64,000 nucleotides of DNA from an uncultured Candidatus Rokubacteria bacterium (GTDB lineage Bacteria; Methylomirabilota; Methylomirabilia; Rokubacteriales; CSP1-6): assembly GCA_963747235.1 (NCBI GenBank), contig CAVVEU010000014.1:160001-224000 (forward strand), read 5' to 3'. The notes beneath the pieces are model-generated. The model saw only the letters and a list, made by a program, of their open reading frames with translations. It made no database searches and was not told the DNA's origin. This document shows positions 1-64,000 of the stretch, piece after piece. A program made the position numbers and the translations under genes. Numbering within the stretch: the stretch's first letter is position 1; each line of letters begins with the position of its first letter.

Positions 1-1321
<1,321 letters not shown>

Positions 1322-1404
1322 GCTGAGTCTCCTCCGATTCGATGGAATTGGCCGCGCCCCTGTGGGCCCGGCCGGGTTTGTTTGGGTTGCGCTCCTCGAA
1401 GGAA

Positions 1405-1692
1405 CTACTCGATGATCGCGAGCACGTCCTCTTCACGCAGGATCAGGTACTCCTCGTCGTCCAGCTTGACCTCGGAGCCCGAGTACTTGCCGAAGAGGAT
1501 CTTGTCGCCGGCCTTCACGTCGAGGGGGATCTTCTTGCCGTCCTCGTTCACCTTCCCGCCCCCCACCGCGATGACCTTCCCCTCCTGGGGCTTTTCCTTC
1601 GCGGTGTCCGGGATGATGATCCCGCCCTTCTTGACCTCTTTCTCCTCTTCCCGCTTCACGAGAATTCGGTCATGCAACGGACGAATCTTCAT
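1405..1692 (-). CDS. groS: Co-chaperonin GroES
   Basis: [14 protein letters not shown]...[16 protein letters not shown]...[10 protein letters not shown]. Confidence 0.98.
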
Positions 1693-1752
1693 AGTCAACG
1701 CGCCTCCAGATAGTAAGATGTTTGGCCTTGCGGGCTGGTCCCGCTGCAGGGC

Positions 1753-1779
1753 TTAGCACTCAACCAAGCCGAGTGCTAA
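1753..1779. promoter_or_regulatory. CIRCE operator (HrcA binding site)
   Basis: Exact TTAGCACTC-N9-GAGTGCTAA upstream of groES. Confidence 0.97.
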
Positions 1780-1805
1780 TATAGCAGCGCTTCCCGGGAT
1801 GTCAA
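1778..1805 (-). promoter_or_regulatory. Sigma70-type promoter of groESL
   Basis: TTGACA (1805-1800), 16 nt, TATATT (1783-1778) with an extended -10 TG; abuts CIRCE. Confidence 0.75.
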
Positions 1806-1849
1806 TTCAAAAAGAGCCTTAAAAATAAGCACCTTGGAAAGGCAGGCTC

Positions 1850-2845
1850 ATGGCCACTGGCGCCGGTAGACCCGCGATCCTGATCTCCCGTCAGCTGCCC
1901 GAGCCGGCCGTCCAGCTCGCGCGGAGCCGGGCCGAGGTCGACGCGTACGCCAACGACGCGCCCATGCCGCGGGCGGAATTGCTCGAGCGTCTGGCCGGCA
2001 AGCAGGGCCTCATCTGCGTGATCAGCGAGGTCATCGACGAGGCGCTGCTCGCGACGCGGCCGGGCCTGCGCGTGGTCTCCAACGTCGCGGTGGGCTACAA
2101 CAACGTGGACGTCGCGGCCTGCACGCGGCGCGGCGTCGTGGTCACCAACACGCCCGACGTGCTCACCGACACCACCGCCGACTTCGCCTGGACCCTGCTC
2201 ATGGCCACGGCCCGCCGCCTGGTCGAGGCCGATCGCTACACGCGCGAGGGCCGCTTCCGGCAGTGGGAGTACATGCTGCTGCAGGGCGGCGACGTGCACG
2301 GCAAGACGCTCGGCGTGGTCGGCTTCGGGCGCATCGGCCGCGCCATGGCCCGGCGCGCCCTGGGCTTCGGCATGCGCGTGCTCTACCAGGACGCGGTGGC
2401 CGCCGATCCCGCCACCGAGCGCGCGCTCAACGCCACCCGCGTGGACCTGGCCACCCTGCTGCGCGACGCCGACTTCGTGACCCTGCACACCCCGCTCATC
2501 CCCGAGACGCGCCACCTGATCAACGCCGAGTCGCTCCGGACCATGAAGAAGACCGCGTACCTGATCAATGCCGCGCGCGGCCCGGTGGTGGACGAGGCCG
2601 CGCTGGTGGCTGCCCTCACGGAGGGCCGGATCGCGGGCGCGGGCCTCGACGTCTTCGAGGAGGAGCCCACGGTGCACCCGGGGCTCATCGGGCTGTCCAA
2701 CGTCGTGCTGGCGCCCCACATCGCCAGCGCCTCGCACGAGACCCGCCTTCAGATGGCCACGCTCGCGGTCGAGAACTGCCTGGCCGTGCTGGAGGGCAAG
2801 ACCCCGCCGACGCCGGTGAATCCCGAGGCCTTGAAGCGCGCCTAG
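1850..2845 (+). CDS. D-2-hydroxyacid dehydrogenase (glyoxylate reductase/D-glycerate dehydrogenase-like)
   Basis: AVGYNNVD, NTPDVLT, GVVGFGRIG, INAARGPVVDE, AGLDVFEEEP, PHIASA motifs. Confidence 0.92.
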   Translation: MATGAGRPAILISRQLPEPAVQLARSRAEVDAYANDAPMPRAELLERLAGKQGLICVISEVIDEALLATRPGLRVVSNVAVGYNNVDVAACTRRGVVVTNTPDVLTDTTADFAWTLLMATARRLVEADRYTREGRFRQWEYMLLQGGDVHGKTLGVVGFGRIGRAMARRALGFGMRVLYQDAVAADPATERALNATRVDLATLLRDADFVTLHTPLIPETRHLINAESLRTMKKTAYLINAARGPVVDEAALVAALTEGRIAGAGLDVFEEEPTVHPGLIGLSNVVLAPHIASASHETRLQMATLAVENCLAVLEGKTPPTPVNPEALKRA

Positions 2846-2847
2846 CC

Positions 2848-3876
<1,029 letters not shown>

Positions 3877-3890
3877 TCCCCACCTCATAT

Positions 3891-3918
3891 CCCTCTCCCC
3901 CGAGGGGAGGGTGAGGGG
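3891..3918. repeat. CCCTCTCCCC/GGGGAGAGGG hairpin repeat, shortened copy
   Basis: ccctctcccccgaggggagggtgagggg between convergent genes. Confidence 0.7.
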
Positions 3919-3925
3919 TCGCAGG

Positions 3926-5581
3926 CTACCGTCGCGACGACGTGAGCCGGATCAGCAGGATCACCGGCAGCAGCCCCACCGCCACCAGCGTCAGCGCCGG
4001 CACCGCCGCCTCCTGCCACATCGATTCCGCGGTGCGCTCCCAGATCTCCACCGCCAGGGTATTGAGCCCGAAGGGACGCAGCAGCAGGGTGGCCGGCATC
4101 TCCTTCATCGTCTCGACGAAGACGAGCACGACCGCGGTGAGCAGCCCGCCCCGGATGAGCGGCAGGTGCACGCGGCGGAGCGCCGAGCCCGCCCGGGCGC
4201 CCAGCACCCGCGCCGCGTCGTCGAGGCTCGGCGGGATCCTGCCGAGGCTCGCGTCCACCGTCTGCAGGCCCACCGCGAGGAAGCGCACCACGTAGGCCAG
4301 GATGAGGCCCGCCGCGGAGCCGGTGAGCAGCAGCCCGAGCGGCCGGCCGAGCGCGCGCTCGAGCGCGGGCACCAGCGCGTGGTCGGCCCAGGCGAGCGGG
4401 AGCAGCACGCCCACCGCGATCACCGCGCCCGGCAGCGCGTACCCCATCGAGGCGAGCTGGGCCGCCACGCGGACGGTGGCGGTCCCGTGCAGCCGCCCCG
4501 CGTAGGCCAGCAGCACCGCGAGCAGCGAGGCCACCGCGGCGGTGGCGCCCGCGAGCGCACAGGTGTGCCAGAGCAGCGTGGCGAAGTCGGGCGCCACCTG
4601 CCCCGCGCGGATCGCGCTGATCGCCCACCACGCGAGCTGGCCCACCGGGAGCAGGAACGCGAGCGCGAGCACGCCGACGCAGGCGCCGGTCGCGGCGGCG
4701 GCCCGCCACCCGGCGAGGCGCACCGGCTCCACCACCGGCCGGCGCCGGCCGCTCTGGGTGAAGCGGGCGCGGCCACGCGAATGCCGCTCGAGCAGGAGCA
4801 GGCCTGCCGCGAAGACGAGCAGCAGGCTGGCGAGCTGGGTCGCCGCGATGCGGTCGAACATCCCGTACCAGACCCGGTAGATCGCCTCGGTGAGGGTGCG
4901 GTAGCCGAAGCTGGCGACGGTGCCGAAGTCCGCCAGCGCCTCCATCATCGCGAGGGCCACGCCGGCGACCAGCGCCGGGCGCGCCATGGGCACCGTGATG
5001 CGGAGGAACGCGGCGCCGCGCGACCGCCCCAGCATCCTGGCCACCTCGACGGAGGCGGCGCCCTGCTCGCGGAAGGCCACGCGCGCCAGCAGGTACACGT
5101 AGGGATAGAAGACCAGTGTCATCATCACCACGACGCCCGCGAAGGAGCGGATCTCGGGCAGCCGCGCGCCGGCGCCGATCCAGCGGCGCAGCCCGCTCTG
5201 CAGCGGCCCCGCGTACTCGAACAGGCCGATGAACGCGAAGCCGATCACGTAGGCCGGCACGGCGAGCGGCAGGATCAGCGCCCATTCGAGCACGCCGCGC
5301 CCGGGGAAGCGATGGTGCACGACGAGCCAGGCGAGCCCGCCCCCCACCACCAGGGTGCCGACGCCGACCCCGACCAGCAGCAGCAAGGTCTGCCCCACGA
5401 GCTCGAGGAGCTGGGTGCGCCAGAGATGGAGCCAGACGTCGCCCGCGGGAATCGCGAGGGAGGAGACGACCGCCGCGATGGGCACCGCGAGGACCGTCGT
5501 GATGCCGACCGCGAGCCAGGTCCAGAGGGACGGCCCCGCCGGCCGCAGCGCGAACACGCGGCCGGCGGGCCCTACCGCCAC
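3926..5581 (-). CDS. Fe3+ ABC transporter permease (FbpB/FutB-like)
   Basis: Two permease repeats (LPLAVPAYV, EVARMLG, LDDAARVLGA, MKEMPATLLLRP); next to the iron-binding protein. Confidence 0.9.
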   Translation of the reverse strand: MAVGPAGRVFALRPAGPSLWTWLAVGITTVLAVPIAAVVSSLAIPAGDVWLHLWRTQLLELVGQTLLLLVGVGVGTLVVGGGLAWLVVHHRFPGRGVLEWALILPLAVPAYVIGFAFIGLFEYAGPLQSGLRRWIGAGARLPEIRSFAGVVVMMTLVFYPYVYLLARVAFREQGAASVEVARMLGRSRGAAFLRITVPMARPALVAGVALAMMEALADFGTVASFGYRTLTEAIYRVWYGMFDRIAATQLASLLLVFAAGLLLLERHSRGRARFTQSGRRRPVVEPVRLAGWRAAAATGACVGVLALAFLLPVGQLAWWAISAIRAGQVAPDFATLLWHTCALAGATAAVASLLAVLLAYAGRLHGTATVRVAAQLASMGYALPGAVIAVGVLLPLAWADHALVPALERALGRPLGLLLTGSAAGLILAYVVRFLAVGLQTVDASLGRIPPSLDDAARVLGARAGSALRRVHLPLIRGGLLTAVVLVFVETMKEMPATLLLRPFGLNTLAVEIWERTAESMWQEAAVPALTLVAVGLLPVILLIRLTSSRR

Positions 5582-5588
5582 CGCGGGC

Positions 5589-6612
5589 TTACTTGTACCC
5601 CGCCCGGTCCGCCAGCTTCGTCGCGGCCGCCTGGAACTCGCCGGCCGCCGCGATGTTGGTGTCGTCCTGCTTGAACTTGCCCCATGAGGCGATCAGGGGA
5701 TTCACGCCCGCCTGCGGATTCGCCGGGTACTCGAAGTTGGAGTCGGCGAACATCTGCTGGGCCTCGGGGCTCGTGAGGAACTCGATCAGCTTGATGGCCT
5801 CGGCGCGGTTCTTCGCGTGAGTCGTGACGCCCGCGCCCGAGATGTTCACGTGCGTCCCGGTCGTCTGCTGGTTGGCCCAGAAGGCGGCCACCGGGAACGC
5901 CGCGTCCTTGGCCAGGATGCGCCCGAGGTAGTACGTGTTGGTCAGGGCCACGTCGCACTGCCCGGCCGCGACCGCCTCCAGGATCTTGGTGTCGCCCTGG
6001 ATGAGGGTGGGATTGTTGGCGACCCAGCCCTTCACGATGCTCTCCGCCTTCGGCTCGCCGTACCGCTTGATCATGGTGGCCAGCAGCGACTGGTTATAGA
6101 TGTGGGTCGAGCTCCGCAGGCAGAGCCGGCCCTTCCACTTGGGATCGCCGAGCGCCTCGTAGGTGGAGAGCTCCTCCGGCTTCACCTTCTTGGTGTTGTA
6201 CATGATGGTGCGGGCGCGCACCGTGAGCCCGACCCACCGGCTCTCCGGATCGCGCAGGTGGGCGGGGATATTGACCTGGATCTCGGGCGAGTCCACCTCG
6301 GCCGAGCAGCCCCGCGCGCGCCGCGTTCCAGAGGTTGCCCGCGTCCACGCTGATCAGCACGTCGGCCGGCGTCTTGTCGCCCTCGGCCTTCAGGCGCTCG
6401 AAGAGCGGGCCGGACTCGCCGCCGAAGCTCTTCACCACGATGCCGGTCTTCTTGGTGAAGGCCTCCATCGCCGGCTCCTGCCCGTAGTGCGCGCGCGCCG
6501 AATAGACCATCACGTCCGCGCTCTCGCCCGTGGCGGCCACGCTCGCGGCGGCCAACCCGAGCGCCACCGCCAGGATCCGGGCCCCGCCTCGTCTCGTCTG
6601 CCGTGCCGTCAT
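5589..6612 (-). CDS. Fe3+ ABC transporter substrate-binding protein (FutA/FbpA-like); frameshift near 6300
   Basis: ORFs 6094-6612 and 5589-6296 join; signal peptide, YSARAHY, TPADVLISVDAGNL, NTYYLGR, HVNISGAG. Confidence 0.88.
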
Positions 6613-6655
6613 GGTCGTCTCTCCCTCGCCGTGCCGTGGTGGGTGAAGCGGAGAG

Positions 6656-6692
6656 TGAGGCTACCCTAACCATCAGAGTGTGTCAAACCTAA
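6656..6692 (-). promoter_or_regulatory. Promoter of the iron-uptake operon with a DtxR/IdeR-like palindrome
   Basis: TTGACA (6686-6681), 17 nt, TAGCCT (6663-6658); TTAGG-gtag-CCTCA overlaps the -10. Confidence 0.6.
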
Positions 6693-6713
6693 AACGGGCG
6701 GGTAGAATGCCTC

Positions 6714-7352
6714 ATGGACCCGCAGCTCTGGGCCTTCCTGCTGGTGGCGACCCTGCTCGCGGTGACCCCGGGGGCGGACACCCTGCTCGTGGCGCGCAAT
6801 GTCCTCGGGCGCGGCCGGACCGCGGGGCTCGCGACCATCGCCGGCATCGCCGCGGGCTGCTTCGTCCACGCCGCGCTCTCCGCGGTCGGGGTCTCGCTCA
6901 TCCTGGTGCGCTCGGCGGAGGCCTTCCACGCGCTCAAGTGGGGCGGCGCGGCCTACCTCATCATCCTGGGCATCCAGTCGATCCGGGGCTGGTGGCGCGC
7001 CGACGACGTGGCGCCGGCCGCCGCGGAAACGGATCGGGAGCGGACGGGAGCCCGACGGCTCCGGTCCTTCCTGGAGGGGCTGCTCACCAACGTGCTGAAC
7101 CCGAAGGTGGGGCTCTTCTACCTGGCGTTCCTGCCCCAGTTCATCGGGCCGGGCGATCCGGTGTTCGCGCGGTCGCTGCTCCTGGGCGGGCTGCACGTCG
7201 GCATCGGCGTCGTCTGGCTCTCGCTGCTGTCGTTCTCGCTCGTGCGGATCCGCCCGCTGGTGGAGAGCCGGCTCTGGCGCGCCCGGCTCGAAGGCGCGAG
7301 CGGGGCGGTGCTGATCGCGCTCGGGGTCAGGCTGGCTGCCGAGCGCCGCTGA
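6714..7352 (+). CDS. LysE/RhtB family translocator
   Basis: TPGADTLLV, LKWGGAAYL, GLLTNVLNPKVGLFYLAFLPQF. Confidence 0.93.
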   Translation: MDPQLWAFLLVATLLAVTPGADTLLVARNVLGRGRTAGLATIAGIAAGCFVHAALSAVGVSLILVRSAEAFHALKWGGAAYLIILGIQSIRGWWRADDVAPAAAETDRERTGARRLRSFLEGLLTNVLNPKVGLFYLAFLPQFIGPGDPVFARSLLLGGLHVGIGVVWLSLLSFSLVRIRPLVESRLWRARLEGASGAVLIALGVRLAAERR

Positions 7353-8588
7353 GGCCCGCGACCCGCTCGAGGCGCCGGCCCAGCCGCTCCAGGCGGTGCT
7401 CGAACGCGGCGAGCACGCGCGCGGAGGCGCGGTGCCGCCGGGCGAGCGCCAGGGCCTGCTCCACCACCTGGAGCGCCGCCGCGAGATCGCGCCGGCGATG
7501 CTCGTGGACCTTGGCGATCTCCTCCCACGGCCGCGGGTCGAACTCGCGGGGTGAATGGGCCGCCGCCTCCCACAGCGCGCGCGCCTCGTCCCAGCGCGCC
7601 AGGCGCTTCTCGCGATGCGCGAGCCGCAGCAGCAGGCGCTCGCGCGAGGGCGTCGGCAGCCCGGTGTCGAGCGCCAGGCGATAGCACGCCAGGCTCCGCT
7701 CCGGGTCCGCGCCCTCGAGCATCCGGCCGAGACCGGCCAGCGCTTCCGGATCGAGCTCGGGATGCGGCGCGCGCGCCACCGCGTCCGCGACCCAGCCGGT
7801 GAGCGCGGCGAGCGAGAGGATGTCGTGCCGGTTGTGCTCGAACACGCGCGGCAGCTCGTCCGGCCGCTTGCGCCGCAGGTACTCGAAGTACACGGTGGGG
7901 ATCAGCGCGCCCGGCAGGTCGTCGTCTCGGAGAAAGCCCAGCACGTCCTGCTCGACCGTCCCGAGCCGGCAATCGGCCAGGCGCGCGCTCCAGAGCCGCC
8001 GCGCCGGGCCGAGCAGGTCCACGTGGAAGACGTCGCCGGGAAACCGGCGGCGGCCGAGCACGAAGCGCGTCTCGAGCAGCGGCAGGTCGAAGCCGGCCCC
8101 GTTGTAGGTCACGAAGCCGTCGAACTTCCGGAACGTCTCCTCGAGGACGGTCAGCAGCGCCGGCTCCTCGTCGAGATCGCGCATGAAGAACTGGCGCACC
8201 TCGAACTCGTCGCCGTCGAAGAAGCCGACGCCGACCAGGAACGCGTAGGTGCCGGTCCCGCCCGCGAGCCCGGTGGTCTCGGTGTCGAGGTAGAGCAGGC
8301 GGCGCCCGTCGGCGACCGTCTCGCCGCCGCGGCTCAGCAGGGCCAGCGCGGCCGGCGTGGCCTCGCGCGCGGCCAGCAGCGGCTGCGCGCCGTGCCGGTG
8401 GCCCACCGGGTACCGGCGGCGCACCACCAGGAGCTTGCCCGCGCTCGGTCTCCTCGACGGCGCCGCTCGAGCAATGCCTCCAATGTCGGGCGGGCCGCCG
8501 CCGAAGACGAGGCGAGCGGATTCGACGTCCGCGTCTTCGCCTCGATGCGGCGAATGATCCGGGTCAGCTCGGTGAGATCGCGCGCCAC
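7327..8588 (-). CDS. mrfB: MrfB/YprB-like RNase H-fold exonuclease with helical/TPR-like C-terminus; frameshift near 8440
   Basis: [42 protein letters not shown]; directly downstream of the DUF1998 helicase. Confidence 0.8.
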
Positions 8589-8601
8589 GGGGACGGAAGG
8601 G

Positions 8602-10955
8602 TCAGCGCCGGGCCACGAGACGCTTGAGGATCGCGAGCGTGATCGGCTTGGCCTGGCGCCCCACCTCGTTCACGGGCCCCACGCACGAGGGACAGCCGCT
8701 CCGGCAGCCGCAGGCCTCGAGCGTCTCGAGCCCGCGCGCGAGCAGATCCGGCAGCACCTCGAAGATCCGCTCGGCCAGCCCGATGCCGCCCGGCTGGTTG
8801 TCGTAGAGGTAGATCGTGGGCGTGAAGGTCTCGCCCTGGAGGAGCTGGGCCCGCATGGTCTCGCGCGTCACCACCTGCCCCGCCTGCGACGGCGAGCCGT
8901 CGCCGAGCCACGCCCCCACGTCGCGGATGTCGCACAGCAGGAAGATCGGGGCCAGGCTGTGGAGGAGATGGGTGAGCGCGCGGAGCCCGTCCACCAGGTC
9001 GTCGCGGCGCGGGGAGATCTCGGCGAGCAGCCCGGGATGGAGCGTGAGCCAGACGCTGGTGGTCTGCATCTCCTGCTGCGGCAGCTCCACCTCGCCCGAG
9101 CCCACGTTCTCCAGCGTGCCCATCTTGATCTTCTTGAAGCCGACGACCTTCTCGGCCACCAGCACCTCGCCCTGCTCGGCGAGCAGGCCGGGCGTCTCCT
9201 GCCGGCCGAAGCGCTGGAGGATCCACACGCCCTTGGCGCTGATCGCGTCGGTGAAGTAGTCCACCTGCACCCGCTTGACGTAGGCCACCTTCTCCTCGTC
9301 CTCGCGGTAGTGGAGCTCCTGCACCTCGAAGGGATCGCCCTCCAGCATGTAGATCGCCTTCGGATAGATCATGGAGAAGGCGCTCTTCCAGTCCACCTCC
9401 GCGATGATCTGCCTTCGCTTGACCTGGGCCGCGTCGCGCGCCGTGGTGTCGATGACCAGGAAGTTGTCGGAGGTGACGGTGCGCAGCGAGATGTGGTCGG
9501 CCGGATAGGTCTCCGAGCTCCAGTGGAAGTGCTCCCCCGCCCGGTGGAGCACCCCCTCGTCCTCGAGCGCGGCCAGGTGCGCGGACACGTCGCCACCGAA
9601 GGCCTCCTCCGCTCCGATCGGCAGCTCGAAGGCCGCGCACTTGACGTGGTTGATCAGGATGAAGGGATTCTCCGGATTGATCCGCGCGTGCTCGGGCGAC
9701 GCTCCGAAGAGATAGTCGGGATGCGCGGCCAGGTACTGGTCCATCGGGGAGCTGGTGGCCACCATCACCGCGGCGGACTCGCCGGTGCGCCGGCCCGCGC
9801 GACCCGCCTGCTGCCACATGGACGCGATGGTGCCGGGATAGCCCGCGAGCACCGCGACGTCCAGGTGCCCGATGTCGATCCCCAGCTCGAGCGCGCTCGT
9901 GGACACCACGCCGAGGACGTCGCCCGAGCGCAGCCCCTGCTCCACCTCGCGCCGCCGCAGCGGCAGGTACCCGCCGCGGTAGCCGCGCACGATGCCGGAG
10001 TCGCCCGTCTTGTCCTCGACGCCCTTCTTGATCGAGGCCAGCACGACCTCGGTCGAGAGGCGGCTCTGGCAGAACACGATGGTGGCGACCTTCTGCTTCA
10101 GGAAGCGCGTCGCGAGCTTGGACGCCTCGCCCAGATAGGGCGCGCGGATGCCGAGCTCGGGATTCACCACCGGCGGGTTGTAGACCATGAAGGTCTTCTC
10201 CCCGGTGGGCGCGCCGCTCTCGTTCAGCTCGACCACCGTCTCCCCGGTGAGCCGCTGCGCCAGGTCGCCGCGGATTGGCGATGGTGGCGGAGGCCATGAT
10301 GAACTGCGGCGTCGCCCCGTAGTGCCGGCAGATGCGCTTGAGCCGGCGCAGCACGTTGGCGAGATGGCTGCCGAAGACGCCGCGATAGGCGTGCAGCTCG
10401 TCGATCACGACGTACTTGAGGTTCTGGAAGAGGTTCACCCACTTGGTGTGATGCGGCAGGATCCCCGAGTGCAGCATGTCGGGATTGGTCAGGACCAGGT
10501 TCGCCCGCGCGCGCACCGAGCGGCGCGCGTCCTGCGGGGTGTCGCCGTCGTAGGTGAACATCCGCATGTCGGGCAGCGTCTTCGACAGCTCCATCAGCTC
10601 GGCGAGCTGATCCTGCGCGAGCGCCTTGGTGGGGAAGAGGTAGAGCACCCGCGCCTCCGGCTGCTGCACCAGCGCCTGGAGCACGGGCAGGTTGTAGCAG
10701 AGGGTCTTGCCGGAGGCGGTCGGCGTGACCACCACGAGGTGCTCGCCCTTGGCCACCGTGTCGAAGGCCTTGGCCTGGTGCGAGTAGAGCTGCCCGACGC
10801 CGCGCGCCTTGAGCGCCTCCACGATGCGGGGGTCGAGCGAGGACGGAAACGGCGCGAACACGGGGGGTTTGGCGTCGAAGTGCCGGAGCGGCGGTGATGA
10901 GCGGGCCGGTCTCGAGCGACGTCAAGAGCTCATCGAGGAGCTCCCGGATTTGCAT
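8602..10955 (-). CDS. mrfA: DEAD/DEAH helicase with DUF1998 (MrfA/YprA/Hrq1-like); frameshifts near 10880 and 10270
   Basis: [39 protein letters not shown]-terminal LLCD...[10 protein letters not shown]. Confidence 0.88.
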
Positions 10956-11021
10956 GGCTCATCCTATGTTTAGTGAGCGCGGGTTGTCAACTTCGGGCCC
11001 CCTGTGCCACGCTAGACCACC

Positions 11022-11600
11022 GTGACGACGGCGCTCCGATTCCTGCCGCCGCTCGCGTGGTCGGTGCTGATCGCGTGGTTCTCGGGCGCCCGGTATCACG
11101 GGGGCGCCACGGCGCCGCTCGTCGAGCCCTGGCTGCGCGCGCTCCTGCCCTGGGCCACCCTCGAGCAGATCGCGGGAGCCCACTGGCTCCTGCGGAAGAC
11201 CGGCCACGTCGTCGAGTACGCGGTGCTCGCCCTGCTCTGGCGCCGCGCCCTGGCCGGCCCGGACGCGTCCGCGCCCTGGCGGTGGCCCCTCGCGCTCGCG
11301 GTGCTCACCGCCGGGCTCGACGAGATCCGCCAGGCCCTGACGCCCACCCGCGAAGGACGCGTCGCCGACGTGCTGCTCGACGGCGGCGCGGCGGCGGGCG
11401 CCCTGCTGGTGGCCGCGCTCGGCGCGCGGCGCGCCGCCGACGGGCTCGCGTGGGTCCTGCTCTGGGCCGCCGCCGCCGGCGGCACCGTGATGCTCGCGAT
11501 CGATGTGGCCGCGGCGGCGCCGTCGGGCTGGCTCTGGCTGAGCGTGCCCGCCGCGTGGCTCGCCCTCTGGGTCTGGCGGCGGAGGCGCGCCCGCGCGTGA
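11022..11600 (+). CDS. VanZ family membrane protein
   Basis: LRKTGHVVEYAVL, LDEIRQALTPTREGRVADVLLD. Confidence 0.85.
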   Translation: MTTALRFLPPLAWSVLIAWFSGARYHGGATAPLVEPWLRALLPWATLEQIAGAHWLLRKTGHVVEYAVLALLWRRALAGPDASAPWRWPLALAVLTAGLDEIRQALTPTREGRVADVLLDGGAAAGALLVAALGARRAADGLAWVLLWAAAAGGTVMLAIDVAAAAPSGWLWLSVPAAWLALWVWRRRRARA

Positions 11601-13067
11601 GCGATCTGCCCGCGTGGCGGCAGGGCGACCTGCCGCACGCGCCCGCCTACACCCCCATCAACCTGGTCCGGGTCATCGGGCCGGGCGCGATCCTGCTCGG
11701 GGTCTCGCTGGGCGCGGGCGACTGGCTGCTCGGCCCGGCCGTCGCGGTCGCCTACGGCCCGGCCCTCCTCTGGATCTGCACGCTGTCGATCCTGCTTCCA
11801 GGGCGTGCTCAACGCGGAGATGGCGCGCTACACCCTGGCCACCGGCGAGCCCATCTTCACGGGCTTCATGCGCCAGCGGCCGGGCGCGCGCTTCTGGGCC
11901 GCCGGCTACTCGCTGCTGCATCTGGCCCAGGTCGGCTGGCCGGGCTGGGCGCTCGCGGGCGGCTCCGCGCTGGCCGCGCTGCTGCTCGGCCGCGTGCCGC
12001 GCGCGGAGGACCGCGACGCGGTGGTCGGCCTCGGATTTCTGATCTTCCTCGGCGCGGTCGGCCTCCTGCTCCTCGGGCGGCGCGCCCAGCGCGCGCTCGA
12101 GATCACCGAGTGGATCATGATGGCGTGGATGCTGGGGCTCCTCGTGGCGCTGGCCGCCCGCTTCGTGCCCGGGCGGGCCTGGGCGGTGCTCGCGTGGAGC
12201 TTCGCGGGGCGGCCGCTGTGGGAGCCGGGGTGGATCCCGTCGAGCTTTCCCGCCGCCACGGTCGACTGGGCGCTCATCGCGGCCTTCGCGGCCTATTCCG
12301 GCGCGGGCGGCACGATCAACGCCATGCTCACCTACTGGCTGCGCGACAAGGGCTTCGGGATGGCGGGCACGGTGGGCGCGCAGCCGACACCGGTGGGCGA
12401 TCAGACGATCCTGCTGCCGCGCGACGGGGCCATCTTCCCGCCCAGCGAGGCGAACCTCGCCAAGTGGCGCGAGTGGTGGCGCTACCTCCGGGCGGACCTC
12501 TCCTATCTCTGGACGGCCGGCTGCCTGATCGGCATGGGGCTGCCGGTGCTGCTCGCCCTCGACGCGATACCGCCGGGCACGGACATGGGGGGCTTCGGGG
12601 CGGGCGCGGTCTTCGCGCGCGAGCTGGCCCGGCGCTACTCGGGGCTGCTCTGGCTGCCCGCGCTGCTGACCACGCTCTGGATCTTCTTCTCGACCCAGGT
12701 CGGCATCGTGGAGGGCTTCGCGCGCAACGTGACCGAGATGCTGTGGACGGCGGGCGTGCGACCCGCGACCGCGGGCGCGGGCTGGGTCTACTACCCGGTG
12801 CTCGCGCTCTTCGTGCTGGCCGGGTGCCTCGCCATGACGGTGGGCGACCCGCTCACCGTGATCGTGATCGGCGCCAACGTCGCGGCGCTGAACTTCGCGG
12901 TGCTGTCCTTCCACACCCTGCGCCTCAATCGCGCGCTGCTGCCGGAGGCGCTGCGGGCGCCGCTCTGGCGCGAGATCGTGGTGGCGGTGGGCGGGCTCGG
13001 GTTCGCCGCGCTGGCCCTCCTCGCGGCGGCGGCCCGGCTCGGGCTGCTCGCCGCGCCCGGCCGCTGA
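11597..13067 (+). CDS. Nramp-like/APC-fold membrane transporter; frameshift near 11797
   Basis: GPGAILLGVSLGAGDWLLGP then EMARYTLATGEP, YWLRDKGFGM; many TM segments. Confidence 0.75.
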
Positions 13068-13082
13068 GCGGACGCGGCCGAG

Positions 13083-14287
13083 CTACGCCGCCAGATGACG
13101 CGGCCGTTCACGCAGCACGAGCTTCAGATCGGCGAGCGCCTCGATGCGCTCGGCCGGGTCCGCCCGCCACCGCGATCAGATCCGCCGCGTAGCCCGGGGC
13201 CACGCGCCCGATCACCTCGCCCAGGCCCAGGCACGTCGGCCGCGGTCGACGGTGGCGGAGCGGATCGCCTCGAGCGGCGTCATGCCGTACTTCACCATCA
13301 GGGCGAGCTCGGGCAGCAGCGAGCCGTGGAAGTTGAGCGGCGTGCCCGAGTCGGCGCCCGCCGCGATCCGCACGCCCGCGCGATGCGCGAGCTGGAAGCT
13401 CGCGACGTGGGCGGGCATGACCTCCTCGGACTTGCGCACCATGAACGTCGGGAATCCCCGCCGCGAGCGCCGCCCGCCGCGATGGCGGTGGGCGCGTTCA
13501 GGGTGGGCACCAGGAAGGTCCCGTCGCGCCGCATGTGGGCCACGATCTCCTCGGTGAGGAAGATGCCGTGCTCGATCGAGGTGATCCCCGCGTCGATCGC
13601 CTCGCTGATCCCGGTCGCGGCCATGGCGTGGGCCGCGGTGCGCCGCCCCGCCTTCGGCTAGCCTCCTCGATGGCCGCGCGCATCTCCTCGAGCGTCAGCT
13701 GGGGCGAGCCGGGCTCCACCCCCGGGGTCATCACGCCGCCGGTGGCGATGATCTTGATCACGTCGGCGCCCGCCTTGAGCTGCTCGCGCACCGCCTTGCG
13801 CGCGTCGTCGGGCCCGTCGGCCTCGCGGCCGAGCCAGTGCCCGTGCCCGCCGGTCATGCACACCGGCCGGCCGGCGGCCAGGATGCGCGGCCCGTCGATG
13901 AGCCCCTCCTGGATGGCGCGGCGCGCCGCGATCTCCACGTACTCGCGGCCGCCCAGGTCCCGCACCGTGGTCACCCCGGCGCGCGCCGTCTCGCGCGCGC
14001 GCAGCAGCGCCTTGATCGCGGTCAGCGCCAGCGGCTCCTCGCGCAGCGGCCGCACCGGATCGGCCTCCGCGCCCGAAGCAGAGGTGCACGTGGCAGTTGA
14101 TGAGCCCGGGCAGGAGCGTGTAGCCCGCCAGGTCGACGCCGTTGCCGCGCGGCGCCCGCGCGTCGTCCACCACCGCGGTGATGACGCCCGCTCCTCCACC
14201 ACCGACGGCGCGGCCGCGCACGGGCTCGGCCCCCGTGCCGTCGATGATCCGCGCCCCACTCAGCACCAGCGTGTCGGAGGTGTCCAT
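13083..14287 (-). CDS. Metal-dependent amidohydrolase (Xaa-Pro dipeptidase-like); several frameshifts, 3' end approximate
   Basis: LPGLINCHVH, GVTTVRDLG, IKIIATGGV, SIEHG, IAAGADSG spread over ORF fragments. Confidence 0.82.
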
Positions 14288-14299
14288 GGGCCCTCGGGG

Positions 14300-15259
14300 T
14301 CAGACCTTGAGGCGCGGGTCGAGCGTGTCGCGCAGCCCGTCGCCGAAGAGGTTGATGCCGAGCACGGTGATGAGGATCGCGAGGCCCGGGAACGTGGCCA
14401 GCCACCACGCGGTCGAGAGATAGACGCGGCCGTCGGCGAGCATGCCGCCCCAGGTGGGCGTGGGCGGCTGCACGCCCAGCCCCAGGAAGGACAGCGCGGA
14501 CTCGATCACGATCACGCGCGCCATGTCGAGCGTGGCCACCACCAGCCAGGGCGTGAAGGTGTTCGGCAGCACGTGGGTCATCAGCACGCGCCAGTGCCGG
14601 CTGCCGAGCGCCACCGCGGCGTGCACGTACTCGCGCTCGCGGATCGAGAGCACCTCGCCCCGCACCACCCGCGCGTAGACCACCCAGGACGACACGCCGA
14701 TGACGATGATGATGTTGCGCAGGCTCGGCCCCAGCACGCCGATGACCGCGATCGCGAGCAGGATGAACGGGAAGGCGAGCTGGACGTCGGCCAGGCGCAT
14801 GAGGAAGTCGTCCAGGCGGCCGCCGAAGTAGCCGGCGACGAGCCCGATGATCATGCCGAGCACGCCCGAGATCAGCACCGCGGCCAGCCCGACCAGCAGC
14901 GCGATGCGCGAGCCGAAGATGATGCGCGACGAGGATGTCGCGGCCCGAGGTGGTCGGTGCCGAGCGCGTGCACGCGCCCCTGCGCGTCCTGCCAGCCCGG
15001 CTCCCGCAGGCGCTGGCCGATGTCCTGCTCCAGCGGATCGAACGGCGCGACGAGCGGGGCGGCAGCCGCGGCCAGCATCACCGCCAGCACCACGAGCAGG
15101 CCGAAGAGCGCGGTGCGGCGCCGCACCAGCCGCCGCAGCAGCGCCACCCACTCGCGCTCCGCCCAGGGGCGCGCGCGCGCCGGCGGCGCGACCGCGGGCG
15201 GCGGCGGCGGCGCGGAGCTGCGCGCCTTCGGCGGGCGTGGAGGGCGGCAGCGCGGCCAT
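14300..15259 (-). CDS. Peptide/nickel ABC permease DppC/OppC-like; frameshifts
   Basis: HALGTDHLG, SRIIFGSRIALLVG, EREYVHAAVALG, GINLFGDGLRDTLDPR. Confidence 0.9.
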   Translation of the reverse strand: MAALPPSTPAEGAQLRAAAAARGRAAGARAPLGGARVGGAAAAAGAAPHRALRPARGAGGDAGRGCRPARRAVRSAGAGHRPAPAGAGLAGRAGARARARHRPPRAATSSSRIIFGSRIALLVGLAAVLISGVLGMIIGLVAGYFGGRLDDFLMRLADVQLAFPFILLAIAVIGVLGPSLRNIIIVIGVSSWVVYARVVRGEVLSIREREYVHAAVALGSRHWRVLMTHVLPNTFTPWLVVATLDMARVIVIESALSFLGLGVQPPTPTWGGMLADGRVYLSTAWWLATFPGLAILITVLGINLFGDGLRDTLDPRLKV

Positions 15260-16177
15260 CAGCGGTACCGGATGCGCGGATCGAGGTAGGTGTAGACCAC
15301 GTCCACCAGGAAGTTGACGATCACGAAGGTGCTGGCGAGCAGGAACACCGCCGACTGCACGACGGGATAGTCGCGGTTGAAGATCGCCTGCACCGAGAGC
15401 CGCCCCACGCCCGGCCACGCGAAGATGGTCTCGGTGATCACGGAGCCGCCGAGCAGCGTGCCGAGCTCGATGCCCACGATGGTGACGATCGGGATCGACG
15501 CGTTCTTGAGCGCGTGCTTCCACACCACCGGCGGCTCGCCGACCCCCTTGGCGCGCGCGGTGCGGATGTAGTCCTGGCCGAGCACCTCCAGCATCCCGGA
15601 GCGCGTGAGCCGCGTGATGCGCGCGGTGGTGAAGAGCCCGAGGGTGATCGCGGGCAGGATCAGGTGCTCGAGGCCGCCGCGCCCCGAGGAGGGCAGCCAG
15701 TTGAGCCGCACCGAGAAGACCAGGATCAGCATGATCCCGAGCCAGAAGGTCGGCATGGCCTGGCCGAGCAGCGCCACCACCGTCGAGACGTAGTCGACCG
15801 CGGTGTTGCGCTTGACCGCCGAGATGATGCCGGCCGGGATGGCCAGGCACAGCGCGATGAGCAGCCCCGCGCCCGCGAGCTGGAAGGTGGCGGGCAGCCG
15901 CTCGAGCACGAGGCGCCATCGCGGGCTCGCCGTGGCGCAGGGACTCGCCGAAGTCCCCGCGCACCGCGCCCTTGAGGAAGCGGAGGTACTGGACGGCCAC
16001 CGGATCGTCGAAGCCCATCGCGGTGCGGAACTTCGCGATGTCCTCGGCGGTCGCGTCGGGCGGCAGCAGGAGCGCGGCCGGGTCACCGGTCAGGTGCAGG
16101 ATCAGGAACACCACCATCGAGACCCCGAAGAGGACGAGCAGCGACTGCCAGAGGCGGCGCAGCAGGTACGACTTCAC
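15259..16177 (-). CDS. Peptide/nickel ABC permease DppB/OppB-like; frameshift near 15915
   Basis: VKSYLLRRLWQSL, DYIRTARAKG, NRDYPVVQ, YLDPRIRY. Confidence 0.9.
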
Positions 16178-17550
16178 GAGCCCGACGCGCTCCAGCCGGG
16201 CCACCGCCTCGATGTGCGGGGTGTGCGGGAACATGTCCACCGGCTGCACCCACTCGAGCCGGTAGCCGCCGCGCACCAGCTCGCCCAGGTCGCGGGCCAG
16301 CGTGGTGGGGTTGCACGAGACGTAGACGATGCGGCGCGCGCCGAGCGTGATCAGCGCGTGCAGCGCCTTGGGATGGAAGCCCGCGCGCGGCGGATCCGCC
16401 ACCACCACCTCCGCGGTCACTCCCTTCGCGATCAGGGAGGGCAGCACGAAGCGGACCTCGCCGCACACGAACGTGCAGTTGGTGATGCCGTTGGCCGCCG
16501 CGTTGCGCTCCCGCGTCGTCCACCGCGGCCTGGGCCACCTCGACGCCGTAGACCCACCGGGCGCGCCGGGCCAGGAGCAGGCTGATGGCCCCGGTGCCCG
16601 AGTAGAGATCGTAGACCGTCTCGGTTCCGGTCAGGCCCGCGGACTCGAGCACGAGCTCGAAGAGGCGCTCGGCCTGCCGGGTATTGGTCTGGAAGAACGA
16701 GCTGGCCGAGACCTGGAAGGTGAGCCCGCCCACGCCCTCGCGGATGTGGTCGCGCCCGCCCAGCAGGTGCTCCTCGACGCCGACCGCCACGCTGGCCTTC
16801 TTGGGGTTCACGTTCATGACCACGCTGGTCGTGCCCGCGTCGCGCGCCTGCAGGCGCTGGGCGAGCGGGGCCAGCTCGGAGACCGCGGGCGCGGACGTCA
16901 CCACGTTGGCCATGAGCTCGCCGGTGTGGGTGCCCTCGCGCAGCATGAGGAAGCGCAGGAGCCCCTCGCCGCTGTCCTGCTCGTAGACGGTGAGCCCGCG
17001 CTCGATGAAGAAGGCGCGCGCCTCGCCGAGCAGCGCGTTCATGCGGTCGGACTGCAGCAGGCAGCGCTCGATGTCGAGCACCGAGTCGTAGCGATCGGCC
17101 TCGTGGAGCCCCACCACCAGCGGCTCCTTCGCGCCCCGCGCCACCGTGAACTCCATCTTGTTCCGGTACCCGAAGGTCTCGGTCGCGCCGATGATGGGCC
17201 GGACCTCGATGCCCTTGAGGCCGCCGAGCCGCTCCAGCGCGTCCACCACCTGCTTGGCCTTGAAGGCGAGCTGGGCCGGATAGGCCATGTGCTGGAGGCG
17301 GCAGCCGCCGCAGCGCCCAAAGTATGGGCACGGCGCCTCGACGCGCTGCGGCGACGGCTCCTCGATGGCGTCGATGACGCCCGCGGCCGAAGCGCGAGCG
17401 CACCTGCACGAGCCGGACCCGGAGGCGATCCCCGGGCAGGCCGCCCGGGACGAAGACCACGTAGCCATCGGCCCGCCCGACGCCCTCGCCCCCGAAGGCC
17501 AGGTCGTCGATCGTCAGGGACAGAATCTCCCCGCGTTTGGGTCGCGCCAT
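16174..17550 (-). CDS. rlmD: 23S rRNA m5U methyltransferase RlmD with TRAM domain; frameshifts
   Basis: TRAM N-terminus, CPYFGRCGGCRLQH, SFFQTN, DLYSGTG, DPPRAG, YVSCNP, VDMFPHTPHIE. Confidence 0.92.
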
Positions 17551-17551
17551 G

Positions 17552-17588
17552 GTAGCGACACTATAAATGTCGCTACGATCGGAGTCAA
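17552..17588 (-). promoter_or_regulatory. rlmD promoter with a perfect 9-bp inverted repeat over the -10
   Basis: TTGACT (17588-17583), 17 nt, TATAGT (17565-17560); GTAGCGACA-N7-TGTCGCTAC at 17552-17576. Confidence 0.65.
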
Positions 17589-17648
17589 TTTGCCCCCGCC
17601 TCGTTCAAGCTGGCGAGTACATACCCGGTCAAGTATCATGGATCCACG

Positions 17649-18116
17649 ATGCGCTCGGGGCGCTTCTCCTTTCCGGTCCGTGTAGGCTCGATGCTGACCG
17701 CCGCCCTGCCCGCGCTCGAGGAGCGCCTGCTGGGCGAGCGCATCCGCCAGGGCTGGCGCGGGGCCGTCGGCGCCGAGCTGGCCCATCGCAGCCGGCCCGG
17801 CGATCTGCGGGCCGGCACGCTCACGGTAATGGTCGACAATTCCCCCTGGCTCCAGGAGCTCTCCATGCGATCCGCGGAAGTCCTCGAGGCGGTCCGCGCC
17901 CGGTTCGGACCGACCGTCACCGCGCTACGCTTAAGCCTCGCCGGGCCCGCGCCGGCTCCGGAGCGCCCGGCCTCCCGCCGCGCCGCGCCCGCGGCCCCGC
18001 TGCGGCTCGACGCCGACGAGCTGGCCCTCGTGGAAGGCGCCGCCGCGCCGGTGCGCGACGAGGCGCTCGCTTCCACCGTTCGACGCATCATGGCCAAGGG
18101 CCTCATCGCGCGCCGG
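17649..18116 (+). CDS. dciA: DciA/DUF721 domain; no stop codon, continues in frame into the TPR protein (end coordinate is the approximate domain end)
   Basis: WRGAVGAELAHRSRP...LRAGTLTVMVDNSPWLQELSM pattern typical of DUF721. Confidence 0.75.
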
Positions 18117-19884
18117 GGCGGGACCCTCATGGTGGTCCTGCTCGCGGCGGGCGCGCTCGCCGGCTGCGCCACCACGCAGACGAGCGAAGCCGAGCCCGCC
18201 GCGGCCCAAGACCATCACGATCCCGCCCGGCCGCCGGGCGGTCGGCGTCCAGGGCGAGGCCTACGACCACTACGTGATCGCGCAGATGGAGGCCCGCGCG
18301 GGCCGGATGCCGCAGGCCATCGCCCAGCTCCGCGAGGCCATCAAGTTCGATCCCAACACCGCGGTCCTCTGGATCCAGCTCTCCCAGTGGCTGATCCGGA
18401 TCAACGACACCGCGGGCGCCTTCACCGCCGCGCAGAAGGCCGTCGCGCTCGAGCCCAACAACGCGGGCGCCCACATGACGATGGCCGACCTCTACAAGCG
18501 CCAGCGCAAGCCGGCGGAGGCGGAGGCCGAGCTGGAGCGGGCGGTGGCGCTCGATCCGCAGACGCCGGACGGCTACCTGGCCCTGGCCCAGCTCCACTTC
18601 GAGGGCAAGAGCTACGACAAGGCGCGCGCGGTGCTGGGGCGGCTGGTCGCCGCGCGCCCGAATCTCTCGCAGGGCTACTACCTGCTGGGCCGCATCGGCA
18701 TCGAGAACGAGCAGTGGGACGAGGCCCTCACCAATCTCAAGCGCGCGGTGGACCTCGACCCGGATCACGACGGGGCGTGGTCCGCGCTCGGCTTCGTCTA
18801 CGAGGCCCAGAACAAGCTCGACGACGCGGTCGCGGTCTACAAGGAAGCGCTCAAGGCCAACCCGGACAACGCGGCCTTCGTGGAGCGCCTGGGCGACCTG
18901 CTCGTGAAGCTCGGACGCTACGGCGAGGCCCAGAGCGAGATCGAGTCGCTGGTGGACTCCCTGCCGCGCGATCCGCGGGTGTGGCTGAAGCTGGGCGCGA
19001 TCCACTACGAGCAGAAGCAGTACGACAAGGCGGTCGCCGCCTTCCGTCAGGCCGTCTCGCTCGAGCCCGGCAACATGCGGACGCGCTACTACCTGGCCAC
19101 CGCGCTGATGGACTCGGGCAAGGACGACGAGGCCCGGAGCGAGCTGGAGAAGATCCTCAAGGCGGATCCCCGCTCGGTGGACGCGCGCGTGCAGCTCGGC
19201 TTCCTCTACGGGCGCGCCAAGCGCTACGACGAGGCGGTGGCCACGCTGCAGGAGGCGGTGAACCTCGAGCCCAAGCGGCCCGAGCTCTTCCTCTACCTGG
19301 GCACCGCGCTCCAGCGCGCCAGCCAGTACGATCGCGCCGCGACCGTGCTGCGCGAGGGGCTCTCGGTGGACGACAAGAACAAGGATCTCCACTTCCAGCT
19401 CGGCGTGGTGCTGGAGAAGCAGCAGCGGTTCGACGACTCCATCAAGTCGTTCCGCCGCGTGCTCGTCATCGACCCCAAGCACGCCGAGTCGTACAACTAC
19501 ATCGGCTACATGTACGCGGAGAAGGGCACGAACCTCTCCGAGGCCATCCAGCTCATCCAGCAGGCGCTCGCGCTCGAGCCCGAGAACGGCTACTTCATCG
19601 ACAGCCTGGGCTGGGCCTACTACCAGCAGGGGCGGTATCCCGAGGCCCTGCGCGAGCTGAAGCGCGCGGTGAGCCTGGCCAAGGAAGACCCCGTGCTCTA
19701 CGAGCACCTGGGCGACGCCTACCTCAAGAACAACCTCGCGAACGAGGCCATCGAGGCGTGGGAGAAGTCGCTCCAGGTGGACCCGAACGCCCCGACCGCC
19801 CCGCAGGTGAGGAACAAGATCCGGGACACGCGGGAGAACCAGCTCCGGGTCAAGGGTGCGCCGCCCAAGGCCGAGCAGAAGTAG
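18090..19884 (+). CDS. Large TPR protein with hydrophobic segment and lipobox (LAGC); frameshift between about 18170 and 18270
   Basis: Many TPR repeats; YNYIGYMYAE, YFIDSLGWAYY, EHLGDAY; position upstream of lipoprotein-ispE. Confidence 0.88.
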
Positions 19885-20650
19885 CCGGCTCCGCTGGGCC
19901 GGCGGGCTCCTGCTGGCCGCCAGCCTGTCCGCCTGCGCCACCGTGGCGCCGGCGCCCGCGCCGCCGCCCATCGCCGAGGAAGCCCGCGCGGCCCTGGCCC
20001 GCATCGAGCAGCATCGCCGCTCGCTGGTCGATCTCCGGTCGCTGGCCGACATCACGGTGCGCCGCAGCGGGCGCGCGCAGCGCCTCTCCGGCGTCATGCT
20101 GCTCCTGGGGGAGCCCGCCTCGCTCCGCTTCGAGGCGCTCGCCCCCTTCGGCACGCCGGTGCTGATCGTGGCCGGCGACCCGCAGAGCCTCACGCTCTGG
20201 GAGGTTCTCGACAACCGGGCCTATCTCGCCCCCGCCTCTCCGGACGCCAACCGTCGCTGGCTCGGCCTGGCGCTGGGCGGCGAGGATCTCGTCGCGCTGC
20301 TCGGGGCCCGCGCCCGGCCGCTGCCGGACCCGACCCGCGTGGAGCTGGTCGCCCCCGACGAGACCGGCCCGTCGCTCCGGCTCACCGGGCGCGACGTCGA
20401 GCAGCGCATCTGGTTCGACCCCGCCAGCGGGCAGGCGAAGCAGATCGAGTGGACCGGCAAGAACCCGGCGCGGGTGACGTTCACCCCGACGCCGCCGGAC
20501 GCCCCACCGGCCGGGCTCAGGCTCGAGACACCGGACGGGACGCTGCGCGTCTCGGTCACCTACCGCGACCCCAGGATGAACACCGCGCTCGACCCCGCGC
20601 TGCTGAAGCTGACTGTCCCGGAACACGTTAGAATTCAAGACTTCCGTTGA
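19856..20650 (+). CDS. Lipoprotein, putative LolB-like/DUF4292-like
   Basis: Lipobox LSAC; LRFEALAPFG; sits between the TPR gene and ispE. Confidence 0.6.
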   Translation: MRRPRPSRSSRLRWAGGLLLAASLSACATVAPAPAPPPIAEEARAALARIEQHRRSLVDLRSLADITVRRSGRAQRLSGVMLLLGEPASLRFEALAPFGTPVLIVAGDPQSLTLWEVLDNRAYLAPASPDANRRWLGLALGGEDLVALLGARARPLPDPTRVELVAPDETGPSLRLTGRDVEQRIWFDPASGQAKQIEWTGKNPARVTFTPTPPDAPPAGLRLETPDGTLRVSVTYRDPRMNTALDPALLKLTVPEHVRIQDFR

Positions 20651-20708
20651 CACTATTTCGCGGCGCATGGTAGCCTACGCTGCCTTGTCGAAGCGGTCAC
20701 GGGGCAGC

Positions 20709-21581
20709 ATGGAGGTGGTGCTTCGCACCTCCGCCAAAGTGAACCTGGCCCTCGAGGTGCTGGGCAAGCGGGGCGACGGGTATCACGAGATCGCGACGGT
20801 GCTGCAGGCGGTGGACCTGTTCGATCGCCTGAAGCTGGAAGCGGCCGACACCCTTTCGCTGCACACGGACGATCCCGACTTGCCCACCGACGATGGCAAT
20901 CTGGTGATGCGCGCCGCCCGTCTGCTCCAGAAGGCGGCGGGGATCGAGGCCGGGGCCCGGATCCGGCTGATCAAGCGCATCCCGGTCGCGGCGGGGCTGG
21001 GCGGCGGATCGAGCGACGCGGCGGCGACGCTCTGGGGGCTCAATCGGCTGTGGCGGCTCCGCTGGCCCAAGGCGCGGCTGCGGAGCTGGCGGTGGAGCTG
21101 GGCATGGACGTGCCGTTCTTCCTGGGAACGGGACGCGCGGTGGCCAGGGGGCGCGGTGAGCATCTGACCGTGCTGCCCGGGGGCGGCGGCTACGCCCTGG
21201 TGCTGGTGAACCCCCGCGTGCCGCTGTCCACGCGGGAGGTGTACGGTCGGGTTCCGGTGGGCTGGCGGGCCGAGCCCACCGGCACGGAGCGGGTGATCGA
21301 GGCGTTGAGGACGCGCAACGTGACGCAAGCTGGCGGGGGCGTTGACGAACAATCTGGAGAGCGTGGTCGAGCCGGTGTTGCCGGTGATCGGCCGCATGAA
21401 GGCGGCCCTCTTGGCGGCGGGCGCGCTTGGAGCGATCATGTCGGGCAGCGGACCGACCGTGTTCGGGATGGCGCGCTCCCTGGACCACGCGCGCCAGATC
21501 CGCACCCGGGTGAGCCGGGCGGGCTGGGGCTGCTGGGCGGTCCGCACGAACTCCGGCCCCGCGATCCGGGTGACCCGATGA
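20709..21581 (+). CDS. ispE: 4-(cytidine 5'-diphospho)-2-C-methyl-D-erythritol kinase; frameshifts near 21080 and 21330
   Basis: AKVNLAL, DGYHEI, KRIPVAAGLGGGSSDAAA, MSGSGPTVFG. Confidence 0.95.
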
Positions 21582-21599
21582 AGCTGAACGGGATTTTAC

Positions 21600-21673
21600 T
21601 GGGGCGTCGTTCAGTGGTAGGACTCGGGGCTTTGGCCCCCGCAATGGAGGTTCGATTCCTCCCGCCCCAGCCA
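21600..21673 (+). tRNA. tRNA-Gln (UUG)
   Basis: Acceptor TGGGGCG/CGCCCCA, anticodon arm CGGGG-CTTTGGC-CCCCG, GGAGG-TTCGATT-CCTCC, encoded CCA; ispE-prs position. Confidence 0.95.
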
Positions 21674-21699
21674 CACAGGGGTCGAGTCGCCGCCTAGCC

Positions 21700-21749
21700 G
21701 CAGTGGCTGGCGAGGCGCAGCCGAAGGCGAGCCGAGCGGATACAAGAAG
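21700..21749 (+). repeat. Post-tRNA repeat, copy 1
   Basis: GCAGTGGCTGGCGAGGCGCAGCCGAAGGCGAGCCGAGCGGATACAAGAAG, near-identical to 30336-30386. Confidence 0.85.
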
Positions 21750-21787
21750 AAGAGCGGCAACGTCAGTCACGGGAGACGAGTCTGACC

Positions 21788-22730
21788 ATGGCGTACGATC
21801 TGAAGCTCTTCTCCGGCAACGCGAACCGGCCGCTGGCGGAGGAAATCGCCAAGACCCTCCACGTCCCCCTGGGCGACGCGGACGTCTCGCGCTTCTCCGA
21901 CGGCGAGGTGTACGTGCAGATCAACGAGAACGTCCGCGGCCAGGACATCTTCGTGATCCAGCCCACGTGCCCGCCGGTGAACGATCATCTGATGGAGCTG
22001 CTCGTGATGATCGACGCGTTCAAGCGCGCGTCCGCCCGGCGGATCACCGCCGGTGCTGCCCTACTACGGCTACGGCCGCCAGGACCGCAAGGTGCAGGGC
22101 CGGATGCCGATCACCGCCAAGCTCGTGGCCGACCTGCTCACCGCCGCCGGCACCCAGCGCCTGCTCGCGGTGGACCTCCACGCCGGGCAGATCCAGGGGT
22201 TCTTCGATATCCCGGTGGATCACCTCTTCGCCGCGCCGCCCGTGATCATCGACTACCTGGCGAAGAAGGACCTGAAGGACCCCGTCCTCGTCTCGCCCGA
22301 CGCGGGAGGCGTGGAGCGCGCGCGGGCGCTCGCCAAGCGGCTCAAGGCCGGGCTGGCCATCATCGACAAGCGGCGCGAGGGCAACAACGTGGCGGTGTTC
22401 ATGCACCTCATCGGCGACGTCAAGGACAAGGACGTGGTGATCGCCGACGACATGATCGACACCGCGGGCACCCTGATCCAGGCGGTGGACGCGCTCCGGC
22501 GCGAGGGGGCGCGGCGCATCCTCGCCTGCGCGGTGCACGGCGTGCTCTCCGGCCCCGCCATCGCCCGCATCAAGGAGTCGATCCTGGAAGAGGTCATCAT
22601 CACGAACACGGTTCCGCTGACGCCCGAGCGGCAGCTGTCCAAGATCCGCGTTCTCTCGGTCGCCCCGCTGCTCGCGGAAGCGATCCGTCGCATCCACGAC
22701 GAGGAGTCCGTCTCGACCCTCTTCGTGTAA
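21788..22730 (+). CDS. prs: Ribose-phosphate pyrophosphokinase; frameshift near 22052
   Basis: [48 protein letters not shown]. Confidence 0.97.
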
Positions 22731-22760
22731 GACCAAACTTTCACTTGAAGGAGCTGAGTC

Positions 22761-23456
22761 ATGGAAATGCGTGAGTTGACCATCCGGAAGCGCGAGGGCA
22801 TCGGCAAGGGCCCCGCCCGGCGCCTGCGCCGCGCGGGCCAGGTGCCGGCCACCCTCTACGGCGGCGCGGGCCCGGTGAACGTGGCGGTGACGCCCAAGGA
22901 CGTCCTCCGTCTCATCCACGGCCACGAGGGCAGCACCCAGCTGTTCCGGGTGACCTTCGAAGGGACCACGGACGCCAAGATGGCGATCATCCGGGACATG
23001 CAGTTCGATCCGGTCTCGGAGAACCTCATCCACGTGGACCTGCAGGAAGTGGCGATGGACCGCGCCATCCAGGTCACGGTGGCCGTGCACCACGTCGGCG
23101 AGGCCATCGGCGTCAAGGACACCCAGGGCATCCTCGAGATGGTGCTCCGCGAGGTGCGGGTCTCCTGCTTGCCCGGGAATATCCCGGATCACCTCGAAGC
23201 GGACATCACGAACATGGCCATCCACGACGTGCTGACCGTCAAGGACCTGAAGGTCCCCGAGGGCGTGCGCGTCCTCAACGACCCGAACCAGGCCGTCGTC
23301 ACGATCGCCCCGCCGGCGGCCGAGGAAGCGGTGGTGGCGGCCGCGGCGACGACGGAAGCGACGGCGGCCGAGCCCGAGGTGCTCACCGAGCGCAAGCCCA
23401 AGGAGGGGGAAGCCGCCGAGGGCGACGCGAAGGACAAGGGCGAGAAGAAGAAGTAG
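22761..23456 (+). CDS. rplY: 50S ribosomal protein bL25/Ctc (long form)
   Basis: [25 protein letters not shown], acidic/Lys tail; prs-pth context. Confidence 0.95.
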
Positions 23457-24000
23457 GTGGCCCAGGCCATCGTCGGCCTGGGGAATCCGGGCCCGGAATA
23501 TCGCAACACCCGGCACAACGTGGGCCAGCGCGTCGTCGACGCGCTGGCCCATCGCATTCATGCACGCTTCGAGCGCGACAGCGGCCACGCGGTCGCCGCC
23601 GGCCGCTGGCAGGGCGAGCCGCTCTACCTCATCAAGCCGGGCAGCTTCATGAACGTCACCGGCGCCCCGGTGGCGCGGCTCGCCCGCAAGCTCCACCTGG
23701 GCCCCGCCGACCTGGTCATCGTCTTCGACGACCTGGATCTCCCGCTCGGCAAGGTGCGCGTGCGCACCAGCGGCAGCGCGGGCGGCCACAACGGCGTGCG
23801 CTCGCTGATCGCGGCCTTCGGCACCAACGACCTCCGCCGCGTCAAGATCGGCATCGGCCGGCCCGGCCGGCCCGGGCGAGGATCGGGATCGCGTCTCCGA
23901 TCACGTGCTCTCGCCGTTCTTCCCCGAGGAGCAGGAAGCGATCGCCGCGGCCTGCGACGAGGCCGCGGACGAGGCGCTCCGCCTCGTGGAGCGCCGCTGA
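23457..24000 (+). CDS. pth: Peptidyl-tRNA hydrolase; frameshift near 23875
   Basis: IVGLGNPG, TRHNVG, DDLDLP, GGHNGVRS, KIGIGRP. Confidence 0.95.
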
Positions 24001-24014
24001 GGGCCCCGCGCGCG

Positions 24015-26431
24015 ATGAGCCCCGCGTTCCGGCTCTCCGCGGGCAGCGGCGGCCTCGAGTGGCCGCAGGTGCTGGCGCTCCTCGCCCGCGAGGCGCGCAC
24101 GCCGATGGGCCGCGAGCTGGCGACCGCCACGCTCCCGTTCACGGATCCCGGCGCGATCCGGCGCGCGCTCGGCGAGACCCGCCAGGCCCGGGCCGCGATG
24201 GGCCAGACCGGCGTGCCGCCCTGGGAGGGCATCCCCGACGTGCGGCCCACGCTCGAGACCGCGCGCGTGGTGGGCTCGGTGGCCGAGGCCGCGGACCTGG
24301 CCGCGCTGATCCCGCTGCTGGAGGCGGCGGGGCGCCTGCTCGCCTACGGCCGCGCCATCCAGCCGGTGGCGCCCGATCTCGCGGCGGCGCTCGCGGGCTT
24401 CCCGCGTCAGACCGAGCTGGCCGACCTGCTCCGGCGCTCGCTCGACGCCGACGGCCAGGTGCGCGACGAGGCGTCGCCCGCGCTGCGCCGCGTCCGCCAG
24501 AGCATCCGCGACCTGCGGCGCGATCTCGTGAAGCGGCTCGAGGCCTACTTCGGGGCGCCCAACGCCGACACCACGTTCCAGGAGCGCTACGTCACGGTCC
24601 GGCACGGCCGCTACGTCCTGCCGATCCGCGCGGAGGCCAAGAGCCGCCTGCGCGGCATCGTCCACGACCGCTCGCAGAGCGGGGCCACGCTCTTCGTGGA
24701 GCCGGAGGCGGTGGTCGAGGCCAACAACGACCTCGTCCAGGCCGCGCGCGAGGAGGAGACCGAGATCCTCCGCGTCCTGGCCGCGCTGACCGACGCGGTG
24801 CGGGCGGCGCTGCCCGAGCTCGACGACCTGGTGGCGGGCATCGGCGGCCTCGACCTGATCTTCGCCCGCGGCGCCCTCGCCGAGCGCATGGACGCGGTCG
24901 AGCCCGCGATCGCCGACGAGCGCGACGTGGTCCTGCCCGGCGCGCTGCAATCCGCTGCTCCTCGCCCAGAGCTGGGCAGCCGACGGCGGCCGCCCCGTCA
25001 TCCCCATGGACATCGAGATCGACGGCCGAGCGCCCGCTGCTCGTGATCACCGGCCCCAACGCGGGCGGCAAGACGGTGGCGCTCAAGACCCTGGGCCTGC
25101 TCGTGCTCATGGCGCAGTCGGGCTGCCACGTGCCCGCGCGCGACGGGGCGCGCCTGCCCGTCTTCTCGCAGTGCTTCGCCATCGTCGGCGACGAGCAGAG
25201 CGTGGCGGAGAACCTCTCGACGTTCTCCGCCTTCGTCAAGCAGCTCCGCGAGGTCCTCGAGCGCGTGGACGCCCGCTCGCTCGTCCTGCTCGACGAGCTG
25301 GGCGCGGGCACCGACCCCGACGACGGCGCCGCGCTGGCCCAGGCGGTGCTCGAGGACCTGGCCGAGCGCGGCGCGGTGGTGCGTGGCCTCCACCCACCTC
25401 GAGCCGCTCAAGGGCTTCGCCTCCACGCATCCGAAGGCCCGCAACGCCTCGGTGGAGTTCGATCGCCGAGCGGCTCGCGCCCACCTTCCGGCTCATCTAC
25501 GATCGCCCGGGGCAGAGCTACGCGCTCTCCATCGGCGCCCGCCTCGGCCTGCCCGCCGCGCTGATCGAGCGGGCGCACGCGCATCGCTCCACCCAGCAGC
25601 GGCAGCTCCAGGAGCTGCTGGCCCGCCTCGACGACCGCGATCGCAAGGACGCCGAGCGCGGCGCGCTGCTCGAGCGGCGCGAGGCGGAGAGCGCGGGGCT
25701 GCTCGCGCGGGCCCAGGCCGAGCTCGAGGCGGCGCGGACGAGCGCGCGCGAGACCATCGCCCGCGCCAAGGCGGAGGCGCAGCGCCTGGTCACCGAGGTG
25801 CGACGGCACGTGAACGAGGAGTGGGACCGGCTCAAGCGCGCCGAGAAGAGCCGGCCGGAGCTGGAGCGCGCGCGCAAGCGACTGGTGGAAACCGCGCAGA
25901 AGGTGGAGCACACTGCGGGGGCCACCGGGCCCGAGCCGGACGGGGCGGGCCCGGTCACCGTGGGCGATCGCGTCGAGATCACGCACCTCGGGCTCAAGGG
26001 GGACGCGCTGGGCGTGGACGGCGAGACGGTGACGGTGCAGGCGGGCGCGGTGACGGTGAAGGTGCCGATGCAGGCCGTCGCGGGTGATCCAGCGTCAGCC
26101 CGCTCGCCCCCGGGCGGAGCCTCGCGCCCGCGGGGGAGGGGCGGTCGCGCAGGCTCGGATCACCACCCCCTACAAGAGCACGGTGGGCGGGGAGCTGCAC
26201 ATCATAGGACGGACTACCGATGAGGCCCGCGATCTGCTAGAAAAGTACCTCGACGATGCATTCCTGGCCGGGCTCCCGTCGGTTCGTATCATCCACGGCA
26301 AGGGCACGGGTGCCCTCCGCCGGGCGGTCGAGGAATTGCTGAGCGCCCACCCCCTCGTGGCCGAGCATCGCCCGGGGGCGTCCTCCGAGGGCGGCGCCGG
26401 CGCCACCGTCGCGACGCTCACCCAGGGCTGA
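24015..26431 (+). CDS. mutS2: MutS2 (ATPase, coiled coil, KOW and Smr domains); several frameshifts
   Basis: GIVHDRSQSGATLFVEP, ITGPNAGGKT, LSTFS, LDELGAGTDP, IIHGKGTGALR. Confidence 0.93.
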
Positions 26432-26441
26432 GGCGAACCCG

Positions 26442-28372
26442 ATGCCGGGCGGATACTCCCAGCAGCTCCTCGACGAGATCCGCTCCCGCGCCGACATCCT
26501 CGAGATCGTCGGCCAGGTCGTGAAGCTCAAGCGGACCGGGGAGAACTGGAAGGGCCTCTGCCCCTTCCACACCGAGAAGACGCCCTCCTTCACCGTGAAC
26601 CCGAAGCGGAACATCTATCCACTGCTTCGGCTGCGGCGCGGGCGGCGACGCCTTCAGCTTCCTCATGCGCCAGGAGCGCGTGGCGCTTCCCGGAGGCGGT
26701 GCGCGCCCTGGCCGACCGCGCCGGCGTCGCCCTGCCCGACGCGGGCCAGCGGGCGCCCGAGGTGGACGGCAAGCTCGAGGCGCTGCGGCGCGCGATGGCG
26801 CTGGCCGCCGAGTTCTACACCCGCTCGCTCTGGGAGCCCGGCGGCGAGAAGCCCCGCGCCTATCTCGAGCAGCGCGGCGTGGACCCGGAGGTGGCGAAGC
26901 GCTTCGGGCTCGGCTACGCGCCCGAGAGCTGGAACGCGCTGCTGGGCGTCATGGCCCGGCAGGGCATCGGCGAAGACGTCCTGGTGCAGGCCGGGCTGAT
27001 CCTCGCGCGCCAGAACGCGCCCGGCTTCTACGACCGCTTCCGCGGCCGGCTGCTCTTCCCCATCCGCGACGTGCAGGGTCGCGTGGTGGCCTTCGGCGGC
27101 CGCGCGCTGTCGGGCGAGGAGCCCAAGTACCTCAACTCGCCGGAGACCCCGCTCTACGTGAAGGGCCAGATGCTCTACGCCCTCGACGTGGCCCGCGATC
27201 GCGATGCGGGAGCGGAGCCGCGCCATCATCGTCGAGGGCTACCTCGACTGCCTCATGGCGCATCAGCACGGCTTCGGCGAGACGGTGGCCGCGCTCGGCA
27301 CCGCGTTCACGCCGGCCCAGCTCGGCCTGCTGCGCCGCTACGCCGACGAGGTGGTGGCGCTCTTCGACGCCGACGCGGCCGGGCAGAAGGCCTCGCTCGC
27401 GCCTCGAGGAGATGATGAACGACGTGATGGACCTGCAGAACCTCGGCTGGTCCGTCTCGCGCACCGGCGGCTTCGAGAAGGCGGGCCACCTGCCGATCCG
27501 GGTCGCGCTCCTGCCCCCCGGCCACGACCCCGACAGCCTGCTGCGCGCCGAGGGCGCCGCCGCGCTCACCGCGCGGCTCGACGCGGCGCGTCCCCTGCTC
27601 TCCTTCGTGCTCGAGAAGGCATTCGCCGACGAGGACCTGACCACGGCGCGGGGCCGGGCCAATGCCCATGCCCGCGTGGCCCTGATCCTCTCCAAGGTCG
27701 CCAATGCCGAGGAGGCCACCGTGCTGGCGCGGGAGGCCGCCCGGCAGCTCGGCGTGGACTCCACCCAGCTCTGGATCGAGGCCCAGCAGCTGCAGGGCGC
27801 CCGCGCGCGGGGTCGGCGGCCCGAACCGCCTTCCCAATCCGGGCGCGGAGCCGGGGAATCGGATTCCTGGCCGCCTCCGGTCCCCTTCGAGCGGGATCTC
27901 GTGGCCCTCCTCTTGCAAGTCGATGAGGCCCGGGCCGAGCTCCTCCCCGTGCTCGCGGATGAGGACGTGGTGCACCCAGGGCTGCGCCTCGTGCTGACCG
28001 CCCTGCGGCGGACGCCCGGCGCGCTGCCCGAGGCACTGATGGCCGAGCTGCCCGGGGGATCGCGAGCGGGGGCTGCTGGCCGCCCTCCTGGTCGAGGAGC
28101 GCAAGTGGGGCGATACACATAGTCACGTCGCGGAGCTAAAGAGGCGGTACCATATCCGGCATCGCAAACACCGGGTCCATCAGGTGACGCGGGCGATCAT
28201 CGACGCCCAGGCCACCGGGGATCCGGCGCTGCCCGCGCTCGAGGACGAGCTTCGAGGCCTGCAGCGTGACCTGCAACGGGAGGCGGAGGCGGTCAGGGAG
28301 CTGGCCCTGGCGCGCCCGGCGCTGCCGGACGAGTGGCCGATGAGCCATCAGCGTCAAGCGGACACACCCTAA
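26442..28372 (+). CDS. dnaG: DNA primase; several frameshifts
   Basis: GLCPFHTEKTPSF, YDRFRGRLLFPI, PKYLNSPET, VEGYLD, FDADAAG, DPDS. Confidence 0.95.
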
Positions 28373-28395
28373 CCCCACCAGGAGAACGGCGAGGC

Positions 28396-30214
<1,819 letters not shown>

Positions 30215-30243
30215 GCCCCGGCCGCGGTGGTATGATGGCCGCC

Positions 30244-30319
30244 GGGCCCATAGCTCAATTGGCAGAGCCCCCGGCTCATAACCGGTCCGGTCTTGGTTCG
30301 AGTCCAAGTGGGCCCACCA
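30244..30319 (+). tRNA. tRNA with CAU anticodon, probably tRNA-Ile2 (lysidine)
   Basis: GGGCCCA/TGGGCCC acceptor, CTCATAA loop, GGTTCGAGTCC, CCA; paired first position and post-rpoD location favour Ile2; TATGAT just upstream. Confidence 0.9.
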
Positions 30320-30335
30320 TCACGGTCAGGTAGGG

Positions 30336-30386
30336 GCAGTGGCAGGGCGAGGCGCAGCCGAAGGCGAGCCGAGCGAATACAAGAAG
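30336..30386 (+). repeat. Post-tRNA repeat, copy 2
   Basis: GCAGTGGCAGGGCGAGGCGCAGCCGAAGGCGAGCCGAGCGAATACAAGAAG. Confidence 0.85.
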
Positions 30387-30414
30387 CGATGGCTTCCGAG
30401 GCGAGTGCGAGATA

Positions 30415-31122
30415 GTGGACCAGAAGCTCCAGACACTGATCAGTCTGCAGGCGATCGACTCGCGCATCGCCGCCCTCGAGGCGGACGCCGCGCGGCTCCC
30501 TCGGGAGATCGCCGCCATTCACGCCGGGGTCGAGGACGCCAAGAAGCAGGTCGAGCAGGCCAAGGCCCGGATCGACGCCGCCCGCAAGGACCAGCGCGCG
30601 AAGGAAAAGGACCTGGAGGTCGTCCAGGCCAAGCGCAGCAAGAACGAAGCCCGCCTCTACGAAGTCAAGACCAACAAGGAATACTCCGCCGTCCTGATCG
30701 AGATCGAGGACATCAAGCAGGAAAAGGCCAAGATGGAGGAAGAGGTCCTGGTCCTCATGGAGGCCCAGGAGCGGCTCGCCGGCGACATCCGCGAGGCGGA
30801 GGCGCTCTTCAAGCAGCGCGAGGCCGAGGGCCGCAGCCAGGAGGCCACCGCCAAGGAGCAGCTCCGCGCCGTCGAGACCGAGCTGGCCGGGGTGCGCACC
30901 GAGCGCAAGGAGCTGGCCGGCCAGCTCCCCGGCCCCATCCTGGCCGACTACGACCGGATCCTGCGCGCCCGCGGCGGGCTGGCGCTCGTGCCGGTGACCC
31001 GGCCGAACTTCTGCGGGGCCTGCCGCATGACGATCACGCCCCAGCGCCTGCAGGAGCTCCGCGCGCAGGCGTCGCTGATCCCCTGCGAGTCCTGCGGCCG
31101 CTACCTCTACTGGCCGTCTTAG
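30415..31122 (+). CDS. Coiled-coil protein with C4 zinc ribbon (DUF164-like)
   Basis: [20 protein letters not shown]...CESCGRYLY. Confidence 0.92.
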
Positions 31123-31125
31123 AGA

Positions 31126-31210
31126 CCCCCCTCACCCTGCCCTCTCCCCCTCCGGGGGCGAGGGTTTTCACGATCCCCTCTCCCCTCAGGGGAGAGGGCA
31201 GGGTGAGGGG
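31126..31210. repeat. Two inverted copies of the CCCTCTCCCC hairpin repeat
   Basis: cccctcaccctgccctctccccc-tcc-gggggcgaggg and cccctctcccc-tca-ggggagagggcagggtgagggg. Confidence 0.9.
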
Positions 31211-31220
31211 CGAAGGTCCG

Positions 31221-31674
31221 ATGCCGCCAACCTCCCGCCATCGTCATGTACACGGACGGCGCCTGCTCGGGCAATCCCGGGCCCGGCGGCTGGGGCGCCA
31301 TTCTCTTCGAGGACGGCCGGGAGCTCGAGCTCTCGGGCGGCGAGAACCCCACCACCAACCAGCGCATGGAGCTGACCGCCCCGCTCGAAGGCCTCCGCTC
31401 GCTCGCGGGTCGCCGGCGCGTCGCCATCTACAGCGACAGCGCGTACGTCATCAACTGCTTCCGCGACCGGTGGTACGAGCGCTGGCGGAAGAACGGCTGG
31501 ATCAACAGTCAGAAGAAGCCGGTGGACAATCGCGATCTCTGGGAGCCCCTGATCGCGCTGGCCCTCGAGCAGCACGACGTCACCTGGCACAAGGTCGCCG
31601 GCCACAGCGGCGACCCGCTGAACGAGCGCGCCGACGCCCTCGCGCGCTCCGCGATCGTCCGCGTCGCGCGCTGA
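31221..31674 (+). CDS. rnhA: Ribonuclease HI; probable indel near the start
   Basis: YTDGACSGNPGPGGWG, TTNQRMEL, SDSAYV, NRDLW, GHSG, NERADALA. Confidence 0.95.
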
Positions 31675-31688
31675 CCGGCGGTTACCCC

Positions 31689-32525
31689 CTACCCGATGAA
31701 GAGGCCGCCGTTGGGCGAGAGCCACTGCCCCGTGAAGAAGGACGCGTCGTCGGAGGCCAGGAAGGCGGCGGTGGCCGCGATCTCCTCCGGCTCGCCCCAG
31801 CGCCCGAGCGGGGTGCGGGCGATGATCAGCCGCTGCGCGAGCGGCGACATGGGCTTGGTCATCGGCGTGTCGATGTAGCCCGGGCAGATCGCGTTCACCC
31901 GGATCCCGCGGGAGGCCACCTCGCGCGCGACCGCGCGGGTGAAGGCCAGGATGCCGCCCTTGGCCGCGCTGTAGTGCACGGCCGCCTCGAGGCCCATGAG
32001 CGCGGCCACGCTCGACATGTTGATGATCGCGCCGCGATTCTTGCGGGCCATCAGGCGCAGGGCCTCGCGCGTGCAGAAGAAGGTGCCGTTGAGGTGCACG
32101 CCGATCATCCGGTGCCAGGCCTCGTCGGACATGTCCTGGGTGAGGTCCCAGTGGGTGGTCACCGGCCCGCCCCCCATGAGCTCGCCATGCGCGCCTCCGA
32201 CCGCGCGCGGATCTTCTCCCGATCGCCCGGCGCCCCTTCCGCGATCCCCGCGTTGTTGACCAGGATGTCGAGCGCGCCGAACTCGCGGTCCACCTCCGCG
32301 AACATCCGCTTCACCTGCCCCGAGTCGGCCACGTCGGCGGCGAGCGCGCGCCCCCGCGCCGCCTCGCTCCCCGACGCGATCGCGTCCACCGTCTGCCTGC
32401 GCCGTCTCCTGCTTGACGTCGTTGACGATCACCCGCGCCCCTTCCTGGGCGAAGCGCAGCGCGATGGCCCGGCCGATGCCGGAGCCGGCGCCTGTCACCA
32501 GGGCCACTCGATCCTTGAGGCGCAT
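31689..32525 (-). CDS. SDR oxidoreductase (FabG-like); frameshifts
   Basis: VTGAGSGIG, NNAG, YSAAK, NAICPG. Confidence 0.9.
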   Translation of the reverse strand: MRLKDRVALVTGAGSGIGRAIALRFAQEGARVIVNDVKQETAQADGGRDRVGERGGAGARARRRRGRLGAGEADVRGGGPRVRRARHPGQQRGDRGRGAGRSGEDPRAVGGAHGELMGGGPVTTHWDLTQDMSDEAWHRMIGVHLNGTFFCTREALRLMARKNRGAIINMSSVAALMGLEAAVHYSAAKGGILAFTRAVAREVASRGIRVNAICPGYIDTPMTKPMSPLAQRLIIARTPLGRWGEPEEIAATAAFLASDDASFFTGQWLSPNGGLFIG

Positions 32526-32613
32526 GCGCTGTCTCCTCCTTCGTGGGTTTCGCGTCGTCGGGAACGGCTGAACGCTACGTCGCCCGATGCACCGAGTCAA
32601 GGCGCGTCTCGGG

Positions 32614-32646
32614 CCCCTCACCCTGCCCTCTCCCCAGGGGACAGGG
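32614..32646. repeat. CCCTCTCCCC hairpin repeat copy
   Basis: cccctcaccctgccctctccccaggggacaggg. Confidence 0.8.
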
Positions 32647-32730
32647 AGTAATTTTCACTGCCGCGCAGCGTCACCCGGGACGGCTCTTATTCTTGCCGGA
32701 GGGCGGCGGGGGCCATGCTAAACCGAGACT

Positions 32731-33504
32731 ATGCTGACCGATCACGAGACGCGACGGGAACACGACGAGCACGATGAGCGCGAGCTGCCGCTCGAGGGCC
32801 TGAGCCCTCGCGAGCGCGACGCGCAGATGAAATTCCCCGTCCTCGAGGAGCCCGCGTGGCTCGACGACGAAGTCGACGACGAGATGGAAGAGCCGTCGGA
32901 CTCGCCGTTCCGGGGCATGTGGATCGGGATCGCGGCCGCCGCGGTCACCTTCGTGCTGGTCTTCGCGATCCCGCAATGGCTCGGCTGGTACGACATCGGC
33001 CCGCCGCCTCAGGCCAAGCGCGAGGCGAGCCCGGAAGCGATCATCTCCACCGTGACCGCGAAGCCCTCGGGCGCCGCCGTCGTCGAGACGGGGCCGCCGG
33101 CGGTCGCGGCGGTCGCGACGCCGCCCGCCACGGCGCCGCCGGTCAGCCTCCCGAAGGCCCCGGTCACGAGAGAGCCGATCACGAAGGAGACGAAGCCCAC
33201 ACCGCCCCCCGTTACACCCGCGGTGGTGAAGGAGACCAGGCCCGCGCCGCCCGTCCGTGCCAGCCCGCCTCGCGAGGAAACCAGGCGGACGTTCACGGTC
33301 CAGATCGCGGCCTTCAAGAACGCCAAGCAGGCCGGTCAGCTCGCCGACCGCGTGAAGAAGGACGGCTATCCCGCCGACGTGCGGCGCATCGAGGCGTCCG
33401 CGGTGCCCTACGTGGTGCGGATCGGCGGCTACGCCTCGCGCGAGCAGGCCGAGTCGGCCCGCGAGGCCCTGGCCCGCAAGGGGTTCAAGGGCTTCATCCT
33501 GTAG
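32731..33504 (+). CDS. SPOR-domain membrane protein
   Basis: Acidic N-terminus, one TM helix, Pro/Thr linker, FTVQIAAF...YVVRIGGY. Confidence 0.85.
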   Translation: MLTDHETRREHDEHDERELPLEGLSPRERDAQMKFPVLEEPAWLDDEVDDEMEEPSDSPFRGMWIGIAAAAVTFVLVFAIPQWLGWYDIGPPPQAKREASPEAIISTVTAKPSGAAVVETGPPAVAAVATPPATAPPVSLPKAPVTREPITKETKPTPPPVTPAVVKETRPAPPVRASPPREETRRTFTVQIAAFKNAKQAGQLADRVKKDGYPADVRRIEASAVPYVVRIGGYASREQAESAREALARKGFKGFIL

Positions 33505-34853
33505 TCGGCCACCGGCTCTCGATGGTGAGCCCGGCGCGCCGCACCTGCTCGCGCGCCAGCACCTCCACCCGCTCGTAGATCGCGCGCTCGTCCACCGTGG
33601 TGATGCGGCCCTCGTCGAGCACGAGGCGGCCGTCGATCATCACGCTCCGCACGCTCGATCCGGTCGCCGCGTAGACCAGGTTGTTCAGCGGGTTCAAGAG
33701 CGGCCGCCACTCCGGCTGATCGCGGTCGTAGAGGACCAGGTCGGCGCGCTTGCCGACCTCGATCGAGCCGATGCGGCGCTCCATCAGGAGCGACGCGGCC
33801 CCGTGGATCGTCGCCATCTCCAGCACCGTCTCGGGCGGCATCACGGTCACGTCGAGACGCGCGTCCTTGTAGATGTTGGCCACGAGGTACATCATCCGCA
33901 GCATGTCGAAGTGATTCGACCCGTTGCCGCTGTCGCCGCCGAGCGAGACGCACACGCCCCCCGCCAGCATCTCGGGCACGCGCGCGTGCGCGGCCAGCCC
34001 CTTGGTGTGCTTGAGCCCGGCGGTGGGGCAGTGGCTGATCTTCACCCCGCGCCGCGCGAGCAACTCGATGTCGGCCTCGTCGAGGTACACCATGTGCGAG
34101 AGCTTCGCGTTCGGCGCGAGCACGCCCCAGTCGTCCAGGGTGGCCAGCGGCAGGCGGTCCCGCGTCTTCCGCGAGGGATGCGAGGCCAGGTGCATCATCC
34201 CCCACCCGACCCCGTGGCGATCGGCCAGGGCCTTGGCCCCGCGGATCAATTCCTCCGAGCAGGTGCCGAAGCCCAGCAGCAGCGGCCACGCGGACACGAG
34301 CCCGGCCGCGGCCATTCACCTCTCGAGCATCGCCTCGTTCGCGCGCAGGGCCTCCCGCGGTGGTCTGGCGCATCCGCGAAGGCCCCGACTCGAGATCCCA
34401 GGTCCAGCGCCCGAGGATCGCCCGCATGCCGAGACGCTCCATCGCCCCCGCCACCGCGACCGGCTCGAAGAGCGTGCCCGCCTCGCAGAAGGTGGTCGTG
34501 CCGGTGCGGATCATCTCGATGCCGGCCAGGAGCGCGGCGTGCTCCTCGTCCTCCGCGGTCATGACCGAGTAGAGCGGGATCAGCCAGTCGGGCAGGTAGC
34601 GGTCCACCGGGATGTCGTCGAGGAGCAGGCCGCGGTTGAGATGCTCGGAGAGGTGCACGTGGGTGTCCACGAAGCCGGGCGTCACCACCATCCGGCGCGC
34701 GTCGATCACCCGGTCCGGCAGCCGCGGCGGGCGCACGTCTCGCGCGGGCCCGACCTGGACGATCTCGGCCCCGTCGATCAGCACGGAGCCGTCGGTGAGG
34801 ATCCGCCGCCCGGCATCCACCGTGATGATGGTGCCGTGCTCGACCAGGATCAC
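33494..34853 (-). CDS. Amidohydrolase (TRZ/ATZ, MTA/SAH deaminase-like); frameshifts
   Basis: PGFVDTHVH, GTTTFCE, SHCP, LGGDS, GSIEVGKRADL. Confidence 0.85.
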
Positions 34854-35701
34854 GAGCGGCGGGCGATCACCCGGTGCTGCTGGGTCCCGAGGCCGTCGAT
34901 CCCCATCGCCACCACGTCGCCGTCGTCGAGGTAGCGCGGCGGCCGGGCCCCGTGGCCCACCCCGGCGGGCGTGCCGGTGGAGAGCAGATCGCCCGGCTGG
35001 AGCGACATGAAGCGGCTCACGTAGGACACGAGCTGGCGCACCGGGAAGACCATGTCCCGGGTGCTGCCCTGCTGGCGCCGCTCGCCGTTGACGGTGGTCC
35101 ACAGCCCGAGCGCCTGCGGATCGGCGATCTCGTCCGCGGTGACCAGCCAGGGCCCGATCGGCGCGAAGGTGTCGCAGCTCTTGCCCTTGGTGGTCCCGCC
35201 CCCGTGCTCCATCTGGAACTCGCGCTCGGAGACGTCGTTCATCAGGCAGTAGGCGGCCACGTAGCGCAGCGCGCTGCCTTCCTCGACGTGGAGCGCGGCG
35301 CGGCCGATCACCGCCACCAGCTCGACCTCGTAGTCGAGCTTCACCGCGCCGCGGGGCCGCGTGATCGGACGTCAGCCCGGCCCGCTGATCGCGCTGTTGG
35401 CCTTGATGAAGATCGTGGGCTCCTTCGGGAGCGCCATCTTCACCTCTTCCGCGTGATCGGTGTAGTTGAGGCCGATGCAGACGATCTTGCCGATGCCGGC
35501 CAGCGGGCAGCCGAGCCGGGGCTTCCCCTTGACCGCGGGCATGAGCGACGGCTTCGCGGTACGCAGGCGCTTGAGCCCGGCGGGCGTGAGCGTCTCGGGC
35601 GTGATGTCCCGGATGATCCGAGAGAGATCTCGCAGTCTCCCCTCCGCGTCGATCAACCCCGGCTTCTCGGCGCCGGCCCGGCCGTACCGTACGAGCTTCA
35701 T
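34850..35701 (-). CDS. Fumarylacetoacetate hydrolase family protein; frameshift near 35370
   Basis: KIVCIGLNY, LDYEVEL, NDVSER, KSCDTF, TGTPAGVG. Confidence 0.92.
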
Positions 35702-35709
35702 GGCGCGCC

Positions 35710-35925
35710 TCAGTGGGCCGCCAGGCCGGGGACCGACATCACCAGGTGCAGGTAGCCGCCGAGCTCGTTGATCTTCCGCATGTCCCGGGCCACGAAGGCG
35801 GCGCGCTCGGCGTCGGTGAGGTCGAGCCCGACCAGGGCCGCGCGCGCGTCGGCCTCGAAGCGCGCCCGGAACTCCTGGTCCTTCTTGAGCCGGTAGAGCA
35901 GGCTGTTGACCGCGTAGCGGCTCAC
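35710..35925 (-). CDS. Small LigA-like subunit of an extradiol dioxygenase
   Basis: 71 aa: VSRYAVNSLLYRL...FRARFEAD...LTDAERAAF..RD; overlaps the stop of the LigB-like gene. Confidence 0.65.
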   Translation of the reverse strand: MSRYAVNSLLYRLKKDQEFRARFEADARAALVGLDLTDAERAAFVARDMRKINELGGYLHLVMSVPGLAAH

Positions 35926-36770
35926 GAGAGGCTCCACTCGACGGCGGCCAGGTTGATCCGCGGCAGCTCGCCGAAGTAGCGCACCTGGGCGCGCGCCGGC
36001 GTCACCGCGCCCAGCAGCACCATCCAGTTCAGGAACTCGTGCTCGCCCGTCTTGTGCAGCTCGTCGACCCCGAGATTGCGCAGCGGCTCGTGCTCGCCGG
36101 CCTCCATCCAGTGGATCAGCTTGCGGTCGAAGACGGTGTCGGTCTCGCCGACCCGCGGCAGCGACAGCTCCGGGAAGTGGGAGAGCCCGCCGGTGGCGAT
36201 GATGCCCACCTTCCACGGCCCCTCCGCCACCACGCGCGCGATGTGCCGGCCGAAGTCGAAGCAGCGCTTCGGGCGTGGGCTGCGGCGCCACGAAGCGAGT
36301 TCACCCAGATCGGCACCAGCGGCGGGATCGGCCGCGTGCCGTGCATGGTGTTCACCGGGCTCAGGAAGGCGTGGTCCACCGGCGCCTCCCAGGACATGGC
36401 CAGGTCGAAGCCCGCGTCGATGCCCCTTCGCGAGAATCTGGTTGGCCAGGTCCTCGTGCAGCGGGTACTCCTCCGGCATGTGGTCGAGCACCGCGTCGAA
36501 GGCCTCGGCGTGGTCCTGCTTCATCCGCTGCACGGTGCGGCCGATGCGCACGCAGAGCGCGGGCACCGCGTTGAACGAGAAGGCGTTCAGGTGGTCGTCG
36601 GCCACCACGATGAGCGCGTCGGGCCGGGTCGCGGTGAACCGCTCGCCCATGCGGGCGATCTCGGTCATGCACTCGACGGTCTTCCGTCGCCCCTCGTCGC
36701 CGCAGGCGCGCTGGTAGTAGTCGGGATCGAGCACGTGCGACATGGCGCCGGCGAAGACGATCTTGCCCAT
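35922..36770 (-). CDS. LigB-like class III extradiol dioxygenase; frameshifts
   Basis: AMSH, ADDH, VDHA, ATGGLSH, GEHE-x-LNW match the LigB catalytic pattern. Confidence 0.8.
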   Translation of the reverse strand: MGKIVFAGAMSHVLDPDYYQRACGDEGRRKTVECMTEIARMGERFTATRPDALIVVADDHLNAFSFNAVPALCVRIGRTVQRMKQDHAEAFDAVLDHMPEEYPLHEDLANQILAKGHRRGLRPGHVLGGAGGPRLPEPGEHHARHAADPAAGADLGELASWRRSPRPKRCFDFGRHIARVVAEGPWKVGIIATGGLSHFPELSLPRVGETDTVFDRKLIHWMEAGEHEPLRNLGVDELHKTGEHEFLNWMVLLGAVTPARAQVRYFGELPRINLAAVEWSLS

Positions 36771-36801
36771 GAGGGCCTCCTTGGAGAGCGGTCCGTCGCG
36801 G

Positions 36802-36871
36802 ATCGTAGCGGAAGGGCCGATCGGACGCAAGGCGCGCGCGTCTTGCGGCCCCGATGCGGTGCGACTAGACT
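36802..36871. promoter_or_regulatory. Back-to-back sigma70-type promoters
   Basis: Minus: TTGCGT (36830-36825), 17 nt, TACGAT; plus: TTGCGG (36843-36848), 17 nt, TAGACT. Confidence 0.55.
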
Positions 36872-36895
36872 GAAGCCCCCGGGAGGGACATCGAC

Positions 36896-37400
36896 ATGGC
36901 CCAGGCACTCGACGAGCTGCTCCTCTACCCACGTGGCCCGCTTCACCGACCGCCGCGCCGACTGGGACGCCTTCGCCGACGCGCGCGTGGAGGGCTTCAA
37001 GCGCGCGCAGCATCGCTTCATCGGCTCCGGCGCCTCCGGCAAGGCCGACGCCGCGGTCATCCCGGCCCAGCACTTCACGCTCTCCGTGATGTTCATCCCG
37101 CCCGGCCAGGGCAATGCCCCGCACACCCACGAGGTCGAGGAGGTCTTCTTCATCCTCGAGGGCAAGATGCTGGTCTTCATCGAGGACGGCGCCGGCAACC
37201 GCGCCGAGACGGTCCTGGGCCCGTGGGACTGCGTCTCCTGCCCGGCCAATGTCATCCACGGCTTCACCAACGTGGGGCTCGAGCCCGCGTACCTCCAGGT
37301 GATGCTCGGCAAGGCCAAGCCCGAGCTGATGACCTATACCGACGGCGATCTGCAGTCCCGCCGCGACGAGCACCTCCGCGCCGCGGGCTCCCGCGGCTAG
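36896..37400 (+). CDS. Cupin domain protein; indel near 36925
   Basis: PPGQGNAPHTHEVEEVFFILEG, PANVIHGF. Confidence 0.88.
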
Positions 37401-37422
37401 CGCTCCCGGTCCCCGCTCCCAC

Positions 37423-39750
37423 GTGCTTGTCGGCGCCTCACCGAAGCGGAAGGAAGACGGCCGCTTCGTCGCGGGCCGCGGCCGCTACCTCGACGACGTG
37501 CGCGTGCCGGGCCTGCTCCACGTGGCCCTGGTGCGGAGCCCCCACGCCCACGCCCGCGTGGTGTCGGTGGACGCGCGCGCCGCCCGCGCGCTGGCCGGCG
37601 TGGCCGCGGTGTGGACGCTCGCCGATCTGCCCGAGCTGGCCGCCGCGAACGTGCCGCCGCTCGTGCCGGAGCCGAAGAGCCGCCCGTACGTGCATCCGAT
37701 CATGGCGGGCGCGCGGGCGCGCCACGTGGGCGAGATCGTCGCGGTCGTGGTCGCGGACGATCCCTACGTCGCCGCCGACGGCGCCGAGCGCGTCGCGGTG
37801 GCCTACGAGCCCCTGCCCGCCGCGGTGTCGCCGGAGGCGGCCGCCGCGCCCGGCGCTCCGCGCGTCAACGAGGCGTGGCCCGACAACCTGGTCTCGGTGA
37901 CCACCAGCGCCAAGGGCAATCCCGAGGGCGCGATGGCCACCGCGGAGGTCGTGGTGGCCGCGCGCCTGGCCTATCCGCGCGTGGCCGGGATGCCGCTCGA
38001 GACGCGCGGCGTGCTGGCCGCGCCCGATCCGATCGGCGGCGGCCTCACGGTGTGGACCTCGACCCAGGTGCCCTTCGCGGTACGCAGCGGCATCGCGCCG
38101 GTGGTGGGCCTGCAGGAGGAGCGCATCCGCGTCATCGTGCCCGACGTGGGCGGCGGCTTCGGGGTGAAGGGCCACGTCTATCCCGAGGAGATCCTGGTGC
38201 CCGTGGTCGCCCGGCGCCTCGGACGCCCGGTGAAATGGGCCGAGACGCGCAGCGAGCACTGCCTCACCGCCGCGGGGGATCGCGACCAGGTCCACGAGGC
38301 GCGCATCGGGCTCGGGCGCGACGGTCGCATCGTGGCCATCGACACCGCGTTCACCCGCGACCACGGCGCCTCGCCCATGCTCGGCGAGGCCATCACGCTC
38401 AACACCATCAATCACCTGCCCGGCCCGTACCGCGTGCCGAACTACCGCGGGGTCGGCCGGAACATTCTCACCCACAAGACCTTCGCCGCCGCCTATCGCG
38501 GCGCCGGCCGGCCCGAGGCCGCCTTCGTGCTCGACCGGCTGCTGGATCGCGCGGCGCGACGCATCGGCATGGACCCCGCCGAGCTGCGCCGGCGCAACCT
38601 GATCCGCGCCGACGAGATGCCGAGCCCGACCGGCCTCACCTACCGCGACGGCGCGCCGATCACCTACGACCCGGCCGACTATCCGGCGGCCTTCGAGCGG
38701 CTCCTCCTGGCACTCGACTACACCGGCTGGCGGGCCGAGCAGGCGAAGCGGCGCGGGAGCAACCGGCCCATCGGCTTGGGTCTCTGCGCCTACGTCGAAG
38801 GCACCGGCATCGGCCCCTTCGAGGGCGCGGACATCCGCGTGGATCCGGACGGCACCGTGTTCGTGCACCTGGGCGTCTGCGCGCAGGGCCAGGGGCACGA
38901 GACGACGCTGGCCCAGATCGCGGCCGACGAGCTGGCGGTGCCGCTCGAGTCGGTCGTGGTGGTGGGCGGCGACACCAACCTGGTCGGCTACGGCATGGGC
39001 ACGATCGCGAGCCGCGTGGCCGCGGTGAGCGGCCCCGCGGTGCAGCGCACCGCCGCGCAGGTCGCCCACAAGGCGCGCCTGGTCGGCGCCGAGCTCTTCG
39101 AGTGCGCGCCCGAGGACGTCGTGCTCGCCGAGGGCCGCGTGCACGTGAAGGGCGTGCCCGACAGGAGCGTGAGCCTGGGCCAGGTGGCCCGCGCCGCGGT
39201 GCGGAGCCGCGCGGTGGCGGACGCGGGAGGCCCCGGGCTCAGCGCCTGCGCCTTCTTCTATCCCGACACGGTCACGTGGGCCTTCGGCGTGCAGGGCGTC
39301 GTCGCCGAGGTGGATCTGGAGGCCTGCAGCATCCGGCTGCTCAAGCTGGCCGCCATGCACGACTGCGGGCGGCCCATCAACCCGGTGATCGTCGAAGGCC
39401 AGCTCCACGGCGGCATCGCCCAGGGCCTCGGCAGCGCGCTGGGCGAGTCGCTGATCTACGACGACACGGGCCAGCTCCTCACCGGCACGCTGATGGATTA
39501 TCCATTGCCGCGCGCCGACGAGATGCCGCCGCTCGAGGTCATCCACATGGACTTCCCCTCCGCGATCAACGCCCTCGGCATCAAGGGCGTGGGCGAGAGC
39601 GGCGTCATCTCCCCCGCCGCCGCGGTGGCCAACGCGGTGGAGGACGCGCTCGCCGACTACGGCATCGAGATCGACCGTCCCCCGGTCACCGCGGCGCGCG
39701 TGTTCGAGCTGCTGCGTGCCAGCGGCCGCTGGCCTGGGCGGCGATCATGA
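37423..39750 (+). CDS. Xanthine dehydrogenase family molybdopterin-binding subunit (CoxL form II-like)
   Basis: RSPHAHA, VGGGFGVK, AYRGAGR, QGQGHET, GQLHGG, KGVGE. Confidence 0.92.
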   Translation: MLVGASPKRKEDGRFVAGRGRYLDDVRVPGLLHVALVRSPHAHARVVSVDARAARALAGVAAVWTLADLPELAAANVPPLVPEPKSRPYVHPIMAGARARHVGEIVAVVVADDPYVAADGAERVAVAYEPLPAAVSPEAAAAPGAPRVNEAWPDNLVSVTTSAKGNPEGAMATAEVVVAARLAYPRVAGMPLETRGVLAAPDPIGGGLTVWTSTQVPFAVRSGIAPVVGLQEERIRVIVPDVGGGFGVKGHVYPEEILVPVVARRLGRPVKWAETRSEHCLTAAGDRDQVHEARIGLGRDGRIVAIDTAFTRDHGASPMLGEAITLNTINHLPGPYRVPNYRGVGRNILTHKTFAAAYRGAGRPEAAFVLDRLLDRAARRIGMDPAELRRRNLIRADEMPSPTGLTYRDGAPITYDPADYPAAFERLLLALDYTGWRAEQAKRRGSNRPIGLGLCAYVEGTGIGPFEGADIRVDPDGTVFVHLGVCAQGQGHETTLAQIAADELAVPLESVVVVGGDTNLVGYGMGTIASRVAAVSGPAVQRTAAQVAHKARLVGAELFECAPEDVVLAEGRVHVKGVPDRSVSLGQVARAAVRSRAVADAGGPGLSACAFFYPDTVTWAFGVQGVVAEVDLEACSIRLLKLAAMHDCGRPINPVIVEGQLHGGIAQGLGSALGESLIYDDTGQLLTGTLMDYPLPRADEMPPLEVIHMDFPSAINALGIKGVGESGVISPAAAVANAVEDALADYGIEIDRPPVTAARVFELLRASGRWPGRRS

Positions 39751-39751
39751 A

Positions 39752-39787
39752 CCCCTCACCCCGGCCCTCTCCCCTGAGGGGAGAGGG
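39752..39787. repeat. CCCTCTCCCC hairpin repeat copy
   Basis: cccctcaccccggccctctcccc-tga-ggggagaggg. Confidence 0.85.
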
Positions 39788-39805
39788 TGATATGGAGGTC
39801 CTCCC

Positions 39806-40673
39806 ATGATCGAGCGCCGGCCGTTCGGACGCACCGGGCATCAGAGCACCGCCACGATCTTCGGCGCCGCCGCGCTGGCGCGCGTCACCCAGGACGAGGC
39901 CGATCGGGCGCTGGAGGTGCTGCTCGCCCACGGGGTGAACCACATCGACACCGCCGCGCGCTACGGCGACTCCGAGCTGCGCATCGGGCCGTGGATGGCC
40001 CGGCACCGGAAGGACTTCTTCCTGGCCACCAAGACCGGCTCGCGCGGGGCGCGCGCCGCCCGCGAGGATCTCCAGCGCTCGCTCGAGCGCCTGCGCGTGG
40101 ACTCACGTGGATCTCATCCAGATCCACTCGCTCGGCCATCCCGACGACTGGGACCAGGTGATGGGCCCGGACGGCGCGCTCGAGGCGCTGGTGGAAGCCC
40201 GGGCGCAGGGGCTCACGCGCGCCATCGGCGTCACCGGCCACGGCTGGAGCATCCCGGCCATGCACCGCCGGAGCCTCGCGCGCTTCGACTTCGACTCGAT
40301 CCTGCTGCCCTACAACTTCTTCATGGTCCAGAACGATCGCTACCGCGAGGCCTTCGGCGAGGTCATCGCCATCTGCCGGGAGCGCAACGTGGCCGTCCAG
40401 ACCATCAAGGGCATCGCGCGCGGCCCCTGGGCCACCGCCGACCGGAGCCACGCCACGTGGTACCAGCCGCTCGAGCGGCAGGAGGACATCGATCGGGCCG
40501 TCCACTGGGTGCTGGGCCGGCCCGACGTCTTCCTCAACACCGCGGGCGACCTCGCCCTGCTGCCGCGCGTGCTCGACGCGGCCGCCCGCTTCACGCGCCG
40601 CCCTCCGGACGAGGAGATGTCGGCCATGCACGACGCGACGCGGATGTCCTCGCTCTTCGGCCTGCCCACGTGA
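39806..40673 (+). CDS. Aldo/keto reductase; frameshift near 40105
   Basis: [33 protein letters not shown]. Confidence 0.9.
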
Positions 40674-40708
40674 CCGCGGGCCGGGCCCGGTAGCCGGCGC
40701 CCCCGGCG

Positions 40709-41912
40709 GTGGAGAGCTGGGAGCGCAATGTCTGGGCCCTGGCCCTCGTCGTCTTCATCGCGTTCGTCGGCTTCCAGTTCTTCTCGCCCTTCCTGCCGCT
40801 CTACGTGATCGAGCTGGGCGTCACCGAGCCCACGCGCGTCGCCCTCTGGTCCGGCGCGCTGACCGCGGTGACCCCGGCGGTCTCGGGCCTGCTCGGCCCG
40901 CTCTGGGGCCGCTTCGCCGACCGGGTGGGCCGCAAGATGATGATGATCCGCTCGCTCGCCGGCTTCGTGATCATCGTGGCCGCGATGGGCCTCGTGACCT
41001 CGGTCACCCAGCTCATGATCCTGCGCGTGCTCCAGGGCGTCATCGCCGGCTTCTCCGTCTTCGCCATGGCCCTGGCGAGCGTGTCGTGCCCGAAGGACAA
41101 GGTGCCGGTGGCCATCGGGCGCGTGCAGGGCGCGCAGCTCCTGAGCGTGGCGATCGGGCCGGCCGCGGGCGGCTACGTGGCCTCCCACTTCGGCCTGCGC
41201 TACGCCTTCTTCGTCACCGCGGGGATGTGCGCGATCGCCCTCGTCGGGCTGATCTTCCTCTTCGACGAGGGCCGGCCGCGCGCCGCCGACGGGGCCGCGG
41301 CGTCCACCCGCGAGAGCAGCTTCACGCTGCGCGACGTGCTGGGCCTGCGCGGGTTTCCGCTCGTGCTCGGCCTGCTCTTCATCAGCCAGTTCATCGACCG
41401 CGGGTTGTCCCTCCTCGTGCCCCTGAAAGTTGCGGCCCTGCCCGACGTGACCCGCATCGCGGCCACCTCGGGCGAGATCATCTCGCTCGCCGCCATCTGC
41501 GCCACCGGCTCGGCCCTCGCCGCCGGCCGCCTCGCGCAGCGCTGGCCGCCCGAGCGGCTCTTGCTCGTCGGCCTGCTCGCTGGGCGGCCTGCCCTGCGCG
41601 CTCATGGCCCTGGCGCCCGGCTGGCAGAGCCTCATGCTGCTGCGCTGCCTCACCGGCTTCTGCCTCGGCGGCGCGCTGACCCTGGCCTACTCGCTCGGCG
41701 GCACGCTGGTGCCGGGCGAGCGCCGCGGCGCCGCCTTCGGCTGGCTCGCGCTGAGCGTGCAGGTGGGCACCGCCGCGAGCCCGCTGGTCAGCGGTGGGCT
41801 GGCCGCGCTGAGCCTCTCCGGCGCCTTCATGATGGACGGCGCGCTGGCCTGGCTGGGCGCCGCGGTCTTGCTCATCGGCACGCGCCGCCTCCGCCGCGGC
41901 GCCGCGTCCTAG
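40709..41912 (+). CDS. MFS transporter (MdtG-like); frameshift near 41585
   Basis: PFLPLY, GPLWGRFADRVGRK, LRVLQG; C-terminal half in ORF 41604-41912. Confidence 0.88.
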
Positions 41913-42010
41913 GTGCTGCGCGCCGCCGCTTGACGAGGCATCCCTTGACGACGCGCGCGGGATTGCCTACTGTCGCCGCACCACCTGAATCGCCACCGGG
42001 AGGACACGCC

Positions 42011-42940
42011 ATGCCGCTCGATCCGCAAGCCCAGAAGGTCGTGGACACGGTCGCCGCGCTGAACCTCAAGCCGAACTGGCAATCCACCCCCGACGAGGCG
42101 CGCGAGTCCATGCGCACGCGCACCGCCGGGCTCGGTCCGGTCGAGGACGTGCCCGCCGTCGCGGACCACCGCGTGCCGGTGACCGGCGGCGAGATCACGG
42201 TGCGGGTCTACAGCCCCGCCGGCCACGGGCCGCATCCGGTCCTGGTCTTCTACCACGGCGGCGGCTGGGTGATCGGCGACCTCTACACCCACGACGGCAT
42301 CTGCCGGTCGCTCGTGAACGCGGCGGGCTGCGCGGTGGCCTCGGTGGACTACCGGCTGGCGCCGGAGTTCAAGTACCCGACGCCGGTGGACGACTCCTGG
42401 GCGGGGCTCCAGTGGGTGGCGGCCAACGGCGCGCGCCTCGGGCTCGATCCCGCCCGGATCGCGGTGGGCGGCGACAGCGCGGGCGGCAACCTCGCCGCGG
42501 TGATGGCGCTCCTGGCGCGCGATCGGCGCGGGCCGCGGCTCTCGCTGCAGCTCCTGATCTACCCGGTGACGAACTACGACTTCGATACGCCGTCCTACCG
42601 CGAGAACGCCACCGGGTACCTGCTGACCACCGAGGACATGCGGTGGTTCTGGCGCCACTACCTGGTCCGCGAGGAGCAGGGCCGCGAGCCGAACGCCTCA
42701 CCGCTCCTGGCCAAGAGCCTGGCCGACCTGCCGCCCGCGCTGGTGATCACCGCGGGCTGCGATCCCCTGCGCGACGAGGGCGAAGCCTACGCGAAGCGGC
42801 TGCGCGAGGCGGGCGTGTCGGTGACGACGACGCAGTACCCCGGCATGTTCCACGGCTTCGTGCGGATGACGCGCATCCTCGACCAGTCGCGCGCGCTGCT
42901 GGGCGAGCTGGCGGGGGCGCTGCGGAAGGCGCTCGGGTAG
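42011..42940 (+). CDS. Alpha/beta hydrolase (HSL-family esterase)
   Basis: HGGGW, DYRLAPE, GDSAGG, DPLRDEG, HGF; own RBS and TTGACG-17-TACTGT promoter. Confidence 0.94.
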   Translation: MPLDPQAQKVVDTVAALNLKPNWQSTPDEARESMRTRTAGLGPVEDVPAVADHRVPVTGGEITVRVYSPAGHGPHPVLVFYHGGGWVIGDLYTHDGICRSLVNAAGCAVASVDYRLAPEFKYPTPVDDSWAGLQWVAANGARLGLDPARIAVGGDSAGGNLAAVMALLARDRRGPRLSLQLLIYPVTNYDFDTPSYRENATGYLLTTEDMRWFWRHYLVREEQGREPNASPLLAKSLADLPPALVITAGCDPLRDEGEAYAKRLREAGVSVTTTQYPGMFHGFVRMTRILDQSRALLGELAGALRKALG

Positions 42941-42950
42941 ACCTACACCA

Positions 42951-43042
42951 CCCTCACCCTGCCCTCTCCCCTGAGGGGGAGAGGGTTCAGCCACACGCGC
43001 CCGCTCTCCCTCTCCCCGTTGGGGAGAGGGCAGGGTGAGGGG
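42951..43042. repeat. Two inverted copies of the CCCTCTCCCC hairpin repeat
   Basis: Units at 42951-42985 and 43008-43042, between convergent genes. Confidence 0.9.
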
Positions 43043-43047
43043 CGGGT

Positions 43048-44131
43048 TCAGGCGAGCAGGAAGGGAACCTTCGCGGCCGCGGCGACGCCGCGGAGCTGCG
43101 TCATCAGGTCGTCGGGGATCGGCACGCCCTGCTCGAGCCGCTCCGCGCGCGTGAGCCGCTCCGGATCGCCCGCCACCATCACCGGCTGGCTTCGGGTCCA
43201 CGCGCTTGGCCCCGTGCAGCACGTCGATCACGTCGTCCAGGTCCTGCTCGAAGTCCCCCGCGTCGCGAAACGCGGCCGGATCGATGGCCATGAAGAAGTG
43301 GCCGATGTTGTGCGGATCCGAGTCGCGCTGGGTCTTGTTGCGCAGCGGCGAGAACGACGCGCCCGCGAGCGCGCCGCCCAGGATGTGCACCATCACCGCG
43401 AGGCCATAGCCCTTGTGGCCGCCCAGGTCGCGGCTGCCGCCGAGCGGCGTGATGCCGCCGTCCGGGCGCTCGAACACGTGCTGGAACGCGGTCGCCTCGT
43501 CGGTCACCGGCCGGCCGTCGCCGTCCACCACCCAGCCCGACGGCACCGGCTTGTGGTTGAGCTTGTAGACCTTCACCTTGCCCGCCGCGACGGTGGTCGT
43601 GGCCATGTCGAGCTCGAACGACGCGTTCTTCTTCGCGGGCGCCGCGAAGGCGAGCGGGTTCGTCCCCATGACCGGCTCCGCCGCGAAGGTGGGCACCAGG
43701 GTGACGCCCCGGGTGGCCGAGGTGACCATGCCGATCACGCCGCGATCGGCCGCGATCTTCGCGTAGCAGCCGGCCGCGCCGAAGTGGTGCGAGTTGTACA
43801 CCGCGACCACCGCCACGCCGGTGGTCAGGCACTTGTCCACCGCCAGGTTCATGGCGTGCACCGATACCGGATGGCCGAGCGAGCGGTCCGCGTCGATCCG
43901 GGCCATGGACGGCATGTCGCGCACCGTCTTCCACTGCGGGCGCATGTTGAGCCGGCCCGCGCGGAACTCCTTGTCGTAGGTCGGCAGCATCGAGATGCCG
44001 TGCGAGTCCACCCCGCGCAGGTCGGTCTCCACCATCATCTGCGCGGTCGTCGCCGCGTGCGCGGCCGACATGCCCCACGCGGTGAACACGGACTCGAGCT
44101 GCTGCTGGATCTGGCGGGCGGGGACTCGCAT
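43048..44131 (-). CDS. Ldh_2 family oxidoreductase (malate/L-sulfolactate dehydrogenase-like); frameshift near 43190
   Basis: DLRGVDSHG, NSHHFG, GTNPLAF, LDMATT, HKGYGL. Confidence 0.9.
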
Positions 44132-44133
44132 GG

Positions 44134-45153
44134 CTAGCTCCTGGTGCGGCGGCGAACTTCGGGGAGGACCTCGCGGCCGAGCAGCTCGATGCCGGCGAGC
44201 ACATCCGCCTGCGGCATCCCGGGCCAGCTCACGCGCATGGTGAGGTGCGTGGCGCCGGCCGCGTGCTGGGCGAGCAGCATCTCGGTCACCTGGGCCGGCG
44301 AGCCGATGGCGAAGCGGTTGGCGGCCAGGCGGCGGAGCTGCTCTTCCGGCTTCGCGGAAGGATCGAGCGTGACGCCCTCGAGCCCCCAGGAGAGATAGGC
44401 CGCGTACTTGTCCAGCAGGTAGGGCGCCGCGCGGCGGATCGCGATGTCCTCGTCGGGCGCGCAGACCACCTCGAGCAGCCGGCAGATCTGAGGCGGCGCG
44501 GACAGGCCTTCCTTGGCGCGCGCCGCGGTGAAGGCCGTCGCCTGCGCGGCGAACTCGTCCACGCGCGGCACCGGTACCACGAGCCAGCCGTCGGCGATGC
44601 GGGCGGCGCGCGCGATGCCGGCGGGGACCTGCGAGCCCACCAGGATCGGCGGCCGCGGGCGCTGGATCGGGCGCGGGCGGATCGTGACGTTCTCGAAGCT
44701 CCAGTGCCGCCCGCGATGCGTCACCTTGTCCTCGGTCCAGAGCCGCCGGATGATCTCCACGCCCTCCGCGAGCCGGCTCACCCGCTCCGCCATCGGCACC
44801 CCGAAGATCGCGAACTCCTCCGGCCGGTAGCCGAGCCCCACGCCCAGCATGAAGCGCCCGCCGGTGATCACGTCGAGAAAGGCGCCGACCTCCGCGATCT
44901 CCACCGGGTTGTGCAGCGGCAGCAGCACCAGATTGGTCCCGATGGCGAGCCCGGGCACCTCCGCCGCCAGCCGCTGCAGCATCGGCAGCAGAGGAAAATA
45001 ATGGAACCCCGGCGTGGCATGGTGCTCCCCACCCCAGATCGAGTCGAACCCGAGGTCGTGGATGAGCCGCGCCTGCTCCAGCGTCTCGGCAAACCGCCGC
45101 GCCGGATCGTCAGCGGCCGGATGCTGCGCGTTGAGGTAGATCCCGAGCTTCAT
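44134..45153 (-). CDS. LLM-class flavin-dependent oxidoreductase
   Basis: GFDSIWGGEHH, LPLHNPVEIAE, GGRFMLGVGLGYR. Confidence 0.92.
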   Translation of the reverse strand: MKLGIYLNAQHPAADDPARRFAETLEQARLIHDLGFDSIWGGEHHATPGFHYFPLLPMLQRLAAEVPGLAIGTNLVLLPLHNPVEIAEVGAFLDVITGGRFMLGVGLGYRPEEFAIFGVPMAERVSRLAEGVEIIRRLWTEDKVTHRGRHWSFENVTIRPRPIQRPRPPILVGSQVPAGIARAARIADGWLVVPVPRVDEFAAQATAFTAARAKEGLSAPPQICRLLEVVCAPDEDIAIRRAAPYLLDKYAAYLSWGLEGVTLDPSAKPEEQLRRLAANRFAIGSPAQVTEMLLAQHAAGATHLTMRVSWPGMPQADVLAGIELLGREVLPEVRRRTRS

Positions 45154-45174
45154 GGCGTAGATGGGCGCTCAGAT

Positions 45175-45223
45175 GGGGTCAGGTCTTCCATTCACACATT
45201 GTCGGAATGTAAGACCTGACCCC
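45175..45223. repeat. 49-bp palindromic element (REP/MITE-like)
   Basis: GGGGTCAGGTCTT-c-CATTC-N11-GAATG-t-AAGACCTGACCCC. Confidence 0.85.
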
Positions 45224-45240
45224 GCGGTTGGCCGCGCGGC

Positions 45241-46475
45241 TTAACCGGGGGCGGCGCCCTGCGTGGCGGTGTAGACCGCGTAGAGGGACTGGCTGGCGGC
45301 CATGAAGAGGCGGTTGCGCTTGGGCCCGCCGAAGCAGACGTTGCCGCAGATCTCGGGCAGCCGGATGCGCCCGATGAGCTGGCCCTGCGGCGTCCACACC
45401 GTCACCCCGCTGTAGCCCACGTTGCGGCCCGCGTTGCTGGAGCACCAGAGATTGCCGTCCACGTCGGAGCGCACGCCGTCGGGCCCGCACTTGACGCCGT
45501 CCACCATGAAGTTGCTGAAGAGCTTGCCGTTGCTCAGCTTGTTGTCCGCGCCCACGTCGAACACGTACATCTCGCCCTTGCCGCCCGCGTGCGTGTCGCC
45601 CGGCCCCTTGCCGGTGCTGACCACGTAGAGCTTCTTGAAGTCGGGCGAGAAGCAGAGCCCGTTGGGATCCGGCACCAGATCCTCCCCCGCGACCTGGGTG
45701 AGCGTGCCGCTCTTGTCCACGCGGTACACCGCGGTGGGCAGCTCGCGCTTGTAGCTGCCGAGCTCGAGCGGCTGGCCGAGCTTCGGGTTGAGCCGGCCCG
45801 CCATGTTGGCGGGCCCGCCCGGCGCGTCCACCGTGCCTTCGTAGAGCTGGGCGCCATAGGGCGGATCGGTGAACCAGTAGCTGCCGTCCGGGTGCGGCAC
45901 CACGTCGTTGGGCGAGTTGAGCCGCTTGCCGTTGAACATCCCCGCGATGAGGCTCACCGAGCCGTCGAGCTCGTAGCGCACCACGCGCCGGGTGACGTGC
46001 TCGCAGGAGAGCTGGCGGCCCTGGAAGTCGAACGTGTTGCCGTTGCTGTTGTTGGACGGCGTGCGGAAGACGCTGACGTGGCCGTTGTCCTCGATCCACC
46101 GGAGCTGCCGGTTGTTCGGGATGTCGCTCCACACCAGGTAACGGCCCTGCGAGCTCCACGCCGGCCCTTCCGCCCAGAGCGAGCCGGTCCACAGCCGCTG
46201 GATCGGCGCGTTCGGCTGCCGCAGCCCGTTGAACGCGGGCTCGACGGTGAGCACGTCGGGATCGGTGAAGTACGTGGTGGGCGCCCCGCGCGGGCTGAAG
46301 TCGCGCGGTGGGCGTGGTGATCGTGCTGGGCGGGGCCATCGGCCCGCTGGGCGGCGTCTGCGCGCCCACCAGCCGAGGGACGAGCACCGCGGCGCCCACC
46401 GCGGCGCCCACGCTGCGGAGCATCACGCGCCGCGATATCGAGGTGGACTTCCGGATCGTGCGCTTCGTGCGCCAT
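45241..46475 (-). CDS. SMP-30/gluconolactonase family protein with Tat signal; frameshifts near the 5' end
   Basis: SRRVML Tat motif, WAEGP, WSDIP, NSPND, PNGLCFSPD, PDG, NVCFGG. Confidence 0.88.
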
Positions 46476-46614
46476 TGCGACCTCCCTGAGACGTCGTCGT
46501 TCGAGAGGAAACGTGGAGAAGCGATTCGCGGGGCCACCCTAGCAGACGGCCGGAGGAGCGTCAAATCGCGGCGTATGATAGGCGGAGCCGTGCGGACCCC
46601 GGGGGAGGTGGCCA

Positions 46615-47106
46615 ATGAGCAAGCGCAAGCCGAAGCCGAAGCGGAGCCGGACGAAGGTGGCCAGGACGAAGGCGACCAGGACGAGGGCGACGAAGAAGGT
46701 CGCGAAGAAGAAGGGCGGCGCGGCGCCGGCCCGGCGGGCCAAGCGCCGCGGCCGGAAGCGGACCACGGCCACCCGGCGCGGCAAGGAAGGCACGGAAGAC
46801 CAAGGGCGAACAGTAGGATTGCTGCGCGAGGTGCTCGAGCACCACGAGACCGGGCCCGCGGCGAGCGCCGGCGACCTGGACGCGGACTGGCAGCGGGCGG
46901 AGAGCTCGGGGGAAGAAGCGGTCGGCGGCAGCGTGTCCACGCCCGACCAGGACCGGGTGGATGAGATCGGCCACGCGCTGGGCGTGGAGCAGCCCTCGGC
47001 GGCGCCGCTCCGCTCCTCCGGGGAGATGCTGGAAGAGCGGGATCGGCGCTACTGGGAGCTCGAGCGACGGGCGCAGGACAAGGCGAGCAAGCGAGGCGAG
47101 CCCTGA
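46615..47106 (+). CDS. DUF6335-like protein with Lys/Arg-rich N-terminal tail
   Basis: GDLDADW..A...GEEAVGGS..TPDQD.VDEIG.ALG; RBS GGAGGT. Confidence 0.7.
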   Translation: MSKRKPKPKRSRTKVARTKATRTRATKKVAKKKGGAAPARRAKRRGRKRTTATRRGKEGTEDQGRTVGLLREVLEHHETGPAASAGDLDADWQRAESSGEEAVGGSVSTPDQDRVDEIGHALGVEQPSAAPLRSSGEMLEERDRRYWELERRAQDKASKRGEP

Positions 47107-47145
47107 CGGGCTATACTTTCGGAGCGACACACGCTCTTTGATTGC

Positions 47146-47543
47146 GTCAGAGAAGGCTGGATGATCGCCGGCACGGACAACCGTGCGGGAGGAAAGTCCG
47201 GGCTCCGCAGGGCAGGGTGCTGGCTAACGGCCAGGGGGGGTGACCCCATGGACAGTGCCACAGAAAGCAAACCGCCGCCTTCACGGGCGGTAAGGGTGAA
47301 ACGGTGAGGTAAGAGCTCACCAGCGGCCTGGGTGACCAGGTCGGCTCGGTAAACCCCACCCGGAGCAAGGCCAAATAGGAGAGCGATCCTGCTCGCGAGA
47401 GCAGGTGAAGCGCGGCCCGCGTGGTGCTCTCGGGTATGGCCGCTTGAGGCGCCGGGTAACCGGCGTCCTAGAGAAATGATCATCTCGCCGTCACGGGAAA
47501 CCGGGGCGGTCAGACAGGACCCGGCTTACACGCCTTCTCTGGC
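47146..47543 (+). ncRNA. rnpB: RNase P RNA, class A
   Basis: GAGGAAAGTCCGGGC, AGTGCCACAGAAA, GGTAAACCCC, ACCCGGCTTA; terminal pairing gtcagagaaggc/gccttctctggc; TATACT upstream. Confidence 0.97.
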
Positions 47544-47588
47544 GCATTTCAAGGACGACCAGACCAGCATCGGCTCCCGGCAGATCGG

Positions 47589-49223
47589 CTACTCCGTGCG
47601 ACCACCCAGACTCGCCACCGCCAGCACCAGCTCCGCCGGGCTGACCGGCTTGCCCATGTGCAGATTGAAGCCGGCCGCCAGAGCCCGGATCCGATCCTCC
47701 GATCGCCCGTACGCGGTCAGGGCCAGCGCCGGAAGACGGCGGCCTTGGAGCGTCATCACTCCGCGGGCCCGCCGCAGCAGGCTCATCCCGTCCTCGCCCG
47801 GCATCTCGAGGTCCGTCACCAGCACGTCGGCGGGCCAGCCCTCGAGCACGGCCATCGCGGCCGCCGGGGACGGCGCGGCTCGCACCTCGGCCCCCGCATT
47901 GACGAGGACGAGCGCCGCCAGCTCCAGGCCGTCGGCATCGTCATCCACGACCAGGATCCGGAGGTCCCGGAGCGAGATCGGCTTGACTCGATCGGGTGCC
48001 GGGCGCACTCCGTGCTCTTGCTCGCCGCCGGCGCGCGGGACGGCAGGCACCGCGGCCACCGGGAGGATGACCGTGAATGTGGCCCCGAGCCCAGGGCCCG
48101 CGCTGGTGGCACTCACCGTGCCCCCGTGCAGCTCGACGAGATGCCGGACGAGTGCCAGCCCGATGCCGAGTCCGGCATGCCGGCGCGTCGAGCTGCTGTC
48201 GGCCTGGCCGAATCGCTGGAAGATGCGCGACATGTGCTCGGGCGCGATGCCCTCACCGGTGTCGCTGACCACGATCTCGATGTGGGCGTCGGCCCGCCGC
48301 CGCAGGCGCACGTCGACCCGGCCGCCCATCGGCGTGAACTTCACCGCGTTGATGAGCAGATTCCAGACCACCTGCTGGAGACGGGCGGGATCTCCCATCA
48401 TCGCGCCCGCGCCGGGATCGAGATCCGACTCGAGATGAACCCCCTTGGCGGCCGCGGTCGGTCGGACCGTGTCGAGGGCGGCCTCCAGCACCGCCACGAC
48501 GTTCAGTGGCCGTGCGTCCAGGCGCATGTTGCCCGTGATCACGCGCGAGACATCGAACAGGTCCTCGATGAGCTGCACCTGCGCCTCCGCGTTGCGGAGG
48601 ATCGCCTCGGTCGCGCGGCGAGTCACCGTCGCGTCGAGACGGCCCGACTCGAGCATGCGAGCCCAGCCGTAGATGGCGTTGAGAGGGGTCCGGAGCTCGT
48701 GTGACAGCGTGGCGAGGAACTGATCCTTGCTGCGATTCAAGGCCTCGGCCTCGGCGCGGGCCTCTTGCTCGCGCTCGAGAAACGCCTGGCGCTCCCGCTC
48801 CAGGCTTCGCCGGTCCGAGATGTCGCGCGCCACCTTCGAGGCCCCGACGATGCGGCCGGTCGAGTTCCGCACCGGCGACACCGTGAGGGAGATCTCGACG
48901 CGCCGGCCGTCCTTGGCCTGCCGTATCGTCTCGAAGTGATCGATCCGCTCTCCCTTGACGAGGCGGGCCAGGACCTCGGTCTCCTCCCCGTGCCGCTCCT
49001 CCGGGATGATCAATGAGATGTGCCGGCCCACCGCCTCGGCCGCGCTATAGCCGAAGATGCGTTCGGCCCCTCGGTTCCAGGATGTGATGATCCCTCGGAG
49101 CGTCTTGCTCACGATGGCATCGTCCGAGGAATCGATGATCGCGGCCAGACGGTCCGCGCCCTCGGCCGCGTCGGGGACCGGATCGGGCTCCCGAGGGTGA
49201 GCCTTCCCTGACGGTCCTGCCAT
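47589..49223 (-). CDS. Cytoplasmic hybrid histidine kinase (PAS-HisKA-HATPase-REC)
   Basis: [43 protein letters not shown]...TDLEMP...KP. Confidence 0.95.
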
Positions 49224-49420
49224 CGGCCAAGTCCCCCTGCGCGCATGCGCGGTATTTCTTTCCCGGCGTTTTTACCGGCCTTCCCGGTCCCTTCGTCGTG
49301 CGCCCCAGCATTTCGCGCACCTCCATGGTTCGACCGGGCTGGAGAAGCTCCCCGGCATATCTCCTGCCAGGCTCACGACTAGCTGCCGGGCACCCGGCGC
49401 GACCATAGTACGATCGGGCC

Positions 49421-50173
49421 ATGCGCCGGCCGCTCCTCTTGCTCGCTACCCTGCTGCTCCTGGGCGGCCTCGCGCCCGCGTCCGCGCAGACCGCGACGCC
49501 CGCCGAGACCGCGCGCGCGATGCTGCGCCAGTACCAGGACGACCCCGCGCGCATCGATCGCGCCCGCGATCTGCTCGAGGCCCACGTGGCCCGGGGCGGC
49601 GCCGCGGACGTGCCCACGCTGCTGGCCCTGGCCCGCGCCTGGTTCCTCTTCGGCGAGGAGCGCGCGAAGACGGAGGCCGACAAGATCGCGGCCTACGCCC
49701 GCGCGCGCGACTACGCCAAGCGCGCCACCGAGCTGGCCCCGAACAACGCGGACGCCCATCTCTGGCACGCCATCACGCTCGGCACCTGGTCGCAGGCCAA
49801 GGGCCTGCTCAGCTCGGCCCTGGCGCTCCGCGATCTGCGCAAGGAGGTGGACATCGTGCTGCGCCTCGACCCCAACAACATCGAGGCGCACATCATGGCG
49901 GGCAGCATCGCCCGCGAGCTGCCGGTGCTGCTGGGTGGCGACGTCAAGGAAGCGGAGGAGCACTTCAAGACCGCGCAGCGGCTCGACCCCAGGCTGACCG
50001 GCGTGCGCATCGAGCTGGCGCAGCTCTACATCAACATGGGCCGCTACGCGGACGCGCGGCAGCAGCTGCAGTCCGTCCTGGCCGAGCGCGCGCCCACCGA
50101 CCGGCCGCGCTGGACGCTCAAGGAAGTGCCGCGCGCCCGGCAGATGCTCGAATCGATCCGCGACAAGAAGTGA
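49421..50173 (+). CDS. Exported TPR protein
   Basis: Signal peptide (ASA-Q) followed by TPR-like helices. Confidence 0.8.
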   Translation: MRRPLLLLATLLLLGGLAPASAQTATPAETARAMLRQYQDDPARIDRARDLLEAHVARGGAADVPTLLALARAWFLFGEERAKTEADKIAAYARARDYAKRATELAPNNADAHLWHAITLGTWSQAKGLLSSALALRDLRKEVDIVLRLDPNNIEAHIMAGSIARELPVLLGGDVKEAEEHFKTAQRLDPRLTGVRIELAQLYINMGRYADARQQLQSVLAERAPTDRPRWTLKEVPRARQMLESIRDKK

Positions 50174-50206
50174 CCCCAGACCCGGAGAGACGGAGAGGAC
50201 CACAAG

Positions 50207-51275
50207 ATGCGCATGAGCGTGTGCGTGATGGCCGACATCGACGAGATCGGCTTCTACCCCCACATCGAGTCCCTGGGCTACGACTCGGCCTGGGTCGCCG
50301 ACAGCCAGATGCTGTACTCCGACTGCTACGCGGTGCTGGCCCTGGCCGCGCGCCAGACCTCGCGGCTGCGCCTGGGCCCCGGCGTGGCCATCTGCGGCAC
50401 GCGCATCCCGCCGGTGCACGTGGCGGCCATGGCCACGCTCAACCGGCTGGCGCCGGGCCGCGTGCACCTCGGCATCGGCACCGGCAACACCGCGATGCGC
50501 AGCATGGGCCAGCCGCCGATGCGCATCGCGGACTACGGCGAGTACCTGCGCGTGCTGCGCGGCCTGCTCCGGGGCGACGTGGTGGACTACGTCTACGAGG
50601 GCACGCGGCACCCGATCAAGATGCTGATCCGCGAGAAGAAGTACATGAGCCTCGAGCCGCGCATCCCGCTCTACGTCTCCGCGCTTCGGGCCGCGCGCCA
50701 TGGAGCTGGCCGGCCAGTACGGCGACGGCCTCGTCTTCGCGATCCCGCCGCGCGGCCTGGCGCCCGCCGAGGCCCTCGCGCTGGCGCAGGTCGGCGCGGA
50801 GCGCGACGGGCGCACGCTCGGGGAGGACTTCCACATGTGCGCGCTCACCAGCATCGTCCTGCTCGAGCCGGGCGAGACGGCCGACTCCGAGCGCGTCATC
50901 CGCGCGGTGGGGCCGAACGTCATGGCCAGCGTCTACTACTTCTACGATGCGGTGCACGAGCGGGGCATCGAGCCGCCGCCCTTCCTGCGGCGCATCTGGA
51001 AGCGCTACTGCGCGCTGGTCGAGGAGACGCCGGCCGAGCACCGGCACTTCCGCACCCACGAGGGCCACTACACCTACATCCACCCGGGCGAGGCCGAGCT
51101 GATCGACGCCGACCTGGTGCGCGACACCTGCCTGGTGGGCAGCGCGGAGGAGCTGATCGAGCGCATCCAGGAGCTGGAGCGCGGCGGGCTGCGGGAGCTG
51201 ATGTGGGCCACCGGCACCGACGAGAAGTGGCGCTTCAGCCAGCAGCTCGCGGACCGGGTGATGGCCCGCCTCTAA
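50207..51275 (+). CDS. LLM-class oxidoreductase (Mer-like); frameshift near 50685
   Basis: LGYDSAWVADSQ, LAPGRVHLGIGTG, LAGQYGDG. Confidence 0.88.
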
Positions 51276-51284
51276 CCCGCCGAG

Positions 51285-52158
51285 CTAGCGGAGCTCGATC
51301 CCGAAGTAGCGCTTGAAGCGGGCGTTGTACTCCTCGTCGCTCAGCTCCCCGCCCATCGCGACCCACTCCTCGTCGCTGATCCGGGCGCGTCCGGCGGCCA
51401 GGCCCTCCGCGTCCCCGCCGACCAGGTAGCGCAGCCGCGGCCGGTCGGTGGTGATGGCGTCGAGGATCGTCGCCGCGACGGTCTCCGACTTGCCCGGGTT
51501 GCGGAAGCCGGCCGCGAAGAGCTTGCCGTTGCGGCGCATGATCTGCCGGTACGGCGAGGTCTTGTCGTAGCGGGTGGCGGGCGCCGAGTTCTCGAAGATC
51601 GCGGTCTGGATCACGCCGGGCTCGATGATGGCCACGCGGACCCCGAAGGCGGCCACCTCGTGGGCCAGCGCCTCGCTCGCGGCGGCCAGCGCGTGCTTGG
51701 ACGCGGAGTACGCGATCTGGTTCGGGGTGGCCACGCGCCCCGCGATCGACGTGACGTTGACGATGCACCCGGCCCGCCGCTCGCGCATGGACGGCAGCAC
51801 CGCCTGGATCATCCGGATCGGGCCCCAGTAGTTGGCCTCGAACATCGCGCGGTGCTCGGCCTCGGGCGTGAGCTCGAGCGGCGTCGCCCCGCCGATGCCC
51901 GCGTTGTTCACGAGCACGTCGATCGCGCCCTCGCCGTCCCGCGTCGCGGCCACCGCGCGGTCGATCGAGTCCTGGCCGCGTGACGTCGAGCTCGCGCACC
52001 GTGAGCGGCAAACGCTCCTGGCGCGCCGCCTCCTCGAGCGGGCCGGCCTTCGCCAGGTTGCGCATGGTCGCCACCACGCGATGGCGGTTTCGCGCGAGGT
52101 GCAGCGCGGTGGCGAACCCGATGCCGGTGCTGGTGCCGGTGACGAGGGTGACGGGCAT
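51285..52158 (-). CDS. SDR oxidoreductase; frameshift near 51975
   Basis: VTGTSTGIG, NNAG, YSASK, IIEPG. Confidence 0.9.
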
Positions 52159-52166
52159 GCCGCCGC

Positions 52167-52560
52167 CTAGCGAGCCGGCCCCAGCGCGGCCCGCACCGCA
52201 TCGACCACGCGCTCGAGGTCGTAGGGCTTGCCGATGATCTCGATCGCGTCGGTCTCGCCGACCAGCTTGTCCAGGGCGGGCTTGTTGGTCGTGGTCAGGA
52301 TGAAGCGGCACGCCCTGGGCCGGCTGCGAGCTGCGCACCAGCTTCAGGAAGTTCCAGTTCGTCTCGTAGGGCAATGAAATATCGTAGACGATCACGGCCG
52401 GCCGATGGTGCTCGATGAAGGCGACGAAGTCGAGCTCGCCCTTCTTGAGCTCGCCGATGTGCCCCGGCACGGTGTGCAGTCCGTCTGCCTCCAGGGCGGT
52501 GCGGAGCATCTCGACCGTGTCGTCGCTGGAGTTGAACACCACGATGATCGGCTTGTCCAT
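52167..52560 (-). CDS. Stand-alone, atypical response regulator receiver protein; frameshift near 52308
   Basis: IIVVFNSSDD, PAVIVYDISLP, ILTT, IGKPYD. Confidence 0.75.
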
Positions 52561-52685
52561 GTGGCTCCCGGAGCAGGATGCGCCAGAGGCGGCGTGGCGT
52601 CAAGCGCCGAAGCCGTATAGACTCGGCGCGCACTCGTGTCCCCAACCGACCCGTGGCCCCTCCGAGGGCTCAGGAGAGAACGACC

Positions 52686-53644
52686 ATGCGACACACCGTC
52701 GTGGGACTGGTCCTCGCCGCCGTATCCGCCCTGACGTGCGCCCCCGCTCTGGCGCAGAGCTGGACCGTGCCGCCCGAAAGCCAGCGCTGCCCCTCGAAGT
52801 GGGGCGCGGGCGACGAGCGCGGCTCCGGCAACCACATGAAGCCGGCGAGCGTGCTGCGCGCCACCCAGCTCATCAAGACCGGCGAGGTCATCGAGATCGC
52901 GCACGTGCTGAACGACAAGATGCCGTTCTTCGGCACGCGCCGCTTCGACGTCCACACCAAGCGGACGTTCATGAACGACTTCTCGAACCGCCGCGGCAGC
53001 AACGAGGAGATCGTCATCTCCGAGATCGGCCAGGTCGGCACCCAGTTCGACGGCTTCGCCCACCAGACCCACGAGGACAGCCACTACAACTGCTTCAAGA
53101 CCGGCGCCATCTCGACGCGCGGCGGCTTCACCAAGCTCGGCATCGAGAAGGTCGGCACGCTGATGACCCGCGGGGTGCTGATCGACGTGGCGGGGCTCAA
53201 GGGCGTGGACATGCTGCCCGACACCTACGAGATCACGGTCAAGGACCTGCAGGACGCGCTCGCCAAGCAGCGGCATCACGCTCGCAGCCGGGCGACGCGG
53301 TCCTCATCAATACCGGCTGGGACAAGCTGTGGGGCAAGGACAACGCGCGCTACGTGAAGAGCTGCCCGGGCATCGGCGTCGCGGCGGCGGAGTGGCTCGC
53401 CAAGCAGGATCCGATGCTGATCGGGTCGGACAACTGGCCGGTCGAGGTGGCGCCGAATCCGGATCCGCAGCTCTCGCTGCCCGTCCACCAGCTCGCGCTG
53501 GTGGTGAACGGCCTCCACCTGCTCGAGAACCTGAAGCTCGACGAGCTGGCCGCCAAGCAGGTCTACGAGTTCGCCTTCGTCATGCAGCCGCTGAAGGCGC
53601 AGGGCTTCACCGGCTCGACGGTGGCGCCGGTCGCGATCCGCTAG
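52686..53644 (+). CDS. Exported cyclase/kynurenine formamidase-like protein; frameshift near 53280
   Basis: Signal peptide, SKWGAGDERG, GTQFDGFAH, TRGVLIDV, INTGW, LENL. Confidence 0.85.
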
Positions 53645-53653
53645 GCGCGCGGG

Positions 53654-53691
53654 CCTTCCCCGCCCTCTCCCCCGAGCGGGAGAGGGCGGGG
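53654..53691. repeat. CCCTCTCCCC hairpin repeat, diverged copy
   Basis: ccccgccctctccc-ccgagc-gggagagggcgggg. Confidence 0.7.
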
Positions 53692-53751
53692 CCGGGCTGT
53701 CACCAACGGGAGACATTGACCGTCCTCGGGCCCGGGACTATCGTCGATGCC

Positions 53752-54342
53752 ATGACGGACACGCTCCCGACCAAGCGCTGGACCCGCCTCGAATACGATC
53801 GGCTCATCGAGCAGGGCGCCTTCGGGCCGGAGGACCGCATCGAGCTGCTCGGCGGCGCGCTCGTGGTGCGGGAGCCGCAGGGCAGCCCCCACGCCATGGG
53901 CATTCGCATGGCGGAAGAAGCGCTGCGTCGGGCGTTCGCGACAGGGTGGGACGTGCGCGTCCAGCTTCCCGTGGCGCTCGACGAGGAATCGGAACCCGAG
54001 CCCGACGTCAGCGTCGTCCCGGGCAGCTTCCGTGACTACCCGCGCGATCATCCCGGCCGGGCGGTCCTGATCGTGGAGATCGCCGACTCGAGCCTCGCGC
54101 TCGATCGCGGCCTGAAGGGCAGTCTCTACGCGCGGGCTCGCGTGGCCGACTACTGGATCGTCAATCTCGTGGACCGCGTGCTCGAGGTGTACCGCGATCC
54201 GGTGCCCGATGCCTCCGCGCGGTACGGATGGCGCTACGCCGCGATCACGACGCTCCGGCCGGGCGATACCGTCGTGCCTCTCGCCGCGCCCGACTCACGG
54301 ATCCTCGTCGCCGACCTGATTCCCTGGACCCCGCGGCGCTAA
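53752..54342 (+). CDS. Uma2 (DUF820) family putative endonuclease
   Basis: RIELLGG, SEPEPDV, LIVEIADSSL..DR..K..LYA, YWIVNL. Confidence 0.92.
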   Translation: MTDTLPTKRWTRLEYDRLIEQGAFGPEDRIELLGGALVVREPQGSPHAMGIRMAEEALRRAFATGWDVRVQLPVALDEESEPEPDVSVVPGSFRDYPRDHPGRAVLIVEIADSSLALDRGLKGSLYARARVADYWIVNLVDRVLEVYRDPVPDASARYGWRYAAITTLRPGDTVVPLAAPDSRILVADLIPWTPRR

Positions 54343-55166
54343 CGGAAGCGCTCGGCGGTGGTGCCGCGGTAGAGCAGCTCGCCCTGCCGGGCCATGATGG
54401 CGGCGTGCCGCGCCCGGGCCGCGGGATCGAGGTCGGCCGCGGGCGGCTCCTCGTGATCGAAGTGGTGGTAGTCGTCCACGCCGCGCACGAGGGTGGCGGT
54501 GTCCCGCGGCCCCGCGACCTGCCGGACGTGCGTCGGGATGTAGCGGATGGCGTAGCCGATGCGGCGATCCGCGGAGCGATTGGGCGGCGAGCCGTGGAAC
54601 ATGCGCACGTGATGCAGCGACATCTCGCCGGGGTGCAGCACCACGTCGACCGCCCGCGCCTCGTCCACCTCCACCATGACCTCCTGCCCCCGCGAGAGCA
54701 GGTTGTCCGGCGCGAAGGTGTCGCGGTGCGCGACCTGCTCGGTGTGCGTGCCCGGCACCATGCGCATGGCGCCGCTCTCGATGGAGCTCTCCGAGAAGGC
54801 CACCCACGCGGTCAGCACGTCCGGCTCGCTGAGCCCCCAGTAGGTCGAGTCCTGGTGCCAGGACACGAAGGCCGGATCGCGCGCCTCCTTGATGAAGAAG
54901 CTCGAGCTCCAGCAGAGGAGGTTCGGCCCGAGGAGATCCTCGACCGCGTCCACGATACGCGGGTGCCGGATCAGCTCGTCGAGCCAGGTGAAGAGGAGAT
55001 GGCCCTTGTGGCGGAGCTCACCGCCGAGCGGGCCGCCCCGCTCGCGCTCGATCGCCTCGAGCCGCGCGCGATAGCCGGCCGCCTCCTCGGGCGAGAGCAC
55101 GCGGTGGGGGAAGTAGAACCCGTCCGAACGGTACCGCGCCACGGCTTCGGGAGAGAGGGTGGTCAT
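54339..55166 (-). CDS. PhyH-family 2-oxoglutarate/Fe(II) dioxygenase
   Basis: WHQDSTYW, TAWVAF, GAMRMVPGTH, FHGSPPN, RRIG. Confidence 0.92.
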   Translation of the reverse strand: MTTLSPEAVARYRSDGFYFPHRVLSPEEAAGYRARLEAIERERGGPLGGELRHKGHLLFTWLDELIRHPRIVDAVEDLLGPNLLCWSSSFFIKEARDPAFVSWHQDSTYWGLSEPDVLTAWVAFSESSIESGAMRMVPGTHTEQVAHRDTFAPDNLLSRGQEVMVEVDEARAVDVVLHPGEMSLHHVRMFHGSPPNRSADRRIGYAIRYIPTHVRQVAGPRDTATLVRGVDDYHHFDHEEPPAADLDPAARARHAAIMARQGELLYRGTTAERFR

Positions 55167-55212
55167 GGCGCCACGTCTACCCGCCGGATCGCGAGCTGTC
55201 AAGCCCACTCTT

Positions 55213-55334
55213 CCCCTCTCCCTCCCTTGGGAGGGAGAGGGTAGGGTGAGGGTGGGAATGTAGGGTGAGAATGGGAACGGAGCGCACGAGGAACCGGCCC
55301 CTCACCCTGCCCTCTCCCCGAAGGGGAGAGGGGG
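55213..55334. repeat. Two copies of the CCCTCTCCC hairpin repeat
   Basis: Units at 55213-55252 and 55298-55334. Confidence 0.85.
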
Positions 55335-57647
55335 ATGAGCGTTGCGCGTGGCGCGCACCATGGCGTGGATGTCGGCCCGCGTCACCGGCACGCGCTCGAT
55401 GCGGGCGCAGCCGAAGGGCGCCAGCGCGTCCTCGATGGCCTGGGCGATGAGGGGATGCACCGGCATGATGCCGCCCTCGCCCGCGCCCTTGGCGCCGAGC
55501 GGGTTGAGCGGGGTCGGCGTCTCGAGATGGCGCAGCTCGAAGCTGGGCGGCGCGTCGGCCGCGGTGGCGAGCGTGTAGTCCATGAGGGTCGCGGTGAGGC
55601 GCTGACCGGTTTCATCATAGGCGAGCTGGACATTGAGCGCGTCCGGCAGGCCCTGCACCACCGCGCCGTGGATCTGGCCGTCCACGATGCCCGGCTCGAG
55701 CACGTGGCCGCAGTCGTGCGCCACGATCCAGCGCAGGATCTGGACCGCGCCGGTCTCCGGATCCACCTCCAGCACCACCGCGTGGGTGCCGTTGGCGTAG
55801 CTCGACTGCGACACGCTGAAGACCTGGGTGTCCTCGAGGCCGGCGGCTTCACCGGGCACGCGGCCGGCGTGCGCGGCCGCCGCGACCTCGCGCCAGCCCA
55901 GCGCGCGGCTCGGCAGCCCGCGCACCGCGAACGCGCCGTGCTCGACCACGACGTCCGCCGGCGCCGCCTCCAGCAGGTGCGCGGCCACGCGCCGCGCCTT
56001 CTCCAGCACCGCGCGCGAGGCCAGCAGCGCGGCGCTGCCGCCGATCGCGGCGGTGCGGCTGCCGTAGGTGCCGCCGCCGGTGTGCACGAGCGCGGTGTCG
56101 CCGGTCAGCACCTCGATCGCGTCGGGATCCACGCCGAGCTGCCGGCCGACCAGGCGCGAGAACATCGTGACGTGCCCCTGCCCCTGCGGCGCGGCGCCGC
56201 TGACCACGGTGACGGCGCCGTCCGGATGCACGCGCACCACCGCGCTCTCGTTCGGCACGGTGGCGGTGGCCTCCACGTAGTTGACGACGCCGATGCCGAG
56301 ATAGCGCCCCTGCGCGCGCAGGCGCGCCTGCTCCTTGCGGGCCGCGGGCATGTCGAGCGCCTCCAGCGCCAGGTCCATGCAGCGCGGGTAGTCGCCGCTG
56401 TCGTAGTCCACCGGGCCGCGTCCCGCGGTGTTGAGGCCGGTCGCGTACGGGTGCCGGTCGGCGGGGATGAGGTTGCGCCGGCGCAGCTCCACCGGGTCCA
56501 TGCGCAGCTCGCGCGCCAGCGCGTCCATCGCGCGCTCGATCAGCGCGGTCCCGTACGGGCGCCCGGCGCCGCGATAGGCGCCCGCCGGCGTGGTGCACGT
56601 CATCACCCCGCGGAAGCGCAGGTCGAGCGTGGGGATCACGTAGGAGCCCACCGAGTGGATCATCGCGTTCTGCGGGAGGTTCAGGCCGGAGATGGTGTAG
56701 GCGCCCATCTCGTGGAGGAAATCGTCGCGCATCCCGAGCAGGCGGCCGTCCCGGGTGGCCGCGATGGTGACGTCGTGCACCTGGTCGCGCTCCACGCAGG
56801 CCACCAGCGTGTGCTCGCGCCGCGTCTCGATCCACTTCACCGGCCGGCCGAGCTGCCGGGCCAGCTCCGCCACCACGATGTACTCGGGGTAGTACATGCC
56901 CTTGGTGCCGAAGCCGCCGCCCACGTCGGGCGGCGCGATCACGCGCACGTGATCCTCGGGCAGGCCGAGCTGCTCCGCGATCACCCCCCGGTGCCGGTGG
57001 ACCATCTGCACCGCGCCCCACACCGTGAGCCGCGCGTCCTTCCACTGGGCGACCAGCGAGCGCGGCTCGAGCGGGTGCGCGCCGCCGCGGGCCAGGCGGA
57101 CGCGCGCGCGCACCGTGACCGGCGCGGTCCGCAGCACCTCGTCCACGTCGCCCACGCGCTGCCGCCACTCCGCCACCACGTTGCTGCCGACCTCCTCGAA
57201 GAGGATCGGCGCGCCGGGGGCCAGCGCGGCCTCCACGTCCACCACCGCGGGCAGCGGCTCGTACTCCACGCGGATGAGGTCGAGCGCGTCCCAGGCGCGA
57301 TAGACGTCCTCCGCGATCACCACCGCCACCGCCTCGCCCACGAAGCGCACGCGCTCGGCCGCCAGCGGCATGATCTTGCAGGGCACCGGCAGCGCCGGGT
57401 GCGGCGCGTAGATCGGGATCGGCGCGCCCGCCGGCCCCAGGTCCGCCGCCACGTACACGCCGACGACCCCGGGCAGCCGGCGCGCCGCCGCCACGTCGAT
57501 CGCGCGGATGCGCGCGTGCGCGTGCGGCGAGCGCAGCATCGCCGCGTGCAGGCACCCCGGCACGCGCAGATCGTCCACGAACTCCCCCGCCCCCGTGATC
57601 AGCCGCGGGTCCTCCCGCCTCCTCACCGCCCCAGCATGCTCAGCCAT
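55302..57647 (-). CDS. Xanthine dehydrogenase family molybdopterin-binding subunit (second CoxL-like)
   Basis: RREDPRLITG, RSPHAHA, VGGGFGTK, AYRGAGR, QGQGH, KGAGE. Confidence 0.9.
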   Translation of the reverse strand: MAEHAGAVRRREDPRLITGAGEFVDDLRVPGCLHAAMLRSPHAHARIRAIDVAAARRLPGVVGVYVAADLGPAGAPIPIYAPHPALPVPCKIMPLAAERVRFVGEAVAVVIAEDVYRAWDALDLIRVEYEPLPAVVDVEAALAPGAPILFEEVGSNVVAEWRQRVGDVDEVLRTAPVTVRARVRLARGGAHPLEPRSLVAQWKDARLTVWGAVQMVHRHRGVIAEQLGLPEDHVRVIAPPDVGGGFGTKGMYYPEYIVVAELARQLGRPVKWIETRREHTLVACVERDQVHDVTIAATRDGRLLGMRDDFLHEMGAYTISGLNLPQNAMIHSVGSYVIPTLDLRFRGVMTCTTPAGAYRGAGRPYGTALIERAMDALARELRMDPVELRRRNLIPADRHPYATGLNTAGRGPVDYDSGDYPRCMDLALEALDMPAARKEQARLRAQGRYLGIGVVNYVEATATVPNESAVVRVHPDGAVTVVSGAAPQGQGHVTMFSRLVGRQLGVDPDAIEVLTGDTALVHTGGGTYGSRTAAIGGSAALLASRAVLEKARRVAAHLLEAAPADVVVEHGAFAVRGLPSRALGWREVAAAAHAGRVPGEAAGLEDTQVFSVSQSSYANGTHAVVLEVDPETGAVQILRWIVAHDCGHVLEPGIVDGQIHGAVVQGLPDALNVQLAYDETGQRLTATLMDYTLATAADAPPSFELRHLETPTPLNPLGAKGAGEGGIMPVHPLIAQAIEDALAPFGCARIERVPVTRADIHAMVRATRNAHPPLPFGERAG

Positions 57648-57672
57648 ATCGCTCTCGATGCGGGTCAGCCGT

Positions 57673-59187
57673 CTAGGTGTCGACGGGGATGCGGGAGCGC
57701 CAGTCCAGGTGCGGGAGATCAGGGGGCGCAGGGCCAGGATCACGAGGACGAGGCCGATGGCCAGCAGGGTGACCGAGATGGGCCGGGTGACGAAGATCGC
57801 GTAGTTGCCGGCGGACATGGCCAGCGACTGGCGGAGCGAGAGCTCCATCATCGGCGCCAGCACCAGCCCCAGCACGATCGGCGCGGTCTCGAAGTCGAGC
57901 TTGCGCAGCAGGTAGCCCACCACGCCCATCCCCAGCATGATCCACACGTCCACCACGCTGCTGTTGACCGCGTACACGCCCAGGATCGAGCAGACGAGCA
58001 CGATCGGGTACAAGACCGGGTACGGCACCCGCAGCAGGTTCACGAAGAGGCCGACCAGCGGCAGGTTCAGGATCAGCAAGATCACGTTGCCCACGTACAT
58101 CGAGGCGATGAAGCCCCAGAAGAGCCGCGGGTCCTGCTGGATCAGCAGCGGGCCCGGCGTCACCCCGTGCACCATCATGGCGGCCAGCAGCAGCGCGGCC
58201 ACCGGCACGCCGGGCACGCCCAGCGCCAGCATCGGCACGAAGGCGCCCGGACGTCGCCGCGTTGTTGGCCGACTCCGGGCCCGCCACGCCGGCGACGGCC
58301 CCCTTGCCGAACTCCTCCGGGTGCTTCGAGACCTTGCGCTCGACCGCGTAGGAGACGAACGTCGAGATCACGTGCGCGGAGCCCGGGATGATGCCGATCA
58401 GGAAGCCGATCCCGGTCCCGCGCCAGATCGGCATGTGCGCCTCGCGCCACTCCTGGCGCGACGGCAGGAGGTCGCGCAGCCGCGGGCGGATCACCGCGGG
58501 CGGATTCTCCTGCCCCGCGGTGAGCAGGATCTCGGCGAGCCCGAAGAGCCCCACCGCCACCGGCACCACGCCGATGCCGTCCGCCAGCTCGGTCACGCCG
58601 TAGGCGAAGCGGAAGTAGCCGCTCATCTGGTCGATGCCGATCATGCCGAGGAGCAGCCCCAGCGCCGCCATCGCGAGGCCCTTCAGCATCGAGCCGGTGT
58701 TCATGTAGGCGAGCACGAGGAGGCCCAGCAGCAGGAGGGCGAAGTACTCGGGCGGGCCGAAGCGCAGCGCGAAGGCGGCCAGCGGCGGGGCCAGGAACAT
58801 GAGCGCGACCACGCTCACCGTCCCGGCCACGTAGGAGCCGACCGCGGCGATGGTCAGCGCCGGCCCCGCGCGGCCCTTGCGCGCCATCGCGTAGCCGTCG
58901 ATGCACGTCATCACCGACGCGGCCTCGCCGGGGATGCGCATCAGGATGGACGTGGTCGACCCGCCGTACATCGCGCCGTAGTAGATGCCGGCCAGCATGA
59001 CGAGCGCGCGCGTGGCGTCGAGCCCGTAGGTCACCGGCAGCAGCAGGCTGATCCCGGCGAGCGGGCCCACCCCCGGCAGCACGCCCACCAGGGTGCCGAC
59101 CAGGCAGCCGATGAAGCCGTACCAGAGCACCCCGGGGGTGAGGGCCACCTGGAAGCCCAGGGCCAGGTTCTGGAGCGTCTCGAGCAA
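57673..59187 (-). CDS. tctA: Tripartite tricarboxylate transporter permease TctA; frameshifts near 58250 and 57715
   Basis: [37 protein letters not shown]. Confidence 0.93.
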
Positions 59188-59190
59188 GAC

Positions 59191-59631
59191 TCAGAGCCCG
59201 AAGGGCCCGCGGGGCAGCGGCACGCGCAGCAGGGTGTCGAAGACGAAGAACGAGCCCCAGGCCATCGCCACCGTGAGCGTGAGCCCGAGCGCCCAGCCCT
59301 TGCGCTCCACGACCAGCAACAGGAACGCCACCACGACCGCCATGGTGAGCCGGTAACCGAGCCGCTCGAGCCCCCACGCGGCGAACGCGCAGGCGCCGAA
59401 GATGGCGAGCGCGTGGCGCCACTCCGGCCAGCCCACCTCGGCCAGGCGGCGGACGCGCGCGTCCATCGCGAACACCGCCGCGCCGAAGAGGATCAGCAGC
59501 GCGGCCAGGACCACCGGCATGTAGGCGGGCCCGGGCCGGTGGAGCGAGCCGAGCGGGAAGACCCGGCTCTCCCAGATCGTGACGAGCCCGATCAGCACGA
59601 GCGCCCCGCCGGCGACGCGGTCGACGGTCAC
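59191..59631 (-). CDS. tctB: Tripartite tricarboxylate transporter TctB
   Basis: PGPAYMP, ERLGY, LLRVPLPRG; lies between tctC and tctA. Confidence 0.88.
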   Translation of the reverse strand: MTVDRVAGGALVLIGLVTIWESRVFPLGSLHRPGPAYMPVVLAALLILFGAAVFAMDARVRRLAEVGWPEWRHALAIFGACAFAAWGLERLGYRLTMAVVVAFLLLVVERKGWALGLTLTVAMAWGSFFVFDTLLRVPLPRGPFGL

Positions 59632-59645
59632 GGCGCGCCCGGACG

Positions 59646-60630
59646 CTACTCGACCTTGCCGATCTGCTTCACCACCTCCGCGAGCCGGGCCGCGTCCTTG
59701 GCCCACCACGCGTTGAACTCGTCGGCGTCCATGTAGGCGATCGGGGTCTCGAGCTTGGCGTGCGAGGTGACCACCTCCGGCTCCTTCACCGCCTGACGGG
59801 CCGCGTCGCGCAGGATCTTGATGATGTGCGGCGGCGTGCCCTTCGGCGCCACCAGGCCCGCCCACGCGGTGTACTCGACGTCATAGCCCTGGGCCTTGAA
59901 CGAGGGGACGTCCGGGTAGGCCGCGACCGGCGCCGTCCCGCTGTGGGCGAGCAGCCGCAGCTTGCCGGCCTTCACGTGCTGGGCGGCCAGGCTCACCGGC
60001 GTCATCACGAGCTGGGCGTGGCCGCCCAGCATGGCGTTCATCATCGGCCCCCCACCCGTGGTCGGCAGGTGGCGCATCTTGATGCCGGCCGCCTTGATGA
60101 ACATCTCCATCGGAATGTGCGCCGCCCCGTAGAGGCCGGAGGAGGTGAAGACGATCTCGCCGGGCCGCTTCCTGGCGTCGTCCACCAGGTCCTTGAGCGT
60201 CTTCCACGGCGCGTCGGCCCGGACCACCAACATGGACGGATCGGCGTTGATCGCGGGCGATGCCGGTGAGCTGATCGAGCGTGTAGTTCTGCGGACGCCC
60301 GAAGAGCTTGTCGACCTCGGGCAGGACCGAGACGCTGACGAGGGCCATCAGCAGCGTGTAGCCGTCCGGCTTGCTGGTGGCGACGACCTGGTTGCCCACC
60401 GCTCCCGCCGCGCCGGGCTTGTTGATGATCGGGACCGGCTGCTTGAGGAGGCGCTCGAGCGCCGCCGCCACCGGCCGCGCCGTGTTGTCGGCCAGGCCAC
60501 CGGGCGGAAACGCCACCACGATGGAGACCGGCCGCGTGGGATAGGGCTCCTGGGCCCACGCGGAGCTCGCCGCGATCGCGGTCAGCAGGACGAACAGGCC
60601 CAGCCCGGAGAGCGCTCGCCTCATGCTCAT
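59646..60630 (-). CDS. tctC: Tripartite tricarboxylate transporter substrate-binding protein (Bug/TctC); frameshift near 60255
   Basis: YPTRPVSIVVAFPPGG, NKPGAAG, KPDGYTLL, GKLRLLA, APKGTP. Confidence 0.92.
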
Positions 60631-60749
60631 CTCCTTTGATGAAGAGCCGATGGGGTGCGGTCGCAGCCAGGGCCGAAGCCTAGCAGCCGGTCCCCGAGCA
60701 GGTCAAGGCGCGCTCATTGTAGACTGGCGCGCCACGGAGGCAGACCACC

Positions 60750-62399
60750 ATGGCGACGAACGGCAAGCTCACGGTCCTGAACCCGGTCGGCTTCGCTCCG
60801 AAGATCACCCGCAAGGAGCTGGCCCCTCGGCTCGACACGCTGCACGGCAAGACCGTCTACCTGGTGGACTGCCGCTTCGACGACTCGGACGTCTTCCTCC
60901 AGCAGATGCAGGCCTGGTTCGCCGAGCACATGCCGGCGGTGAAGACGATCGTCAAGCCGATCTCGAGCGTGTATCTCAAGGACGATCCGGCGACCTGGCA
61001 GGAGATCAAGGCGCGCGGGCATGCCGCCATCGTCGGCGTCGGCCACTGAAGCACCTGCGCGCCGGCGGTCGCCGCGCACGCGATGACGATCGAGGCCGCC
61101 TACGGGGTCCCCACCGTCGCCCTGCACACCGACAAGTTCGACCGCGTGGTCGGCGCCGTCGCGGCCCAGAACGGCATGCCGGGCCTGCGCCAGGCGTTCG
61201 TGCCCCAGCCGGTCATGGGCAAGACGGCGGCGGAGCTCCGCGCCTACATCGACGGGCGTGATCCGATCAGCCGGCGGCCGGTCATGCAGGAAGTGATCGA
61301 GGGGCTGACCCGGCCCTTCGCCGACGACGAGCGCGGCGCGATCGACTTCGACCGGTCCACGCCGCGGCTCGTCGAGCCCGACACCGAGGAGGCCCTGCAC
61401 CGCCTCTTCCTCGACCGCGACTGGACGGACAAGCTGCCGATCGTGCTCCCCACCGAGGAGCGCGTGGCCGCGATGCTGGCCGCGACCCGGCGCCGGCCCG
61501 ACGAGGTGGTCGGGCGCATGCGGCCGACCCATTTCCGGGAAGCGTGGGAGTACACGGTCGAGAAGGTCGCGGTGAATGCGGTCATGGCCGGCGCCGAGCC
61601 CGCGTACTTTCCGGTGATCCTGGCCCTCGCCGCGACGGGGGTGAGCGCGCGTGGCAGCAGCTCGAGCTCGCTCGCCACCATGGCGGTCGTCAACGGCCCG
61701 GCGCGCCACGAGATCGGCATGAACGTGGGCACCGGCGCGCTCGGCCCCCACAACCACGCCAACGCGACCATCGGCCGCGCCTACGGGCTCCTCTCGCAGA
61801 ACCTCCAGGGCGGCTCGGTCCCCGGCCTCACCTACATGGGCTCCATGGGCAACAACTACGCGTACAACAGTGTGACGTTCGGCGAGAACGAGGAGCGGAG
61901 CCCCTGGGAGCCCTTCCACGTCCAGCACGGCTTCCGGCCGACCGACAGCGCGGTCAGCGTGTTCACCGGCTGCCGCTCGACGGCCTTCACCCTCGGGCTC
62001 CGGGAGCGGTACTGGCGCGAGCATGTCCGCAACATGTTCCGCGGCATGGACCCGCACACCCCGCCGACCCTCCTGCTGGATCCCATCACCGCGCGGCAGT
62101 TCGTGGACCGGGGCGGGTTCCTGAAAAAGGATGCGCTCATCGACTGGCTCTACGACAATGCGCGGATGCCGGCCGGCGAGTACTGGGACTACCAGCTCGT
62201 GCAGAACTACATCTATCCCCGCGCCACCTTCGGCGAGGAGCCGTGGGCGTCCAAGCTCAAGGCGGCGCCCGACGAGCTGATCCCGATGTTCCGGCGCGAG
62301 GACATCCACGTGGTGGTCGTCGGGGGCGAGACCAACGGCTACTGGCGCATCATGGGCTGCGCGTACCAGACCACGCTCTCCGTCGACGCGTGGCGCTAG
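60750..62399 (+). CDS. Selenoprotein, UGSC-like (UxxC) domain fused to a large uncharacterised domain; Sec codon TGA at 61047-61049
   Basis: ORFs 60750-61049 and 61083-62399 share a frame; reads AAIVGVGH-U-STCAPAVAAHAMTIE..GVPTV; hairpin follows the TGA. Confidence 0.85.
61056..61078 (+). promoter_or_regulatory. Candidate bacterial SECIS element
   Basis: TGCG-cgc-CGGC-GGTC-GCCG-CGCA; G-containing loop starts 17 nt after the TGA. Confidence 0.6.
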
Positions 62400-62410
62400 A
62401 GAAAGGACTC

Positions 62411-63325
62411 ATGAAGCTCAGCGTCGAGTTTCCGAGCGTGTCCTACCGGGAGGGCCCGGCCGCGGTGGCCGACCTCGCCCGCGCCATCGAGCGGATCGGC
62501 TACGACCACATCGACATCTTCGACCACGTGGTCATGGGCGTGCCGATCGAGGGCCGCCCCCGCGGCCCCTACAACGCGGCGATGCCGATCCTCGAGGCCC
62601 TGATGGCGCTCTCCTACATCGCGGCCGTCACCACCCGCGTCACCCTCGGCACCGAGGTGCTCGTGCTCCCGCAGCGCCACCCCACGCTGGTGGCCAAGCA
62701 GGTGAGCACGCTCGACACGCTCTCCGGCGGCCGCGTGCGGCTCGGGGTGGGCGTCGGCTGGCAGGAGTCGGAGTACGAGGCCCTCGGCGAGCCCTTCCGG
62801 ACGCGGGGCGCGCGCATGGACGAGGCCATCCGCCTCCTGCGCGCCTACTGGACCGACGCCGAGGTGAGCTTCGAGAGCGCGCACTACCCCATGGTGTCCA
62901 TGGCCATGGAGCCCAAGCCGCCGCAGGCCGGCCGCCTGCCGATCTGGATCGGCGGTCTCTCGGAGGCCGCGTTCCGGCGCGTGGGCCGGCTCGGCGACGG
63001 CTGGCTCGCCAGCCGGGTCACCGACGCGGCCGGCGCGCGCGAGGCCATCGAGGCCATCCATCGCCACGCGGAAGCGGCCGGGCGCGATCCCGGCGCCATC
63101 GGCCTGCAGAGTATGGTGGCGCCGCCGCCCCGCGACGCGGCGGGCAAGACGTTCTACGCCGACCACGACGCGGTGGTGGCCCGCGTCGCCGCGCTCAAGG
63201 CCATGGGCTTCGGCTGGGTCGCGCTCAACGCCACCGCGATCTTCCAGGCCGGTGCGCGCTCCGTGGCCGCGATGACCGAGCAGCTCGCCACGCTGCACGA
63301 CCGCCTCCGCGCCGAAGTCGGCTGA
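62411..63325 (+). CDS. LLM-class oxidoreductase (putative F420/FMN-dependent)
   Basis: IGYDHIDIFDHVV, LPQRHPTLVAKQ, SGGRVRLGVGVGW, PIWIGG; RBS AAAGGA. Confidence 0.92.
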   Translation: MKLSVEFPSVSYREGPAAVADLARAIERIGYDHIDIFDHVVMGVPIEGRPRGPYNAAMPILEALMALSYIAAVTTRVTLGTEVLVLPQRHPTLVAKQVSTLDTLSGGRVRLGVGVGWQESEYEALGEPFRTRGARMDEAIRLLRAYWTDAEVSFESAHYPMVSMAMEPKPPQAGRLPIWIGGLSEAAFRRVGRLGDGWLASRVTDAAGAREAIEAIHRHAEAAGRDPGAIGLQSMVAPPPRDAAGKTFYADHDAVVARVAALKAMGFGWVALNATAIFQAGARSVAAMTEQLATLHDRLRAEVG

Positions 63326-63340
63326 TCCGCCGAGCTCCCG

Positions 63341-64000
63341 TTGCTCCCGACGCCACACGTGATGGCGCTGTCGAGTGCCCTGTGCGCGGCGTCCGCGACC
63401 ATCCTCATCCAGCGCGGGCTGCGCGGCTCGACCTTCTACGCCGGCGCCTGGATCAACGTGGTGGTGGGCGTGATCGCCGCGTGGTCGGCCGCCCTCCTGC
63501 TCGTCCGCTTCGACACGTTCCCGTGGCAGGCGGTCCCCTACTTCGCCCTCTCGGGCCTGATCGGCACCACCGGCGGCCGGCTCTTCCGCGTCCTCGCCAT
63601 CCAGAAGGTCGGCGCGCCGGTGGCGTCCGCCGTCAACAACATGACCCCGCTGGTGGCCAGCGGGCTGGCCATCCTGCTGCTGGGCGAGCGCGTGACGCTG
63701 CCCATCATCGGCGGCACGCTGGTCATCGTCGCGGGCACGATTCTGTTGTCGCTCAGCGGGCGCCTGGTGGGATTCCGCGCCCGCGATCTCCTGTATCCCT
63801 TCATCGCGGCCTCGTGCTTCGGCACGGTCCAGATCCTGCGCAAGCTCGGCCTGGCCTCGGCGGGCCCGCTGCTCGGCGCCACCATCAACGTCACCGCGGC
63901 CCTCATCGCGACGACCGCCTTCGTGGCGGCCTCGGGAAACCTGGGGTCGCTCCGCTGCAGCCGGCGGAGCCTGCTCTACTTCATCGGGGGCGGCATCGCG
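63341..64000 (+). CDS. DMT/EamA family transporter (partial, runs off the window; start approximate)
   Basis: Manual translation: MALSSALCAASATILIQRGL...FALSGLIGTTGGRL...PLVASGLAILLLGE. Confidence 0.8.
   Translation, partial: MLPTPHVMALSSALCAASATILIQRGLRGSTFYAGAWINVVVGVIAAWSAALLLVRFDTFPWQAVPYFALSGLIGTTGGRLFRVLAIQKVGAPVASAVNNMTPLVASGLAILLLGERVTLPIIGGTLVIVAGTILLSLSGRLVGFRARDLLYPFIAASCFGTVQILRKLGLASAGPLLGATINVTAALIATTAFVAASGNLGSLRCSRRSLLYFIGGGIA

Follow-up and report, generated by a model that had tools for sequence, protein, structure and literature searches.

A reading frame interrupted by TGA

Does the TGA codon at positions 61047-61049 of the window (the whole 64,000-nt stretch of DNA that was analyzed) terminate a short gene, or is it translated? 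The first-pass annotation had favored translation, and joined two open reading frames (ORFs) of 99 and 438 aa into one hidden selenoprotein. The 99-aa ORF (60750-61049) ends with the residues H-A-A-I-V-G-V-G-H, directly followed by the TGA. Past this codon, the same frame reads S-T-C-A-P-A-V-A-A-H-A-M112 and stays open up to the TAG at 62397-62399; the 438-aa ORF starting from ATG 61083 forms the end of it. With the TGA read as U100, a single gene of 549 residues is obtained at 60750-62399 on the + strand, and a search of the bacterium's own genome returned this CDS as a 100% match with "1 TGA". The features of the coding region are as follows:

60736..60740, + strand: Shine-Dalgarno sequence GGAGG, 9 nt ahead of ATG 60750 (direct reading of the sequence)
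60750..62399, + strand: complete CDS of the predicted 549-residue selenoprotein (ATG 60750, Sec-TGA 61047-61049, stop codon TAG 62397-62399)
61047..61058, + strand: predicted redox motif U-S-T-C (TGA AGC ACC TGC), with Sec100 and Cys103 (homologue alignments)
61083..61085, + strand: internal Met112 codon, taken by gene callers as the start of a 438-aa protein (public homologue records)

As had been noted earlier, there is no Shine-Dalgarno sequence ahead of ATG 61083; the preceding sequence, gccgcgcacgcg, contains no purine-rich one.

A search of a database of 5.8 billion proteins yielded 5945 relatives among 8000 scored candidates. Among the best 120 of these 5945 relatives, all matches with 84-97% identity were 407-449 aa in length (mostly 438) and covered 74-80% of the query, i.e., they start after the TGA. 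The matches covering 99-100% of the query were 546-558 aa in length and 68-73% identical. In public records, the Methylomirabilota orthologues thus appear as truncated 438-aa proteins that lack selenocysteine (Sec).

The public annotation implies that translation terminates at the UGA, giving a separate 99-aa peptide, and that a 438-aa protein is made from ATG 61083. This reading draws on the 438-aa proteins given by gene callers for the listed homologues of 84-97% identity, and on the conservation of ATG 61083 as Met112. Against it stand the lack of a Shine-Dalgarno sequence at this ATG and the finding that the forms with Cys in place of the TGA are single, full-length proteins of 546-558 aa.

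The TGA lies within a UGSC domain

The joined frame was compared with known protein families, and one domain was found to extend across the TGA:

60771..61244, + strand: UGSC domain, residues 8-165, a three-layer alpha/beta sandwich in the model (Pfam PF24696; AF2)

The Pfam UGSC family (PF24696) matched residues 8-165 of the 549-residue frame with 89.1 bits against a cut-off of 25, and so spans the TGA. Termination at residue 100 would cut this fold mid-way, a further argument against two separate proteins. A UGSC family search of the genome identified the same locus at 85.1 bits. The NCBIfam UGSC equivalog (NF041046) matched residues 33-167 with 57.5 bits, under its cut-off of 125, which points to a divergent UGSC subfamily and not to the equivalog. 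The literal U-G-S-C tetrapeptide is absent, the window protein having U-S-T-C. Judged from the profile matches and the motif, the gene belongs to the known UGSC family, as a divergent member that has U-S-T-C and is fused to a partner domain.

In the whole-protein AF2 model, pLDDT was 84-96 across most of residues 21-190, and Sec100 is predicted to lie between a strand (92-98) and a helix (103-118). The UxxC motif at residue 100, following a hydrophobic strand, had thus been correctly described from the letters of the sequence. A thioredoxin fold has been suggested for UGSC (PMC2398784).

Reports of UGSC selenoproteins date back to 2007-2008. The selenoprotein family, which Zhang and Gladyshev described under the name "UGSC-containing protein", is well established (PMC1976440, PMC2398784), and a "UGSC/Unknown_1 fusion" has been reported (PMC2398784, Fig. 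S1A). The earlier proposal of a redox enzyme with a USTC motif fused to a large domain was supported, but the gene is not as novel as first assumed, given that the family (PF24696) and one UGSC fusion had been published before (PMC2398784).

The likeness to the family includes the UxxC motif at the same column, the pairing of Sec with Cys, a SECIS immediately 3' of the UGA and G-V-P-T-V past the motif. The motif itself differs, being H-U-S-T-C in the window protein and D-U-G-S-C in the family. A UGSC profile search identified nine UGSC genes in the genome, all nine of which contain one TGA, in the same column. The seven others that were examined all carry x-TGA-G-S/T-C, which reads U-G-S-C except for U-G-T-C in one.

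Conservation of the TGA and its pairing with cysteine

An alignment of homologues at the TGA column had been suggested as a check of the selenoprotein reading. The column is occupied by Cys in all 11 of the full-length homologues aligned, inside the invariant sequence G-V-G-H-C-S-T-C-A-P. A search of GTDB species genomes with a Cys-type homologue gave 80 loci from other lineages, 79 of them including the motif. The motif codon was TGC in 69, TGT in 3 and TGA in 7 of these, i.e., a Cys codon was present in 72/79. According to their record titles, the seven TGA loci belong to Binatia, Syntrophobacter, Chloroflexota/Chloroflexi (2), Dehalococcoidia and Methylomirabilota/Methylomirabilia (2).

Closer to the window, an orthologue (E ≤1e-100) was found in 13 of 41 genomes (the genome of origin and 40 relatives), with exactly one TGA in each of the 13. 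A survey of the phylum comprising 251 genomes gave matches at E ≤1e-80 in 86, all within one family; apart from the genome of origin, 85 of the other 158 genomes of this family carried them. The 91 matched stretches listed include 82 that span residue 100, and every one of these 82 contains exactly one TGA. Together with the Pfam match across the TGA, this conservation goes well beyond chance. Eight fragments beginning past residue 100 contain no TGA. A fragment of residues 309-549 in one genome (G141) also shows a TGA. The U-S-T-C motif was present in all 40 Sec forms of this subfamily.

A SECIS hairpin directly after the TGA

The region around the TGA contains two overlapping features:

61044..61088, + strand: 15-codon block (codons 99-113), every base identical in 13 orthologues (codon alignment)
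61056..61082, + strand: predicted SECIS hairpin with a lower stem, a bulge, an upper stem of 4 bp (CGGC/GCCG) and GGUC as its apical loop, 61067-61070 (RNAalifold, comparative)

In a codon alignment of the 13 orthologues, 404 of the 549 codons vary in nucleotides, and the longest identical run is the 15-codon block, the second longest being only 4 codons. Among 32 orthologues, 4 of 38 columns right after the TGA are variable, compared to 21/45 upstream and 24/49 further downstream. The four variable positions (+3, +9, +30 and +33) are each changed in one or two of the 32 orthologues. For codons 101-113, dS was 0 in 7 of 8 pairs, compared to 0.15-1.4 in the flanks. Plain termination at the UGA, with a new start at ATG 61083, leaves both this base-level invariance and the hairpin unexplained.

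A GC hairpin with a GGUC loop had been proposed to start 17 nt after the TGA. The hairpin is real and its GGUC loop does begin after 17 nt, but the stem starts earlier, at +7/+8. RNAalifold analysis of 11 distinct Sec-type sequences gave a consensus hairpin of 10 pairs with a one-base bulge (-14.47 kcal/mol); the hairpin of the window's own sequence has an energy of -15.6 kcal/mol. The published bacterial consensus (bSECIS model) specifies a loop of 3-9 nt whose first or second base is G, an upper stem of 4 bp or more, a distance of 16-37 nt from the UGA and an MFE ≤-7.5 kcal/mol (PMC13188914). With a 4-nt loop, a 4-bp upper stem, a spacing of 17 nt and -15.6 kcal/mol, the window hairpin agrees with this model on all counts, and the proposed SECIS check came out in its favor.

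The comparison of Sec and Cys forms pointed in the same direction. In 40 Sec forms, the hairpin region (+5 to +34) had a mean energy of -15.7 kcal/mol (sd 0.9), compared to -6.4 kcal/mol (sd 2.8) in 71 Cys forms (the 72 Cys loci minus the Cys gene of locus L145). The loop sequence GGTC was present in 40/40 Sec forms compared to 18/71 Cys forms. The lower stem carries two C>U changes, at +9 and +30, both of which leave a G-U pair. On the opposite strand of locus L145 (a Xanthobacteraceae MAG), a Sec-containing paralogue was found whose stem is CCCCAC/GUGGGG; it shares the GGUC loop and its distance with the window sequence and differs by two compensatory pairs. It should be noted that the hairpin is invariant within orthologues, so that covariation comes only from this one paralogue and the wobble changes.

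The folding energy of the 64 nt after the TGA was no better than that of shuffled sequences (z +1.4; 187/200 fold at least as well). As this energy is unremarkable for GC-rich DNA, the case for the hairpin rests on the comparative evidence. A permissive Rfam scan of 60000-63000 gave no relevant family, its four hits being at chance level (E >3) and far under the gathering scores.

The SECIS of the window differs from those of its paralogues in the genome: its GC stem is short, bulged and capped by a GGUC tetraloop, whereas six of the seven UGSC paralogues examined have a hairpin with an 8-9-bp stem and G-U in a 3-nt loop, at ~+20. The formate dehydrogenase SECIS of Escherichia coli has G and U in a small apical loop at a distance of ~17-21 nt from the UGA. 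The window element resembles it as a hairpin within the CDS, just 3' of the UGA, and has a different stem sequence. Judged by these comparisons, the predicted element adjacent to the UGA is a SECIS of textbook quality.

Selenocysteine machinery and alternative readings of the UGA

The first-pass annotation had named the Sec machinery as a further check, and all four components were found in the genome, each above its curated cut-off: selA (578 bits), selB (365 bits), selD (228 bits) and selC, i.e., tRNA-Sec (69 bits). ARAGORN also reported a tRNA-SeC with the anticodon tca. The selA and selB genes and the tRNA-Sec are located together on the contig of the window, ~115 kb upstream of it, and selD is on another contig. 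The match to selD falls in two frames, probably as a result of an assembly indel. The presence of the full machinery also speaks against two separate proteins divided by a functional stop, and we regard that reading as very improbable.

Slightly less probable still is the recoding of the UGA to another residue (e.g., Cys or Trp) by near-cognate or suppressor decoding, with a hairpin that only slows the ribosome. Sec is favored by the homologous column, which holds its usual counterpart, Cys, by the fit of the hairpin to a SelB-type SECIS model, and by the presence of selA, selB, selC and selD. Moreover, the gene ends in TAG, and exactly one TGA, in the same column, is found in all nine UGSC genes of the genome.

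Indels do occur in the assembly. The neighboring tctC gene is frameshifted in the window and forms a single 343-aa frame in two orthologous loci, against which background a clean, conserved in-frame TGA stands out, as the earlier contrast between this stop and the indels of the window had implied. Against eight orthologues, codons 1-98 gave a dN/dS of 0.15-0.43, codons 114-189 one of 0.10-0.29, and the C-terminal domain one of 0.11-0.23; with such low values on both sides of the TGA, both parts are under purifying selection and thus maintained as protein.

Independent DNA was examined by aligning contigs of four public runs to the window, where uncovered parts carry no meaning. No difference at 61047-61049 was among the differences listed. 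A 312-nt contig from a soil metagenome (60816-61127) bridges the TGA and differs solely at 61094, and a 342-nt contig from a metatranscriptome library (60741-61082) bridges it as well. A base-call error, which had been named as a possible refutation, or a recent nonsense mutation creating a pseudogene, could be suspected from the frameshifted tctC and the split selD match, but is practically ruled out by the TGA in 82/82 spanning matches from 85 other genomes, in 7 of the 79 GTDB loci found with a Cys-type query and in an independent metagenome contig, and by dN/dS well below 1 on either side. The reading of 60750-62399 as a selenoprotein gene in which UGA specifies Sec is, on the strength of these sequence comparisons, almost certainly correct.

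The C-terminal partner domain

The part of the protein that follows the UGSC domain was analyzed separately:

61317..62396, + strand: ~360-residue partner domain, without Pfam family or solved relative (AF2 pLDDT 92.9)

Structure prediction of the joined protein, one of the checks first suggested, was successful for the N-terminal domain, but the whole-protein AF2 model based on 12 close homologues was unusable in the C-terminal part (mean pLDDT 53.6). When the C-terminal domain alone was modelled on 44 diverse homologues, a pLDDT of 92.9 and a pTM of 0.92 were obtained.

Pfam gave no family for the C-terminal ~360 residues, and a search of PDB sequences with this domain gave no hits at E ≤10. 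A full-alignment profile compared with the PDB returned Ni-CO dehydrogenase at a non-significant E of 1.2. A Foldseek search of the domain model against the PDB gave no hits at E ≤0.001; the best matches, class I fumarate hydratase (E 9e-3, TM 0.22) and, at E ~0.05, barbiturase/cyanuric acid hydrolase, were too weak to be accepted as fold relatives. The ESM Atlas search returned unnamed clusters, plus one in which 41% of the members carry UGSC.

The family of the partner domain comprises 4164 representatives (50% clustering, E ≤0.001). Residues G281, G316, E379 and W386 are invariant in the broad family, and E271, S304, S307, N338, R343 and D546 are nearly so. A predicted pocket has E271, S304, S307, N338, R343 and E379 along its walls. 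The broad family alignment contains no conserved Cys in the C-terminal domain.

The partner domain accompanies all nine UGSC genes of the genome, being fused in three and encoded within ~500 nt in six. In the window, the UGSC domain is N-terminal and fused to its partner, whereas five or six of the other eight copies in the genome are separate genes. Two further copies of the partner domain have no UGSC match beside them. Nine longer proteins with the partner domain (583-741 aa) were also searched against Pfam and gave either UGSC or nothing; no fusion to thioredoxin or thioredoxin reductase (TrxR) was found among them. The large domain of the first-pass annotation is this recurrent, unnamed partner, found with UGSC proteins throughout bacteria.

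Gene neighborhood

The gene is closely followed by an oxidoreductase gene:

62411..63325, + strand: luciferase-like (LLM) oxidoreductase gene, 11 nt past the stop codon (Pfam PF00296, E 6.5e-52)

The LLM gene adjoins the orthologue in 10 of 32 loci, nine of which are >90% identical. This neighbor is genus-specific, as it follows the gene only in the same genus. In the family's other genera, the genes that flank the orthologue vary, and a survey of them showed no conserved neighbor.

Outside the lineage, the commonest neighbor is a ~310-residue flavoprotein (Pyr_redox_2) of the low-molecular-weight thioredoxin reductase type. Of 80 loci, 49 have this TrxR-like gene within 3 kb (tblastn); it is on the same strand in 46 of the 49, and in most cases begins immediately downstream of the stop codon. 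The CxxC motif is kept in 48 of the 49 TrxR-like neighbors, as CASC (41), CAAC (6) or CATC (1). No TrxR-like gene was found in the 32 orthologous loci of the window's own bacterial family (1.5-kb flanks) or on the contig of the window.

A malonyl-CoA decarboxylase gene adjoins the gene in 20/80 loci, and a gene for a malonyl-CoA-synthetase-like AMP-binding enzyme in 22/80. Many of the loci with malonate genes are from related Neorhizobium strains, and others are from Chelativorans, Aminobacter, Sphingobium, Microbacterium and Agromyces. These malonate-linked Cys-type homologues represent the Rhizobiaceae, Phyllobacteriaceae, Sphingomonadaceae and Microbacteriaceae.

Proposed mechanism

The following scheme is proposed for the window protein. 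The in-CDS SECIS hairpin (61056-61082), with its GGUC loop, would recruit SelB carrying Sec-tRNA(Sec), and the ribosome would read the UGA at 61047-61049 as selenocysteine. The resulting redox pair, Sec100-x-x-Cys103, would be placed on the UGSC domain where the beta-strand ends and the helix starts, and may cycle between a reduced selenol/thiol form and a selenenylsulfide form. It would serve the C-terminal domain as a reductant or nucleophile, which would make the fusion a reductase. Electrons could pass from NAD(P)H to the CxxC of the flavoprotein, from there to the U/C-x-x-C of the UGSC domain, and then into the chemistry of the partner domain. The putative electron donor would be a TrxR-type flavoprotein, whose gene is adjacent in other lineages and not in the lineage of the window.

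Sec decoding via the SECIS and the UGSC/partner fusion are established by comparative evidence, and the redox steps are inferred. A reductase is suggested by the TrxR-like CxxC flavoprotein gene that follows the gene in other lineages. Counting against it are the lack of a TrxR-like gene near the 32 orthologues and on the contig, the varying neighbors in this lineage, a C-terminal domain with neither conserved Cys nor recognizable catalytic fold, the low score of the NCBIfam equivalog (57.5 bits against 125), and a whole-protein model too poor in its C-terminal part to place Sec100 relative to the partner domain. We give the reductase mechanism a chance approaching, and at best equal to, one in two. 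Taken as a whole, a single Sec gene with a fused partner domain and a putative reductase mechanism is, with high confidence, the best explanation of the locus.

More speculatively, UGSC and its partner may constitute an undescribed class of selenol/thiol reductase, driven by a dedicated low-molecular-weight flavoprotein of the TrxR type, whose substrate feeds the malonate pathway in Cys-type homologues. A substrate in this pathway is proposed because the gene lies between or beside the malonyl-CoA decarboxylase and malonyl-CoA-synthetase-like genes. Such a class would be mechanistically comparable to protein B of glycine/proline reductase while being built from unrelated folds, and the Ser-rich, nearly invariant loop with S304 and S307 could be a catalytic or cofactor-forming site. 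We consider this proposal rather unlikely as it stands.

Comparison with known selenoproteins

No functional study of the UGSC family was found in the literature searched, and its function is treated as unknown in PMC1976440, PMC2398784, PMC9312934 and PMC13188914. Few selenoprotein families are as abundant in environmental metagenomes as UGSC (PMC2398784), and the GOS survey gave 255 Sec and 21 Cys UGSC sequences with the UxxC motif (PMC2398784). In addition, one Methylomirabilota MAG was predicted to have 63 selenoprotein genes (PMC13188914).

The nearest functional analogy is with GrdB and PrdB, to which the window protein is not detectably related. The likeness lies in the presumed mode of action, i.e., a UxxC selenoprotein acting with a larger substrate-binding partner. 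Glycine/sarcosine/betaine and D-proline reductases receive their electrons from the thioredoxin system; on the side of the UGSC-fusion homologues, the comparable observation is that a TrxR-like gene is their commonest neighbor. No pyruvoyl-forming subunit was identified for the window protein, which is a difference from GrdB/PrdB. The GRDB profile (PF07355) had no match to the window protein at E ≤1, and throughout the genome it matched only two sites (C29:143316 and C8:471097), neither of them a UGSC locus. The UxxC motif is listed for PrdB (PMC2398784, Table 2).

The locus provides a clean example of Sec/Cys pairing, an invariant SECIS and compensatory change, and its fusion physically ties a predicted UGSC selenoprotein to its unnamed partner domain. 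The Cys-type homologues of culturable Neorhizobium, Aminobacter and Microbacterium strains, with adjacent TrxR-like and malonate genes, offer a direct route to the substrate.

Genes of the UGSC family in the Rokubacteria genome and in other lineages

Nine UGSC-family genes were identified in the genome from which the window derives (contigs C8, C13, C19, C24, C33 and C40; loci L151-L159). Each of the nine contains a single in-frame TGA and is fused to, or adjoined by, a copy of the partner domain, the unnamed ∼360-residue C-terminal domain of the fused gene. The presence of nine TGA-bearing genes fits a large selenoproteome, as has been reported for a Methylomirabilota MAG in PMC13188914.

A Sec-type paralogue of the fused gene was also found on L145, a Xanthobacteraceae MAG contig which carries a Cys-type copy of this gene as well:

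L145:3534-3575 and onward, minus strand: Sec-type paralogue (G-V-G-L-U-S-T-C-S-P), at the contig end, on the strand opposite the Cys-type copy

The paralogue retains the same GGUC loop, while the SECIS stem has been rebuilt through compensatory changes. In the window, the summed contig depth peaked in the bin containing the SECIS (61042-61098), reaching 133, 42 and 227 in the three public runs other than X1, which fits an invariant stretch common to many related strains.

Among Cys-type homologues, the fused gene occurs in a cassette with genes encoding malonyl-CoA decarboxylase, a malonyl-CoA-synthetase-like enzyme, the TrxR-like flavoprotein and a GntR/FCD regulator (L073, L093, L112, L115, L071 and other loci, from Rhizobiaceae, Phyllobacteriaceae, Sphingomonadaceae and Microbacteriaceae). 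The Rokubacteria genome encodes only two relatives of this flavoprotein, one of which (C27:43222-43815) lies ∼2-3 kb from selD.

Interrupted reading frames

Three regions were found to be split between reading frames:

Window 59646-60630, minus strand: tctC (tripartite tricarboxylate transporter receptor), as two overlapping ORFs in different frames
C27:46033-46945: selD match, split across two frames
C8:303114-303868: second selD-like region, split across three frames

The tctC gene, which is followed by tctB and tctA on the same strand, forms one unbroken frame of 343 aa at the orthologous loci L040 and L046, so that its interruption in the window is due either to an indel in the assembly or to a genuine frameshift. 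The split selD and selD-like regions likewise point to indels in the assembly, or to broken copies.

Atypical partner-domain matches

In five proteins of 709-741 aa (P0174, P0204, P0208, P0220 and P0260), none of which matched any Pfam family, the partner domain was matched by two stretches each; these proteins may be tandem duplications of the domain. A fragment in another genome of the phylum set (G141:C7:7895-8614) matches only residues 309-549 of the fused protein and contains one TGA, located away from the Sec column, which may reflect a frameshift overlap.
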